Position numbers and translations under genes: made by a program
Assembly (NCBI GenBank): GCA_963665095.1
Contig: OY762069.1
Span: 6,304,001-6,368,000 of the forward strand
DNA length: 64,000 nt
Source of the DNA: an uncultured Desulfobacter sp.
Lineage (GTDB): Bacteria; Desulfobacterota; Desulfobacteria; Desulfobacterales; Desulfobacteraceae
Direction: 5' to 3'
Part shown: one piece after another, positions 1 to 64,000 of the stretch
How positions within the stretch are numbered: the stretch's first letter is position 1
How the letters are laid out: every line of letters begins with the position of its first letter
Notes under the pieces: model-generated
Database searches by the model: none
What the model was told of the DNA's origin: nothing
What the model saw: the letters and a program-made list of their open reading frames with translations, nothing else

Positions 1-75
1 ACTGCGCTGATTGCTGCGTTTCAGTTTCTTATGTGTCTTTTCTTGGAAGAGGATCGATTTGCCAGGAGGGATAGT

Positions 76-1803
76 ATGAGAAAATACATGCCTTTTTTCA
101 GTTTCAACGATATGGGCATAGCGGTAAAAACATCTCTGGTCAGCAGTTTTGTCGTTCTGGTTCTTTTAGCTACAATTGCAGGGGTCATTTTATCCATGGA
201 GTCGAAGATGGTCGAACATATTATTGATTCTTTTGCCGCAAAGGAGATGGAAACAACCCGACGAATCGTCAAAGAGGAGAAACTTGCCCTGGCAAAAAGG
301 CATAAGGTTAATGTAAAAATTTGTGCTGGCCTGGCTGCGCCATTTGTCTACAATTTTGAGCAGGAAGAGTTGGCTACGTTTTTGAAAACTTTTTTAAGCC
401 TGCCTGATATTGTGGCGATTTCGGTGACAGATGCCGAAAATAAACCATTTTCCGCAATATGGCGAAAAGACAATGAGATATTGTCTGCTGACAAACTTGA
501 ACCGGGTATGGTCGTTGATGAAAAATTGTCGTTTGTAGAAGATATTCTTATGGGAGGCGAAAAGATCGGCTTAGTGCGTCTCTACTTTACGGATGAACTG
601 ATCAACAAAGTCCTGGAGGACAACAAAAACGAAAGCCGGCAATCCGTTGAACTTTTCAGAAAGAGCATCGATGCCAGGGCCAGCAAGGATCTTACGATTA
701 AAATTTTTGCATTCTCTGTGGTTATTGTTGTCCTGGTATGTACGATTTTTTTAACTCTGAAAGCGATTGTTCTCAAACCCCTGCACAGGGTGACCTTGGG
801 GCTTAAGGACATTGCCCAGGGAGAAGGCGATCTGACCAAACGGCTCGAAAGCAAATCAAAAGATGAAGTCGGGGAACTGGCAAAGTGGTTTGATCAGTTT
901 ATAGGCAAGGTCCATGAAATTATTACGGGCCTGGCACAAGGCACTGACAAACTTGACCACTCTTCGGAGACGCTCAAACGGGTTTCAGCACACATGACGG
1001 TCAATGCCGATCATGCCTCTGAAAAAACCAGGGAGGTATCCGAACGTTTCGTATCGGTCTCCAAAACAATGGCTTCCGTGGCCAATGAGATGGAAGAGGC
1101 GTCTTCGAATATTTCAACAGTGGCGGCTGCAACCGAGGAGATGACTGCCACAATTACCGAAATTTCAAGCAGTACCGGAAAAGCAAATACAGCAACGGCA
1201 GACGCGGTCGAATATGTCGGCATGGCTACCCAGCAGGTCGGAGAGCTTGATCTGGCCGCCCAGCAGATAGGGAAAGTTCTGGAGACCATAACTGATATTT
1301 CAGACCAGGTGAATTTACTATCGCTGAATGCTACTATTGAGGCGGCCCGGGCCGGGGAGGCCGGAAAAGGATTTGCTGTGGTCGCAGGGGAAATTAAAAC
1401 CCTGGCTGTCCAGACATCTGAGGCGACAAGCGAAATAAAATCCCGGGTGGACAGTATCCAGTCTGCAACCGGGGTTACCATCGATAAAATCAAGTCCATT
1501 TCAACAATTGTGAACGATGTCGATCAGATCGTATCGACGATTGCCGCTGCTGTGGAGGAACAATCCGCTACTACCCAGGAAATTGCAGGGAATGTCGGCT
1601 ATCTTTCTGAAAGTATAAATAATGTCAATCAAGATGTAGCCGACAGCAATACGGCCATATCCGATATTGCGATCCAGATTGTTCAGGTGACGAAAACCTC
1701 CGACGATATCTCATCTGAAAGCAGCAAGGTCAGCACAAATGCCGAGGATTTAGCTGAGTTGTCCAGGCACCAGAGTGAAGTGGTTAACCGGTTTAAAATT
1801 TAG
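76..1803 (+). CDS. methyl-accepting chemotaxis protein
   Basis: Two TM segments, HAMP ([16 protein letters not shown]), MCP signalling hairpin [37 protein letters not shown] before ATG 76. Confidence 0.95.
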
Positions 1804-1900
1804 AACCGCAGATGAAATAAATTAAGCAGGAATTACGCCGAGCCTTGGCTCATGTACACGGCGTATCAAATGTTCAATAAAATATAATGAGGAGAATATT

Positions 1901-2617
1901 ATGATCAGACTGGCAATGGTACTTATTTCATTGGTTTTATCGGTATCTGTTGTGTCGGCAAAGGAAATTACCCTTGTGGCTGGACTGTCACTGCCGCCAT
2001 ATATCATCCAGGAAACCAACAACGGCATGGAATATGATATCGTAAAAGAGGCCCTGGCCAAAAACGGACATACACTTAAATTAAAATCCGTACCTTTTAT
2101 CCGGGTCAGTTTTGAATACAAAAAATTCGACGGGGCGATTACCATTAACGAGGCCTCCGGCGTAAAGGGGAACTATTCCGATGTGACCATGGTGTATCAG
2201 AATTTTGCCATTTCACTTAAAGACAAGGCTGTCCCGATCAGTACGATTCAGGATTTGGGAGACAAAAACATTGTTGCTTTCCAGAATGCGACAAAGTATC
2301 TGGGAGAGGAATATAAAAAAATTGTCGAATCCAATCCCAACTATAAGGAACAGGGCAAACAGGAAGTTCAGGTCAAACTGCTTTATTCCGGCCGGGCCGA
2401 CGCCATTGTATCGGATATCAATATTTTTAAATACTACCGTAAAGCGGTCACGGGGGTGGATACCAGCGCTGAAGTGGTTTACCACAATATTTTCCCGGAA
2501 ACCGAATATAAAGTGCTGTTCAATGATCCGGCCATTCGAGACGAGTTTAACCAGGCACTGGCTGATCTGAGATCTTCCGGGCGGTATCAGGAGATTATTA
2601 ATAATTATATTAAATGA
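1901..2617 (+). CDS. amino-acid-type (family 3) periplasmic substrate-binding protein
   Basis: Signal peptide, LPPY..G.EYDIV and LYSGRADAIVSD motifs; GAGGAG RBS. Confidence 0.85.
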   Translation: MIRLAMVLISLVLSVSVVSAKEITLVAGLSLPPYIIQETNNGMEYDIVKEALAKNGHTLKLKSVPFIRVSFEYKKFDGAITINEASGVKGNYSDVTMVYQNFAISLKDKAVPISTIQDLGDKNIVAFQNATKYLGEEYKKIVESNPNYKEQGKQEVQVKLLYSGRADAIVSDINIFKYYRKAVTGVDTSAEVVYHNIFPETEYKVLFNDPAIRDEFNQALADLRSSGRYQEIINNYIK

Positions 2618-2705
2618 TCAGACATCCTGGAATAAATCGGATCCAGGAAGATATGATTTTTTCAGTGACTTGGTTTGATTTATATTTAAAGCCGTAATAA
2701 TTTGA

Positions 2706-2747
2706 GGGGATACGATACGTAAATTTACATTCAGGTATCATATCCCC
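2706..2747. terminator. stem-loop between convergent genes
   Basis: GGGGATACGATAC ... GTATCATATCCCC inverted repeat with 1 mismatch. Confidence 0.55.
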
Positions 2748-2780
2748 CGAGCGAATGTGCTATTGTCCGAGATGAAACTT

Positions 2781-3653
2781 TTAAATCAGGTTCTCTTTTT
2801 TAAGTGTCTCCACAATGGCTTTGGTGGAGCGGCTGCGGTTCATGGTGTAAATATGCAGACCCGGTACACCTTTGGCTAAGAGCCCTCTGCACTGCTCTGT
2901 GGCATAGTCAATGCCAAGATCAAGCACAGCATCCTTATCGTCTTTGTCCACGGCATCCATTTTTGCCTGCATGGCAGCAGGAATACTGGTGCCGCATACC
3001 GAAGTCAGGATCTTTGTCAGTTTCAGCGTATATACAGGCATGATTCCGGGGATAATGGGAATGGTGATACCGGCATCGCGGCATTTGTCCACATAGGAAA
3101 AGAATAAGTCATTGTCATAAAAAAACTGGACCACCGCATATTCCGCACCGGCATCCTGTTTCATTTTCAGATAGTTAATGTCAGCCTCAAGGCTTTCAGC
3201 CTGAACATGGCCTTCGGGATAACCGGCACATCCCAGGGTAAAGTCATAGTTATCTTTGATGAATTTAATCAAGTCGCAGGCATAGGGAAAGCTGTCCGGA
3301 TGGGCCTTGAAGTTTTCATCTTTGGGCTGGTCTCCCCTGAGGACAAAAATCGTTTCAATGCCAAGGGCCTTATATTTGTCCAGAACACCTTTGATTTCAT
3401 CCGGGCCAAGGCCGAAACCGGCAATGTAGGCCACGGTGGGAAGCTTTCTGTCCAGAAGGGTCTTAACGGTATCGTAGGAACCTTCCTTGGTGGAACCGCC
3501 GGCACCGAAAGTGACGCTGAAGTAGTCCGGAGTCAGAGGGGTCAGGGTATCAATAACAGTATTAAAAGAGGCCTGGGTTTTTTCATCCCGGAAGGGAAAG
3601 AACTCAAAGGACAGGGCTGGCTGTTTGTCTTTGTAAAGTTGTGCAACGCGCAT
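2781..3653 (-). CDS. metF: 5,10-methylenetetrahydrofolate reductase
   Basis: SFEFFP, SVTFGAGGS, LRGD, AGYPEGH, QFFYD, IIPGIMP, LHIYTMN motifs. Confidence 0.93.
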   Translation of the reverse strand: MRVAQLYKDKQPALSFEFFPFRDEKTQASFNTVIDTLTPLTPDYFSVTFGAGGSTKEGSYDTVKTLLDRKLPTVAYIAGFGLGPDEIKGVLDKYKALGIETIFVLRGDQPKDENFKAHPDSFPYACDLIKFIKDNYDFTLGCAGYPEGHVQAESLEADINYLKMKQDAGAEYAVVQFFYDNDLFFSYVDKCRDAGITIPIIPGIMPVYTLKLTKILTSVCGTSIPAAMQAKMDAVDKDDKDAVLDLGIDYATEQCRGLLAKGVPGLHIYTMNRSRSTKAIVETLKKENLI

Positions 3654-3786
3654 ATTTGAAATCTCCTTTTTCTAAAATTTTGTTTATCTTCTTTTTTTAT
3701 CTTCGCCACCATGCTGGTGAAAAAATTCATTGTATGCTGCATGGAAAATGTCTTTCGGTTTCACAGCACCAAACCAGAATAACAAA

Positions 3787-3801
3787 GCAAATTATATGCC
3801 T
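3787..3801 (-). promoter_or_regulatory. putative sigma54 (-24/-12) promoter of metF
   Basis: Minus strand AGGCAT-ATAAT-TTGC has the GG-N10-GC spacing, ~135 bp upstream of the start. Confidence 0.55.
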
Positions 3802-4132
3802 TTGGATCAATCTGGCAACGAAGGAAAAAAACAGGATGGCTCATGGGGACAGACTGGTTTGATGACATAACTGAAACTGTTAAAAATTCAGATGGTTAGT
3901 TAAGATAAAATCCATAAGACATCATAAAAATTTTATTAAGCCTGACCCAAAACGGTCGGAGTCACAAGGCGCACCATTGCACTGAATCGCATAATTGACA
4001 CCCCTGTGTTGCAATTGCGCATTTTCCGGTTCGTGGTAAACGATACGTGATTCAAAAGACTTTTTTCGAATCCCGTATCGTGCATCCTTAAAAATTATAG
4101 AGGGCAACGGACAATACAATACTTAGATATGG

Positions 4133-5767
4133 TCAGGTCCGTGACAAAATCCTGCCTGATCGGCACCCGGTGTGTCTGCCTTCACGTACTGTGATCTCTC
4201 CGTTCACCAGAACATAATGGACCCCACTGGCTGTCTGATGCGGGGCCGTAAAGGTCGCCTGATCCTGAATGGTATCCGGGTCAAAAATGGTAATATCGGC
4301 CATATATTCTTCCCTGATCAGGCCGCGGTCCCTGAACCCCAGTTTTCGGGCCGGCATGCCTGTCATTTTGGCAACGGCCGTTTCCAGGGTCAAAAGGTTT
4401 TTCTCCCTGACATATTGTGCCAGGACCCTGGCAAAGGTGCCGTAGCTGCGGGGGTGGATGCTGCGTGTCAGGGCCTCAGGCGTCGGCGACATGGACATGC
4501 CGTCGGATCCGATCATGGTGGCCGGATGGACCAGAAACCGTTCCAGATCCTGGTCGCTCATGGTGAACCCGATGAGGGAAAGCCGTCCCTGCTCCTGGAT
4601 AAACAGATCACACACAACCTCCAGCGGGGTGGTGTGGCGGGTTTGTGCGATCTCTTCGATATTCTTGCCTTCCAGTTCAAGGTTCGATCTCGTAGTAAAT
4701 CCTGTAAGCAGCGCTTTGTCCCATGTCATCCCGTCCATGAAGTATTCCCAGTTATAGGGCGGCTGTGCCATGTCCCGAATAATCTCCCCGCGGGTGTCAG
4801 CCATTGAGAGCAGGTCAATGAGATGCTCCGGCCCCTTGTTCTTGGCCCAGGTGGGAAACAGTTCCAGAAGACCTGTGGACCAGGCCGGGTAGGGGTATTC
4901 GTCAAAATCCACAGGGATGCCTTTGCTGCGGGCATGGTCAAGCATCTCCATGACAAGCACGGATTTGCCCCAGTTGGCAGGCAGGTCACATTTAAGATGG
5001 GATATTTCCAGAGAGACCCCGGACCGGGCACTGATTTCAAGGGCCTCTTTAACAGCCTCAATCATTTCATTGCCTTCACTGCGCATATGAAGTGAGAAGA
5101 TGCCGCCGGCTTCTGCCACCACTGTGTTTATTTCCGCCAGTTCATCCATGCCGGCAAAGGCGCCGGGATGATAAATCAGTCCGCCGGACATGCCAAAGGC
5201 CCCCTGGTCCAGTTCCCGCTGGAGCAGGCGTTTCATCCCGGCCATCTGTTCGGCATCGGCAGGCTGTTCTTCAAACCCCATCACCGCACAGCGAAGTGTG
5301 CCGTGGCCCACCAGGGGGGCGATGTTTACTGAAATACCGTCGCTCAAAGCGCTCTTCAGATAATCCATCATGCTCTGCCAGGGCCACTTACTGGTTCCCT
5401 GTGGAATTTTTGGCATGCTGCCGGCCGTTCCCAGCACCATAAGGGCCTCTTTTAAAAATTGGGAGGAGACCGGTCCCATGCTGATGCCGCAATTGCCCAC
5501 CACCTCAGTGGTCACCCCCTGGAGCAGTCGGCTATGGGCATCGGGAAACTGCGCAAGGGTGGCATCCGAATGGGAGTGGATATCAATAAAACCGGGACTT
5601 ACCACCAGTCCTTGGGCATCAATGTTGTTTTCAGCATGCGCTTTGATATCCGCTTCAATTTTAACTATTTTTCCATCGGCAATGCCGATGTCAGCTATCT
5701 GTTCAGCCATTGGGGCAGGCTGGCCGGATCCGTCAATGATCCGTCCGTTTCTGATAATGCAGTCCAC
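4133..5767 (-). CDS. N-acyl-D-amino-acid deacylase (D-aminoacylase, amidohydrolase family)
   Basis: PGFIDIHSHSD, QGVTTEVVGNCG, HMRSE, ISHLK, IGSDG, HPRSYGTFARVL. Confidence 0.9.
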   Translation of the reverse strand: MDCIIRNGRIIDGSGQPAPMAEQIADIGIADGKIVKIEADIKAHAENNIDAQGLVVSPGFIDIHSHSDATLAQFPDAHSRLLQGVTTEVVGNCGISMGPVSSQFLKEALMVLGTAGSMPKIPQGTSKWPWQSMMDYLKSALSDGISVNIAPLVGHGTLRCAVMGFEEQPADAEQMAGMKRLLQRELDQGAFGMSGGLIYHPGAFAGMDELAEINTVVAEAGGIFSLHMRSEGNEMIEAVKEALEISARSGVSLEISHLKCDLPANWGKSVLVMEMLDHARSKGIPVDFDEYPYPAWSTGLLELFPTWAKNKGPEHLIDLLSMADTRGEIIRDMAQPPYNWEYFMDGMTWDKALLTGFTTRSNLELEGKNIEEIAQTRHTTPLEVVCDLFIQEQGRLSLIGFTMSDQDLERFLVHPATMIGSDGMSMSPTPEALTRSIHPRSYGTFARVLAQYVREKNLLTLETAVAKMTGMPARKLGFRDRGLIREEYMADITIFDPDTIQDQATFTAPHQTASGVHYVLVNGEITVREGRHTGCRSGRILSRT

Positions 5768-5794
5768 TATATTTTTCCTGTTTCTGTAACTTGA

Positions 5795-6766
5795 TTAGAT
5801 GTTGCCCGCCTTATGACAGGCCACCCAGTGGCCTGCCTCCATCTGCCGCAGTTCCGGAACCACCTGTTGGCACGCCTCGGTGCTGAAGGGACAGCGCGGA
5901 CTTAACCGGCAGCCCGGGGAGAGCTCAATCAGGCTGGGCGGGGTTTCGGAGAGCAGCAGCCTCCCGCGGCCCCGCTGGTGGGGTGACAACGGGGGAGACG
6001 AGGAGTCAAGCCCCCGGGTGTACGGGTGAAGGGGGTGTTTCATGACCAGATCCACAGGGCCGATCTCCATGAGTTTGCCCAGGTACATGATGGCCACCCG
6101 GTCACTGATGTATCGCACCACATTGAGATCATGGGTGATGAAAAGATAGGAGAGGCCAAACTCCTGCTGCAGGTCCAGCAGCACATTGAGCACCTGGGCC
6201 TGGACAGAAATATCCAGGGCTGAGGTGGGCTCGTCCAGTACCAGCAGCTGTGGCTGCAAAAGCAGGGCCCGGGCCACGCTGACCCGTTGCAACTGTCCCC
6301 CGCTCAACTGATGGGGATATCTTTCCAGGCACTCACGGCCCAAGTTAACTTTTTTCAGCACCTGTTTGATCTTGGAATCCGCAAGATACCTGGCCGTGCC
6401 GTTGGCAAGCAACGGCCTGCGCAGCGACCAGAGGATGGTGGCCCGCGGGTTCATGGAGACGGACGGATCCTGGAATACAATGCCCATCTGTTTACGCAGA
6501 TTTTTTTCCATGCGGTGGGTGGCATTGACCACATCGGTATTTTCAAAGAGGATACTGCCGGAGGTGGGCGTGATCAGTTTCATGATGAGCCGTGCCACCG
6601 TGCTTTTGCCGGAGCCGCTCTCTCCCACCAGTCCCAGTGTTTCGCCTTTGCCGATGGAAAAGCTGATATCATCCACCGCCCTGACCTGGGAGGAGACACT
6701 TTTAAACAGCCCTTTACGGAGTTCAAAATACTTTTTCAGATTGAAAACATTGACAAGTTCGGCCAT
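5795..6766 (-). CDS. oligopeptide/dipeptide ABC transporter ATP-binding protein (OppF/DppF-like)
   Basis: GESGSGKST, LSGGQ, DEPTSALD, HPYT, C-terminal CRLSPRCP. Confidence 0.93.
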   Translation of the reverse strand: MAELVNVFNLKKYFELRKGLFKSVSSQVRAVDDISFSIGKGETLGLVGESGSGKSTVARLIMKLITPTSGSILFENTDVVNATHRMEKNLRKQMGIVFQDPSVSMNPRATILWSLRRPLLANGTARYLADSKIKQVLKKVNLGRECLERYPHQLSGGQLQRVSVARALLLQPQLLVLDEPTSALDISVQAQVLNVLLDLQQEFGLSYLFITHDLNVVRYISDRVAIMYLGKLMEIGPVDLVMKHPLHPYTRGLDSSSPPLSPHQRGRGRLLLSETPPSLIELSPGCRLSPRCPFSTEACQQVVPELRQMEAGHWVACHKAGNI

Positions 6767-6769
6767 GGC

Positions 6770-7870
6770 TTATTCTCCTGTCATCCGGTCTGATACATGC
6801 CAGCAGGCCGCCTTGTGTGTGGGGGTGAGCTCCTGCATCCCGGGCATTTTTTCAGCACAGATCTTTGTGCGGTCCGGGCAGCGGTCGTGAAAGGGGCATC
6901 CGGGAAAGGGGATAAAGGGATCGGGCAGGGTGCCGGGGATGGTGAGAAGCCGCCGGTCGTGCTTGGTGCCCGAGGGCAGGGATTCCATGAGCATCCGGGT
7001 GTAGGGGTGGCACGGGGCATCAAATATATCAAATACACCGCCTTCCTCCACCATGACACCGGCGTACATGACGCCTACCCGGTCGGCAATCTCCGCCACA
7101 ATGCCGAAATCATGAGTGATCACCCATACGGACATGCCCAAAGTATCCCGGATGGAAAGAATCAGCTCCAGAATCCGGGCCTGGATGGTGACATCAAGGG
7201 CGGTGGTGGGTTCGTCGGCAATGAGCAGGTTCGGGGATCGCGAGAGCATCATGCCGATCATCACCCGCTGGCGCATGCCCCCGGACAGCTCCTGGGGGTA
7301 GCTTCCAATTCTCCGGTCAGGATCGGAGAGCCGGACCTGTTCAAACAGTTTGAGCACCTGCTGCCACGCCTGGGGTTTGGGGATATTGTCCAGCCGGATG
7401 GCCTCGTACACCTGCCGGCCTGACCGGTACAAAGGATTCAGGGAGTTCAGCGGATCCTGGAAAATCATGCTGATCTCCTTTCCCCGGATGGTGCACATCT
7501 GATCTTCGGTGAGATCCAGAAGGTTTTTATCCTTATACAGCACCGTACCCGCGATGCGGTGATGGGGCGCGTTGATCTGGTTGATCAGGCGCATGACCGC
7601 ATGGGCGGTACTGGATTTCCCGCAGCCGGACTCCCCCACCAGGGCATAGATCTCGCCTTTGCGGATATCAAAGCTGACGCTCTTGACTGCCGTGGCCATG
7701 CCCGATGGGGTGCTGAAGGCAATTTCAAGGTCCGCGATGGAGAGCACGGCCTGGCCTTCGTTGGAACTTATGGCCGGGTTCAAACCGGTGCCGGGTGAAT
7801 CCGGAACTGCTGAGTCCGGGTCGGTTGACCCTTGACAGGTTTCCCTATGGATTGGATGGGAATCGTTCAA
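6770..7870 (-). CDS. oligopeptide/dipeptide ABC transporter ATP-binding protein (OppD/DppD-like)
   Basis: [24 protein letters not shown]; start moved to TTG 7870 (GAGAGG RBS) to remove the overlap with the permease. Confidence 0.9.
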
Positions 7871-7883
7871 AATAATGCGCCTC

Positions 7884-8723
7884 TCATACCTTGAGGCGCG
7901 GGTCCAGCACATCCCGCAACCCCTCTCCCAAAAGGTTGAACCCCAGGACAATGTAAATAATGGCAAGGCCCGGAAAAATGCTGATCCACGGGGCTTTGCG
8001 CACATAGGTCATGCTCTCTGATAAAATGACGCCCCAGTCCGGGGCAGGGGGCTGGGCCCCCAGGCCTAAGAATCCCATGGCTGTGGTGTCAATAATGGCG
8101 GTGGGCAGCGCCAGGGTGGCCAGCACAATGATCACAGGAAAAACATTGGGCAGAATATAGCGCATAATGATGCTGAAATCACTCTCCCCCATGGCCCGGG
8201 CCGCCTCCACATAGGGCATGTTTTTCAGCGCCTGGGTCTTGGAGCGGACAATTCGGGTAAACTGGGCCCAGGAGACCGCGGCAATGGCAATGATCACATT
8301 GGTCAGGCTGGGTCCTAACACCGTACAGATGGCAATGGCCAGGATGATGGTGGGAAGCGCCCAGATCACATCGGTGATAAAGATGATCACCCGGTCCTGC
8401 CATCCGCCGTAAAAGCCTGCCAGAAGGCCCAAGGTAACCCCCACCAGCACCTGGATGGAGACGGCAATAACGCCTACTTTCAACGCAATCCTGGAACCGT
8501 ACACCACCCGGGAAAATGCATCCCGGCCGTAATTGTCCGTGCCGAAATAATGCACGGAAGAGGGCGGTTTCAGCGCGCTTAACACATCCATTTCATCAAA
8601 GGTAAAAGGCGCAATGATATCTGCAAAGATGGCCGTAATAATCACGCTGAGCATGATAGTAAAACCGGCCACAAAGGTTTTGTTTTTAAAGGCCGCTGCA
8701 AAGGCGGCAAAGGTCTGTTTCAT
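7884..8723 (-). CDS. peptide ABC transporter permease (OppC/DppC-like)
   Basis: HYFGTDNYGRD, EAARAMGES loop, LGFNLLGEGLRDVLDP. Confidence 0.93.
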   Translation of the reverse strand: MKQTFAAFAAAFKNKTFVAGFTIMLSVIITAIFADIIAPFTFDEMDVLSALKPPSSVHYFGTDNYGRDAFSRVVYGSRIALKVGVIAVSIQVLVGVTLGLLAGFYGGWQDRVIIFITDVIWALPTIILAIAICTVLGPSLTNVIIAIAAVSWAQFTRIVRSKTQALKNMPYVEAARAMGESDFSIIMRYILPNVFPVIIVLATLALPTAIIDTTAMGFLGLGAQPPAPDWGVILSESMTYVRKAPWISIFPGLAIIYIVLGFNLLGEGLRDVLDPRLKV

Positions 8724-9667
8724 GCCCTGCGTCCCCCCAGTTCCGCCCGGATTCGGGGATCAAGAAGTCCTGTGAGAATATCGCCGGCCGTGGTGCTCAA
8801 CACCGTGAAAATGGAGATGAAGAGCACAATGCCCTGGACCACGGGGAAATCCTGGGCGGAAATGGCTTTCCACAAAAGTCTTCCCATGCCGGGCCAGGCA
8901 AAGATGGTCTCGGTGATCACGGACCCGCCAATGAGCCAGGGCACATACAGAAAGAACATGACCGTGACCGGTACCAGTGCGTTTCTCAGTACATGGCCCA
9001 GGATCACGGCTTTCTGGGTCAGTCCCTTGGCAATGGCCGTGGTGACATGCTTTTCCCGCAACACCTCCAGCACCTCGGACCGGGTCAGGCGCAGGGTGTC
9101 TGCCAGCATGGGCAGGGTAACGGTCATCACCGGCATGATCAGCGAGATGGGCCCCCGGTAGCCTGACACCGGCAGCCATTTCAGGCGGATGCTGAAGATC
9201 AGGATTAAGAGGATGCCCAGCCAGAAATAGGGAATGGCCCGCAGAATGGAAGTGATAAATACCGCACCTCTGTCAAAAAGCGACCCCTGCCGGATGCCGG
9301 CAATCAGCCCTAAGGGCACGGCAATAACGTACTGGATCAACAGTCCTGTCAGGGTGATCTGCAGGGTAAAGGGCAGGCGGGCCATGAGCAGGACGGAAAC
9401 GGACTGGCCGTTGGTGATGGATTTGCCCATGTCCCCGGTAAGCACATTTTTCAGCCAGAACAGGTATTGAACCACTGCCGGTTTGTCCAACCCCCATTTC
9501 TGTCTCAGCTGGGCTATCTTTTCAGCCCCCATGCGGGGATCACCGATGAGCTGGATGGGGTCCCCCGGCATCATGTGCATGATGGTAAACAGAATCATGG
9601 TGACGGCCAGCACGATAAATATGCCCTGGAACAGGCGCCGGATCGTGTATACGGCAAGGTCGTTCAT
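8720..9667 (-). CDS. peptide ABC transporter permease (OppB/DppB-like)
   Basis: PGDP, GDMGKS, TAIAKGL, HVLRNAL, ETIFAWPGMG, LDPRIR. Confidence 0.93.
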   Translation of the reverse strand: MNDLAVYTIRRLFQGIFIVLAVTMILFTIMHMMPGDPIQLIGDPRMGAEKIAQLRQKWGLDKPAVVQYLFWLKNVLTGDMGKSITNGQSVSVLLMARLPFTLQITLTGLLIQYVIAVPLGLIAGIRQGSLFDRGAVFITSILRAIPYFWLGILLILIFSIRLKWLPVSGYRGPISLIMPVMTVTLPMLADTLRLTRSEVLEVLREKHVTTAIAKGLTQKAVILGHVLRNALVPVTVMFFLYVPWLIGGSVITETIFAWPGMGRLLWKAISAQDFPVVQGIVLFISIFTVLSTTAGDILTGLLDPRIRAELGGRRA

Positions 9668-9683
9668 TTAAACAAAATCTCCT

Positions 9684-11042
9684 TTATCGTCCCTGTTCCC
9701 GTTCAAAGGCCAGGGTGCTGCCGTGGAAATGCAGAAGCAGCATAGGGTCTGCTGCTTTCCCGGTCTCCATCTCCAGAAAATAGTGTGCCCCGGAGTCAAT
9801 CCAGCAGGCATGGTCTGACCTGGGCAATAGAGGCCAGCTGCCACTGGCGCCTTTAAGCTCTCCTTCCAGTGTCAGCCGGCCGTCATTTAATTGTACGATA
9901 GTAAATGTTGTCTGTTCTCCGGCGTCGCCTCCCGGCCCGTTGACCCAGGTCCCGGTCCAAAGATCGGCAAGGGGGGCGGGCATGGCATGCCATCCCGGCA
10001 TGGGTGTCATCTCCCGGCCCAGAACATGGCTGATCAGGTGTCCAAGGGGAATGTTGATATCCCGGGCACTGTCAGCATCACTGTTGCACAGCCAGATTAC
10101 AGCGGTCTCCTCCCTGTCAAACCATGAGACCCGGCAGTGGTAGCCGATGGTGGATCCGGTGTGCCACCGCTCCTTTAACCCCAGGCGATCACTGAAAAAC
10201 CAGCCCAGTCCGTAGTGGCTGGTATCTCCATTGTTAAGGGGGGATGGCGTCAGGATCTGCTGCCATGATGCGGGGGATAAAATGCCTTTATGGTGAATGG
10301 TGTCAAGCCAGGTGAAAAGATCCGGACCATTGGAAATCACACTGCCGTCGGCCCATCCCACCACGGCCCGGTTGTAAGGGCTGGGCACCAGCTGACCGGC
10401 CCTGTTTCGGTGGTAGCCTTTGGCCATGCCGGCCGGCCTGACGTCGGAATTGCCCACCCGGGTATGGGTCATGCCCAGGGGCGAAAAAAAATGATCGTGC
10501 AGATACGCGGCATATGGCATGTCTGCAGCCCGCCGCACGATCTCTTCCAGAATGACATAGCCGGTGTTGCAGTAGCTCCAGCTGCTGCCGGGCACTGATT
10601 CCAGACTCTGGTATCTGTCTGCGATCAGTTTCAGCAGGCCGGCCAGATCCAAATCCGGGCTCTCGTTTTTGCAATAGGCCCTGCGAAATTCCGGGGTAAA
10701 GTACTCCGGGATACCTGACGTATGGGTCATCAAATGGCGTATGGTAACCTTATCCCCAAATGCCGGGAAAAGGGGCAGATACCGGGCAATGGGATCATCA
10801 AGGGCCAGTTTGCCTGCTTCTGCCAGGTGCATGGCGGCCGCACAGGCAAACTGTTTGGATACCGAGGCGATCAGGTAGGTGGTGTCGGCTGCTGCTGGCG
10901 TTTCCGCCTCAATATCCGCCACGCCATAGCCCCGGCTGAAAAGAATCTTGCCCTTTTGAGCGATGAGGATGGAAGATCCGGGTCGGGTGAACGGGCTGAA
11001 CCGCCGGATCAGCCCGTCAATCTCCTTAAGTGATACATGCAT
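9684..11042 (-). CDS. serine hydrolase, beta-lactamase/D-aminopeptidase-like
   Basis: SxxK (ASVSKQF), LMTHTSG, YxN (YCNTGY), HTG triad; no signal peptide. Confidence 0.88.
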   Translation of the reverse strand: MHVSLKEIDGLIRRFSPFTRPGSSILIAQKGKILFSRGYGVADIEAETPAAADTTYLIASVSKQFACAAAMHLAEAGKLALDDPIARYLPLFPAFGDKVTIRHLMTHTSGIPEYFTPEFRRAYCKNESPDLDLAGLLKLIADRYQSLESVPGSSWSYCNTGYVILEEIVRRAADMPYAAYLHDHFFSPLGMTHTRVGNSDVRPAGMAKGYHRNRAGQLVPSPYNRAVVGWADGSVISNGPDLFTWLDTIHHKGILSPASWQQILTPSPLNNGDTSHYGLGWFFSDRLGLKERWHTGSTIGYHCRVSWFDREETAVIWLCNSDADSARDINIPLGHLISHVLGREMTPMPGWHAMPAPLADLWTGTWVNGPGGDAGEQTTFTIVQLNDGRLTLEGELKGASGSWPLLPRSDHACWIDSGAHYFLEMETGKAADPMLLLHFHGSTLAFEREQGR

Positions 11043-11059
11043 GGGTAAAGGGGCTTTCC

Positions 11060-12601
11060 CTACTCTTTGACCACATCGTTCATGATGGGTGTACCTTCCA
11101 CAGCCAGCACAAAGCTTTTAATGTTCTTGCGAACCGCCACATAGTTGACCGAAGAGACCAGGGGAATGGCAAGGCCTTTGTCCAGGACCAGATCCTGGGC
11201 CTGTCCGTAAATTTCAGCGCGTTTTTTAGGATCGGTTTCCGCGCGGCCCTTTTCAATGATGGCGTCGATGTCGGGATAGGAGTAGTTTTCACTTTCCGTA
11301 TGGAACAGGTAGGTGAGCATATCGCCATCCGCCCATACATAGCGCCGGGCACCCAGGTCATATTTTTTATCGCGGACCGCCTGCTTGATGTATTTGCCTT
11401 CGTATTCGCGCAGGTTCACCTTGACTCCCAGTTTTTTATACAGGGCCTGAACCACAGGGGCGGTCTTTTTGGAGATGGGGTAATCAATACCGATCATGGC
11501 GGTCAGCTCAAGGGTTTTGCCGTCCTTATCCCGGTATCCGTCCTTGTTGGTGTCTTTCCAGCCGGCCTGGTCCAGAAGATCGCAGGCTGCCTTGAAATCA
11601 TATCCGTATTTTTTTGCCAGCATATCCTCTGCAGCTTTGCTGTACCCCAGCATGGAGCGGGAGAAGATGGCATCTCTGACCTGGGCGTTGCCGTTGAGCA
11701 CCGTGATCAGTATGCTTTTGTCAATGCCGCGCTGCAGGGCACGCCGCACCCGGATGTCCTGGAGCATGGGGGCTTCAGGGTTCATATAAAACATGGTGCA
11801 GCCGGGCTGCAGATATGAGAAAAGCTGGATGTTGTCGTCGGCTTTCAGCTCATCAATATTTTCCAGGGGCACATTGAAAACAATGTCCACGGAACCGGCC
11901 TGGATTTCGGAGACCCGGGTAAAATCATCGGCAATAAACCGCACGGTCACCTTGTCCACTTTCATGGGACCTTTGTTTTGTACGCCCGGGTCAAAGGTTT
12001 TGAAGTTGGGGTTGGGAACCAGGGTGATGTGGGAGCCCTGCACCCATTCGTCCACCATCATGGGACCGTAGGTAACGGCCTTGCGGTTAAATGCTTCGGC
12101 AGAGACCTTGGCGGCTGCTGCGGCATTGGTGAGTCCGCCGTATGCGGTTTCAAGGGAGAGCAGAGCCGGGATGGGAGAGGCTTTCCAGTGCATGGTCACG
12201 GTGTCGCCTTCCACAGTAAGGTTTTCCAGGGCAGAGAGATCTGCGGCATAGGGGCTGATTTTCAGGTACCGGTCAAAGGAGGCCTTGACTGCATCGGCTG
12301 TGACCGGATCGCCGTTGGAAAACTTCATGCCCTTGCCAATGGTAAAGGACAGAAGCGAGGAATCGTCTGACAGGGACCAGGAAGAGGCGTATCCGGGTAC
12401 GGTGGCACTCATGTCCGCATTATAGCGTATGGGGGATTCCACCAGCAGGCGGTGGACCACGTTTTCCCACTCGATCTGCTGGATGTCGGTGCCTTCAATC
12501 TCTTCGGCCGTTGCGATGACGATCTCTTTGGCAAAGATCCACGAGGCCGACAGGCAGACCAGGCAGACAGCAGCGATTAAACTTCTCATACATTTTTTCA
12601 T
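11060..12601 (-). CDS. peptide ABC transporter substrate-binding protein (family 5)
   Basis: Signal peptide, KFSNGDPVTADAVKASF, DIRVRRAL. Confidence 0.92.
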   Translation of the reverse strand: MKKCMRSLIAAVCLVCLSASWIFAKEIVIATAEEIEGTDIQQIEWENVVHRLLVESPIRYNADMSATVPGYASSWSLSDDSSLLSFTIGKGMKFSNGDPVTADAVKASFDRYLKISPYAADLSALENLTVEGDTVTMHWKASPIPALLSLETAYGGLTNAAAAAKVSAEAFNRKAVTYGPMMVDEWVQGSHITLVPNPNFKTFDPGVQNKGPMKVDKVTVRFIADDFTRVSEIQAGSVDIVFNVPLENIDELKADDNIQLFSYLQPGCTMFYMNPEAPMLQDIRVRRALQRGIDKSILITVLNGNAQVRDAIFSRSMLGYSKAAEDMLAKKYGYDFKAACDLLDQAGWKDTNKDGYRDKDGKTLELTAMIGIDYPISKKTAPVVQALYKKLGVKVNLREYEGKYIKQAVRDKKYDLGARRYVWADGDMLTYLFHTESENYSYPDIDAIIEKGRAETDPKKRAEIYGQAQDLVLDKGLAIPLVSSVNYVAVRKNIKSFVLAVEGTPIMNDVVKE

Positions 12602-12604
12602 CTT

Positions 12605-13732
12605 TTAACTCTCCTCATGTGTTGGTGTATTGTGGTTGCCGATGAACGATCTGACGGCCTGCACAAGGTCTGACAGGTCGTCATGCAAGGGGTCGAGCAC
12701 CGGCAGTTTTGTGGTGTTGCTCAGTTGTTCGGCATACCGGACAAGATCTTCCCGGAAACCGCCTTCCCCATTCAATGTCACGGCAATGACCTTGGCACCG
12801 TACATCTCTACCAGGCGGATTTCATCTTCAACGGCAGGCAGGCGGCAGCCGAATTCTTCCACCGTGTCAAAATAGGGTCTGAACGGGGCATGCTGCAGGA
12901 CCACGCCTTTGGCATTGGCAGAAACAAGGAATTCCGACCCGCAGGGGCCCAGAGGATTTCGCAGGGAGGACTGGCCCTCCAGAAGGATCAGATCCGGGTT
13001 GACCTCCCTGGAGCAGGCCACCACGGCTGCTTCCAGTTCCCCGCTGACAAAGTCATTGGGTGTGGCATCCAGGATAAAGCCGTAAGGATATCCCTGCAGC
13101 CATCCGGTCTGGCCGGTGTAGATCATCTCTGCTGAAATCCGGTTCTCCCGGCACAGCTCCATGACTATCCGGCAGGTGGTGCGTTTGCCCAGGGCGCAGT
13201 CCGTTCCGAGAACCGCCAGGGTAGGGGTGGTGATCCCAAAGATATCGCCGCACCAGTGTGCCAGCTGGTCAAAGGGTTTGCTGCGCCGGAAATCAATGAG
13301 CTTTACCTGGTGTTTTTCCGCAGCGGCCACAAAGGCGGGAATGTCCGATAGAAACATGTGCATGCCATTGACAATGGAGATCCCTTCTGCGATCACGTCC
13401 AGAATCAGGGTTTGCCACGCCTCGTTGAGCCGCCCGCCGCTGATGGCCACGCCAATGACGGCAAAATCGGGCGTCACCCCCGTGTCCTTTTTGAGTGCCC
13501 GGACACTTTCGTATACGGGAATGCCTCTGTGGATGCCGTCCAGTACCTCACCGGCATCCCGCCCTGCAAATTTCTCATCAATGACGGCAATGACGTCAAA
13601 CCGGTCTGTTCCCCGGATCAGGCCGTGGCCGGTTTTCGCGTCGTTTCTGTCCAGCAGGCCCCTGGTCAGGATCACAGCGGTGCCCATTTTCAGCGATGCG
13701 TCATTTTTTGAGGTGGTATCTGTCTCTTTCAT
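12605..13732 (-). CDS. DUF1611 family protein (DgcN-like, putative D-amino-acid N-acetyltransferase)
   Basis: AKTGHGLIR, GTDCALGKRTT, TGQTG, NDFVSGELE, LEGQSSL; adjacent to a dipeptide-epimerase-like gene. Confidence 0.85.
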   Translation of the reverse strand: MKETDTTSKNDASLKMGTAVILTRGLLDRNDAKTGHGLIRGTDRFDVIAVIDEKFAGRDAGEVLDGIHRGIPVYESVRALKKDTGVTPDFAVIGVAISGGRLNEAWQTLILDVIAEGISIVNGMHMFLSDIPAFVAAAEKHQVKLIDFRRSKPFDQLAHWCGDIFGITTPTLAVLGTDCALGKRTTCRIVMELCRENRISAEMIYTGQTGWLQGYPYGFILDATPNDFVSGELEAAVVACSREVNPDLILLEGQSSLRNPLGPCGSEFLVSANAKGVVLQHAPFRPYFDTVEEFGCRLPAVEDEIRLVEMYGAKVIAVTLNGEGGFREDLVRYAEQLSNTTKLPVLDPLHDDLSDLVQAVRSFIGNHNTPTHEES

Positions 13733-13805
13733 TATTATTTACTTTATATAAAAGGTTAATGTAAGCCCCTTTTTATGGGGCATGGTCTTAAGTTGATGTC
13801 GGACA

Positions 13806-14873
13806 CTAAATCATACTGACGCCAAGACCTGGTTGGTCTGTAAGGCGGAGGACACCGTTTTCAAGGATAAATCCGCCTTTTACCATATCCTTGGCAAGGT
13901 CCAGGCTGCCGTCCAGGTCCAGGTATTGGGTGGCCGGGCTGGCAAATGCCGCATGCAGGGCCGCCGTGATACTCACAATACTTTCATCCATGCATCCCCA
14001 CATAAGCCCGATGCCGGCATGCTGGGCCATGCGTGCGATCTCGAGTCCCGGGGCAATGCCGCCGCACTTCATCAGCTTGATGTTGAAAAGCCCGAACGGC
14101 CTGGGCGCCGGGAGCAGGGCAATGGCATCCGCGGGCACCTGGAGGCATTCATCTGCCATGGCGCTTTCACGGATCTCTTCCGGCAGGGGGAGCATGTCAC
14201 AGGTCCGGTCTTTTGCCAGGGGTTGTTCCACCAGTTCCAGGCCCTGGTTGTGTGTGCCTTTCCAGAATTTGAGATACTGGTCCGGCGTATACCCCTGGTT
14301 GGCATCCACCCGGATAAAAACATCACTGCCTGCATGTTCCCGAAGTTTGCAAACAAGTTCAATATCTGCATCCACATCAATGCCTGTCTTTACTTTGAGC
14401 CGGGTAAAGCCCCGGCCAATGTATTCATCCGCCTCCTCCAGTGCCTCCTTAAGCGGTTTGATGCCCATGGTAATGGAGGTGGGCATGGCTGTGTGGACCT
14501 GTCCCAGGATTGTTGCCAGAGGTTTTCCGGCAAGCTTGCCCACAAGGTCGTGCAGGGCGATGTCCAGGGCGGCCAGGGCCGCAGGGAAGCCTGTCAGCCG
14601 GGCTTCAAGCTCCCGGAGCAGGGCAGGGGCCAGGACCACTTCTCTGCCCTCAAGGACGGCCCGGGCAGTTTCGTTCAGGGCCTTTTCACTCGCCTCAATA
14701 CTTTCGCCTGTCACATCTTCTGCCGGGGAGCCCGCACCAATGCCGGTGACCCCGGTCTCTGTCTCCAGTACCACAAACAGGTTTTCCACATGGGAAAAGG
14801 TTTCATAGGCGATGGTGTAGGGCCGGGTCAGTTCCAGGTCCTCTTTCCAGATTTTTATATGCTTGATTTTCAT
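13806..14873 (-). CDS. L-Ala-D/L-Glu epimerase-like enolase-superfamily enzyme (DgcA-like)
   Basis: KVK, VDANQG, EQP, ADE, NIKLMKCGG, GCMDES, DLDG motif of dipeptide epimerases. Confidence 0.9.
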   Translation of the reverse strand: MKIKHIKIWKEDLELTRPYTIAYETFSHVENLFVVLETETGVTGIGAGSPAEDVTGESIEASEKALNETARAVLEGREVVLAPALLRELEARLTGFPAALAALDIALHDLVGKLAGKPLATILGQVHTAMPTSITMGIKPLKEALEEADEYIGRGFTRLKVKTGIDVDADIELVCKLREHAGSDVFIRVDANQGYTPDQYLKFWKGTHNQGLELVEQPLAKDRTCDMLPLPEEIRESAMADECLQVPADAIALLPAPRPFGLFNIKLMKCGGIAPGLEIARMAQHAGIGLMWGCMDESIVSITAALHAAFASPATQYLDLDGSLDLAKDMVKGGFILENGVLRLTDQPGLGVSMI

Positions 14874-14951
14874 GGTTTCTTCTCTTTTATAGGGTTGGCG
14901 TATTGCATGCAGGGATGGTTAAGACGCCCTGTCCGGGGAGCCGGATTTTGT

Positions 14952-15446
14952 TCATGAAAGGTCCTCCCACCCTTCAATTTCAGGGGGAAGCAGGGTCCAT
15001 TTACCCCGGGTCTGGGTCACCATAAATGACTCGGAGTGACTCACACCGTCCAGTTTGCTCATTTCATCGGCATAGAATTTAAACATCCATTCAATGCCCT
15101 CGGTGACTATCACCTCAGCCAGGATGTCATAGCGCCCTGTCACGGCAATGGCCCAGCTGACCTGCCTGAATTCCATGAGCTGGTCAATGATTTTGGGCAT
15201 CTTGATGACATCATCCACCCGTATGGCAATGATGGCAACCAGCATATCCTTGACCTTAATGGTATCCACAAGGCCTGCTACCTTTAAAATTCCCTTTTCT
15301 TTCAGGCTTTTAAGCCGTGACTGGATGGTGGGCGCAGAGACATTGAGCTTTTCGGCAAGTTCTTTGGCAGGCATGCGCCCGTCTTCCGAAAGCAGTTTGA
15401 TCAATTGTCTGTCCAGAGCGTCTGTCTCAGTGCGTTTGTCAGCCAT
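14952..15446 (-). CDS. Lrp/AsnC family transcriptional regulator
   Basis: DALDRQLIKLLSEDGRMP HTH, VTGRYD RAM domain. Confidence 0.93.
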   Translation of the reverse strand: MADKRTETDALDRQLIKLLSEDGRMPAKELAEKLNVSAPTIQSRLKSLKEKGILKVAGLVDTIKVKDMLVAIIAIRVDDVIKMPKIIDQLMEFRQVSWAIAVTGRYDILAEVIVTEGIEWMFKFYADEMSKLDGVSHSESFMVTQTRGKWTLLPPEIEGWEDLS

Positions 15447-15459
15447 GTCAGAGCCGCCT

Positions 15460-15495
15460 TTGGTTGGTTAAAATAAATTGGTTGGTTAAAATAAA
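15460..15495. repeat. exact 18-bp tandem duplication
   Basis: TTGGTTGGTTAAAATAAA x2 just upstream of the lrp start. Confidence 0.9.
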
Positions 15496-15789
15496 TATGT
15501 CAATTTTTGTAATTAATAAAACAACAATTTGGTTGTAATATTTTTTACATTATTAAAATCTTGTCAAGTAATATTTTATAAAAATAAAATTTATAAGCAA
15601 AGAACAATAAAAGAGCAAGAAACAAGAGCGGCCGAAAGCAAAGGCGTTATTATTTCCCTTTGTCTGCTTCCGGTTCTGTTCTTCGAACATGATAAAATCA
15701 AGAGCATCATTTCCTGTTGCCGGAACAAGCGGCCCGGGATATTTGCGAAAATGCTGAAACCGTTATCCGGGATCACTGGGATGATGTAT

Positions 15790-16140
15790 GTGAAAAAGTG
15801 AAGGCTTTTCAGTTTTCCTTTTGGGCCGCTTTTCACCTCTATTGGGAGTATATTTCCGTCAAATACATACAGGTAATCAATCTTTGCTGAACTGTTCTTT
15901 TTGTCCCTGGCCCAGTGATACATCCTGCCTGCTTCAGAAACTCCGGCTGCAACGATTTCCCGGCCGACAAACTGTTCCGCCAGTGCCCCTTTGTAAATAT
16001 TAGATAAATCCCTGGCTCCGAGAATATCATTGTCCGATACCCCGCTGTTATATTGTACCAGGCCGATATCTAAAAAAAGAGGCTTCATTTTTTTGGTTGA
16101 TATGTCTGCGCCTAAAGGAAGATGATTGGTGGTGTTAAAA
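15790..16140 (-). pseudogene. C-terminal fragment of an AAA+ ATPase/DUF4143 protein
   Basis: FLDIGL, GALAEQFV, YHWAR, IDYL, LPIEVKSG..GKLKSL; no N-terminal ATPase domain and no credible start; ends approximate. Confidence 0.7.
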
Positions 16141-16338
16141 CTTAAACCCAGGATCATTGGTGTTGTCAAAAGCGTTCAGTCTGGAGGGTCAAGAAGGGTA
16201 CGCATAATGCAGAAGAATTTTTCCGGGTTGACTCACTGAAGGTCGAAGACTATGCCGGTAAACAGGCCATTGACTCTGGCGTCTATATCAGTCTGTAGAT
16301 ACACCCTGGATCGGGTCTTTACCTGAAAAGCCCGGGCA

Positions 16339-17988
16339 TTATTTAATCTGGTACTGAAATGAGCGGGCCTTGCCCTGGCGTTTGATCTGGAGATCAATGG
16401 CACTGTCCAGGTTACCCTGGGTGAACTGATTGTATAACTCGGCAGCACTATCTAAAGAATTAAGCGGTTGTCCGTTCAGACCTGTAATCAGATCCCCCTG
16501 CCTGAGGCCCAGTTTTTTGTAGAGTATGGAATTTTTTTCAAGGCCGCTGATCCAGAACCCGTCTGTCTGGCCTCCCTGCGAATGGGGTTTGATCTGGATC
16601 TGCCGGCTTAAAGTGTCCAGGTTGTTTATCAGGTCGTTGATATCTTTTTTTGCCAGTGTCACGGGTTTTGACATATTGCGGCGCGGGGTGCCCGGGGGGG
16701 CATGCGTACTGGACACCAGGGATTGATTCTGAGCAGGGATCGGTTCCTTCATTGATAACAGTTCTATTTTTCCGTCAACCTGTAAAAGAACCTGCATCCT
16801 CATGATATCCAGAATTATGGCCCTGTCCACTGTGTCCCCCATGGTATAGAGGCGTTCTGATCCTTTGGCTGTCTTAATGATGGCCGTGGGCTCAACTCCG
16901 GTGACAGTGCCAAGCAGTTCAAGGTCAAGGCGGGTGTTGCTTATTGTCCCGATGTCATCCTTTTGCTGTGTCAGGGCCGTATTTTTTTTATTGTTTGGAG
17001 AGGGTCTCTTTTTTATCGGAAGAGAATTGTGCGCGATGCCGTCTAAATCTGACGGTTTCTCCTGCTTGGCAGTATTTGATGCAGGGGGGGCTTCCCGGGG
17101 TAATAAATCCGGTAAAGGCGCAAGAGTGATGGCCGGGTCTTCAAAAGAGCCTGCCATTGTAAAGCTAATCGGACGTATGTCAGGTAATGCATTGGGGCCT
17201 GGAGATGTTTCCGGCTTTTTATCTTTTGGCAGGTGAGCAAGAATTTGAACAGAAATATTAAGCCGGGATTTAACAAAAGAAGGGGCCGGCGTGATCTCTC
17301 CTGACAGCTGAATATCTGCCTGTTTCCCAATGAAGCGGCAGTGCTTGATTCTGATCGGGCCCTGGCCGGTTCTCTCAAAAGCGATTACGGACTTTGGGAA
17401 AACTGTTTCTTTAAATCCAGGTATCTTCCTGGCCAATGCAAGGTCCAGGCGTTCTGCGGTTATTTCTCCCAGACATTTTTCCACACAGCCATCAACGATA
17501 ACCGTATGGATTGTGCTGTTTACCGCCCCCTGGCATGAAACGCCGGGAATATCCAGATCTGACAAAAATTTTTCTGGATGTATTCCTGTGAACTGGGAGA
17601 CAATTTCCACCCTGTTAAAGCCTATGTCTCTGGTGGTTGCTATGCCGGTAACCTCTCCTTTCAACATGCTGGCTGAGTAGGCGATTTGTAGGGACCGGCT
17701 GAAAAGTTGTTTTATATTCAGGGCGCTTCTAAACCGGTCCAATTTCACTTGAATCAGGTTTAAAGGCTGTTGATTTTTCAAGGAAACCAGCATTGTACCG
17801 GCATTGAAGCCTAATGGGAAAGATAAAGCGGGATCAGATATGTCAAGGGCGAGGTCCGGTTCAATTGAAGTGCTGGCCTGCTCAAGATAATCTGCCACAA
17901 CCTGACCCGGGTGCATGCGGTAAAGGAAAAACAGGATGCAGACAGTGGAAAAGATCGTGAAGAAAAAAAATTTATATCTGGAGGTCAT
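16339..17988 (-). CDS. type II secretion GspN-like / GspC(PDZ) fusion protein
   Basis: N-terminal TM plus GspN-like beta-rich region, a P/K-rich linker, then LELLGTVTG..AII..LYTMGD (GspC HR domain) and GFWISG..LGLRQGDLITGLNG (PDZ). Confidence 0.7.
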   Translation of the reverse strand: MTSRYKFFFFTIFSTVCILFFLYRMHPGQVVADYLEQASTSIEPDLALDISDPALSFPLGFNAGTMLVSLKNQQPLNLIQVKLDRFRSALNIKQLFSRSLQIAYSASMLKGEVTGIATTRDIGFNRVEIVSQFTGIHPEKFLSDLDIPGVSCQGAVNSTIHTVIVDGCVEKCLGEITAERLDLALARKIPGFKETVFPKSVIAFERTGQGPIRIKHCRFIGKQADIQLSGEITPAPSFVKSRLNISVQILAHLPKDKKPETSPGPNALPDIRPISFTMAGSFEDPAITLAPLPDLLPREAPPASNTAKQEKPSDLDGIAHNSLPIKKRPSPNNKKNTALTQQKDDIGTISNTRLDLELLGTVTGVEPTAIIKTAKGSERLYTMGDTVDRAIILDIMRMQVLLQVDGKIELLSMKEPIPAQNQSLVSSTHAPPGTPRRNMSKPVTLAKKDINDLINNLDTLSRQIQIKPHSQGGQTDGFWISGLEKNSILYKKLGLRQGDLITGLNGQPLNSLDSAAELYNQFTQGNLDSAIDLQIKRQGKARSFQYQIK

Positions 17989-18341
17989 TATCTGTTGGGC
18001 CGGCCCGTGAAAGTTCCCGGGCCATCCGCCTTTTTTCGAGTTGTCACACAATCGGTTTCAGGCCATTAATCTGCTGCCAGATATAGAAATATTATTATTT
18101 AAAGTAAATATTTTTTTTGAAATGAAAAATCTCATGCTGCTGTGACGGTGAAGTTATTTGGTCCGGATTCTTTTTCCACATTGATAAGGTTAGGAAAAAT
18201 ATTTTATATCTTCCGGGGTATTTCAAAATTTGAAATATCCCGGATGGGGAGGTTCCCATGGTGGATAGATGTTATGCGGAAAAGATTCAAATTTCCTTTG
18301 AGTTATGGCAGAAAAAGAAAAGACATTTTAAGGAGAGAATT

Positions 18342-19598
18342 ATGGAAAATGATATTTTAATATATAATAGTACCCTTTTAACCATGGATGAGGGCCTGCC
18401 TGTGGTTGAAAACGGGTTTGTTCATATTTCAGACGGCAGGATTGCTGACTTTGGACCGGCAGGGCCGGACCTGGAAAAGCAAGTTTTACAGGGCAGGCGT
18501 ATAGATGCCCGGGGCGGCATTATCATGCCCGGTCTTGTGAACGGGCATACCCATGCCCCCATGTCCATGTTCCGGGGGCTGGCCGATGACCTGCCCCTGG
18601 ATGTCTGGCTCAACGAACATATTTTTCCGGCCGAGGCAACCCAGGTGACCCCGGAATCGGTGGCGGCCTGGACCGCCCACTCCTGCCGGGAGATGCTTGC
18701 CGGCGGCATCACCACCTGCTGTGACGGGTATTTTCTGGAAGCATATGCTGCGAAAGCTATGGCGGACTCCGGCATCCGGGCCGTGGCCGGTCAGGGGGTG
18801 ATTGATTTCCCTGCCCCGGGAGTCCCGGACCCGACAGGGAATATAAATCATGCAAAGGATTTTATTGAAAAAAGCGGCCGGCTCTCCTCCCGGGTAACCC
18901 CGGCTGTCTTCTGCCACTCCCCTTATACCTGTTCTAAAAAGACCCTGGTGGCAGGCAAGGCCCTGGCCCGAAACACAGGGGTGCTGTTCCAGGTCCATGT
19001 TGCGGAAACACAGGCTGAATCCGGCATGATCAAAGAAAATGACGGCCTGTCCGTGGTGGCCTATCTTGACAGTTTAGGCATCCTTGATGCAGACACGCTT
19101 CTGGTTCACAGCGTCTGGGTGGATCAATCTGATATTGAAATAATTCAGAAGCGGGGCTGTGGTGTGATTCACTGCCCGGAATCCAACATGAAGCTGGCTT
19201 CCGGCGTGGCCCCGGTACCGGACATGGTGGATGCCGGTGTGACCGTGGGGCTTGGTACGGACGGCTGCGCCTCCAACAATGACCAGGATATGTTTTCGGA
19301 GATGGGCACAGCCGCAAAACTGCATAAGGTGATCCGCATGGATCCCTGCGTCATGGATGCACGCACCTGTCTGAAAATGGCGACCATTGACGGAGCAAAG
19401 GCGCTTGGACTGGGGAAGGTGACCGGTTCCATCTGCAGAGGCAAGGCTGCGGATATCATTGTGGTGGATACGGCCGGACTTCACATGACGCCCATGCATG
19501 ATCCTTACTCCGCGCTGGTCTATGCGGCAAGGGCCTCGGATGTATCCTGGGTGCTGGTGGACGGTCAGGTGCGGGTGGAGAACAAATGCCTTGTATGA
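18342..19598 (+). CDS. mtaD: 5'-methylthioadenosine/S-adenosylhomocysteine deaminase-like amidohydrolase
   Basis: PGLVNGHTH, RGLADDLPL..WL, HSPYTC, HVAET, HCPESNMKLASG, GTDGCASNN; AGGAG RBS before 18342. Confidence 0.8.
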   Translation: MENDILIYNSTLLTMDEGLPVVENGFVHISDGRIADFGPAGPDLEKQVLQGRRIDARGGIIMPGLVNGHTHAPMSMFRGLADDLPLDVWLNEHIFPAEATQVTPESVAAWTAHSCREMLAGGITTCCDGYFLEAYAAKAMADSGIRAVAGQGVIDFPAPGVPDPTGNINHAKDFIEKSGRLSSRVTPAVFCHSPYTCSKKTLVAGKALARNTGVLFQVHVAETQAESGMIKENDGLSVVAYLDSLGILDADTLLVHSVWVDQSDIEIIQKRGCGVIHCPESNMKLASGVAPVPDMVDAGVTVGLGTDGCASNNDQDMFSEMGTAAKLHKVIRMDPCVMDARTCLKMATIDGAKALGLGKVTGSICRGKAADIIVVDTAGLHMTPMHDPYSALVYAARASDVSWVLVDGQVRVENKCLV

Positions 19599-19666
19599 TC
19601 AGCCATGCTTGTGCATGTGACGGGTCCTGGGGGAGATCTGTTTTTATAATGACCTGCCTCATAAAT

Positions 19667-19706
19667 AAAAAAGCCGACTGTCTGCCCCAGGGGCAGACAG
19701 TCGGCT
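19667..19706 (-). terminator. intrinsic terminator
   Basis: 16-bp perfect stem AGCCGACTGTCTGCCC-CTG-GGGCAGACAGTCGGCT followed by a U-run on the minus strand. Confidence 0.88.
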
Positions 19707-19812
19707 GGATAATGTCTATCAGCAAAGTTTCAGGATCAGGTGTCAGATCAGATTCAGGTTCAGTATAAGAGCATTCAGCGTCAGCATCAACATCAACCAT
19801 TATCCAAATGTT
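19667..19812 (-). ncRNA. candidate small RNA with 11 YUGA repeats
   Basis: Own promoter, 9-bp closing stem (TGGATAATG 19806-19798 / CATTATCCA 19714-19706), 9x CTGA plus 2x TTGA inside, terminator. Confidence 0.6.
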
Positions 19813-19816
19813 AGAA

Positions 19817-19847
19817 ACTATATATTATTCGGTAGAATCCAAGTCAA
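19817..19847 (-). promoter_or_regulatory. sigma70-type promoter of the candidate sRNA
   Basis: TTGACT (19847-19842), 17 bp, TATATA; alternative -10 TATAGT 2 nt further on. Confidence 0.6.
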
Positions 19848-19891
19848 TAATAAATTTGTGAATGATTGTAAAAAAACTATTCGGCTTTGTA

Positions 19892-20893
19892 TCATGGGAT
19901 TCCTTCTTCCTTTTTATTTGCTGTTGTATTGGTTCCTGCCACGGCAGGGATGCCAAAGGATTTAAAATAATCTGCCAGGCGCTGGGTCTCCTGATGTATG
20001 GTTTCTGCATCCGGCATGTTTTTATCTGCCATGGGGTAGGGCCGGCCCAGGGCTTTATATTTTTCAAGCCCCAGTGGGCGGTAGGGCAGCAGCTGTAGCT
20101 GGATGATGCGGTTGGCAAGTGTCTCCGTGATATACTTGGCTGTAGCGCTGACATTGGTCCTGTCATTGTTTACCCCGGGAATCACGGGGATGCGGATGAT
20201 CAGCGGTACCCGGTTCTGTGCCAGAAAAGCAATGTTGGATACAATCTGTTTGTTATCCACCCCGGTAAAGGTCCTGTGCTGCACAGGATCCATATGCTTG
20301 ATATCTGTGATGATCAGGTCTGCAGTGGGAAAGACCTTTTCAAGGATCTTCTGGGGACAGTGAAGGGCGGTTTCAAGGCAGGTGTGGATGCCTTCACCCC
20401 GACAGGCAGTGAGCAGTGCCCGGGTGAATTCCCACTGGACCAGGGCTTCGCCCCCGGACACCGTGACCCCGCCACCGGATTTTTCATAGAACTCCCGGTC
20501 TTTGACAATAACGGCCATGACCTCATCCACGGTCATTTTTTTGCCGAAAAAAGAGACCGCATTGCCCGGGCAGGCATCTGCACATTCAAAACACCCGGTG
20601 CAAAGATCCTGGTTGATGCCTGATATCTGGCCGTTGGTATGCACCAGGGCGTTAGCCGGACAGGCCGGGATGCAGAATCCGCATTTATCTGTTCCCAGAC
20701 ACCGGTCCGGGTGGATGGCGGGTTCGGGTTTCAGGGCCTGGCTTTCCGGATTGGAACACCAGAGGCAGCGCAGGGGACATCCTTTAAGGAACACCTCGGT
20801 GCGGATACCTGGGCCGTCATGGATGGTAAAGTGCTGGATGTTGAAAACAATCCCCTGCCTGGATGGGCCCGTCCGGGCCGGTGCGTCCGGCAT
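19892..20893 (-). CDS. glycyl-radical enzyme activating enzyme (radical SAM with ferredoxin insert)
   Basis: HDGPGIRT, CPLRCLWCSNPE, two extra Cys clusters, GGVTVSGGEA. Confidence 0.95.
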   Translation of the reverse strand: MPDAPARTGPSRQGIVFNIQHFTIHDGPGIRTEVFLKGCPLRCLWCSNPESQALKPEPAIHPDRCLGTDKCGFCIPACPANALVHTNGQISGINQDLCTGCFECADACPGNAVSFFGKKMTVDEVMAVIVKDREFYEKSGGGVTVSGGEALVQWEFTRALLTACRGEGIHTCLETALHCPQKILEKVFPTADLIITDIKHMDPVQHRTFTGVDNKQIVSNIAFLAQNRVPLIIRIPVIPGVNNDRTNVSATAKYITETLANRIIQLQLLPYRPLGLEKYKALGRPYPMADKNMPDAETIHQETQRLADYFKSFGIPAVAGTNTTANKKEEGIP

Positions 20894-20896
20894 GGG

Positions 20897-23425
20897 TTAG
20901 AAATCAAGCTCCGTGCGGCCGATGATGTCATACTGCAGCGGCTTGCTCAACTCCACAAAATAGGCGGAGTAGCCTGCCACCCGCACCACCAGGTGCCGGT
21001 ACTTTTCCGGGTGCTTCAGTGCCTCCAGAAGGGTCTCACGGCTCACAATATTGAACTGGGAGTGCATGCCTTTCCGGTCAAAGTACACGTCAATGAGCGA
21101 GATCAGGTTATCCCGCCCGGCGTCACCGGATACGCAGGCAGGGGTGAATTTCCAGTTAAGAAGGGTGCCGTTGCCGGCCCGGATGTGGTCCAGCTTGGTC
21201 ACGGATTTGGCAATGGCTGTGGGGCCTTTGATGTCGTGGGACCCGCCGTCGGTATGCACGGCCCCTAGACAGTCAGACACCGGTTCCAGGGCCTTTCGCC
21301 CCTCCACCGAGGCCCATTGCAGCAAACCTATGGCCACGTTGGCGGATACCGAATAAACCCCTGGCAGGTAGATGCCGCCCCGGGCGTTGCGCCGGCCTTC
21401 AATGTGCATGCAATAGGTGTCTGTGGCAAACCGGGCCAGCTCGTCTGCATAATCATCGTCATTGCCGTAATGGGGCACCTTGTCTGAGTTGACCAGGGTG
21501 TAAAGGGCTTCCGATCCCTGCCAGTTGTTCTCGCAGGCCTCCAGGAGATCCGCTCCTGTGAACCGTTTTTTGTCAAACACCAGGTGTTTGATGGTGGAAA
21601 GCCCGTCCGCCACCGTGCCCACGCCCACCGCCTGGGGACCGGTGAAGTTGTATACGGCACCGCCGGCGGTAACATCTCTTCCCCTTTCAATGCAGTCGTC
21701 CATGATGGCGGACAAAAAAGGCAGGGGTTTGAGTTCCTGGTGGACCTGGTCCATAAGTTCCGTAGCACTGACCATCTGGTCGGTCCAGTATTTCATCTGT
21801 TTGTTATAGGCGGCTTTTACCTGGTCAAAAGAGGTGAACTCCCTGAGGCTGCCTGTGGCAGGACCTAAACGAAGTCCTCTGCCCCCGCATTCATCCCAGC
21901 GTATGCAATGGGCGCCGCAGCCGATGCACCGGCCGTCATTGATGGCAAGTTCCAGTACCTTGGCAATGGAGAAATAGGCAGAGTCGTGCCAGCCGTACTC
22001 CTTGCCCCCGGCGTCAATCTCCACGCACCCCACCACATGGTAGTTACGGGCGTCTTCCAGGCTCCGGCCGGCTTTCCGGGAGGCCGGGATGGCCGCCTGG
22101 TCATTGAATAGCTTGGGCTGGCCCGTGCCGATGCGGATAACATTCACCGCCTTTACCTTGAACTGCCAGGGTGTGTTTTCATGGAACCGCACGGCCAGCC
22201 AGGGAACGCCGATGCGCAGATGGGCGTCGGCATCCAGGACCATGTAGCTTAAGTCATTGGTGGCGTCATTGCCATCCTTGTCCACACCGCCCACGGTGAG
22301 ACTGTCCCCGCCCATGCCGCGGCCGGAGTTGGCGATCACCGTGAGCCGGTCCCGGAGCTTGGTCCACCACAGGTCCTTGATAAAGGAGATTTCAATGAGC
22401 TCCTGGATCTCTTCCCTGGTTGCCCGGCCGGCGTTGATGTCGTTTTTGTAAAAGGGATACATGTACTGGTCAAAGCGGCCGAATGATACCGAGTGCCCGT
22501 TGGATTCAACCAGGATCAGGGTGGTGGCCATGTACCACAGCTGCAGGGCCTGGCGGAAGGTTTTCGGCGGCGTTTCAGCCACATGGGTGCATGTTTCGCT
22601 GATGGTGACAAGCTCTTTTTTCCAGTCCGGGTCTGATGTCTTTTCCGCCATTTCACGGGCAAGTTTGGCATACCGCAAAAGATAGTTGGTGGCCGCATCC
22701 AGCACAATCAACTCGGCCTGGTAAAAGGTCCGCTTTTTCAAGTTTTCCGGAAGCGTTACATCCAGTTCCATCATTTTTTTGCGAACTTGGGCCTTAATAC
22801 CGGAAAAGCCAAGTTCAAACAGTTTTTCATAATTGCCCTGGGTATGTCCCACCCCGCCGAAAAGGTACAAGTTGAGCAGGAACAGCCCCTTGCCCAGGTT
22901 GGAACCCTTAACCTCGTCCGGGCTCATCCTGGCCCGTACCGACTCCTCAACGGTTTTGCCCTTCCAGAAACCGGCAATGCCGGCAAGCGCTTTCTCACTT
23001 CGTTTCGAGATATAATAGTTGTCATGGAGCCGGTCCTTCCATGGATGGTTTTTCATCTCATCCATGATCCAGTCATAGGAGAACTCCGGGAAGATGGGGG
23101 CAGATTTCATAGGGGCGGCCATCTGGCCGACGATCAGTTCGTCTTTTTGGATGGAGATGGCCACGTTTTCAAGCACATGGGCAAAGGCCCGGGCACATTT
23201 GATAAGCTGGGGCTTGTCCCTGTGCATCTTATAAGCTTCAGTCACGAGGCAGGCCCGCTGGTGATCCACGGTGAATTCGGTGTCCAGCACAAATTTTCTG
23301 AACCGGTTGACCCGCTCAAAAGGAGAGGGCGCTTCATTCATCCCGGATTCCCCCACCGGCCAGACCCTGTCAAACGGTTCAATCCCGCAGGGCATCTCCT
23401 GCTTGTCTAATTCAGGTACTCCCAT
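20897..23425 (-). CDS. glycyl radical enzyme, diol-dehydratase-like eliminase of unknown substrate
   Basis: GCVE thiyl loop, RVAGYS glycyl loop, GGVGH, ESNGHS, GWHDSAYF; GGAGG RBS before ATG 23425. Confidence 0.92.
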   Translation of the reverse strand: MGVPELDKQEMPCGIEPFDRVWPVGESGMNEAPSPFERVNRFRKFVLDTEFTVDHQRACLVTEAYKMHRDKPQLIKCARAFAHVLENVAISIQKDELIVGQMAAPMKSAPIFPEFSYDWIMDEMKNHPWKDRLHDNYYISKRSEKALAGIAGFWKGKTVEESVRARMSPDEVKGSNLGKGLFLLNLYLFGGVGHTQGNYEKLFELGFSGIKAQVRKKMMELDVTLPENLKKRTFYQAELIVLDAATNYLLRYAKLAREMAEKTSDPDWKKELVTISETCTHVAETPPKTFRQALQLWYMATTLILVESNGHSVSFGRFDQYMYPFYKNDINAGRATREEIQELIEISFIKDLWWTKLRDRLTVIANSGRGMGGDSLTVGGVDKDGNDATNDLSYMVLDADAHLRIGVPWLAVRFHENTPWQFKVKAVNVIRIGTGQPKLFNDQAAIPASRKAGRSLEDARNYHVVGCVEIDAGGKEYGWHDSAYFSIAKVLELAINDGRCIGCGAHCIRWDECGGRGLRLGPATGSLREFTSFDQVKAAYNKQMKYWTDQMVSATELMDQVHQELKPLPFLSAIMDDCIERGRDVTAGGAVYNFTGPQAVGVGTVADGLSTIKHLVFDKKRFTGADLLEACENNWQGSEALYTLVNSDKVPHYGNDDDYADELARFATDTYCMHIEGRRNARGGIYLPGVYSVSANVAIGLLQWASVEGRKALEPVSDCLGAVHTDGGSHDIKGPTAIAKSVTKLDHIRAGNGTLLNWKFTPACVSGDAGRDNLISLIDVYFDRKGMHSQFNIVSRETLLEALKHPEKYRHLVVRVAGYSAYFVELSKPLQYDIIGRTELDF

Positions 23426-23472
23426 ACCCCCCTCCTTGTTTTTGTTTGTTTCTGGAACCTTATGTCCAAACA

Positions 23473-23826
23473 CTATTTCATTAATTCCAGGGCCCTTGCA
23501 AACCACATAAACTCCTTGAAACTGCCCTCAACAATGACCTTTTTTTCTGTCAGCGCCGCCACAATGGCCTCATCATTTTTACAGGTCATGGTGTTAAAGG
23601 CTGTGTCCTGGTCACACCACACCATGGCCGCATCAAAGGTGTCTATATTTCTGGATGAGCGAATCAGACCGTTGCTGAAAACATATTGTCTGCCGGTATT
23701 CTTCCGGCTGGTTGTGATGGTGACGGAAAGTTCCTTGCCCTGGATAAATTTTTTAAAGACCGGATTGTTTCGGGCTGCTTTTTTCAGTTTTTGCGCCAGA
23801 ATAAATAGAACAAGATGGAATTTCAT
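23473..23826 (-). CDS. small SCP2-like hypothetical protein
   Basis: 117 aa between tetR and the GRE; D.AMVW...AF..M....AL.E.K.IVEG pattern resembles the SCP2 fold. Confidence 0.6.
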   Translation of the reverse strand: MKFHLVLFILAQKLKKAARNNPVFKKFIQGKELSVTITTSRKNTGRQYVFSNGLIRSSRNIDTFDAAMVWCDQDTAFNTMTCKNDEAIVAALTEKKVIVEGSFKEFMWFARALELMK

Positions 23827-23852
23827 AGAGCCGAATCCTTATGGGATTTTGG

Positions 23853-24554
23853 TTAGGGGTGACGTTTGTCCTCAGGCACGGTTTTTAATATCGGCCGACT
23901 GTTTATTAGGTCAATGCGCTGGCGTGTATTTTCCAGGGTGCGTGTGATGATTTCCTCTTTCAGGGTCAAAGGGGCGCCATGCAGGTACTGTAAAAGCGTA
24001 TTGTTGATGCCGGCGACATATCCGTGCATCTGCGACCAGATAATGATAAATTCCTGGCGCAGCAGTTCTTCTGTCCTGGTATCGGGCGGGTTGTCCAGAC
24101 AGGCCGCCAGGATATCCATGAAAAAGACAACACATTCAAGGGCCGAGGCCAACTGTTTTTCCGCTGTCTCTTCCACCGGGGTGCCGATATAATCATTGTA
24201 TTTGGGGACATGCCAGGTAAAAAGCAGATTGTAAAAATTGGCCTGGGAAAGTCCGAAATCCACATAGGTCCGGATGATGGCCTCAAGGCGCTTTGGGGGG
24301 GTGTCACAGGTGTCAGTTGCCCTTTTAAAGGAGTCAAGGAGCTGCTCAAACCCTTTAATGAGCAGGTGAAGATAGAGATCGTCCTGGCTGTGGAAATAGT
24401 TGTAGATTGTCTTTGCGGCAATGGAGAGCCGGGTGCCCAGTTTTCTCATGCTGAAACCGTCATAGCCGTCGGTCACAATAAGATCCAGGGCATGATTCAT
24501 AATGGTTTCTCGAACAACATCAATCTCTTCGGGACTGCGGTGAACTTTAGGCAT
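23853..24554 (-). CDS. TetR/AcrR family regulator
   Basis: GYDGFSMRKLGTRLSIAAKTIYNYF HTH; IWSQMHG (WHG-type C-terminal domain). Confidence 0.93.
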   Translation of the reverse strand: MPKVHRSPEEIDVVRETIMNHALDLIVTDGYDGFSMRKLGTRLSIAAKTIYNYFHSQDDLYLHLLIKGFEQLLDSFKRATDTCDTPPKRLEAIIRTYVDFGLSQANFYNLLFTWHVPKYNDYIGTPVEETAEKQLASALECVVFFMDILAACLDNPPDTRTEELLRQEFIIIWSQMHGYVAGINNTLLQYLHGAPLTLKEEIITRTLENTRQRIDLINSRPILKTVPEDKRHP

Positions 24555-24581
24555 GTCGCCTCCTTTTCAGGGATATAATTT

Positions 24582-24599
24582 TTACCGTAACACCGTTAC
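24582..24599. promoter_or_regulatory. putative TetR operator
   Basis: Overlapping palindromes TTAC-C-GTAA and GTAAC-ACC-GTTAC just downstream of a minus-strand TTGACG -35. Confidence 0.55.
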
Positions 24600-24786
24600 T
24601 TTTTTGCGTCAAGGGGAGGCTGGCCTTTTATGAGAATGGGAAACTTATTGTTTTTTTTGAAGAATATTATTGCTGTGCAGAACTGTCTGCCTGGTGCCGA
24701 TGATGGCGGAGGAAAGAGTTGGTTACAATCGGCACCAGGCGGTGTTATTTGTCAGGGTGACGTGCTGCAATGGGCGGTCCGTGCTG

Positions 24787-25527
24787 TTATTCAAGATGCC
24801 CGAATTTTTGCTCAAAAGCGCAGAAAACGATTTCTGCAGCCTGGGATTCGTCCTTTATATGTTTTTTGTTGATCACCAGGTCAAACTCTTCCGGGGCGGC
24901 GTTGTTTGAATTATAGATTGTTTTAAAGAAATCCGTCTGTTCTTTATCCAGTTTTTTGAGCTGATTCTCTGCCTTTTGCGCCGTTATGCCAAGCATTTTG
25001 GACAGTCGCGAAATCCTGTATTCCGTATCAGCAATTACTCTGACCGCAAGCACACTTTCCCTGGGCAGGATCAGGTGGATGCCCCTTCCCACAAAGATGG
25101 TGGGCTCCATACCGGCCAGGACAGCCGCAGTTTTCGCCAGATGTCTGGCATAATCACTTTTTAAATAGGTTTTTTCGCTGATCAGCATGGTAAACAGTTC
25201 GCTCATGATGCCGGGATATTTTTCATCAAAAAACTCCACAGCTTTTTTCGTCAGATCTTTTTCCTGGGCCATGAATTCCAGGATTTCCCGGTCAATGACT
25301 CTCATGGGCAGGCGGTCCGCTAACAGATCCGCGATTTTCAGCGCCCCGACCCCGATCTGGCGGGAAAAGCAGATGCAGGGAAAGATTGCATTGGCAGGCA
25401 GTTTTTTAGACTCTTTTTCAGGTGACTGGCCCCATTTTCTAATGTTGACTTCTGCCCAGGCAGCGGCGCTCAGTCTTTTCTTCCCGTAATCACCGGGTAT
25501 ATAGCCGGTTTTTGTGTCATCAGTCAT
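24787..25527 (-). CDS. cytidylate kinase-like family protein (paralog 1)
   Basis: ICFSRQIGVG, IDREIL, IFVGRG, FDLVIN; GGAGGAG RBS before ATG 25527. Confidence 0.85.
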   Translation of the reverse strand: MTDDTKTGYIPGDYGKKRLSAAAWAEVNIRKWGQSPEKESKKLPANAIFPCICFSRQIGVGALKIADLLADRLPMRVIDREILEFMAQEKDLTKKAVEFFDEKYPGIMSELFTMLISEKTYLKSDYARHLAKTAAVLAGMEPTIFVGRGIHLILPRESVLAVRVIADTEYRISRLSKMLGITAQKAENQLKKLDKEQTDFFKTIYNSNNAAPEEFDLVINKKHIKDESQAAEIVFCAFEQKFGHLE

Positions 25528-25662
25528 GATATCTCCTCCTCCTGTTTGTGAAAGATCCGATAAAGCGCGGACGCTTTCTAATTTCTGGTGTGGACCGAAC
25601 CAGCGATGCATAAACCGGGGACGGTCCGTGACCGTCAAAAAATCTTTATACCATCAAGAGGA

Positions 25663-25677
25663 GCAATAAAAATGCCA
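25663..25677 (-). promoter_or_regulatory. sigma54 promoter
   Basis: TGGCAT-TTTTA-TTGC. Confidence 0.75.
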
Positions 25678-25874
25678 TGGAGAAGCCAGATTTGATTTTA
25701 ATATAACTCTTTAAATTGATTGTTTATCCGCATGTTGTGAATGGCGCTTTCGCCCAGGCAGGCAGGCTGAAGTGTCGGTTTTTTTGCCGTTGTGAAAAAG
25801 CGGCTGACAGGCACAAAAGCAGACGGTTGCCGTTCTGTGACCGGTACAGCAGCGAATATTGGCTGTTGCAGGGG

Positions 25875-26615
25875 TTATGTCAGGTGTCCGAATTTATGCT
25901 CAAAGGCGCAGGAAACGATCTTCATGGCCTGGGATTCCTCCGTCAGATATTTTTTGTTAATCACCAAATCAAACTCTTCCGGGCTGGCGTCATTTTTATT
26001 GAATATTTTTTGAAAAAAGGCAGTCTGTTCCTGATCAAGCATGTTCAGCTGGTTTTCAGCCTTTTGTGCCGTGATCCCGAACATTCTGGATAGCCGTGAG
26101 ATCCGGTATGCCTTGTCTGCAATCACTCTGACCGCAAGTATGCTTTCCCGTGGCAGGATAAGGTGAATCCCTCTGCCCACAAAGATAGTGGGTTCCATGC
26201 CGGCCAGAACCGTCGCTGTTTTTGCCAGCTGCATGGCATAATCACTTTTTAAAAACGGCCTTTCTTTGATCACAGAGGAAAAGATGTTGTCAGCGACGCC
26301 GGGGTGTTCTTCCTCAAAAAATGCCTCTGCCTTTTTTGTCAGGTCTTTTTCCTGCGTCATGAATTCCAGTATTTGCCGGTCAATGACCCGCATGGGCAGA
26401 TGTCTGGCTAAAAGATCTGCAATTTTCAGGGTGCCGACTCCGATCTGCCTGGAGAAGCAGATACAGGGATAGATGGCATTGGGCGGCAGTTTTCTCGGCT
26501 TTTTATCCGGTGCCTTGTCCATGTTTTTAATATGGGTGTCTGCCCAGTCAGCGACATGCTGCCTTTTCTGGCCGTAGTCACCGGGCAAATAGGTCGTTTT
26601 TTCGTCTTTGGTCAT
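25875..26615 (-). CDS. cytidylate kinase-like family protein (paralog 2)
   Basis: Same length (246 aa) and clearly homologous to 24787-25527. Confidence 0.85.
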   Translation of the reverse strand: MTKDEKTTYLPGDYGQKRQHVADWADTHIKNMDKAPDKKPRKLPPNAIYPCICFSRQIGVGTLKIADLLARHLPMRVIDRQILEFMTQEKDLTKKAEAFFEEEHPGVADNIFSSVIKERPFLKSDYAMQLAKTATVLAGMEPTIFVGRGIHLILPRESILAVRVIADKAYRISRLSRMFGITAQKAENQLNMLDQEQTAFFQKIFNKNDASPEEFDLVINKKYLTEESQAMKIVSCAFEHKFGHLT

Positions 26616-26748
26616 AGTCTGTTTCCCCCTTTCATTTAAATACGGGCTGCATACGGCACAATATTTCTACCGTATAATTACAAACCGTATCCTGGGCCAA
26701 ACAACCGGGATGGTCTGAGATTTCCATTATTTTCAGACTACTGAAAAA

Positions 26749-26763
26749 GCAATAAAAATGCCA
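26749..26763 (-). promoter_or_regulatory. sigma54 promoter
   Basis: TGGCAT-TTTTA-TTGC, identical to 25663-25677. Confidence 0.75.
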
Positions 26764-26843
26764 TATCAAAAACGTCAAACCGGACAATAAAACCCGGCCT
26801 TGACGAATTATCAATTGTCAGCCATAGTAGGCTTTCGAAAATA

Positions 26844-26940
26844 ACCTTTGCTGGGGGCGCTTTAAACGGCTGAGAAGAAAACGTGCAAGTTTTCTGACCC
26901 TTGGAACCTGATGCGGATAATACCGACGCAGGGAAGCGGA
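26844..26940 (+). promoter_or_regulatory. TPP riboswitch
   Basis: GGGG..GCTGAGA..GACCCTT.GAACCTGA..CGGATAATACCG.CG.AGGGA consensus upstream of thiM. Confidence 0.93.
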
Positions 26941-27123
26941 TATAAAAACGGCTGGTCTGCCGTTTTATTCACGCCTTATTAATTCCCTGTAAAACAGCTT
27001 TTTTATTCCTGCCCGGGTTCCGTGGTGCCGCTTTTAATCCTATCCCTGACAAAATTCACGGGCTGACTTGAACGCCGGATAGAAGGACAGTTTGAGGCAG
27101 CCTGAAGGAGAGCCTGTTTATCT

Positions 27124-27990
27124 ATGCATACAGATGACATTGTAAAAAAGACATACGGTCTTTTGGCCCGGCTGAAAAAGGAAAACCCTCTGATTCATGT
27201 GGTCACCAACTTTGTGGTGATGAACCAGACGGCCAATGCCCTGCTGGCCTTAGGCGCCTCTCCCATGATGTCCTGGGCGGAGCCCGATGCAAGGTGTATG
27301 TCCGGAATATCTGATGCACTTTGCATCAATACCGGCACACCGGTTGAATCCCGTCTCGCTGTGATGAAAACTTTGATGACCATGGCTGAAAGGTTGAAGA
27401 AACCAGTGGTTCTGGACCCGGTGGGGGCAGGTGCAGGGCCATACAGGACGGACATTGCCAGGGCGCTTAACGCCATTGCACCGGCTAAGATCCTCAAGGG
27501 GAATGCCTCTGAGATCTGTGCCCTTGCCGGAAGCATGCAGGTCTCTAAGGGCGTGGAGAGTACAATTTCATCTGAACAGGCCAGAGAGATCCTTTTGGGG
27601 CACGGACGGCCCGCCGGTTCAGTGCAGAAAGTCCCAAAGGGTGCTGCTGCACTTTTTGCATCGGCGTCGGCCCTTGTTGTTTCGGGAAAGAGTGATTTTG
27701 TGATGGGGCAGGGCCAGGTGGTGCATATTCACAATGGTTCTGATCTCATGGGGATGGTGACAGGCACCGGGTGCATGCTGTCAGCCATTTGTGCGGCGTT
27801 TTATGCCGTGGCGGAAAACGCTTTTGATGCGGCAGTCAGTGCTGTGGCCATCACCGGGATTGCCGGCGAACTTGCCGGTGAGAGGGCAGCCGGGCCCGGC
27901 TTTTTCATGGGGCATTTTATTGACAGCCTTTACAGTCTTGACGAACAGACCATCAGCCAGCGCCTGAGGGCTGACATTCATTGCATTTAA
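27124..27990 (+). CDS. thiM: hydroxyethylthiazole kinase
   Basis: PLIHVVTNFV, ANALLALGASPMM, INTGT, VLDPVG, KGNASEI, VTGTGC. Confidence 0.93.
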   Translation: MHTDDIVKKTYGLLARLKKENPLIHVVTNFVVMNQTANALLALGASPMMSWAEPDARCMSGISDALCINTGTPVESRLAVMKTLMTMAERLKKPVVLDPVGAGAGPYRTDIARALNAIAPAKILKGNASEICALAGSMQVSKGVESTISSEQAREILLGHGRPAGSVQKVPKGAAALFASASALVVSGKSDFVMGQGQVVHIHNGSDLMGMVTGTGCMLSAICAAFYAVAENAFDAAVSAVAITGIAGELAGERAAGPGFFMGHFIDSLYSLDEQTISQRLRADIHCI

Positions 27991-28024
27991 CAAGGTAAGG
28001 CCTGCCGGCCTAAAGGAAAAATCA

Positions 28025-29266
28025 ATGACATATTTACAGAATAAAATAGAAAGGGCTGATCAAAAATCAGTTGCATTTGGAAAACTTTTTGCCTCCTTTG
28101 GCCCGGCATGGGTCATCAGTGCCGTGGCTGCCGGACCCGGCACCACCTTAAGTGTGGCCAAGGCCGGGGGGACTTATGGGTATGGTTTTTTGTGGGTGGT
28201 GATACTCAGCGTGGTGCTGGCCTTTGTCTGTCAGTACATGGCGGCCAAAACCGCACTCATCGGCGGCAGGGGTATCGTCTCTATCGTGGAGGAGAAATGG
28301 GGCAGGCTGCCTGCCTGGTTTGTGGCCCTGGATGCCCTGGCGGTGATCTGGCTGTGCAATGTGGTTCTCTTAAAAATTCTTGTGGCGGTGACAGGTTTTG
28401 TCACAGGTGTCAATACCCCCTGGTGGGGAGTTGTCTTTGTTGCATTGTTCTATGGCCTTGTGGCCCATGGCGGGTATAAGACTGTTGAAATGCTTTGCAA
28501 AATCATTGTTTCAATGCTTGTGGCCTGTTTTATCGGTACCTTGTTCATTGCCCGGCCGGACTGGGGGCAGGCCCTGGCCGGCCTGATACCGGATCTGACC
28601 CATTTCGGCAGGGCCGAGGTGCTGATGATGACAGCCATCATGGGCGGTTCCATTCATGTGACGATTCTGTCCATGCAGACCTATACCGTCCATGAAAAGG
28701 GATGGTGTGCCAAAGACTTGAAATCCGCCCGCACAGACACGGCTGTCTCTTTGCTGGGTGCTTTCGGGATTTATTGTACTGCCATTTACCTTACCGGGGC
28801 CTGCGTACTCCATCCGGCAGGCATCAAAGTAAACACCCTGTTTGAAATGGCAGATGCCATCACCCCGCTTTTAGGATCCTATGCCCACGGGTTTTTCTGC
28901 CTGGGGATCTGGTGTGCTGTATTCTCAACAGTCATGCCAACATTTATTGCCGCAGCTTATGTGCTGGGCGATAAAATGAAATGGGACATGCATCCCAAAA
29001 GTCCGGGATATAAACTGGTGGTCCTTGCCGGCTGTCTCATTGCCCTGCCCGGGGCCTTTCTCACAGGCCGACCTGTCAATCTTCTGCTCATCATGCTGGC
29101 CCTGTCATTCATGGGTACCCCGCTGTTTGTGGGCATTTTCTTATGGCTGCTCAATGACCGGGCCTGGGCCGGAGCAAATAAAAACGGATGGCTGTTAAAC
29201 ACAGGCGGTGCAGCCGCCCTGCTGGTGACCCTGTTTCTGGGCATTAAATGGGTGCTGCAGTTTTAG
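28025..29266 (+). CDS. NRAMP-superfamily transporter (non-canonical, no DPGN motif)
   Basis: FGPAWVISAVAAGPGT..AGGTYGYGFLW, ~11 TM segments. Confidence 0.8.
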   Translation: MTYLQNKIERADQKSVAFGKLFASFGPAWVISAVAAGPGTTLSVAKAGGTYGYGFLWVVILSVVLAFVCQYMAAKTALIGGRGIVSIVEEKWGRLPAWFVALDALAVIWLCNVVLLKILVAVTGFVTGVNTPWWGVVFVALFYGLVAHGGYKTVEMLCKIIVSMLVACFIGTLFIARPDWGQALAGLIPDLTHFGRAEVLMMTAIMGGSIHVTILSMQTYTVHEKGWCAKDLKSARTDTAVSLLGAFGIYCTAIYLTGACVLHPAGIKVNTLFEMADAITPLLGSYAHGFFCLGIWCAVFSTVMPTFIAAAYVLGDKMKWDMHPKSPGYKLVVLAGCLIALPGAFLTGRPVNLLLIMLALSFMGTPLFVGIFLWLLNDRAWAGANKNGWLLNTGGAAALLVTLFLGIKWVLQF

Positions 29267-29327
29267 ATCCCATGCCCGGTATCTGCACGCTGTTTTTTTG
29301 GGGGCTTCCCCATTGCCATATCCGGCC

Positions 29328-30095
29328 TTATTTTTTCAGTGATGCCAGAAGCTGATCCACCCGTTTGTGGTTGTCCTCGGATCCGATGTATGTTCTGAAC
29401 AGCCACTCCTGCTGGGTCATGACGTTATCCAGATCCATATTCAGCACCGCATTGGAGAGCTGCTTGGTTTCACTCAGGCACATCCGGTCATAGGTGGCCA
29501 TGTTGACGGCGATCTTCAAAACCGCGTCCAGCATTTGCCCTTCAGGGAACACCTGGCTGACATATCCCATTCTTTCCGCCTCTTCAGCGCCGTAAATACG
29601 TCCGGTCAGGGCTACTTCCTTTGCACGGCCCAGGCCAATAATTCGCCACAAAGGATCCATGACCGGCGTCAGGGAGAGGGCAATCTCACGCTGCCCGAAT
29701 TTTGCGCGGGTGGATGCATACCGGATATCGCACATCAGCGACAGGTCAAACCCGCCGGCAATGGCAGGGCCCCCCACAGCGGCAATGACTGGCTGACGGC
29801 AAAAAAGGATGGCCCGGTAGGCGCGGTGGAAAAGCCGGATATAGTCTTCATTGCTGTTTTTTTCAAGGTTACGGATGTAATTAAGATCAAAGCCTGAACA
29901 GAAATATTTTTCACCACCGGTGAGGACCACCACATTTACGTCCTGATTGCCGGAAAGCGCATTGAACATCTCCTCAATCTCAAGAAGAACTTCAGGAGAG
30001 ATGGAATTTCTTTTTTCGGGCCGATGGATGGTGACCACCGCCACTTTCGCTGCGACTTCCTGATCAATGGAGAGTTTCAGATATTTTGGTTCCAT
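29328..30095 (-). CDS. enoyl-CoA hydratase/isomerase family protein
   Basis: RPEKRNS, FCSGFDL, PVIAAVGGPAIAGG, CDIRYAS, KFGQRE. Confidence 0.92.
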   Translation of the reverse strand: MEPKYLKLSIDQEVAAKVAVVTIHRPEKRNSISPEVLLEIEEMFNALSGNQDVNVVVLTGGEKYFCSGFDLNYIRNLEKNSNEDYIRLFHRAYRAILFCRQPVIAAVGGPAIAGGFDLSLMCDIRYASTRAKFGQREIALSLTPVMDPLWRIIGLGRAKEVALTGRIYGAEEAERMGYVSQVFPEGQMLDAVLKIAVNMATYDRMCLSETKQLSNAVLNMDLDNVMTQQEWLFRTYIGSEDNHKRVDQLLASLKK

Positions 30096-30559
30096 AATAA
30101 TTCCTTTTTGCTTTAAAGACGCTGCCTTAAAAATGACTGATTGCCGGCAACAGACTGCTTTTTATTAGCTTAAAATAAAACAGGCGTAAACCCCAAATTG
30201 ACCTCAGCTTTATGGCCGCAAAGACAATATCAGGGGAACAGCGGTTTCATATGGGGTCGATGTCAGTTACTGTAACTTACAAAAAGTATTATAAGCTATT
30301 AAAACTAATCTATGGAGACATGTAATTCGTAACTGACGAAAATTATAATGAATATCTGATTCTGCACTACGCAATACTCTTTTTTTCAATCCTTTCGGTC
30401 GAATTTGGTACAAAAACTTTTTTGTTTATGCTCTTGCATTTTCAAAGATATGGAAGTAGATATATAATATATCCATAAATTGTTACACTTTTTTCATAAA
30501 AAGGCATGCTTCATATGAAATGAAGTATCTGATTTTAAAACATTAAAGGGAGATGTGAA

Positions 30560-31825
30560 ATGTATCACCAGATTAGTTTTAGAAAGCTTTTATTGGTAAT
30601 GGCTTTGTCGTTGGCCGTTGTTATGGCGTATAGCCCCTGTGGGGCAGACGACTGTACGGCCATTCCTAAATCAATGACCATGGATTATACGGGAATACCC
30701 GTGACCAATCAGGCCATCACTTTTACAGTGGAAGGGGTGTCTGACTGCGATACCCCGCTCTACTACTACTTCTCCTATTGCCCTAATTATGGCGAAAGCG
30801 ATTATGATGCCAACACCTGGGTGAATATGCGTGATGTTTTCTGGTCCACTGATAACAGTATCACCTACAGCTTTACAGATGCTGGGTCTTACGTGGTTGT
30901 CGCCTGGGTCTCAACCGAAGAGGCAACGCCGAATCCGATTCAAATGGTGGGCGCAACAGTGACCGTAACTGACAGCGGCAGCTCAGGCGAGTGTATTTTT
31001 GACGCCACCGCACTGGATGTCACCGTTTCCGACGCCACCACAGGAGTAGCGATTTCAGGGGCAACTATTACAGCGTACGATCAGACCGCTACGACCAGCA
31101 GTAGTGGTATGGCAACCATCGCCCACCTGCCCACTGCCACAGAGATTACCGTGACGGTTTCAGCTGACGGCTACACCACTCAGACCTCCCAGGTATATAT
31201 GGAATGCGGTGAATCTCAAACCCAGGGGTTTGCTTTGCTGAGTGAAACTGAAGCCGCAGAAGGCGATATCAGGATCATTCTGACCTGGGGTGAGAATCCA
31301 AGAGATCTGGATTCTCATTTGACCGGCCCCATGACCTCCGGAGATGACCGGTTCCACGTCTACTATAGCAATACCAATAGAAGCTGGTATAACGATGGCG
31401 AGACTGCTGATGAAACCATTCCGGCCTGGCTCGACGTAGACGACGTATCCAGCTACGGTCCGGAAACCGTCAGTATCGAGAAGAAAGATGACGGTACCTA
31501 TGTGGCCGGTACCTATCGTTATTATGTGCATCACTATTCCGGTACGGAAAATATTCCCACCAGTGGTGCCATAGTAAAGGTTTACAATGGCGGCACAGAA
31601 ATCCGTTCCTTTTCACCTCCGACAACTTCAGAAGCCGTTGCCAGTTCATGGGTCTGGTCTGTCTTCAGTTTAACCCTGACCGCAGACGGAACGGTTTCCA
31701 TAACACCGGTGAATACCTATTCCGGCACTCACTACTCCAGTGACACAGAGATTTTCCGGTCTGCAGCTGAGGAGGCGCAACTACCTGAACAGTATTATAT
31801 TTTTTCAGGAATGCCTGAAAAATAA
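30560..31825 (+). CDS. secreted protein: shared Tyr-rich domain, carboxypeptidase-regulatory-like domain, YfaP/DUF2135-like domain
   Basis: Signal peptide; LYYYFSYCPNYG..YD; DATTGVAISGATI; LTWGENPRDLDSH..DVDDVSSYGPET. Confidence 0.8.
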   Translation: MYHQISFRKLLLVMALSLAVVMAYSPCGADDCTAIPKSMTMDYTGIPVTNQAITFTVEGVSDCDTPLYYYFSYCPNYGESDYDANTWVNMRDVFWSTDNSITYSFTDAGSYVVVAWVSTEEATPNPIQMVGATVTVTDSGSSGECIFDATALDVTVSDATTGVAISGATITAYDQTATTSSSGMATIAHLPTATEITVTVSADGYTTQTSQVYMECGESQTQGFALLSETEAAEGDIRIILTWGENPRDLDSHLTGPMTSGDDRFHVYYSNTNRSWYNDGETADETIPAWLDVDDVSSYGPETVSIEKKDDGTYVAGTYRYYVHHYSGTENIPTSGAIVKVYNGGTEIRSFSPPTTSEAVASSWVWSVFSLTLTADGTVSITPVNTYSGTHYSSDTEIFRSAAEEAQLPEQYYIFSGMPEK

Positions 31826-31847
31826 GAATTAATCTTCATCATCCCAT

Positions 31848-31892
31848 GGCCGCCGTATTGGAAATCTATTTTCCGATACGGCGGCCTTTTTT
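31848..31892 (+). terminator. intrinsic terminator
   Basis: GGCCGCCGTATTGGAA..TTCCGATACGGCGGCC followed by T6. Confidence 0.85.
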
Positions 31893-31930
31893 ATCTTTGG
31901 GTATGAAAAGGACTCGCTGCACAAAATAAA

Positions 31931-32092
31931 ATGTCAATTGTAGCTATGCAGGATTGTTTCTTATCAACCTCCTGCAAGATTTTTTTCCCAGAAGAGTGAG
32001 ACTATATTGTGGTGGCTCGGGCTATATCCTATCCTGACAATGAACCGGTAGATCTGCCGACTATCGGGAGCACGTTTATTTGCCGGGACTAA
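31931..32092 (+). pseudogene. relic of the shared C-terminal domain
   Basis: Translates as ..FPEE*DYIVVARAISYPDNEPVDLPTIGSTFICRD*, versus FPDEGDYIVVVRAVTDPDNEPADLPIIGGTVTCSE* at the end of 33811-35430. Confidence 0.85.
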
Positions 32093-32402
32093 TTATTTTT
32101 ATCCGTTAACGCCCTGGAAAAGAAAGATTCTGGTAGATGTTTTTACCCAAAGTATCCATGTCTCAGAAACATAATGTTTCCCTTGACTTTTTGTCTTTTG
32201 GGGTGATATTGCGAAAGTCGTTTCAACGGGTAAGGAAGATCATGTGTCCTGTCTGAGGGGAGCATGAGTTCTTGTATTCAGTATGTTGTAAATGTCCTTA
32301 TGAAAAATAGATAAGTTCCACACATCAGGCTGAATCGAAAGGCTGGTGGCTTTGTCATCTGTATAGCTCAATATGGGGCATTATTATCTCAAGGAGAAGA
32401 AG

Positions 32403-33416
32403 ATGGGAAAAATTAGATGGATTTTTGTAATGTTGATTGTGTTTTCAATGTTCTGTACAGCAGCCAATGCTGCGGAGGATCTTACCGACTGGTCGCACTA
32501 CACGGAAGATGAAGGTTCTTACTTTACCGTATCCGGGACAACAGCAACCATTAGCCAGACCAGTTTGGCCGATGGCTGTCCATGGTCAAGAATATCCAAA
32601 TATTATGAGAATGCAACAGGCATTATGGCCACAGTAAATGTGAGCGACATCAATACTGACTGTTCTGAAGCTTATGGTCATGTTGGATTGAGAAAAAATG
32701 TTGCGAGCACATCATCGGGAACCCTGATACTGGCTGAGATTGATGTTAATGTTTATGAAGGTGCCCATAGAATAAGATACCGACTTCGGGAAAGGACTGA
32801 AGATGGTACTACAGTGGCCGTCTTGACCAATTCATTTTTCGGAAGCTTTGATGGCGGTATGTGGGAAACAGGTGAGGATGTTGTCATTGGATTGGGCGTT
32901 GTTGGAAACGATGTCTGTTTTTATGCATCTGAAAGCGAAATATTGGCTAAAATAACCCTGGATTTTGAGGTATCTCCAGTCGAAAGAAGCTTGGAGATAA
33001 CCGGTTGTGCAGAATCCGGCGGCTCTATTTCAGCAGAGGTCAGCAATGTCACCGTGTTATATGGGGAATTCCCTGGTGAGTCTGAGGGCACCGGGGCTAC
33101 TGATGGGGTAAAGGTAACTGATGTGAATGTTTCCGGCACATACCAGGTGGGCAGCCCCATGACCATTTCAGCCACAGCATACAATGAATCCGGCGGGACT
33201 ATTTACTACAGATTCGGCATTGTAAAGGATTATGGAACGGCCAGCTATGATCCCTCCACCTGGACAGCCATCTCCGATTACACAACAAATGCGAGAACTG
33301 TTTATACATTTACGGAAGCGGGCAGCTATATCTTTACCGTGACCGCGAGCCTGTCTCCCGAGGAGCCGTCTGAACCCAAACCCATGCTTGGCGGCTGTAT
33401 TACCATTACTGAGTAG
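32403..33416 (+). CDS. secreted protein with one C-terminal copy of the shared domain
   Basis: Signal peptide (..AANA-AE); IYYRFGIVKDYGTASYD..W..YTF.EAGSY; AAGGAG RBS. Confidence 0.8.
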   Translation: MGKIRWIFVMLIVFSMFCTAANAAEDLTDWSHYTEDEGSYFTVSGTTATISQTSLADGCPWSRISKYYENATGIMATVNVSDINTDCSEAYGHVGLRKNVASTSSGTLILAEIDVNVYEGAHRIRYRLRERTEDGTTVAVLTNSFFGSFDGGMWETGEDVVIGLGVVGNDVCFYASESEILAKITLDFEVSPVERSLEITGCAESGGSISAEVSNVTVLYGEFPGESEGTGATDGVKVTDVNVSGTYQVGSPMTISATAYNESGGTIYYRFGIVKDYGTASYDPSTWTAISDYTTNARTVYTFTEAGSYIFTVTASLSPEEPSEPKPMLGGCITITE

Positions 33417-33475
33417 GATGGTGTTCCCCCAGATACCGGGGAAATGAAGGCTGGCTTGTAGAAGCCCTGGATAAA

Positions 33476-33516
33476 AAAGTAAGAAAGCGGTTGTTTGACA
33501 ACCGCTTTCTTACTTT
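33476..33516. terminator. bidirectional-type terminator hairpin
   Basis: 19-bp perfect inverted repeat AAAGTAAGAAAGCGGTTGT / ACAACCGCTTTCTTACTTT. Confidence 0.8.
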
Positions 33517-33810
33517 ATGGGATATGGGAACCGGCTAAATGCTTTGATTGATACCCCGAAACAAGCCCTGCCCGCAGTTGGCTGTCGGATATGTCATGGC
33601 GTTTCATAAAAAAAATTGTATCCGTTGGGGGCATGAATCCCATGGTACTTTTGTGGCCTTCCGGTCCTTGACAATTTCTATATTAATAGATAAAGGAATT
33701 CAAAGTCATTCTGGTGTGTTGAAATTTTAATGTTTCTATACGTAATACGGGCTTGCCCTTTGGGGGTGCAGCTTTTCCAAGAGCCCCGAAGAGGAAAAAG
33801 GAATCAGGCT

Positions 33811-35430
33811 ATGAGCAGATCTTGGTGGCACTATTTTTTAATTGGTTTTGTTTTGTTTTTTTTGTCGTCGAATGCGTTTGGCGGGGCATGGCTGTCTCCA
33901 AAAATTGAGACGGATGCTGATGCAGACGGCTTTAGCGACAGCACTATCTATTACTTTTATAATGACGACTGCACGCTGTCAGAAATGAGAACGGATGCTG
34001 ACGGTGACGGTACCATTGATTCGTATTCATACACGACATATACATATAACAGTGGCGGATATTATGTCATTGTTAAGCTTGAGCAGGATCTTGATGCCAA
34101 CGGCACTATTGACCAAATTATATACACGTCGCAAAACGCTGATGGAACCCTGATCGTGACCGAGAATGACAGTGATGCTGACGGCACCATAGACTCTTTT
34201 ACCAGTGCCTGTCTTGACGATGGGAATGTGCCGACAACTATGGAATATTATGAAGGCTCAGGAGCCTATGACGGTGGCGGCACTCTTACGACGATTCATT
34301 ATTATACCTACGATGCCCAGTGCAATAAGATTCAAGACGAGTACGACAGCGATGCCGACGGCCAGGTGGATGAAATCACCTATACCGACTATGATGAAAA
34401 ATGTCGCCCCATAACCGTAAAAGTTGACTCAGACAATGACGGTGAAAATGAGACCATTACCCAGCATGCCTATGATGAGGGTGGACTTGTTTGCAGGACT
34501 GAAATTGATAAGGAAACAGTGACCTACGGAATCACCATTACAAGTAATTTTGTTTACGAGATGGTGAACACATATAATGAAAGCGGATATAATACAAAAA
34601 TTGTAACCACTATGACCGGCTCTCAAACGATGTATGGTCAGACAGTGGAAGTTGAGCCCACCACAATTATTAGTTCTACGACCTGGGTGTATGATGAAAC
34701 TGCCGAATGTGAACAATGTGATGACCCTTATGCTTCTGAATGCGGGTGTCCGGATGGATCGGGCGGAGACGATGGTGAACAAATAGACTCGGGAGACGGC
34801 ATATCTCCTGTCTCCGCAAGGATTACAGGTTCATTTGCATCCGGGGATCCTGTGACCGTGACCGTATCTGGATCGGCAGAATCTGGAGAAACCCTGTACT
34901 ATAAATTCTACTACTGTGCCGGTCATGGTACGGATGCTTATGAGACCAACCCCTGGGTTGTCATGCAGCCTTATTCCACATCCGCTACCTGTGAATACAC
35001 GTTTCCGGAGGACGGTAATTATATCGTTGTCGTCCGGATAGTGACCGATCCGGACAATGAACCGGAAAATCTGCCGATTATCGGTGGGGTTGTAAGCATT
35101 GGCAGCTCGGACAATCCCCGGATTGAACAGTTGTCGTCAGGTGTCTCAGGAACCGTCTCTCCCAACACTCCGGTCACCTACACCATCACAGCTTCGGATT
35201 CGAGAGGAGACGCTGTATATTATAAATGGTTCTACCGTGCCGGTTACGGTACGGACGCGTATGATACCAACCCCTGGGTCGTTGTTCAGCCTTATTCCAC
35301 GTCCAGTTCCTGTGAGTACACGTTTCCAGACGAAGGCGATTATATTGTGGTGGTCCGGGCCGTGACCGATCCGGACAATGAACCAGCGGATCTGCCGATT
35401 ATTGGCGGTACGGTCACCTGCAGTGAGTAA
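33811..35430 (+). CDS. secreted acidic protein with DxDx(D/N)G calcium-binding-like repeats and two C-terminal shared domains
   Basis: Signal peptide MSRSWW..SNAFG; six DxDx(D/N)G motifs; tandem YYK.(F/Y)Y.AG.GTDAY.TNPWVV.QPYST repeats. Confidence 0.82.
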   Translation: MSRSWWHYFLIGFVLFFLSSNAFGGAWLSPKIETDADADGFSDSTIYYFYNDDCTLSEMRTDADGDGTIDSYSYTTYTYNSGGYYVIVKLEQDLDANGTIDQIIYTSQNADGTLIVTENDSDADGTIDSFTSACLDDGNVPTTMEYYEGSGAYDGGGTLTTIHYYTYDAQCNKIQDEYDSDADGQVDEITYTDYDEKCRPITVKVDSDNDGENETITQHAYDEGGLVCRTEIDKETVTYGITITSNFVYEMVNTYNESGYNTKIVTTMTGSQTMYGQTVEVEPTTIISSTTWVYDETAECEQCDDPYASECGCPDGSGGDDGEQIDSGDGISPVSARITGSFASGDPVTVTVSGSAESGETLYYKFYYCAGHGTDAYETNPWVVMQPYSTSATCEYTFPEDGNYIVVVRIVTDPDNEPENLPIIGGVVSIGSSDNPRIEQLSSGVSGTVSPNTPVTYTITASDSRGDAVYYKWFYRAGYGTDAYDTNPWVVVQPYSTSSSCEYTFPDEGDYIVVVRAVTDPDNEPADLPIIGGTVTCSE

Positions 35431-35434
35431 TTAT

Positions 35435-35477
35435 TCAGCCCTGAAGACCATGCCGGAAGCATGGTCTTCAGGGCTGA
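35435..35477. terminator. hairpin between convergent genes
   Basis: 19-bp perfect stem TCAGCCCTGAAGACCATGC / GCATGGTCTTCAGGGCTGA. Confidence 0.75.
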
Positions 35478-35565
35478 CACATTGAAATACCCCTGTCAGC
35501 CGGTACCATGCCATTCGGCCAACCTTTGATAAAGCAGCAGCTGGTATCAACGGCATTAAACAAGT

Positions 35566-36768
35566 CTACCATGCATAGTTGGTATGGCTCATCCAGTAAC
35601 CACATACCATACCGTTATCATGCAAAAGCAGGATGATGTCATCCGGAGCAATCCTGTCAATAAGATCTGAATAGAACATGTCGGTTTCATTTTTTTTCAG
35701 CCGCATGATGTCGATATGAAAGGTTTCCTTATATGCCGGAGCCAAATCTTTAGCAATATATTTACCAAACGAATCGGAAAGTATAAGAAGGCGGCGCTTT
35801 GTTATAGGGAATTTGGTCCTGTAACAGGAAAAATCCACGGCTGTTTCGTAGTATCCTTCAAGCAGTTTTGCCAAATACGTATTATCAGATGTTATACCAT
35901 ACTCATCATAGTTATATTCCCAGACTCTGATTGGATATTTGAATCCCAAGATGTTGCTGGTATCACTGAAAGATTCTATAAGAGAAGCCTGTGACGAAAA
36001 ATTTTCATCCATTTGTATTCCCAGCTTTGACAGTAGCGTGGCGGCAAACAAATGTGTACTTTTTCCACTCCAGTGAAAATTCTGCTTGGGGTAAAAATAC
36101 GGTTCGTATTTATGTTTTGCAAACAGTTCATAAGGGTAAAAGACAAGTACGTTTTTTCCCTGCATTGTTTCCATAATTTCGTGGATTGCATTTTTATGCC
36201 TGGAAAATTCCAGACAATCGGCAACCAGGTTTCCAGGGACTGAATTTGGCAGTTTTTCAGGATATAACACAGGCTTTGATACAGGGGCTGCAATTGTCAC
36301 CCTGTATCCTCTCGAGGTCAGGCTGTCAATAAATGAGAGAAGTGCTTCCATATATCGCTGTTTTGGCTTTTCTGCCCTCCCCTGCCTGCACAGCGTGTTA
36401 AAAACACCATATTTTTGCCCTGATCTGTGGTCATTCATGAAAATAAACCCATCTTTGCCAATTGTTATCCGGGAAGCCGGGGTGTCTTTAAACAGGTTCA
36501 GTAAAAGTTTCCGGTAGAACCGGTTTGCGAAGAGTGAAAAACCCATATGATCATTTAGAAAACTATTGAACCTGCTAAAAAAGATCTTTGGATGAACAAC
36601 ATCCTGTATTGGGGGAAGATCAGTAAGTGTTCGTTTTTCCCATTTTGATCTTGCATCATGGTCCGTGAAAAAAAGACCACTGACCGAAGGGGACAAAAGC
36701 ATTAAAACAACCGCAATCATGATAAGTTTGGCCGGCCACGATAGGCAGATATTCTTGGGATCATCCAT
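35566..36768 (-). CDS. AlgJ/AlgX-like SGNH O-acyltransferase partner
   Basis: N-terminal TM, WEKRTL..LP, FLNDHMGF, IGKDGFIF, FHW, LILSDSF; downstream of an MBOAT gene. Confidence 0.72.
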   Translation of the reverse strand: MDDPKNICLSWPAKLIMIAVVLMLLSPSVSGLFFTDHDARSKWEKRTLTDLPPIQDVVHPKIFFSRFNSFLNDHMGFSLFANRFYRKLLLNLFKDTPASRITIGKDGFIFMNDHRSGQKYGVFNTLCRQGRAEKPKQRYMEALLSFIDSLTSRGYRVTIAAPVSKPVLYPEKLPNSVPGNLVADCLEFSRHKNAIHEIMETMQGKNVLVFYPYELFAKHKYEPYFYPKQNFHWSGKSTHLFAATLLSKLGIQMDENFSSQASLIESFSDTSNILGFKYPIRVWEYNYDEYGITSDNTYLAKLLEGYYETAVDFSCYRTKFPITKRRLLILSDSFGKYIAKDLAPAYKETFHIDIMRLKKNETDMFYSDLIDRIAPDDIILLLHDNGMVCGYWMSHTNYAW

Positions 36769-36769
36769 G

Positions 36770-38182
36770 TTAAAAACGAAAATAGATAAAAGGGTTATAC
36801 GTACCGGCCAGGATATACATTGAACAGACAAGAAAGACCAGTAGTGCCGTAAAAATTACTATAACACTATTTCGTCTTCCCAGCGGCCGGTGGTCCTCTA
36901 TTCCGGGTAAAACCTTAGCCCTGCCAAGACAATTTTTTATTGCAGGCGATGAAAATATCATGCCGGTGACGGCAAAGAACAAATTCTCATTGGTCACAAG
37001 CTGGGCAAAACCGATGGCAGTAACGCCGGATTGATGCAGACCGAAAATCGATAAAATGAAGGTGGATGCCTGTTCAAACGTCTCCGACCTGAATAAAATC
37101 CAGCCTATGATCACCATGGTTAAAGTATAGAGATGGGCAACCGGTTTAAATGTTTTTGTCAAAAAGCTTTGCAGCCGAATACGTTCAATAATAAGCAGGC
37201 AGCCATGATACATTCCCCAGGCAATGAAGGTAAAGGATGCACCGTGCCATAATCCGCAAAGAAAAAACACAGCAATAAGGTTAGAATAGGTTCTGAGTTT
37301 TCCCTTCCGGTTGCCGCCAAGGGGAATATAAAGATAGTCACGGAACCAGCTTGATAAAGATATGTGCCATCGACGCCAGAATTCGGTAATGGATTTTGCC
37401 GCATAAGGAAAATCAAAGTTAACTGGAAATTTAAACCCCATAAACAATCCTATTCCGATTGCCATATTGGAGTATCCTGCAAAATCAAAATAAATCTGAA
37501 GGGTGTAGGCAACAGCCCCGATCCAGGCAGTAGATGTTGTCACCTGGTCAAGTTGAAGAGAAAAAACTGTATCGGCAACTTTGGCAACATTATTGGCAAT
37601 AAGAACTTTCTGGGCCATTCCAAGAACGAAAAACAAGATCCCATCCCTTACCTGAAGGCCGGTAATGGTTCTTTTTTTCAAAGCATCAGCTACCGAGTCG
37701 TACCGAACGATGGGCCCTGCAATAAGCTGTGGAAACATCGTGATGTAAAGCCCAAGGTCCAGTAACGAGGCCTTTGATGCAAGGCGGCGGTGTACATCAA
37801 AAAGATAGGATATTGATTGGAAAGTAAAAAACGAAATTCCCAGAGGCAGGGCCGGTATGAGTGCTTTGCTTAGCTGGCAGCCGAAAATGTCATGTATAAA
37901 AAATGAAAAATATTTGAAATAAAAAAGTATTGCCAGATTTGAAAAGATCCCGGCAGCAAGTCCTGCATTTGACAGCTTTGGGTTGTCCCGGGAAATCAAA
38001 ATACCAAACAGATAATTCATTGCTACGGAAGACAGCAGCAATACAACATAAGCACCTTCTCCCCAGGCATAAAACAATAAACTGAATACAAAAATAGTAA
38101 TATTCCTGCAGGGTAAAATAGTATAACATATTAAAAATAATGGAAAAAATAAAAAAAGAAAGGATGTGGATGGAAACAGCAC
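36770..38182 (-). CDS. MBOAT family O-acyltransferase (AlgI/DltB-like)
   Basis: LPLGISFFTFQ, FPQLIAGPI, QIYFDFAGYS, FWRRWHISLS, GLWHGA, YNPFIYFRF. Confidence 0.95.
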   Translation of the reverse strand: MLFPSTSFLFLFFPLFLICYTILPCRNITIFVFSLLFYAWGEGAYVVLLLSSVAMNYLFGILISRDNPKLSNAGLAAGIFSNLAILFYFKYFSFFIHDIFGCQLSKALIPALPLGISFFTFQSISYLFDVHRRLASKASLLDLGLYITMFPQLIAGPIVRYDSVADALKKRTITGLQVRDGILFFVLGMAQKVLIANNVAKVADTVFSLQLDQVTTSTAWIGAVAYTLQIYFDFAGYSNMAIGIGLFMGFKFPVNFDFPYAAKSITEFWRRWHISLSSWFRDYLYIPLGGNRKGKLRTYSNLIAVFFLCGLWHGASFTFIAWGMYHGCLLIIERIRLQSFLTKTFKPVAHLYTLTMVIIGWILFRSETFEQASTFILSIFGLHQSGVTAIGFAQLVTNENLFFAVTGMIFSSPAIKNCLGRAKVLPGIEDHRPLGRRNSVIVIFTALLVFLVCSMYILAGTYNPFIYFRF

Positions 38183-38438
38183 AGCTTTTAAACATTCACC
38201 CCGGGTTAAACTATGTCAGGGCCCCATGAGGCCATGTAAAAATGAGACGATAAGGTCATTAGTGATTTACCAGACAACCTCGGTAAAGTCTACTTGATTT
38301 TAACCAAAGGTAGAAAATTGGAGCTACTGGCCAGAATTTTTTTGACACACCACCTGGAAGGTGCCTGGATAACATACATATTCAATGGTGGCATTGTAGA
38401 CACCGTGCCCCCCCCCTGCCGGTCTGCTTTGGGTCTCA

Positions 38439-39086
38439 TCAGAGAGTATCCTGCTTCACGGAAATTGTTTTTAACCCGGCATCTATATAACCGCCTAAGG
38501 TAAACACCCGGAGTACCTGTCCCTCCCGTATGACGGTCATTTCAATTAATTCATTTTCAGATCGCTCTTTCATTAGCGTTGTCAGCTCCATGGGACCTTT
38601 TTCAATGGGGACATTATCGTATTCAATGATGATATCTCCTTCTTCTATGTCAGCCCAGGGTAAATCGTTATCCCGCGGAACAGATGTTACTTTGGCTCCG
38701 AGAATTTCTTTTGGGGGCTGTTTTTCCTGGGGGATTGAGGGCAATGGCATTTTTCCTGATTCTGGAAGAAAATAGATCTGTGTTATTTGGGTTTCGTTAT
38801 ATACGAACGCCGGATGAACACCAGGGATATTGGAGGCCAGCTTAAGAAGAAGCGCGTTTTTTGTGTCTGCTTTCACTGAAAAATTAAGCGGCGTTGGATT
38901 TGGGGGGGTAAGATCCGTGACAGTGATTTTGAAATTGTTTTTAATTTCTTGGAAAATTTCCTTTTTCATGCACGACTTGCATTCAAAATATGGCGGGTTG
39001 GTGCTGTAGCGCAGCTGGCTGGTGGCGAATACTGATAACGCCGTTGCAAGGACAAAAATAAGAGGGAGTAACAGTCGTGTTTTCAT
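38439..39086 (-). CDS. exported PDZ-domain protein
   Basis: Signal peptide MKTRLL..; GAKVTSV..DIEEGDIIIEYDNVPI..MTVIREG. Confidence 0.7.
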   Translation of the reverse strand: MKTRLLLPLIFVLATALSVFATSQLRYSTNPPYFECKSCMKKEIFQEIKNNFKITVTDLTPPNPTPLNFSVKADTKNALLLKLASNIPGVHPAFVYNETQITQIYFLPESGKMPLPSIPQEKQPPKEILGAKVTSVPRDNDLPWADIEEGDIIIEYDNVPIEKGPMELTTLMKERSENELIEMTVIREGQVLRVFTLGGYIDAGLKTISVKQDTL

Positions 39087-39413
39087 ATTCAGGTATAATA
39101 ATTGTTTTTCAAACTGCTGATGTTTTCTTCGGCAAAGAGCGTTTGACAGGTTACAGGCAACGATGCTCTGCAAAATCAATCCAGAAATACTGCCAATGAG
39201 ATCTGATCATAGCCTGAGTCCTTCTATGGAAGTTAAATATTTACATGTCCCACTGAAACCTGTCCAATGTCAAGACGGAAATTGCATTTTTGGATCGATA
39301 TTAATAGATCCGTGCATTTAACCGGTTTGTAAAAAACTTATCAGTTTTTTGAGGGGCAGAGGTTGAAAACAAGGCGGGCCGGCAGCTGGTCCGCCCTGTT
39401 TGTTTTGATGCAG

Positions 39414-40415
39414 CTACCGGAACAGCACCACCCTGTAATGGGCTTTGCCGCTTCTTAAACGGCTAATCGCTTGGTTTATTTGCTCAAACGGGAATTTTTC
39501 AATAACCGGCTTGATTCGATGAGCGTTGGCGAACGTCAGCATTTTGGCAATGGTGGAGGGACTGCCCACAGGAGATCCTGAGACCGAACGCTGACCGTTG
39601 ATCAGCGAAAAAACGCCGATGTCCAGAGGGGCGAGGGTGGTACCGACAAAATGCAACCGCCCCTTAGGGGTCAACGTGCTCAGGTACAGGTTCCAGTCCA
39701 GTTTGACGCTCACTGTGGATATGATAAGGTTAAAGCGGCCGGTGGCCTTTGCCACAGCCTCGGGATCACGGGAATTCAGTGTATGGTGTGCGCCAAGCTC
39801 CAGAGCTTCCTTGATTTTTTCCTCACTGGAGGTAAATGCGGTCACCTCACAACCCCAGGCATTTAAAAACTGCAGGGCCATATGCCCCAGTCCGCCAATC
39901 CCAATGACGGCCACATGATCCGTGGGCTTGATATCGAACTGGATCAGGGGGTTGAACACGGTGATGCCACCGCAGAAGAGGGGGCCTGCTGATTCAAGGT
40001 CTGTGCCTTCAGGGATGGGAAGGACCGAAACAGCTGATGCGCGGACCTTATCAGCAAAACCGCCGTGGTGTCCGACAATGGTGGGCTGAGCATATGCGCA
40101 CAGGTTGTGGTCACCGCTGCTGCAGCTTGCGCAGGCATTGCAATATCCCGAATGCCAGCCTAAGCCCACTGTCTGGCCCGGTTTAAAACCAGTGACATTT
40201 TCACCTGTCTGGGAGACAGTGCCCACCACTTCATGGCCCGGGACCACCGGGTACCGGGTGATGCCCCAATTATTGTCAATGATGCTCAGGTCACTTTGGC
40301 AGATGCCGCAGAATGCCACGTCAATCTCTACTTCATCTGGCTTGATGGGGCCGGGATCATATTCAAAGGGTTCCAGTTCTCCGCCTGCTTCCATTGCTGC
40401 ATAAGCTTTAATCAT
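39414..40415 (-). CDS. Zn-dependent NAD(P)H aldehyde reductase/alcohol dehydrogenase (Ahr/YjgB-like)
   Basis: CGICQSD, GHEVVG, CxxCxxC..C, LFCGG, GIGGLG, AHYRVVL; GGAGGAG RBS. Confidence 0.92.
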   Translation of the reverse strand: MIKAYAAMEAGGELEPFEYDPGPIKPDEVEIDVAFCGICQSDLSIIDNNWGITRYPVVPGHEVVGTVSQTGENVTGFKPGQTVGLGWHSGYCNACASCSSGDHNLCAYAQPTIVGHHGGFADKVRASAVSVLPIPEGTDLESAGPLFCGGITVFNPLIQFDIKPTDHVAVIGIGGLGHMALQFLNAWGCEVTAFTSSEEKIKEALELGAHHTLNSRDPEAVAKATGRFNLIISTVSVKLDWNLYLSTLTPKGRLHFVGTTLAPLDIGVFSLINGQRSVSGSPVGSPSTIAKMLTFANAHRIKPVIEKFPFEQINQAISRLRSGKAHYRVVLFR

Positions 40416-40470
40416 GAGTGTGCTCCTCCTTTTTTCTCTTTTCAAAAGACAATAAACATTGTATATAAAA

Positions 40471-40484
40471 TTATAAGTTTATAA
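40471..40484. promoter_or_regulatory. putative GntR operator copy 1
   Basis: TTATAAGTTTATAA; the motif recurs at 43559-43580 and 47493-47506. Confidence 0.55.
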
Positions 40485-40582
40485 TTTAAATATCAATTAA
40501 CTTGGATGAAATCAAATGAAAAATATCAGACATGTGCTTACCCGCTTCACTCTCAACCGTTCATACCGGAGGCGTGCATAAT

Positions 40583-40978
40583 ATGAAAATGATGATCGGG
40601 TATGACGGTTCCAAGGCTGCAAAGAATGCCCTGGCCCTGGCAAAAGAGCATGCCAGCGCGTTTAATCCTGAAAAAATTTACATTCTTTACTGCCTGGAGG
40701 GGGATTCCCAGGAACAGGTCCGCCAGCTGGACATTGCCCAGCAGCACCTGGATTTTGCCCGGGTATTTCTGGATATGCCCGAATCGGTCTGCGAGGCGGG
40801 TTTGTCCGTAAGGAATTTATCACCGGGAGAGGCCCTGGTTGAGTTTGCCAATCAAAAAGGAATCAATGAAATTTTTATCGGCGTCAAACGAAAATCAAAG
40901 GTCGGCAAGCTGATTTTCGGATCTGTGGCCCAGTATGTGATTCTGAATGCCGGATGCCCGGTGATGACCACCCGGTAA
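40583..40978 (+). CDS. universal stress protein
   Basis: IGYDGS..A, IFIGVKRKSKVGKLIFGSVAQYVIL.A.CPV. Confidence 0.92.
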   Translation: MKMMIGYDGSKAAKNALALAKEHASAFNPEKIYILYCLEGDSQEQVRQLDIAQQHLDFARVFLDMPESVCEAGLSVRNLSPGEALVEFANQKGINEIFIGVKRKSKVGKLIFGSVAQYVILNAGCPVMTTR

Positions 40979-41000
40979 CACAGATAAAGAGCGCCAATAT

Positions 41001-42593
41001 ATGTACCAGTTAACTCAACGACAAAAGATCATGACCTTTTCCGGTGTCATCATGGCCATGTTTATGGCAGCTCTGGATCAGACTGTCATTAGTACGGCCA
41101 TGCCACGCATCATCGCAGACTTAGGGGGCTTCAGCCAGTATACCTGGGTCTCCTCCGCCTATATCATTGCATCAGCCGTGATCATGCCAATTACAGGACG
41201 ATTGTCAGACCTGTACGGCCGTAAACTGTTTTATCTTTTAGGGATGATCATTTTTCTTTTATCTTCGGTTGCCTGCGGCATGAGCCAGGATATGACGCAA
41301 ATGATCGCAAGCCGTGCTGTCAAGGGGCTTGGGGCGGGCATCATGATGGCTACCGGATTTACTGTGATTGCGGATCTTTTTCCCCCGGCCCAGCGGGGGA
41401 AATACACAGGATACGGATCTGCTGTTTTCGCAGTCTCCTCCATTATCGGCCCGACCCTGGGCGGTTATATTACAGATATGTTTTCCTGGCAGTGGGTGTT
41501 TTTCATCAATATTCCCTTCAGTTTACTGGTGATCGTACTTTTTATACTTTTTTTCCCTGATATTCCTCCCCAGGCTACGGACGGAAAAATTGACATTTTC
41601 GGGGTACTGCTGCTTACCCTGACTATTGTGCCGTTTATGACCGCTTTGGCTGCCGGCCGTGGCGATCCGGTATTGTCCGGGGTGAGGCACTGTGCCCTGT
41701 TTGTCTTTTCCGGCCTGATGCTGGTATGTTTTATATGGAATGAATGCCGGTTTAAAAATCCCATTATCCCCATGGGGCTGTTTAAGAATCAGATTGTTTT
41801 AATTTGTTACGCGGTGACATTTTTGACCGGGTTCAGTATGTACGGCACCATCGTTTTTATTCCCCTTTATTTTCAAGGCGTCCTGGGCGCAACTGCCATG
41901 ATTTCGGGTAATTTTTTAACTCCCATGATGCTGGGACTTGTGCTTGGCAGTATCGGGTCCGGACAGTTGCTGGCCCGTACTGGCGGACACTATAAAATTC
42001 AGGGCATTACCGGCATTGCCGTACTTTTTACAGGCCTTTACCTGCTTACCCGGATGGGGGCTCAGACCGATTTGGGTACTGCGGTTTTCAATATCAGTCT
42101 GACCGGATTAGGACTTGGGATCGCCATACCGCTTCATACCATTGCGGTTCAAAATTCGGTACCATACCATATGCTCGGGGTTGCCACTGCCACAACGGCT
42201 TTTTTTCGTTCCCTGGGCGGCGCAACCGGGCTTGCTGCGCTTGGCGCTATAATGAATTATAGATTTTCAGACGCATTTCTGGGGGCATTGCCCGGCATCC
42301 TGCCTAAAGGCGTTCTTGTTGACCGGTTAACGCAGGTGGCCATGTCGCCGAGGGTGCTGGTGGACCCGGACATACAGGCCAGGTTACAGATATATATCAT
42401 GGAGGTGACATCCCATGGGAACGCCGTTTTTCAGGATATTATATCTGTGCTGAAACAGTCGCTTCAGTATGCCCTGTCTGAAGTGTTTTTCATTGGTATG
42501 TGGGCGGCAGGCGTGGCCTTGCTGCTCTCTGTTTTTCTCAAAGAAATCCCTTTGCGCAGGCAGCATCAGCCATCCGGACAGACAAAAGCATGA
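41001..42593 (+). CDS. MFS drug:H+ antiporter (DHA2, 14 TM)
   Basis: LDQTVISTAMP, GRLSDLYGRK, GPTLGG, WQWVFFINIP. Confidence 0.92.
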   Translation: MYQLTQRQKIMTFSGVIMAMFMAALDQTVISTAMPRIIADLGGFSQYTWVSSAYIIASAVIMPITGRLSDLYGRKLFYLLGMIIFLLSSVACGMSQDMTQMIASRAVKGLGAGIMMATGFTVIADLFPPAQRGKYTGYGSAVFAVSSIIGPTLGGYITDMFSWQWVFFINIPFSLLVIVLFILFFPDIPPQATDGKIDIFGVLLLTLTIVPFMTALAAGRGDPVLSGVRHCALFVFSGLMLVCFIWNECRFKNPIIPMGLFKNQIVLICYAVTFLTGFSMYGTIVFIPLYFQGVLGATAMISGNFLTPMMLGLVLGSIGSGQLLARTGGHYKIQGITGIAVLFTGLYLLTRMGAQTDLGTAVFNISLTGLGLGIAIPLHTIAVQNSVPYHMLGVATATTAFFRSLGGATGLAALGAIMNYRFSDAFLGALPGILPKGVLVDRLTQVAMSPRVLVDPDIQARLQIYIMEVTSHGNAVFQDIISVLKQSLQYALSEVFFIGMWAAGVALLLSVFLKEIPLRRQHQPSGQTKA

Positions 42594-42701
42594 CTTTACG
42601 TTTTTCGCAACCGAATGTACGGGTGTCCCATTTTTGTCAGTTTGACAAATAATCGCGTCAATGGTAGCTTTCATGCGGTCTTTGAAAGGAAACAAAAAAA
42701 T

Positions 42702-43466
42702 ATGAAACAGCCAAAAGAGATTATCCCCCTTTACGGCAGGGTGGCAGCGATTATCGAAAATAAAATCATTTCCGGGCAGTATGCTCCGGGCGATAAACTG
42801 CCCACAGAAGATGAGCTGGTAACCTACTACGGAGTCAGTAAAATCACCATCAGGGGCGCGCTTTCCAGGCTGGAAGAGAGCGGGTATATCAACCGCATAC
42901 GGGGAAAAGGCACCTTTGTGACAGACAGTATCCCGTCGATTACCCAGACAGTCTCCTCCAACCTGCAGCAGACCATCCAGTTGGCCGGATTCATGAACAT
43001 CATCAGCGTTGAAATGGATGTGGTCACCGTAAAGTTCAGCCGGACCCCCAAAGATATCTGCAACTTTTTCAACTGTTCCACTGAGGATCAGGTGCTTCGG
43101 GTACAGCGGGTGATTTCGCCGGGTAAATTTTTCTATTATTACGATAATTACATGCCGGTCTCATATGCCGACTATTTTTCAGTAGATGAAATCAAAGAAA
43201 AAAAATCCCTGCAGACCATTTTACGAGAAAAAATGAATCTCAAGGTGACCAAAGGCGATATGTACCTGCAGGCCCTGCCCTCTGATCCTGATATTTCCCA
43301 GAAACTGCAATGCCCCTCTTTTGAACCCCTGATCAATGTCCAGACCCAGTTCTGGCACAAGGACAAAGAGCCGTTTGAACTGCTCAATATTTATTTCAGG
43401 TCATGCTATTTCAAATACAAGGTCGAACTGGATATCAACCTTGCGGAGAACTATAAGGAAAAATAA
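42702..43466 (+). CDS. GntR family regulator (HutC/UTRA type)
   Basis: PLY..I..G.Y.PGDKLPTE.EL..YGVS..TIR.AL..RGKGTFV. Confidence 0.92.
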   Translation: MKQPKEIIPLYGRVAAIIENKIISGQYAPGDKLPTEDELVTYYGVSKITIRGALSRLEESGYINRIRGKGTFVTDSIPSITQTVSSNLQQTIQLAGFMNIISVEMDVVTVKFSRTPKDICNFFNCSTEDQVLRVQRVISPGKFFYYYDNYMPVSYADYFSVDEIKEKKSLQTILREKMNLKVTKGDMYLQALPSDPDISQKLQCPSFEPLINVQTQFWHKDKEPFELLNIYFRSCYFKYKVELDINLAENYKEK

Positions 43467-43543
43467 ACACCTGTCATTAACCTCCTTTCTTTTCCCTATC
43501 CATTTGCTGTCATAGCCTTTTTTAAAAAAACTGAAAATATCTC

Positions 43544-43580
43544 TTGACCAAGATTTAATTATAAGATTATAAAGTTATAA
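43544..43580 (+). promoter_or_regulatory. sigma70 promoter overlapped by three TTATAA hexamers (putative GntR operator copy 2)
   Basis: TTGACC at 43544; TTATAA at 43559, 43567 and 43575. Confidence 0.6.
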
Positions 43581-43628
43581 CTTTAGAGTTTATATGTATT
43601 TTATTAACTTCAACATAAGAGGGATATT

Positions 43629-44732
43629 ATGGACGCAAGCAAAAACCTCAGTGAACAGAAACAATGGGCAAAGGAAAATTATAAGGGTATGTCAACTTTG
43701 ATTTTCCCGTCATTTACGCCGGACTTCAAGGAGATCGACGAAGAAGGTGTTCGTCTGGATGTACGCAACAGCGCCAAACACGGATTCGGCGCTGTGATGA
43801 CCTTTCCGGTGGGTGTTACACCTGAACAGCACGCCCAATTTATTAATGTCATGTGTGATGAGGCCAAAAAGGTGAACATTCTGGCAGGGGACGTCATTGG
43901 CGAAGCCACAGAAGAACTGGACCTGGCCCAGATCAAGGTAAATGAAGATAATGGGTGCTCGCATCTGCTTATCAATCCGGACCGCAGCGGCCTGGCTCAG
44001 ACCGACGATGAACTCTATGAAAAGTACCGCAGACGCATTGAATCCACCTCCCTGCCGGTCTGGATTTTCGCCATGGAAGCACCTTACTACCGCAAGTTCG
44101 GCCCCAGTGGGGTACCGCTTAATGTCTTTGACAAACTGGCGAATCTGCCCAATGTGGTGGGTATTAAGCTGTCCCACCCCCTTTCCATCGGCACCGCATT
44201 CCTCTGTGCTGAGATGTTTTCAGACCGTCTTCTGGTCAGTCCGGTTAATTTTGAACTGATGCCGTTACTGATGAAACATTACGGGGTTCAATGCTCAGGC
44301 CAGTGGTCCTGCGAAGCGATTCAGTCTCCGGAAAAACCCTATGCCGTGGATATGATGAATCTTATGATGGAAGGTAAATTTGATGAAGCGTTTAAAATAT
44401 ACCATAAGATCCAGCCGGCCCTGAATGACTTTTTCTGGCTTCAGGCCCCGTGCATTCTTAAGCACACCAGCCCCTGGCAGCATCGCAAATATATTCAGTG
44501 GTGCGTTGGCGGCAACGGGGGGTTGATGTACATTGCCAATCCCAGATATAAACACTACAACGTGCCAACCCTTGATCAGGCTGCCCGGGATCATATTAAA
44601 AACTGGTTCAGGAAAATCGGAATCGAACCTGCGTCGGCACCGGAGGAAGAGTTCATGGTGGGAAAAGCTGCCTATGCCAGAGGCGTCAGGGAGCCGGATC
44701 TGACAGCCGTCCAGTACTACAGAATGGATTAG
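43629..44732 (+). CDS. divergent DHDPS/NAL-family class I aldolase (PhdG-like), copy 1
   Basis: PSFTPDF..IDEEG.R.DV, LANLPNVVGIK (Schiff-base Lys), KYIQWCVGGNGG. Confidence 0.75.
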   Translation: MDASKNLSEQKQWAKENYKGMSTLIFPSFTPDFKEIDEEGVRLDVRNSAKHGFGAVMTFPVGVTPEQHAQFINVMCDEAKKVNILAGDVIGEATEELDLAQIKVNEDNGCSHLLINPDRSGLAQTDDELYEKYRRRIESTSLPVWIFAMEAPYYRKFGPSGVPLNVFDKLANLPNVVGIKLSHPLSIGTAFLCAEMFSDRLLVSPVNFELMPLLMKHYGVQCSGQWSCEAIQSPEKPYAVDMMNLMMEGKFDEAFKIYHKIQPALNDFFWLQAPCILKHTSPWQHRKYIQWCVGGNGGLMYIANPRYKHYNVPTLDQAARDHIKNWFRKIGIEPASAPEEEFMVGKAAYARGVREPDLTAVQYYRMD

Positions 44733-44785
44733 AACAACACCGCATGTGTTTGGGGATGAAACATTCAAAAGAGGAGTGGTAACTG

Positions 44786-46315
44786 ATGCCCACGTTAGCC
44801 GGACTGTTGCGCAGTGGCTGTGAAAAAGAATTCGCCAGAACAGCGCTTGCTTTTTTTCGTTCAGGAGAGACGGAATCCTGCCTCTCCTTTGTCCAGCTCG
44901 ACCGGGACGCCTGCCGCATGGCGCATTTTCTATGCAGCCAGGGGATTCATAAAGGGGACCATGTGGCCCTCATGATGGATAAATCCTTATTTTTTGTGAC
45001 AGCTTATATAGCGGTTCAAAAAATCGGAGCGGTTGCCATTCCTTTTAATCCTGAATACAAATCGTCTGAACTGGCCTATCTTTTGAAAGATTCAAACCCG
45101 GAACTGCTGCTGGCCTCTGCTCATCTTGAAAAGACCATAGCCGGAGCCTGTTTGGATGTAAAAACCATGTATGTCGACACCCGTGTGCCATACGAACAGA
45201 CAGACCTGTTCAAAGAGTTACCCAGCGGGTTCGACATACCGGAACTTTCCGCCAGTGACCCCGCCTTAATCATATATACCTCCGGTACCACCGGGAACCC
45301 GAAAGGTGTGATCTTGAGCCAGGACAACCTTTGCAGCAACGCGCGAACCATTATGGAGGCCTGGCAGATAACGGAAACCGACTGCCTGCTCCATGCACTG
45401 CCCCTGTTTCACATCCACGGCCTCTGCTTTGCTCTGAACACCTGCCTGATCGCCGGCAGCACCATCCTGCTGACGGACAGGTTTGATGCCGGCGTTGTTC
45501 TGGATCTGCTGAAAAACCGGAACCGGGAACAGGCCTGCTCCATTTTTATGGGGGTCCCCACCATGTACCGGCGTCTGGTAGACGGCATGGATGGGAAATC
45601 CGTGGACCTGGGGCACCTCCGGCTGCTGGCGGTTGGATCGGCCCCGCTGCTGGAAAAGGACTTTGAGCGAATTTCACATGCCTTTGGGAGCGAACCGGTG
45701 GAACGGGAAGGCATGAGCGAAACCGGTATGAACTTCAGCAATCCCCTGAATGGTGTCAAAAAACCAGGCTCCATTGGCCTGCCACTGCCCGGCCTTGAGG
45801 TAAGGGTGGTGGATCCAGACACCTCAGAGGATGTGGCTGTGGGAGAGATCGGAGAGTTCCTTCTTAAAGGACCCAATATATTCCAGGGATATCTGAACAA
45901 ACCGGAGGAGACAATAAAGGCATTTGATCATGGATGGTTTAGAACCGGCGACCTGGGACGAAAAGATGCGGACGGGTACTATTTTTTAACGGACCGGCTG
46001 AAAAATATTATTATCTCCGGTGGCGAAAATATTTCTCCAAAGGAAATTGAGAATGTTATCAACCGGCTTGAAGATGTAACGGAAGTCTGCGTGGTGGGTA
46101 TCAAGGACCCCCAATGGGGAGAAAAAGTTGTTGCCGCCATCGTGAAAAAAACCGATGCCGCTGTCACGGCCCATGACGTTAAAGAAATCTGTAAAACCCA
46201 TCTGCATGACTGGAAATGTCCCAAAGAGATCCTGTTTCTTGAGCAGCTTCCCAAAAACGCCATGGGAAAAATACTTAAGGAAAAAGTTCAGGAAAAATTT
46301 TTATCACCGGCATAA
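44786..46315 (+). CDS. acyl-CoA synthetase (ANL superfamily, MatB-like)
   Basis: YTSGTTGNPKG, LPLFHIHGL, FMGVPTMY, GMSET, FRTGD, PKNAMGK. Confidence 0.9.
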   Translation: MPTLAGLLRSGCEKEFARTALAFFRSGETESCLSFVQLDRDACRMAHFLCSQGIHKGDHVALMMDKSLFFVTAYIAVQKIGAVAIPFNPEYKSSELAYLLKDSNPELLLASAHLEKTIAGACLDVKTMYVDTRVPYEQTDLFKELPSGFDIPELSASDPALIIYTSGTTGNPKGVILSQDNLCSNARTIMEAWQITETDCLLHALPLFHIHGLCFALNTCLIAGSTILLTDRFDAGVVLDLLKNRNREQACSIFMGVPTMYRRLVDGMDGKSVDLGHLRLLAVGSAPLLEKDFERISHAFGSEPVEREGMSETGMNFSNPLNGVKKPGSIGLPLPGLEVRVVDPDTSEDVAVGEIGEFLLKGPNIFQGYLNKPEETIKAFDHGWFRTGDLGRKDADGYYFLTDRLKNIIISGGENISPKEIENVINRLEDVTEVCVVGIKDPQWGEKVVAAIVKKTDAAVTAHDVKEICKTHLHDWKCPKEILFLEQLPKNAMGKILKEKVQEKFLSPA

Positions 46316-46353
46316 ACCCGGTCACAGCATAAAACCATGGGGAAATAAACAAT

Positions 46354-47439
46354 ATGGCTGATAAAATAGGTATAAGCACGCATAAAGCATGGGCTCTGGA
46401 ACATTACAAGGGAATGGAAAATCTGTTGATGCCCTCCTTTTCTCCGGATTTTTCGCATCTGGATGAACAGGGCATTCGGTTGGATGTAAAAAACAGTATC
46501 CGCCACGGTTTTTTCTCCGTAATGGCGACACCGGTGGGTCTCTCTAGTGATGAAGAGAACCTTCAATTTATCAAAACCGTATGCAGCGCGGCCAAAGGCA
46601 GCATTATGGCCGGGGTCATGGTGGCCCACAGGAACCTTGACGCCGATTTGGAGATGATCCGGCTCTCCGAAGAGTTCCGGGCCACCCATCTGTTTATCTG
46701 GCCGGCTTACAGTCTTGCCGGCGTAACGGATGTGGATGAGGCCTATGCTATTTATCTTGAACGTATTAAAGCCACCCGGCTGCCTGTGGTATTGTATGCC
46801 AACTTTACCTGTTTTAAGAACCTGGGATACGGATTGGCGCTGTTCCACCGCCTGGCAGACCTCCCCAATGTGGTGGCCATCAAACTGACCCAGCCCATGA
46901 ACCTGTCACTGGCGTTTCATCTGTGCCAAACCTTGGGGGACAGGCTTCTCATCGGTCCGGTCAACCTGGATTTTGTTCCCATTCTGGCGAAATATTGCGG
47001 GGTCCAGTGGAGTGGGCAGTGGAATGTGGAGGCGGTTCAAACTCCTGACCACCCCTATGCTGTCGAGTTGATGCGTCACCTGAATAAGGGGCGGATGAAT
47101 GAGGCCATGGCCGCCTTTCGGTCCCTGGAACCGGCTTTGGCTGCATTTTACGAACTCCAGGCGCCATTGATCAAAAAGGGAGTGCACCCCTGGGCCCATA
47201 TGAAATACTTCCAGTGGTGCGGCGGAGGCAACGGCGGCCTGATACGGGAAACCGACCCCTTAAAGGGCAAAGTGCCCATACTGGATGATACAGGTCGGGT
47301 CGCCATCCGTCAGGCGTATCAGAAGGCAGGCATCAATGTTGAGAAGGCGGTGGATGCCTCGTTTCCCACGGGGCGGGCCGCCTTTTCCCGGGGCATCGCC
47401 CCTGACGGGATGGTCCTGCCATCCTTTTACAAACCATAA
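46354..47439 (+). CDS. divergent DHDPS/NAL-family class I aldolase (PhdG-like), copy 2
   Basis: Paralog of 43629-44732; LADLPNVVAIK, KYFQWCGGGNGG. Confidence 0.75.
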   Translation: MADKIGISTHKAWALEHYKGMENLLMPSFSPDFSHLDEQGIRLDVKNSIRHGFFSVMATPVGLSSDEENLQFIKTVCSAAKGSIMAGVMVAHRNLDADLEMIRLSEEFRATHLFIWPAYSLAGVTDVDEAYAIYLERIKATRLPVVLYANFTCFKNLGYGLALFHRLADLPNVVAIKLTQPMNLSLAFHLCQTLGDRLLIGPVNLDFVPILAKYCGVQWSGQWNVEAVQTPDHPYAVELMRHLNKGRMNEAMAAFRSLEPALAAFYELQAPLIKKGVHPWAHMKYFQWCGGGNGGLIRETDPLKGKVPILDDTGRVAIRQAYQKAGINVEKAVDASFPTGRAAFSRGIAPDGMVLPSFYKP

Positions 47440-47469
47440 AGGAGGGTTGGACCCAATTTAAGAATTCCC

Positions 47470-47506
47470 TTGAAAATAAATATATAATATAATTATAACT
47501 TTATAT
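47470..47506 (+). promoter_or_regulatory. sigma70 promoter with putative GntR operator copy 3
   Basis: TTGAAA (47470), 17 bp, TTATAACTTTATAT. Confidence 0.55.
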
Positions 47507-47586
47507 ATTTAGGATAGGTATCAACACCCTGACAGGCAAACAACGGTATCCATCTGCCGCCTTGCCATTAAAGAAAGGAGAGACCC

Positions 47587-49251
47587 ATGAAATCAGCTCG
47601 AACCATGTCCAGCAAACTTGCATTTATCAGGACGCCGGGTTGTTTGATCGCGGCATTGTGTCTGTTTTTTGCCCCTGCGTTTTCATCGGCCAACCAGATC
47701 TATGAGGGGGAAGCGGCATTCAGCGGCCGGTACGAAGCGCGGATGAAAGGCCAGACGCCGGTGTACGGAGGAACTTTGCGCTCCCACATGCAGACCGAAC
47801 CCCGCTCCCTTGACCCCCATATGGATACCTCCTCTTCCACAGTCCTGGTCTCCAACGTTGCCTACAACGGCTTGCTGCGGCTGGCCCCGGACATGAAAAA
47901 TATTGAACCGGACCTGGCTGAAAGCTGGCAACAGATTGATGACCTCACCTATGAATTCAAGCTGCACCAGGGGGTACGCTTCCATAACATCCCCCCGGTC
48001 AACGGCCGGGAAATGACATCTGCCGACGTCAAGTACAGCTTTGAGCGCATCATGGGAATGTACGGGAAAAAATCCCAGTTCAAACACTCCTATTATTTTG
48101 CCGACAAGATTGAATCCATTGAAACCCCGGATAAATACACGATTATCTTTAAGACAAAAAAACCCTATGCGCCGTTTATCGCCTATGTGGCATCCAACTG
48201 GACCAAGATTGTTCCCAGGGAAGCCGTGGATGAATTCGGAGATTTAAAACGCAAAATGATCGGAACCGGCCCGTTCATGCTTAAAGAGTATCTTAAAGGC
48301 TCTCATATGCTGTTTGTGAAGAACCCCGATTACTTTGTAAAAGAGCGCCCCTACCTGGATGCGGTTCATTTTAAAATCATTAAAAACCGGAAAGTGGAAG
48401 TCGCTGCCTACATGGCCAATGAGCTGGATGTGGGCCGGGTGAATGTTAACGATCTTGCCACCATCGCGGAAAAATCCCCTGAGACCATTTTGTTAAAATA
48501 TCCCAATATGTTTACCTGGACCCTGCGGACGCCTGCCTGGCTCGGGGAAAAAGGCATACAAAAACCCTTTGATGACATACGGGTCCGCCAGGCCATCGCC
48601 CACGCCATTGACAAGAAAAAATTGATGTACCTGGCCTCAAGCCCCGACGGCATCATTCAGGTCGGGCCTGTTCCCAGGCAGTTTGTGCCCTGGGGGTTGC
48701 CTGAATCGGATCAATGGGAGTATAACCCCCAAAAAGCCAGGGAGTTATTGACCCAGGCCGGTTATCCTGACGGATTTGAAACAGAAATTATCACCTTTAA
48801 CCTGGCATACATGGTCAAGCCCATGCAGGTCATCCAGCAAATGCTCCAGCAGGTTGGCATCAAAGCAAAACTCAATCCCATGGATCCGGCCCAGTACCTG
48901 AACGCCACCTACCGGTACAAATACCAGATGGCGCTGCACATGACCACCACGGGGTTTGATCCGTCAGAATGGCTGGTTCCTTATTTCGGCTTCCCAAAGA
49001 GTGCCACTTATTATAAATGGGGAAATAAAGAGCTTTGGGAACTGATTGCCAAACAGGAATATATCATGGATAAAAATGCCCGGGTAAAAGCTGTCGCCGA
49101 TATCCAGCGCAAGATTGTGGAAGAGTGCATGAGCCAGAGCCTGTATACCCAGATTTCCATCCGGGCGTTCAGGCCCAATATCCATCTGCGGCATTACATG
49201 CATCCGTCTTCCGAAGGCATCCATGAATTTGACTGGATAGAAAAACAATAA
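47587..49251 (+). CDS. peptide/nickel ABC transporter substrate-binding protein (family 5)
   Basis: YGGTL, SLDPH, PDLAESW, GVRFHN..DVKYSF, GTGPF, DIRVRQAI. Confidence 0.92.
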   Translation: MKSARTMSSKLAFIRTPGCLIAALCLFFAPAFSSANQIYEGEAAFSGRYEARMKGQTPVYGGTLRSHMQTEPRSLDPHMDTSSSTVLVSNVAYNGLLRLAPDMKNIEPDLAESWQQIDDLTYEFKLHQGVRFHNIPPVNGREMTSADVKYSFERIMGMYGKKSQFKHSYYFADKIESIETPDKYTIIFKTKKPYAPFIAYVASNWTKIVPREAVDEFGDLKRKMIGTGPFMLKEYLKGSHMLFVKNPDYFVKERPYLDAVHFKIIKNRKVEVAAYMANELDVGRVNVNDLATIAEKSPETILLKYPNMFTWTLRTPAWLGEKGIQKPFDDIRVRQAIAHAIDKKKLMYLASSPDGIIQVGPVPRQFVPWGLPESDQWEYNPQKARELLTQAGYPDGFETEIITFNLAYMVKPMQVIQQMLQQVGIKAKLNPMDPAQYLNATYRYKYQMALHMTTTGFDPSEWLVPYFGFPKSATYYKWGNKELWELIAKQEYIMDKNARVKAVADIQRKIVEECMSQSLYTQISIRAFRPNIHLRHYMHPSSEGIHEFDWIEKQ

Positions 49252-49260
49252 GGGAAAACC

Positions 49261-50205
49261 ATGGTCCGCTATATTATACGAAGGCTGCTGCTTTTAATCC
49301 CCACCCTGTTTCTGGTATCGTTTGCCGTATTCGGCATGATCCGAATGATCCCCGGCGATATCGTGGAGGTCATGGTGTCGGAGCAGGGCTATGCGGATGA
49401 TGAAGAAGAGCTTCGAAAGATTCTGGGCGTTGACAAACCCCTGGTGCACCAGTACCTGATCTATATGAAAAAGGTGTTCCAGGGAGATCTGGGCCGATCC
49501 TTATGGAGCGGGGAACCTGTGGTTAACGAAATTGCCAGAAGATTTCCGGTGAGCATCACCATGGCCTGTATGGCATTGTTGTGGACCGTGGTTGTCGGCA
49601 TATCCCTGGGCGTGTTGTCCGCCCTGTTCCAGGATACCTGGCTGGACTACATCCTGCGAATTTACGCCATTGGCTGGCTGTCCATCCCCGGGTTCTGGGT
49701 GGCCACCATGGTGGTGGTATTCGGATCCATGTACCTTGGATGGGTGCCTGCCATGAACTACACCCCGTTTTTAAAAGATCCCATGGCCAATCTGTCCCAG
49801 TTTTTTGTGCCGTCCGTGATTCTCTCCCTTGTATTGTCCGCCAGCATCATGCGTATGACACGCACCATGATGCTGGAGGTGATGCGGGAAGACTATATCC
49901 GCACGGCCCGGGCCAAAGGGCTTTCCACCTGGACCGTGGTGCTGCGCCATGCATTAAAGAACGCCATGATCCCCGTGATCACCATTATGGGGCTGCAACT
50001 GGCCTTTTTGTTCGGCGGCACCATTATCATGGAGCATGTATTTCTTCTGCCCGGCATCGGTTCTTACATGTTGGAAGCAATTACATGGCGGGATTATCCG
50101 GTCATACAGGGCATTGTCCTCTTTGTGGCCTCTGCCCTGATGACCATCAATCTGATTGTGGACCTGCTGTATGCAGTGTTTGACCCGAAAATCAAGTACG
50201 CTTAA
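49261..50205 (+). CDS. peptide ABC transporter permease (DppB-like)
   Basis: PGD, GDLGRS, EDYIRTARAKGL, HALKNA, RDYPVIQG. Confidence 0.93.
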   Translation: MVRYIIRRLLLLIPTLFLVSFAVFGMIRMIPGDIVEVMVSEQGYADDEEELRKILGVDKPLVHQYLIYMKKVFQGDLGRSLWSGEPVVNEIARRFPVSITMACMALLWTVVVGISLGVLSALFQDTWLDYILRIYAIGWLSIPGFWVATMVVVFGSMYLGWVPAMNYTPFLKDPMANLSQFFVPSVILSLVLSASIMRMTRTMMLEVMREDYIRTARAKGLSTWTVVLRHALKNAMIPVITIMGLQLAFLFGGTIIMEHVFLLPGIGSYMLEAITWRDYPVIQGIVLFVASALMTINLIVDLLYAVFDPKIKYA

Positions 50206-50206
50206 C

Positions 50207-51142
50207 ATGCAAAGAACAATAATGACGCAGTCAAAATTTGCTAAAACCGTTGCAGTCCAGGGAAATAGCGACATTGACCTGCCCAGACGGCATCATTGGA
50301 CCATTGACCTGATCATTCAGTTGTTTAAAACCAAACCCCTGGGTGCCGTGGGGGTGGTGATCATTCTGGGAATGACGTTTATGTCAGTTTTTGCCCCCTT
50401 TATTGCCCCCTATGATCCCAATGAAATTATTGGAATGAACATCAACAAACCACCTGGGGGGCAGTTTCTTTTCGGGACAGACGCCCTGGCCCGGGACTAC
50501 TTCAGCCGGGTGGTATATGGTGCCCGGGTCTCCCTTCAGGTGGGGTTCCTTGTGGTTTTTTCCCAGGTATTGATCTACACCACTGTCGGCACCCTTTCCG
50601 CCTATATCGGCGGCATCTTTGACACTCTGATGCAGCGGGTTGTGGATGCTGTGATGTGCATTCCCTGGATGGTATTCATGCTCATGGTCATGGCGGTACT
50701 GGGCTCGGGCAAACAGAACGTCATCATTGCCCTGGTTCTGGTGGGGTGGGCCGGGCCCTCCCGAATTATCCGGGGGACGGTACTGGCAGTGAAGAAGAGT
50801 GAATATGTCCTGGCGGCAAGGGCTGTGGGCTGTCCCAAGTGGTCTATTGTGATGCATCATATCCTGCCCAACATCACTGCACCTATTATTGTCATGGCCA
50901 CCCTGGGCCTGGGTAATATCATCCTGGCAGAGGCGGCGTTAAGTTTTTTAGGCATGGGAATCCAGCCGCCGGACCCGTCCTGGGGCAGAATGCTCAGCAA
51001 GGAAGGCATGTACTATATGACCGAGGCGCCCTGGCTGGCCATATTCCCCGGAATTGCCATCAGTCTTGCTGTGTTCGGATTCAATATGACGGGTGATGCC
51101 TTAAGGGACCTTCTGGACCCGAAACTGAACGGAACAAAATAA
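50207..51142 (+). CDS. peptide ABC transporter permease (DppC-like)
   Basis: FGTDALARD, EYVLAARAVG, HILPN, GDALRDLLDP; start is 50207 or 50222. Confidence 0.9.
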   Translation: MQRTIMTQSKFAKTVAVQGNSDIDLPRRHHWTIDLIIQLFKTKPLGAVGVVIILGMTFMSVFAPFIAPYDPNEIIGMNINKPPGGQFLFGTDALARDYFSRVVYGARVSLQVGFLVVFSQVLIYTTVGTLSAYIGGIFDTLMQRVVDAVMCIPWMVFMLMVMAVLGSGKQNVIIALVLVGWAGPSRIIRGTVLAVKKSEYVLAARAVGCPKWSIVMHHILPNITAPIIVMATLGLGNIILAEAALSFLGMGIQPPDPSWGRMLSKEGMYYMTEAPWLAIFPGIAISLAVFGFNMTGDALRDLLDPKLNGTK

Positions 51143-51178
51143 AAAAATACCTGAACAATTCATAGGCCAAGGACCATC

Positions 51179-52171
51179 ATGACCCAACTGAATTCCAGAC
51201 AAAGCCCCCTGCTTGATATAAAGGATTTGAATGTACGATTTAAAACCCGGGATGGCCTGGCATACGCCCTGAACGGGGTCTCTTTGCAGCTTCATCAGGG
51301 AGAATTTATCGGCATTATCGGCGAGAGCGGCAGCGGCAAATCCCTGACCGCCATGTCTGTGATCCGCCTGATCCAGACCCCGCCGGGTATTATTACGGCC
51401 AACCGCCTCAATTATAACGGACTTGATATTTTAACGGCATCGGAAAAACAGATGCGAAGGATTCGGGGCAATGAGATTGCCATGGTCTTTCAGGATCCCA
51501 TGACCTGCCTCAATCCGGTTCTGACCATCGGGCTGCAGATGAAAGAGATCGTCAGTCTTCATATGGGGTTAAAAGGCGCTGCCCTGGAAAAGGCCTGTGT
51601 GCGCCTTCTGGAACAGGTGGGCATCTCTGCAGCCCAGAAGCGGATGAAAGCCTATCCCCATCAGATGAGCGGAGGCATGCGGCAGCGGGTAATGATTGCC
51701 ATGGCTATTTCCTGTAATCCTGCCATTCTTTTGGCAGACGAACCCACAACCGCTCTGGACGTTACCATCCAGGACCAGATCATCCGGCTGATACGCTCTC
51801 TGGCAAAAGAGATGAATATGGCCATGGTGCTGATTACCCACAATTTCGGGGCGGTGGCCGGCAGCGTGGACCGGGTGATTGTCATGTATGCCGGACGGAT
51901 TGTAGAATCCGGTACAACAGAAATGATTTTTCACTCTCCCAGGCATCCTTACACCCGGGCCCTTTTAAAATCCATTCCCAGCGTGGCTGGCCAGGGAAAC
52001 AGACGCCTGCATACCATACCGGGCCATCTGCCCAACCCCTTAAACCAGCCCAGGGGATGCAGTTTCATGCCCCGGTGTACCCAGGTTATGGATAAATGCA
52101 ATACAGCTGTTCCCCAATTACTTGAGACAGAAAGCGGACATCAGGCTGCCTGCTGGAGGTTACACCCATGA
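51179..52171 (+). CDS. peptide ABC transporter ATP-binding protein (DppD-like)
   Basis: [28 protein letters not shown]. Confidence 0.93.
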   Translation: MTQLNSRQSPLLDIKDLNVRFKTRDGLAYALNGVSLQLHQGEFIGIIGESGSGKSLTAMSVIRLIQTPPGIITANRLNYNGLDILTASEKQMRRIRGNEIAMVFQDPMTCLNPVLTIGLQMKEIVSLHMGLKGAALEKACVRLLEQVGISAAQKRMKAYPHQMSGGMRQRVMIAMAISCNPAILLADEPTTALDVTIQDQIIRLIRSLAKEMNMAMVLITHNFGAVAGSVDRVIVMYAGRIVESGTTEMIFHSPRHPYTRALLKSIPSVAGQGNRRLHTIPGHLPNPLNQPRGCSFMPRCTQVMDKCNTAVPQLLETESGHQAACWRLHP

Positions 52172-53148
52172 ACTCGGATACCTTGCTGAATGTGAAGGAT
52201 ATGAAGGTCCATTTCCCTGTGAAAGCCGGATTTCTTTCAAAGCAAAAACCCCAGGTAATCAAAGCGGTGGACGGGGTCACCTTCAGCCTTGAAAAAGGCG
52301 AAACCTTAGGCCTTGTGGGAGAGAGCGGCTGCGGCAAATCCACCACTGCCATGGGAATCCTGCAGCTTCACCGCCCGTCGTCCGGAACCGTCATGTTTCA
52401 GGACCGTGAATTGACACAGATGGACGAGGAGACCCTTCGGAAATACCGCCGGCATATGCAGATTATTTTCCAGGACCCCTATGCCTGTCTGAATCCGCGC
52501 ATGTCTGTTCTGAAAATCATTGAAGAGCCGTTGCGGGTTCACAAATTTTGTAAAACCAGAAAAGAGCAGCGACAGCGGGCTTTGGATCTGATGCAGGCGG
52601 TGGGCTTAAGTCCTTTGTATGCCAACCGGTATCCACACGAATTCAGCGGCGGCCAGCGCCAGCGCATCGGCGTGGCCAGGGCCCTGGCAGTCCAGCCGGA
52701 GTTCATTGTCTGTGATGAGCCCGTATCCGCCCTGGACGTCTCCATCCAGGCCCAGATCATCAATCTTTTAGAGGACCTGCGGGAGCAGTTCAACCTTACC
52801 TATTTATTCATTTCCCACGATTTGTCCGTGGTCAAACATATCTGCCACAGGGTGGCTGTGATGTACCTGGGTAAGATTGTGGAAACTGCGGGAAAAAAAC
52901 ACTTGTACGATAATCCTGCCCATCCCTATACCAGGGCACTTCTTTCCTCGGTTCCCATCCCGGATCCTGTGCTTGAGAAACAAAGGGTTTCCGATATTTT
53001 GAAAGGCGAAATACCAAGTCCCTTGTCCCCACCCCAGGGTTGTCACTTTCATCCCCGGTGTCCTGAAAGCCGCTCCATCTGTTCAACCCAAATGCCCGGG
53101 CTACGCAAAATTGCGCCAGGGCATTGGGCTGCCTGCCATATGGTCTAG
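52168..53148 (+). CDS. peptide ABC transporter ATP-binding protein (DppF-like)
   Basis: [33 protein letters not shown]. Confidence 0.93.
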   Translation: MNSDTLLNVKDMKVHFPVKAGFLSKQKPQVIKAVDGVTFSLEKGETLGLVGESGCGKSTTAMGILQLHRPSSGTVMFQDRELTQMDEETLRKYRRHMQIIFQDPYACLNPRMSVLKIIEEPLRVHKFCKTRKEQRQRALDLMQAVGLSPLYANRYPHEFSGGQRQRIGVARALAVQPEFIVCDEPVSALDVSIQAQIINLLEDLREQFNLTYLFISHDLSVVKHICHRVAVMYLGKIVETAGKKHLYDNPAHPYTRALLSSVPIPDPVLEKQRVSDILKGEIPSPLSPPQGCHFHPRCPESRSICSTQMPGLRKIAPGHWAACHMV

Positions 53149-53228
53149 GCCGTTTTCAATTGAAGCGGGTATCCTTTAAAAAAAAGGGCACCTGCGCGGT
53201 ATGGGCGCATCCGCGTCCCGGTCCCGGA

Positions 53229-53951
53229 TTACGACAGGATCTCTCCTTTTGACGATATTACGGTTGTTTTTAGTGGGATGGTAACGCCTGCCTTTTCCAT
53301 GGCCTTTTCAATAATTTTCGGCATACCCGAGCAGCAGGGCACTTCCATAACCACCACGGTGACGGACTTGATGCCGTCCCGGGCAAAGATCTGGGACAGC
53401 TTTTCCACATAGAGCGCGGTATCATCAAATTTGGGGCAGCCGATCATCACCGCCTTTCCGGTAAGGAAATCCCTGTGAAAGGAAGGATAGGCCACCGGCA
53501 CACAGTCCGCGGCAATGAGCAGATCCGTCCCTTTTAAAAACGGCGCTCCCGGTGGTATCAGCCGGATCTGCACGGGCCAGTGTCTAAGATTGGACGTCCC
53601 GCCTGACCCATGTTGGCCCGGTGTCCCTGCCGGGGACGGCCCGGCCATGGGAAGTATCTGAACCTGTGAGGAGGGACAGCCACAGGCCAGGGGCTTTTCT
53701 GATTCCTGTTGCTTTAGCATTTCATGCACGGCCTCTTCATCAAAGGCATCTGCCTCGCGCTCAACAATACGAAGCGCGTCTTTGGGGCACTCTCCTAAAC
53801 AGGCGCCTAACCCGTCGCAATATTTGTCGGCAACAACTTTTGCCTTACCATCTATGATCCGGATGGCCCCTTCGGCGCATGACGGCACACAGGCACCGCA
53901 GCCGTCGCATTTTTCCTGGTCTATTTCTATAATTTTACGGATCTGCTTCAT
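53229..53951 (-). CDS. 4Fe-4S ferredoxin-domain protein (type commonly linked to hcp)
   Basis: CDGCGACVPSC, CDGLGACLGECP, CGCP, WPVQI, IAADC, GCPKFD, MEVPCC. Confidence 0.88.
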   Translation of the reverse strand: MKQIRKIIEIDQEKCDGCGACVPSCAEGAIRIIDGKAKVVADKYCDGLGACLGECPKDALRIVEREADAFDEEAVHEMLKQQESEKPLACGCPSSQVQILPMAGPSPAGTPGQHGSGGTSNLRHWPVQIRLIPPGAPFLKGTDLLIAADCVPVAYPSFHRDFLTGKAVMIGCPKFDDTALYVEKLSQIFARDGIKSVTVVVMEVPCCSGMPKIIEKAMEKAGVTIPLKTTVISSKGEILS

Positions 53952-54032
53952 GGCATCCCTCCTGTGTTCTATCCTTATATATCAGGCATGGCTGCCCGGA
54001 ACAAAAAGCTTTGGGCAGCGCACAACGTTCTT

Positions 54033-54095
54033 TTATTTTCCGGTGATGGTGCCGCCCTGGTTTTTGGCTGCTTCCTGGCATTGAAAACAAAACAT
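54033..54095 (-). pseudogene. hcp: hybrid-cluster protein (hydroxylamine reductase) remnant
   Basis: AGGAGG RBS then MFCFQCQEAAKNQGGTITGK*, matching the Hcp N-terminus MFCxQCxE. Confidence 0.82.
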
Positions 54096-54180
54096 GGTGA
54101 CGCCTCCTGTCCTAAACGTTGATATTATTTACTTCTCCTTACTTTTAAACCCAGACTATCATTGGCCCGAAATTAAAACC

Positions 54181-54194
54181 TTGATCTGGATCAA
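54181..54194. promoter_or_regulatory. FNR/HcpR-type box
   Basis: TTGAT-CTGG-ATCAA, ~85 bp upstream of the hcp remnant. Confidence 0.8.
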
Positions 54195-54404
54195 GATGCA
54201 TAATTTTTTTTAAAGGAGGTGAAATTTTGAGGTCAGTAGAGATATTTCTATATTTTCAGTACAGGTCTTAAGCGTCTGGTACAGAAAAAAGAGACGAATT
54301 TAAAATTTTATGCAAATAATCAGGTGATTGGCATAACGAAAAGGGCTGGCCTTTAATCTTGTTCAGGGTTTTCCATGAAAAGAGCGGTTGATGTGGTGCT
54401 GTTT

Positions 54405-54599
54405 TCACGTCATATGTCCTTTAAATGCCTTTGTAAATGGATCACAAGGGTCATTGAACTGGGAAATAAGGCTGCTGCCATTTTCCACAAACCCAACGGA
54501 AAGCTCTTCATGGGAGTGCCTTCGTAGGGAAAATTCAGGGTCGATCCCGGTCTTGATTTCAATAAAGGGAAGACCGGGGGTTCTTTTTATCTGGGCCAT
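54405..54599 (-). pseudogene. internally deleted AraC-family regulator
   Basis: RRHSHEELSVGFVENG (cupin start) joined to D...FTKAFK (C-terminal HTH-like); only 64 codons. Confidence 0.55.
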
Positions 54600-54610
54600 T
54601 ATCGCAGGAA

Positions 54611-55276
54611 TTACTTTATCACCGGGTGGCCTTGGCGAGCCCAGTCTTTTATGCCGTAGCGAAGGTTGTAGACCCGGGTAAAGCCGGCTCTCATCAAAAG
54701 GTGAGACGCCACGGTACTGCGGTTGCCGGTGGCGCATACCACCAGAACGGGCTCCTCTTCATTGCCTGCAAGCTGTTCCATTCGGGAAAAGAGTTCCTGT
54801 ACCGGAAGAAGTGTCGATCCTTCTATGTGGCCTGCGGCAAACTCCTGGGGTGTGCGGACATCCAGAATGAAGGGGCTGGACTCTTCGATTAGCCTTACGG
54901 CTTCTTCTGCCGTAACTTTTCTGTAGCCAGGACCTTCCAGCTCTATGACCTCGAGGGTGCCTTTCCGTTCCCCCAGGGTAAAGGCAAAGGTCCCGCTCTC
55001 TTTCACCTTTACGTAAGCTGTCTGCCCGGCCGGTCTGGGCATGGTGATATCTATGGAGAGATCCGGCACCTGGAAACGAAAAGAGCCACTCTGGGAAAAG
55101 TCAAAGACAATGTAGTCACCCCGGTAAACCGTAAACGCCAGGGGGTCGGGACCGGCATCCACGGACAGGCGGCGCAGTCCGTCTTTGAGTATTCCTGACA
55201 GGTTCCCTGCATCCTGTGCTGAAGTCCGGGTGAACAGCAGGGAAAGCAGAAGAGAAAACAGTGTTACTTTTTTCAT
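54611..55276 (-). CDS. exported rhodanese-like domain protein
   Basis: Signal peptide MKKVTL..; LDVRTPQEF..GHIEG, CATGNRS, YNLRYGI..W; AAGGAG RBS. Confidence 0.88.
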   Translation of the reverse strand: MKKVTLFSLLLSLLFTRTSAQDAGNLSGILKDGLRRLSVDAGPDPLAFTVYRGDYIVFDFSQSGSFRFQVPDLSIDITMPRPAGQTAYVKVKESGTFAFTLGERKGTLEVIELEGPGYRKVTAEEAVRLIEESSPFILDVRTPQEFAAGHIEGSTLLPVQELFSRMEQLAGNEEEPVLVVCATGNRSTVASHLLMRAGFTRVYNLRYGIKDWARQGHPVIK

Positions 55277-55696
55277 AGCAGGCTCCTTGTATTTTCTGTC
55301 TAAGAAACAAGGTAATACCTGAATTTCCGGTTGTCGAGTGCTCTTCTGCCTCCAATTCCCAGCTTGACGTATCTGTCCACCGTGGCCAGTTGCCAGATGC
55401 ATGGCCTGGAGGTTTATCCGGTCGGCAAAGTCATACATCATCTGGGCAACGGTGGCGATAGGCTGGCCGGTCCCGGGGGGCAAAGGTATGGAGGGTAATT
55501 GCCTGCCATTTCAGGTTAAGAATCTTTTTTAAGAAAATTAGCTGGTTATCCGTGTTTGCAACGGTGGCAAAGATTAGATTTTTTCCCGAATAGTTCCCCT
55601 TGACTTTAAATATTTCATATTTTATATCGAAGCCTACGCGGAGGATGCAATTTCACAAAGCTGGCTGTTTTTCTTTTATATCCGGAGGGTAGAGGA

Positions 55697-57700
55697 ATGT
55701 ACAAACACTTGTTCAGCCCGATCACCATCAACAAACTTGAAATCAAAAACCGAATTGCCTATCCCTCACTGGGTTTGATGTATTCCCATGACGGTAAACT
55801 CAATGACCGATATATCCAGTTTTACCGGGAACGAGCCCGGGGCGGGGCCGGAATTGTTACCGTGGGACCGGTGGGAGTGGATTTTCTTGGCATTGGCGCA
55901 CTTGGTCTCTCCATAGCCAGAGATGAAGACATCCCTGACTTTGCGCACCTGGCGTCAGTCATTAAGAACGAAGGTGCCCGGTCCTGGGTGCAGCTGTTTC
56001 ATGCCGGTGCCTATTCCATACCGCTGCTCATCAACGGAGAACAGCCTTTGGCTCCGTCAGCTGTTTATTCCAATTATTCCAGAACAACGCCAAGGGAGAT
56101 GACCATTGACGATATTAAAAATACCCAGGAAAATTTTGCCAGGGCCGCTTTGCGGGTAAAGGAGGCCGGTTTTGACGGTGTGGAGGTTATCGGGTCCGCA
56201 GGCTATCTGTTGACGCAGTTTCTCTCTCCTTTAAAAAATCAGCGCACGGATGAATACGGCGGCAGCTTTGAGAACCGGTGCCGTTTTGCCAAAGAGTTGT
56301 TTCTCGGTGTGCGAAAAGCCGTGGGGCCGGATTATCCAATGACAGTGCGGATGGCAGGAAATGATTTTGTGCCCGGCTCCAACACGGATACAGAGACACC
56401 AAAAATCGCCAGAATGTACGCCGACTGTGGGGTCGACGCCATTAATGTGACCGGCGGGTGGCATGAATCACGCATTCCCCAGCTTCCCATGGAAACCCCG
56501 AGAAGCGTTTATGCCTTTCTGGCCCTGAACATCAAAAAAGAGGTCTCAGTTCCGGTGATGGCCTCCAACCGCATCACCACACCTGAAATTGCCGAACAGG
56601 TTATCCGTGACGGATACGCAGACATGGTCAACCTTGGCCGGGTGCTGATCGGTGATCCTGAGTGGCCCATTAAAGCGTTTGAGGGCCGGGCCGATGAAAT
56701 CCGACCCTGCGTGGCCTGCAACCAGGGGTGCACGGACCAGATTTTTTCAGCACAGCCGGTCTTTTGCATTGGCAATCCCCAGGCAGGATTTGAAGGGGAA
56801 CGGCAACTGGTCAAAACCAAGGCCCCTAAAAAAGTTATGGTTATCGGAGCTGGTGCCGCCGGCCTTGAAGCGGCTGTGACAGCCCATAAGATCGGTCATC
56901 AGGTGACACTGTTTGAAAAAGATGATGACATTGGCGGTCAACTCTGGATTGCAGGTGCTCCCCCGCATAAACAGGAACTTTTAGGTTATATCCGGTATTA
57001 TCGCGCCATGTTGAAAAAGTACGAAATTCCCCTCAGGCTAAAGACGGAAGTCACACCGGAGGTGATAACGGCTGAAAAACCCGACGCAATTATCCTGGCC
57101 GAGGGTGCGACGGCTTTGATACCGCCCATAGACGGGATTGATGATTCAAGTGTTATCAGTGCCTGGGATGTATTGCGCAACTCCCCGCTTCTCGGAAAAG
57201 AGGTTGCCGTTATCGGCGGGGGAGCCGTCGGCCTTGAAACGGCTTTGTTTGTTGCCCATAAAGGCACCCTGACCCCGGAAATCCTTCATTTCCTATTTAC
57301 CTACGAAGCACAGACTCCGGAGCGGCTGCGGGAACTGATGTTCAACGGGACTTCCAGAGTCACTGTCTTTGAAATGCTGCCCAAGGCGGGCAAGGATGTG
57401 GGTAAGTCCACCAAATGGGTACTAATGGGCAATCTGGAACGTTTTAATGTCAGGGTTATGACCAATACCAGGGTAACCGGAATTGCAAACGGCAACGTTA
57501 CGTATGTTTCCGATAATGGCACCCGTACCGCTAAATTTGATAATATCATCATCGCTTCCGGTTCACGCCCCGAAACAAAAATGACACAGAGTATTGCCGG
57601 GATGGGCATTCCTTATAAGACAGTGGGTGACTGCACCCAGGTCGGCAAACTCAATGACGCCATCCACGGTGGCTTCCTGGCGGCCCTGGAATTGCATTAA
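55697..57700 (+). CDS. NADH:flavin oxidoreductase (OYE plus Fe-S plus FAD; FadH/enoate-reductase-like)
   Basis: ERARGGAG, GFDGVE..GYLLTQFLSP..N.RTDEYGGS, CVACNQGC..C, two GxGxxG motifs. Confidence 0.92.
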   Translation: MYKHLFSPITINKLEIKNRIAYPSLGLMYSHDGKLNDRYIQFYRERARGGAGIVTVGPVGVDFLGIGALGLSIARDEDIPDFAHLASVIKNEGARSWVQLFHAGAYSIPLLINGEQPLAPSAVYSNYSRTTPREMTIDDIKNTQENFARAALRVKEAGFDGVEVIGSAGYLLTQFLSPLKNQRTDEYGGSFENRCRFAKELFLGVRKAVGPDYPMTVRMAGNDFVPGSNTDTETPKIARMYADCGVDAINVTGGWHESRIPQLPMETPRSVYAFLALNIKKEVSVPVMASNRITTPEIAEQVIRDGYADMVNLGRVLIGDPEWPIKAFEGRADEIRPCVACNQGCTDQIFSAQPVFCIGNPQAGFEGERQLVKTKAPKKVMVIGAGAAGLEAAVTAHKIGHQVTLFEKDDDIGGQLWIAGAPPHKQELLGYIRYYRAMLKKYEIPLRLKTEVTPEVITAEKPDAIILAEGATALIPPIDGIDDSSVISAWDVLRNSPLLGKEVAVIGGGAVGLETALFVAHKGTLTPEILHFLFTYEAQTPERLRELMFNGTSRVTVFEMLPKAGKDVGKSTKWVLMGNLERFNVRVMTNTRVTGIANGNVTYVSDNGTRTAKFDNIIIASGSRPETKMTQSIAGMGIPYKTVGDCTQVGKLNDAIHGGFLAALELH

Positions 57701-57806
57701 GCCAGTACCAACATATTGATTTCCCTTAGAGTCTTCTGTCGTTGTCCTGTTTCTCCTAAAGTTGCCCAGCACTGAATAAAGGGACATTCATCAGGCATAG
57801 CCGACC

Positions 57807-57847
57807 CTTCAAATCAGCGGTTCAAAGGCAGAACCGCTGATTTGAAG
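57807..57847. terminator. 17-bp perfect hairpin
   Basis: CTTCAAATCAGCGGTTC-N7-GAACCGCTGATTTGAAG; no immediate U-run. Confidence 0.55.
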
Positions 57848-57918
57848 CCCTGGCTTTTTATATGGTGAAGTGAACAAGGTATCGCTTTAATATTAAGAAA
57901 AATTGGGGAGAAATTGGG

Positions 57919-59472
57919 ATGATAGAGTGCAGCAATGCAGACGTTATCAACAGTTCAAGAGCCCGATGCAGATCGTTAGGAATCAATTTAAAGGCAAAAC
58001 AGGCACCGATTGTATTTCAAAAAAAATCCAATTATTTAAATCTGCCGCGCATACGGCTGATTATAGAAGCGGCGAGCGCTTGCCTGTGCAGCCTGGAGCA
58101 CCGGAACGATCAATTTGATCATGCCATCACCGTGACTGATGAAAAGGGAACAATCATTTACATAAAAGGCACGGAAAACATGCTTGCGGAGGTGCGGACA
58201 TATGGTCTGGTTGTCGGTGGGCTCTGGGATGAACGCTCCATGGGCAATAATGCCATGGGAACCGCATTGGAACTTAACAGTCCCGTCTCCTTTGTCGGTG
58301 ATGAGCATGTTGTTGAAATTGCGAAAAATTATGGGTGTTCTGCCGCGCCGTTTTATGAATCCGATTCAGGTGAGCTGATGGGGTGTGTGAATATCAGCTG
58401 CAGGGCAAAAGATTTTCATACCAGCACAATGCTTGCCGTAATGGCGATAAGTGATTCCCTGCAGCAACGGCTTAAGCCCTCAATTCAGACATGTTTTGAT
58501 CCACAACGGCTTTCAGGTGATCGTTTAACCGGTACCCAGAGAAACTGCTGTGCTAAATATGTCAACAGATCACGGCAAATGCGGAAAATTTTTTCAAAGG
58601 CGCAGCGCGCGGCTCTTTTTGATTCAACAAAGATGATTTTAGGAGAGACCGGTGTTGGTAAGGAAGTTCTGGCAAAATTTATCCATGAAAGCAGTCCCCG
58701 TCGGGAACAGAAGTTTATTGCCGTCAATTGCGGTGCGATACCCCATGAATTGGTGGAAAGTGAGCTGTTCGGATATAATGGCGGCTCATTCACTGGGGCA
58801 AAGCGGGATGGCAGATCCGGGAAATTTGAGCGGGCAAACGGCGGAACGATCTTTCTGGATGAAATAGGCGAGATGCCGTATAACGCCCAGTCTAAACTGC
58901 TGCGGATTATTGAGGATAAAAAGTTAACCCGGCTGGGCGCCAACCGTCCCATACCTTTAGACGTACAAATCATCACCTCCACAAACCGCGACCTTAAACG
59001 TATGATCCAAGAAAAACTGTTCAGGGAAGACTTGTATTATAGGCTGAAAGTGGCGCAGTTTTGTATTCCTCCGTTAAGGGAAAGACCAGATGATATACCG
59101 ATACTGGTTCAGTATTTCCTTGAGACCATCGGCGTGAAACTCGGAATGCCAGTAAAAACCTTTTCACCGGAGGCAATGAAAGCCCTTGTTTCATATCATT
59201 GGCCGGGGAATATTCGGGAGCTGAAGCATATTATAGAAGAAGCCTGCATATTTTCCCAAAGTAACATAATTGATGTCGGGGAGCTGAATGAAGATATCCC
59301 CATATTGCAGTCTCACCCTCCGTTAGATGAAAAAGAGAGAATTATTGCTGAAATTGACCGGTGTAAGGGCAATAAGTCAAAGGCGGCTAAAAAATTAAAT
59401 ATTTCACGGGTGACGTTATATAGAAAAATGTCAAAATATGGTCTTTCGATCAAAAAAGGAAATGAATTGTAA
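57919..59472 (+). CDS. sigma54-dependent activator with GAF domain (AcoR-like)
   Basis: WDERSMGNNAMGTAL GAF, GETGVGKE, ESELFGY..GSFTGA, FLDEIGE, WPGNIREL, Fis HTH. Confidence 0.93.
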   Translation: MIECSNADVINSSRARCRSLGINLKAKQAPIVFQKKSNYLNLPRIRLIIEAASACLCSLEHRNDQFDHAITVTDEKGTIIYIKGTENMLAEVRTYGLVVGGLWDERSMGNNAMGTALELNSPVSFVGDEHVVEIAKNYGCSAAPFYESDSGELMGCVNISCRAKDFHTSTMLAVMAISDSLQQRLKPSIQTCFDPQRLSGDRLTGTQRNCCAKYVNRSRQMRKIFSKAQRAALFDSTKMILGETGVGKEVLAKFIHESSPRREQKFIAVNCGAIPHELVESELFGYNGGSFTGAKRDGRSGKFERANGGTIFLDEIGEMPYNAQSKLLRIIEDKKLTRLGANRPIPLDVQIITSTNRDLKRMIQEKLFREDLYYRLKVAQFCIPPLRERPDDIPILVQYFLETIGVKLGMPVKTFSPEAMKALVSYHWPGNIRELKHIIEEACIFSQSNIIDVGELNEDIPILQSHPPLDEKERIIAEIDRCKGNKSKAAKKLNISRVTLYRKMSKYGLSIKKGNEL

Positions 59473-59854
59473 ACCGTCATCTGTAAACCGTTATTATATA
59501 GCGCCTGAACAAGAACCCCATGTTTGGTGTTTGGACGCAAGGTTGCCCAGATGCAGGGCGAAAGCAAAGCTTTAACCGCAAGCGTACTTCAGAATGCCGC
59601 GCATGTGTTTAACTCTCCATCAGCGTATCAAAAGACAAACAGCCCACTGTGATTATCCTCAAGTGTAACATGTGTAAAGTTCAGTGTTTCGCCGGGATGT
59701 AACATTTCGTGCATACCAGGGTCTGTTTTTGATTTTTTTTCATTTTATAATTTCAAATTAAAAAATAATAACCATTGGATATATGAAAATATAAGCTATT
59801 AAATCAATGGGATATGGTTATAAATAATCCGGGGATAAGGATGGGATAAAAAAG

Positions 59855-59869
59855 TGGCACAGATCATGT
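59855..59869 (+). promoter_or_regulatory. possible sigma54 promoter of the carboxylase operon
   Basis: TGGCAC-AGATC-ATGT: perfect -24, deviant -12; repeated TGTAACA upstream near 59664 and 59698. Confidence 0.45.
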
Positions 59870-59993
59870 AGTGTTGGACCTAATGCCGGTGGCCACGGTA
59901 AAGCCGCATTTATATTCGGAAATATTCTGACAGGTGATGCGTGCAGGTGTTCGTAAACTTCCAACCAAATAGAATGAGGAGGTAAGTTTCGTT

Positions 59994-61445
59994 ATGGTTA
60001 CTGATTTTAAAAAGCCCTTGGGCGGCACATTGCAGTTGGTGGATGAAACACTGCGTGATGGTACTCAAAGCCTGTGGGGCATGATGATGAGCTACCACAT
60101 GATGGAGCCGGTCATCAATGAAATGGCCCAGGCCGGCTATTATTCCGTCAATCTTCCGGTGCATGTGGCCCAGCCTTTGATCAGCGTTCGTTTCTTTAAA
60201 GAAGACCCCCGGTATCTGTTCCAGATGTTCAAAGACAAACTGGACAAACTGGACACGAAAACCAAGATTATCATAGTTTCCATGGGCATGGCCCTGGACA
60301 TCACGGGAACGGTTGAGAACACAACCATGGTAAGACTGGTCACCAGGCAACTGAAACAATGGCTGCCCAACATCAGTCAGTATCAGTTGATGTGCGGGGT
60401 AGGCGACGAGATTAAAAACACTTTTCCGATTCTGGTGCCAATGCTTCGCTCCCTGGAGATGGAGCCGATCCCCTATCTGGCCATCGGTCACAGTCCCCGT
60501 CATACTGATGAATTTTACGCCAGCAGGGTAAAACATCTTGTTGATACATATAAGCCCATAAGTATCTGCCTTAAGGATGTTGACGGATTGCTGGTTTCGG
60601 ATCGTCTGCGGACACTTATTCCTGCCGTACAGAAAGTCGCCGGGAATACCCCCCTTGAACTCCATATGCACGGCATGAACGGCCAGAATACGTATAATGC
60701 CGTGGTGGCCATGCAGATGGGTATCCGGAAATTTACCACCTGCTGCCCGCCCCTGGCCTACGGCTCTTCCCATCCGTCGGTTTTCAATCTGATCCATAAT
60801 GCGGAGCAGCTTGGCATAAACCACACCATGGACAGGGAAAAGCTTAATATCATAGAGGAACGTCTCACGAAAATTGGCTCAGCCTTTGGGCACCCTGTGG
60901 ATAATCATCCCATGCCCTTTGATCTGTTTTGCTACAAACACCAGGTGCCCGGAGGCGTGATCTCCAACCTCACCACACAGTTGACCCAACTGGGGATTAT
61001 GGACAAGCTGCAGGAGGTGCTGGAGGAAATTCCTCGTATTCTGGTTGATCTGGGTCATCCTGTTATGATTACCCCGTTCTCTCAGTATATTGTCGCCCAG
61101 GCGGTTCTGAATGTGCAGATAGGCCGCTGGGAACAGTGCCTTGACACCATGGTTGAGTTTGCCGCCGGTATTTTCGGGGTTGAAGAGGCAGGCGTTCCTT
61201 ATATGGATCAGAATCTGCGGGATAAACTTTTAAGCCTTCCCCAGGCCAAAAAGATTAAAGAAAAAGCAGATAACCTCATGGAGTACATCCATTCGGAACC
61301 CTCCGTGGAAGAGTGCAAGAAAAGATTTGGTCTATCCCCCAATGATTCAGATGAAGATCTTGTCATGAGAGTCCTTCTGCATGGCGGCGAAGAGATGAAG
61401 CACATCACCCCTGGTGGACCTGATGCGTATAAAAAATATTTATAG
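59994..61445 (+). CDS. pyruvate-carboxylase/OadA-type carboxyltransferase (divergent, no biotin domain)
   Basis: DETLRDGTQSL, ICLKD, ELHMH, HQVPGG.ISNL, PVMITPFSQ. Confidence 0.88.
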   Translation: MVTDFKKPLGGTLQLVDETLRDGTQSLWGMMMSYHMMEPVINEMAQAGYYSVNLPVHVAQPLISVRFFKEDPRYLFQMFKDKLDKLDTKTKIIIVSMGMALDITGTVENTTMVRLVTRQLKQWLPNISQYQLMCGVGDEIKNTFPILVPMLRSLEMEPIPYLAIGHSPRHTDEFYASRVKHLVDTYKPISICLKDVDGLLVSDRLRTLIPAVQKVAGNTPLELHMHGMNGQNTYNAVVAMQMGIRKFTTCCPPLAYGSSHPSVFNLIHNAEQLGINHTMDREKLNIIEERLTKIGSAFGHPVDNHPMPFDLFCYKHQVPGGVISNLTTQLTQLGIMDKLQEVLEEIPRILVDLGHPVMITPFSQYIVAQAVLNVQIGRWEQCLDTMVEFAAGIFGVEEAGVPYMDQNLRDKLLSLPQAKKIKEKADNLMEYIHSEPSVEECKKRFGLSPNDSDEDLVMRVLLHGGEEMKHITPGGPDAYKKYL

Positions 61446-61474
61446 ACAGAAACACAACAAGGAGATCAACGGTT

Positions 61475-61741
61475 ATGAGTGAAGTCAACGAAGACGGTTT
61501 AGTGCCCATTGAAGCGTCGGTAAGCAGTGTTTTTTATCGCAGGCCCAGTCCTGGCGAACCCCCTTTTGTTGAGGAAGGCGATAAAGTTGATGAAGATACC
61601 ATCATCTGTTTACTGGAGATAATGAAGTGTTTTCGTTCCATCAGCGCCGGTGTCAAAGGGACAGTAGAAAAGGTCCTGGTGGAGAGCGGGGTCCTGGTAC
61701 AGAAAGGAGAGCCGGTAATGCTTATCAGGCCGGCAGACTAA
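61475..61741 (+). CDS. stand-alone biotin carboxyl carrier protein
   Basis: FYRRPSPGEPPFVEEGD, EIMK biotinylation site. Confidence 0.92.
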   Translation: MSEVNEDGLVPIEASVSSVFYRRPSPGEPPFVEEGDKVDEDTIICLLEIMKCFRSISAGVKGTVEKVLVESGVLVQKGEPVMLIRPAD

Positions 61742-61865
61742 CCCCGAAAGCTAAAAGGTGTGAACTGATGGCCACGAACACTGGCCATCAGTTCATCAGA
61801 AAAACTGACATTAAGTTAAGGTTGGATGCGAAATTTCTTTTAGAAATGACGAGGTGAATAATTTA

Positions 61866-63230
61866 ATGAAAAAAAGAAAAATACTTATTGCCAACAGGGG
61901 TGAGATTGCCGTCCGCATTATCAAAGCCTGTAAGGAAATTGGCATTCAGACGGTGTTGGTTGTTTCAGAAGCTGATACCCAGAGTATGGGAGCTAAGCTT
62001 GCGGACGAGGTTGTCTGTATCGGGCCGCCCCAGTTTCATTTGAGTTATCTTGATATACAAAAAATTATAACAACGGCTCTGGAGACCGGTGCCGATGCCA
62101 TTCATCCAGGCTATGGCTTCCTTGCTGAAAACCCTGAACTGCCTGAAGCCTGTGAAAAAAACGGGATCATCTTTATTGGACCCAACGCCAGGACAATGAG
62201 GCAACTGGGGGATAAAATAAGTGCAAGGGACCTGGCCTTTAAAAGCAAGGTTCCCATGGCGGTGGGCAGTGGTGGTCTTCACAGTTTCCAGGATGTGGAA
62301 GCACAGGTCGAAAAGTTGGGTTTCCCTGTGATATTTAAAGCCGCTGCCGGTGGCGGCGGGCGTGGAATGCGTGTTGTCTTGGAGCCAAAAGATTTAAAAC
62401 CTGCCTTTGATATGGCGTCAAATGAAGCGTTGCAGGCGTTTGGTGATGCCACGCTATTTGTGGAGCGGTATGTCCAGAATGCCAGGCATGTGGAGGCACA
62501 GGTGATTGCAGATAATTTTGGGAAAGTCATCCATGTGGGCTTACGAGACTGTTCTCCCCAGCGGCATCACCAGAAAGTCATTGAAGAAGCATATCCCCAT
62601 GACCTGCCTGATGATTTAAGGAACAGCATCCTGGAATCGGCCGTAACGCTGATTTCCAGTATCGGCTACAATAATGCAGGTACTGTGGAGTTTCTGGTCG
62701 ATAAGGATCGCAATGAATTTTACTTTATGGAAGTCAACACCCGCATCCAGGTGGAACACCCTGTTACCGAGGAGATAACTGGTATTGACCTGGTAAAAGA
62801 GCAGATTCAGGTGGCCTTCGGGGACCCTCTTTCACTGAACCAGGAGGACGTGAAATTCAAGGGGCATGCCATTGAGTGCCGGATAACGGCAGAAGATACC
62901 AAAGATGATTTTATGCCCTGCCCCGGGATCATAGAAAAATTCGTTGTGCCTGACACAGATACAATACGGGTGGACACCCACTGCTATGAGGGGTACACCA
63001 TCAGCCCGTACTATGACTCTTTAATTGCCAAGCTCATTGTTAAAGGCGATACCCGGGAAGATGCACTGGAAAATATGAAAATCGCATTAAAGGGGATTGA
63101 GATAGAAGGCGTGGAGACGAATATACCTTTCCTGAATTTTATCATTGACCAGCCTGATTTTATTTCAGGCGATATCCATATTAAATGGATAGAAAACAAA
63201 GTGTTACCCAGTTTTCTGGCGTTAAACTAA
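61866..63230 (+). CDS. biotin carboxylase (AccC-like)
   Basis: ILIANRGEIA, IHPGYGFLAEN, KAAAGGGGRGM, RDCS.QR, EVNTRIQVEH, YYDSLIAK; start is 61866 or GTG 61854. Confidence 0.95.
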   Translation: MKKRKILIANRGEIAVRIIKACKEIGIQTVLVVSEADTQSMGAKLADEVVCIGPPQFHLSYLDIQKIITTALETGADAIHPGYGFLAENPELPEACEKNGIIFIGPNARTMRQLGDKISARDLAFKSKVPMAVGSGGLHSFQDVEAQVEKLGFPVIFKAAAGGGGRGMRVVLEPKDLKPAFDMASNEALQAFGDATLFVERYVQNARHVEAQVIADNFGKVIHVGLRDCSPQRHHQKVIEEAYPHDLPDDLRNSILESAVTLISSIGYNNAGTVEFLVDKDRNEFYFMEVNTRIQVEHPVTEEITGIDLVKEQIQVAFGDPLSLNQEDVKFKGHAIECRITAEDTKDDFMPCPGIIEKFVVPDTDTIRVDTHCYEGYTISPYYDSLIAKLIVKGDTREDALENMKIALKGIEIEGVETNIPFLNFIIDQPDFISGDIHIKWIENKVLPSFLALN

Positions 63231-63263
63231 AAATTTCCAAACAGGGTTCAGGCGGGGTGTCTT

Positions 63264-64000
63264 ATGGCTAAAGGGGTGAAGCGCCGTTACCGGCAGATTG
63301 AAAAAATTGAAGCAAAAGAAAATCACGGCACATACGGGCAATGGCGAAAGAATTTTTGCATCGAATATCAGGCGCTTCTTGCCCGGTCCCGGGATAATAC
63401 CTACAACGCGCTTCTGAAAAGGCTTGCTTTGAAAGGCGAGAAAATAACCTGCCACAAGGGGTGTACCCATTGCTGCTTTCACTATGTGGCGGTGCCGTTG
63501 GCACATGGTATGGTCATTGTGGATTACTTATATAAACAACGGCAGAAACTAAAACAGTTTATTCAGAGCTATGATAAATGGCGTCATCAAGGTCTGAATA
63601 TTTCAAACAGGATCGACCGGGAAAGAGCCCGGGCCTTTTCACTGTCCATGCCGGTTAACGACATAATCGCAGGTACCAGGCCCTTGTCGGCCCAGTACTT
63701 TGAAGCGAATATTACCTGCCCCTTTCTTGTAAATCAAACTTGTCTGATTTATAATATTCGACCGTTTCCCTGCTCAGGGCAATACTCCGTGACGCCTCCT
63801 GACTTGTGTGCCCCTGACATAGCAGATAAAGCGGTTATATATCAACTTGTACATGACGATGAAGATCTGATTAAATTCCTGGAACTGGCAGGGGCTGACC
63901 TTATGGTTAATGAAATGACGCTGCCAATAATGGTATACAGACTTCTTACCCAAGGGGCGTCATCTGTTCTGGATTCGTTAGATGTTCAAAACCGCGTTGG
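63264..64000 (+). CDS. YkgJ-family cysteine cluster protein (runs off the window end)
   Basis: Manual translation from ATG 63264: CHKGCTHCC and CPFLVNQTCLIYNIRPFPC; absent from the ORF track because there is no stop in the window. Confidence 0.82.
   Translation, partial: MAKGVKRRYRQIEKIEAKENHGTYGQWRKNFCIEYQALLARSRDNTYNALLKRLALKGEKITCHKGCTHCCFHYVAVPLAHGMVIVDYLYKQRQKLKQFIQSYDKWRHQGLNISNRIDRERARAFSLSMPVNDIIAGTRPLSAQYFEANITCPFLVNQTCLIYNIRPFPCSGQYSVTPPDLCAPDIADKAVIYQLVHDDEDLIKFLELAGADLMVNEMTLPIMVYRLLTQGASSVLDSLDVQNRV

Follow-up and report, generated by a model that had tools for sequence, protein, structure and literature searches.

Hardly any RNA regulation has been described for the Desulfobacteraceae, a family of major sulfate reducers, and the locus analysed here raises the question of what an array of eleven YUGA motifs, set between a promoter and a terminator, could be doing in one of them. 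The first-pass annotation of the window (the whole 64-kb stretch of Desulfobacter DNA under analysis) had read the minus strand at 19667-19847 as a promoter, a closing stem, the motif array, a 16-bp hairpin and a U-run, and had interpreted the whole as an RNA sponge for a protein. All of these features are present (Table 1). The sequence of the element is also unchanged in contigs of three sequencing runs, from two samples that are possibly its source, and is therefore not a one-off assembly error. Very probably, the locus holds an uncatalogued small RNA gene of sulfate reducers, whose conserved frame encloses a ribosome-site-like guide in most relatives and an expandable set of four-letter repeats in one branch. 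In that branch, the RNA may have become a decoy for an RNA-binding protein.

Anatomy of the predicted RNA

The two promoter hexamers are 17 nt apart, and the start site probably lies near 19812. A consensus promoter scan made no call on TTGACT-N17-TATATA because the -10 hexamer lacks the final T. What supports the predicted promoter is conservation: TTGACT-N17-TATA stands 42-43 nt upstream of the closing stem in all 18 distinct YUGA-type sequences that we compared (15 genomes and 3 metagenome contigs). Closing stem P1 has 9 bp in the window copy. On the minus strand, the YUGA motifs start at 19796, 19790, 19784, 19778, 19763, 19757, 19751, 19746, 19739, 19733 and 19722, mostly 6 nt apart as had been claimed. 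The terminator hairpin (19706-19672) has 11 G-C among its 16 pairs and a 3-nt loop, and a T-run extends to 19667.

Table 1. Features of the element and its immediate neighbours, in window coordinates.
Feature	Position	Strand	Basis or remark
TRZ/ATZ-like amidohydrolase gene, convergent	18258..19598	+	Conserved neighbour marking the locus in both RNA types
Predicted sRNA, YUGA-type, about 146 nt	19667..19812	-	Profile models; transcript predicted
Intrinsic terminator, 16-pair hairpin and U-run	19667..19706	-	Terminator scan; stem sequence common to the window copy and A-type orthologs
3' arm of closing stem P1, CATTATCCA	19706..19714	-	Sequence, fold
Weakly structured 83-nt loop, 11 YUGA motifs, mostly 6-nt period	19715..19797	-	Motif count, fold
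5' arm of closing stem P1, TGGATAATG	19798..19806	-	Sequence, fold
-10 hexamer TATATA, sixth base non-consensus	19819..19824	-	Sequence and conservation
-35 hexamer TTGACT of predicted sigma70-type promoter	19842..19847	-	Sequence and conservation
Glycyl-radical enzyme and activase genes, upstream of the sRNA	19892..23506	-	Neighbour in the window's genome only; outside the element

Dinucleotide shuffles of the loop reached 11 motifs in 7 of 20,000 cases, with a mode of 6, and across the 6.9-Mb genome no other 83-nt window holds 11, the next best three holding 8. The fold z-score of the whole RNA (-5.46) is owed to the terminator, since stem plus loop scores -1.24 and the loop alone +0.69; relative to shuffles, the loop has no structure beyond chance.

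The profile model of YUGA-type RNAs (R1) scores the window element at 80.1 bits. An Rfam scan at gathering and E-value thresholds returned only chance hairpin matches far below cut-off, in keeping with the earlier remark that no known family fits. The element matches no 6S RNA or tmRNA model, and the window's genome has two 6S RNA genes (C1:516139-516326 and 2147810-2147994) and one tmRNA gene elsewhere. We are highly confident that the element is a non-coding RNA gene uncatalogued in Rfam. Our literature search found neither a description of this RNA nor an sRNA paper on Desulfobacteraceae, although subscription papers and supplements could list it.

Two interiors within one conserved frame

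Of 25 Desulfobacter genomes, 15 contain the complete YUGA-type unit, each of them once. The unit has 4-11 motifs, a predicted RNA length of about 115-146 nt and, in most members, a loop of 47-64 nt. The 18 sequences contain 111 motifs (87 CUGA and 24 UUGA). Their spacers are 2 nt long in 63 of 93 cases, with 11 different letter pairs, and a central spacer of 10 nt is kept in 17 of the 18, the window loop having 11 nt (19774-19764). The alignment proposed in the first-pass annotation therefore gave the expected picture, YUGA conserved over variable spacers and a covarying pair in the closing stem. This is the eighth pair, which is U-A in 9 sequences, A-U in 5, G-C in 1, G-U in 1 and mismatched in 2; the first seven pairs are invariant but were required by the extraction pattern, and are uninformative on pairing. 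The largest arrays are found in different branches (11 motifs in the window's genome, 8 in G020, 10 and 8 in G021 and G024). Individual motifs are disrupted in at least 4 of the 18 sequences, and in a close strain another one is broken, at position 19763.

The unit is not retained everywhere. In G008 the terminator is kept, the interior has decayed and no promoter match is present. The element was not found in G006 (95% complete), G018 or G001, three genomes of 56, 74 and 95% completeness in which the amidohydrolase gene was likewise not found. The copy in G010 is missing the terminator's 5' arm, by deletion or assembly collapse. A metagenome pattern scan gave 119 stretches; true members were 4 of the 80 fully fetched (3 distinct), the rest of which look unrelated, and none of the 39 short stretches. 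Pattern matches outside the genus (L034-L036, L418, L420) fall within long reading frames and were rejected as members. Viral contigs gave 0 matches with both patterns, and phage records none. The YUGA form is present in records titled Desulfobacter postgatei and D. curvatus, so that cultured members exist.

Searching with the YUGA-RNA model also retrieved, in other Desulfobacter and in other genera, a second form that we call A-type. Both forms have the promoter type, closing stem and terminator stem in common. In place of a repeat array, the A-type interior has AGGA, a small hairpin and a C-rich motif that is invariant, resembles an anti-Shine-Dalgarno sequence and contains CUCCUU. The terminator loop reads GACCCU in 40 of 40 A-type and 0 of 18 YUGA-type sequences. 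The A-type pattern was found in 49 of 161 family genomes and 7 of 19 genera (e.g., L065:1504-1624), twice in G168. Of its 27 pairs, 7 show compensatory changes, and none of the loci scanned matched an Rfam family. When the window's genome was searched with a model made from A-type sequences only (R2), the window element was the sole match (59 bits, E 1.4e-10), and it retains the A-type flanks exactly. R2 found no complete member outside the family in 150 genomes of the order, and a pattern scan of 400 genomes of the phylum found none either, its 2 matches both being coding; a looser scaffold pattern was uninformative. In G307, from another family, L249:265-384 carries an A-type terminator hairpin with the GACCCU loop and neither closing stem nor seed, possibly a remnant or a third form.

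The 25 Desulfobacter genomes comprise 15 with the YUGA-type, 6 with the A-type, 1 with the decayed copy and 3 in which neither was found. No genome has both forms, and the A-type pattern is absent from all 15 YUGA-type genomes. In an RpoB tree of 23 genomes (midpoint-rooted; G014 and G017 left out for want of a full-length match), the 15 YUGA genomes form one clade with 100/100 support, in which the window's genome branches first. Together, these observations indicate a single remodelling event, in which the family-wide sRNA acquired a repeat array. The two forms are separated by one branch, and their exclusivity thus counts as one event and not as many. The A-type is likely ancestral, given its presence in six other genera, so that the change would have run from A-type to YUGA-type. 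On that branch, both C-rich elements were lost and a motif array was gained in which letters are fixed, spacers free and number variable. Going beyond the first-pass annotation, the window RNA thus appears to derive from a family-wide sRNA whose interior is different and rich in C.

The convergent amidohydrolase gene adjoins the sRNA in 8 of 15 YUGA genomes and in 11 of 21 A-type loci examined, and in 20-kb regions of four genomes it was the only gene common to both types; four YUGA loci have other neighbours. Upstream genes differ among YUGA-type genomes while the unit stays, so that it is no leader or trailer of one operon, and no conserved gene lies downstream. In the window, the glycyl-radical enzyme has (2S)-3-sulfopropanediol dehydratase as best match, over the NCBIfam cut-off. 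No terminator was called between its operon and the sRNA promoter, and the sRNA terminator may therefore also end that operon in this genome. At four loci (L005, L010, L014 and L044) the amidohydrolase reading frame continues across the sRNA terminator hairpin on the opposite strand.

Known sponge RNAs and candidate partners

CsrB, CsrC and RsmX-Y-Z are stand-alone small RNAs with their own terminator and a short reiterated motif of variable copy number, and CUGA is the box D motif of archaeal box C/D guide sRNAs. The window RNA resembles CsrB/RsmZ in being stand-alone, with a terminator and a repeated motif, and in having CsrA encoded in the same genome. In contrast, its motif is YUGA, its loop lacks GGA (the sole GGA is in the paired stem), motif-bearing hairpins are absent and no Rfam Csr/Rsm model matches it. 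With the box C/D RNAs it has CUGA in common and a loop of similar length, 47-64 nt in most members. However, the YUGA-type has no RUGAUGA box or C/D/C'/D' layout, and L7Ae was found in 0 of 5 genomes. RsmY and RsmZ are described as RsmA antagonists, and CrcZ and CrcY of Pseudomonas as titrating Hfq through six A-rich stretches (both in PMC4063720). The multi-site decoy principle would be the same, although the window RNA is one third as long as CrcZ/CrcY, is not A-rich and has a sigma70-type promoter where CrcZ has an RpoN one; Hfq was found in 0 of 5 genomes here. The YUGA-type RNA may work like CsrB/RsmZ or CrcZ, yet it fails their defining features.

For the A-type ortholog, the closest working analog in design is the RsaE/RoxS type, whose conserved C-rich motif is presented as complementary to Shine-Dalgarno regions (PMC6158497). 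The C-rich anti-Shine-Dalgarno motif and the apparent lack of Hfq are common to both, whereas the A-type has no sequence or model match to these RNAs and no conserved target was found for it. Among 30 of 51 exact 11-mer sites inspected in five A-type genomes, none was a shared start-site target, and a shorter complement of the motif is simply a generic Shine-Dalgarno sequence. The C-rich seed is present in the A-type and absent from the YUGA-type. A role for the A-type in pairing is suggested by its motif, and this sRNA family of Desulfobacteraceae deserves a description of its own.

For the YUGA-type, we propose a single-copy non-coding RNA of about 115-146 nt that would be transcribed on its own. 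The closing stem and the terminator would frame an open loop displaying 4-11 YUGA motifs, mostly every 6 nt. This loop would bind and titrate a sequence-specific, single-strand RNA-binding protein that recognises YUGA, and the motif copy number would tune decoy capacity. The form would have arisen once, in one Desulfobacter clade, by remodelling of the interior of the family-wide sRNA. We put the probability of a multi-site decoy (sponge) at roughly one half, judging from sequence comparisons. Part of what defines the class of protein sponges was found at that level, namely a stand-alone non-coding unit, a conserved reiterated motif and an open region. Fixed letters with free spacers and variable number fit repeated recognition by a protein better than base pairing. 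Several points weigh against a sponge: the 6-nt period leaves little room for one protein on each motif, a four-letter repeat could also expand by slippage, the element has decayed in one genome and was not found in three, and single motifs are broken in some sequences.

Of the sponge claimed in the first-pass annotation, the anatomy and the stand-alone, non-coding character have held up, while the search for a partner gave no identification: L7Ae and Hfq were each found in 0 of 5 genomes, and the RRM sequences of the YUGA clade display no obvious change of their own. Candidates present are cold-shock-domain proteins (4-9 matches per genome in 5 of 5 genomes) and a usually single RRM protein (23 of 25 genomes). 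CsrA is present in 5 of 5 genomes, including that of the window, and in 21 of 24 other Desulfobacter. CsrA does not fit as the partner, since the loop has no GGA and the clade's flagellin leaders keep theirs. A CsrA of switched specificity is not supported. Outside Desulfobacter, 9 of 10 genomes of genus g26 have the A-type and no CsrA match. The CsrA sequences of an A-type genome (G019) and of YUGA-clade genomes (L258-L262) differ markedly, both being encoded beside a FliW-like gene, and csrA in the YUGA clade has no clear Shine-Dalgarno sequence. CUGA-rich leaders in the window's genome do not form a coherent regulon.

Taking both forms together, we suggest only tentatively that a single sRNA gene changed its class of mechanism in situ, from an anti-Shine-Dalgarno pairing RNA to a sponge for an undescribed YUGA-binding regulator, on the same promoter-stem-terminator chassis. 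If true, the switch would have created a new post-transcriptional circuit in one clade of bacteria in which Hfq was not found, and the regulator with its sponge would join CsrA/GGA and Hfq/A-rich as a new pair. At one locus, the sRNA family offers two naturally occurring interiors that exclude each other. This exchange of interiors between orthologs makes the mechanism directly testable, including how a small RNA comes to act in a different way.

Other readings of the repeat array

An RNA that kept the presumed ancestral mode would use its YUGA stretches to pair with an mRNA, or to sponge another small RNA or a tRNA loop carrying UCAG. We consider this unlikely. The invariant motif of the A-type ortholog speaks for it, as does the C/U interchange at the first motif position, since both letters pair with G, and Hfq was not found here, as in lineages for which C-rich pairing sRNAs such as RsaE are described (PMC6158497). 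Nevertheless, the fixed core has just 4 nt and the spacer letters vary. The best duplex with leaders of the window's genome (-42.2 kcal/mol) lies within the range of six shuffled controls (-40.6 to -48.8), in a screen confined to the mRNA leaders of 2,733 predicted starts. Alternatively, the repeats could build a ladder of tandem sheared G-A pairs, with GAUG opposite CUGA as in box C/D stem II, and the loop would then be a non-canonical rod whose shape is recognised. At the central 8-nt loop, the closing pair is indeed G-C in 12, G-U in 4 and A-U in 1 of the 17 sequences with a 10-nt spacer, and by eye this central unit aligns with the inner hairpin of the A-type. Such a ladder is nonetheless improbable: only one pair covaries, a change on both of its sides is seen once, the two arms often carry different numbers of motifs (4/7 in the window copy), and both the C-stem of a K-turn and L7Ae (0 of 5 genomes) are missing.

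The repeats could also be functionless. An sRNA that had lost its ancestral target would have retained promoter and terminator, and its interior would have drifted and grown by slippage. The labile copy number, the decayed copy in G008 and the three clade members without the element would agree with this, and in some genomes the last part of the amidohydrolase frame extends into the hairpin and could preserve it. We give decay little weight because motif letters are fixed while spacer letters change, the sites are less variable than silent positions of rpoB, the unit is retained also at loci with a neighbour other than the amidohydrolase and the eighth stem pair covaries. An array of 6-bp operator sites acting in the DNA, comparable with the Fur-box hexamer motif, is highly improbable. 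The stem arms do resemble the two ends of a Fur box, the repeats read GATNCT and the promoter holds two TTGA, or one and a near copy, in 18 of 18 sequences. On the other hand, promoter and terminator bracket the unit and the gene downstream is not conserved, both stems admit G-U pairs, and the A-type ortholog covaries like an RNA (7 of 27 pairs).

A very improbable reading remains, that of a short peptide gene, with an (Asp/Glu-X)n frame running into a Leu/Ile-rich tail or with the UGA frame encoding a poly-selenocysteine peptide. That 9 of the 11 UGAs share a frame was reproduced in the window loop; SelA is encoded in 25 of 25 Desulfobacter genomes and tRNA-Sec in that of the window. In 7 of 18 sequences the peptide frame reaches a stop codon immediately ahead of the 3' stem arm (TAA, in one case TGA), and several of the changes in the central spacer are synonymous. 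However, homologs conserve neither start nor frame; a reading frame preserved in place of CUGA was what the first-pass annotation had set against its sponge. An ATG is present in only 2 of 18, one yielding six codons, the short leader has no Shine-Dalgarno sequence and frame lengths vary from 7 to 80 or more codons. In 7 equal-length genomes (21 non-independent pairs), replacement and silent differences stand at 82:40 in the element vs. 1077:6912 in rpoB, and the peptide's fourfold third-position sites differ less than those of rpoB (0.137 vs. 0.313). It is the bases and not a peptide that are constrained, as judged from this replacement excess and low third-position variation, and the dipeptide pattern is the automatic outcome of any 6-nt YUGA repeat. 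The poly-selenocysteine version fails because the 10-nt central spacer shifts the UGA frame in 17 of 18 sequences and an in-frame TAG lies just upstream in 11; neither the start codon nor the conserved in-frame UGA of a selenoprotein was found. A link to selenium was also dropped, SelA being present in all 25 genomes and hence unable to discriminate between the RNA types. A 114-codon ORF over the element (19456..19800, minus strand) was judged spurious, with no Pfam match and with unconserved start, frame and stop.

Elsewhere in the window, an ordinary TPP riboswitch (26843-26951, plus strand) lies upstream of a hydroxyethylthiazole kinase gene, and two tandem cytidylate-kinase-like (PF13189) paralogs occupy 24787-26615 on the minus strand.
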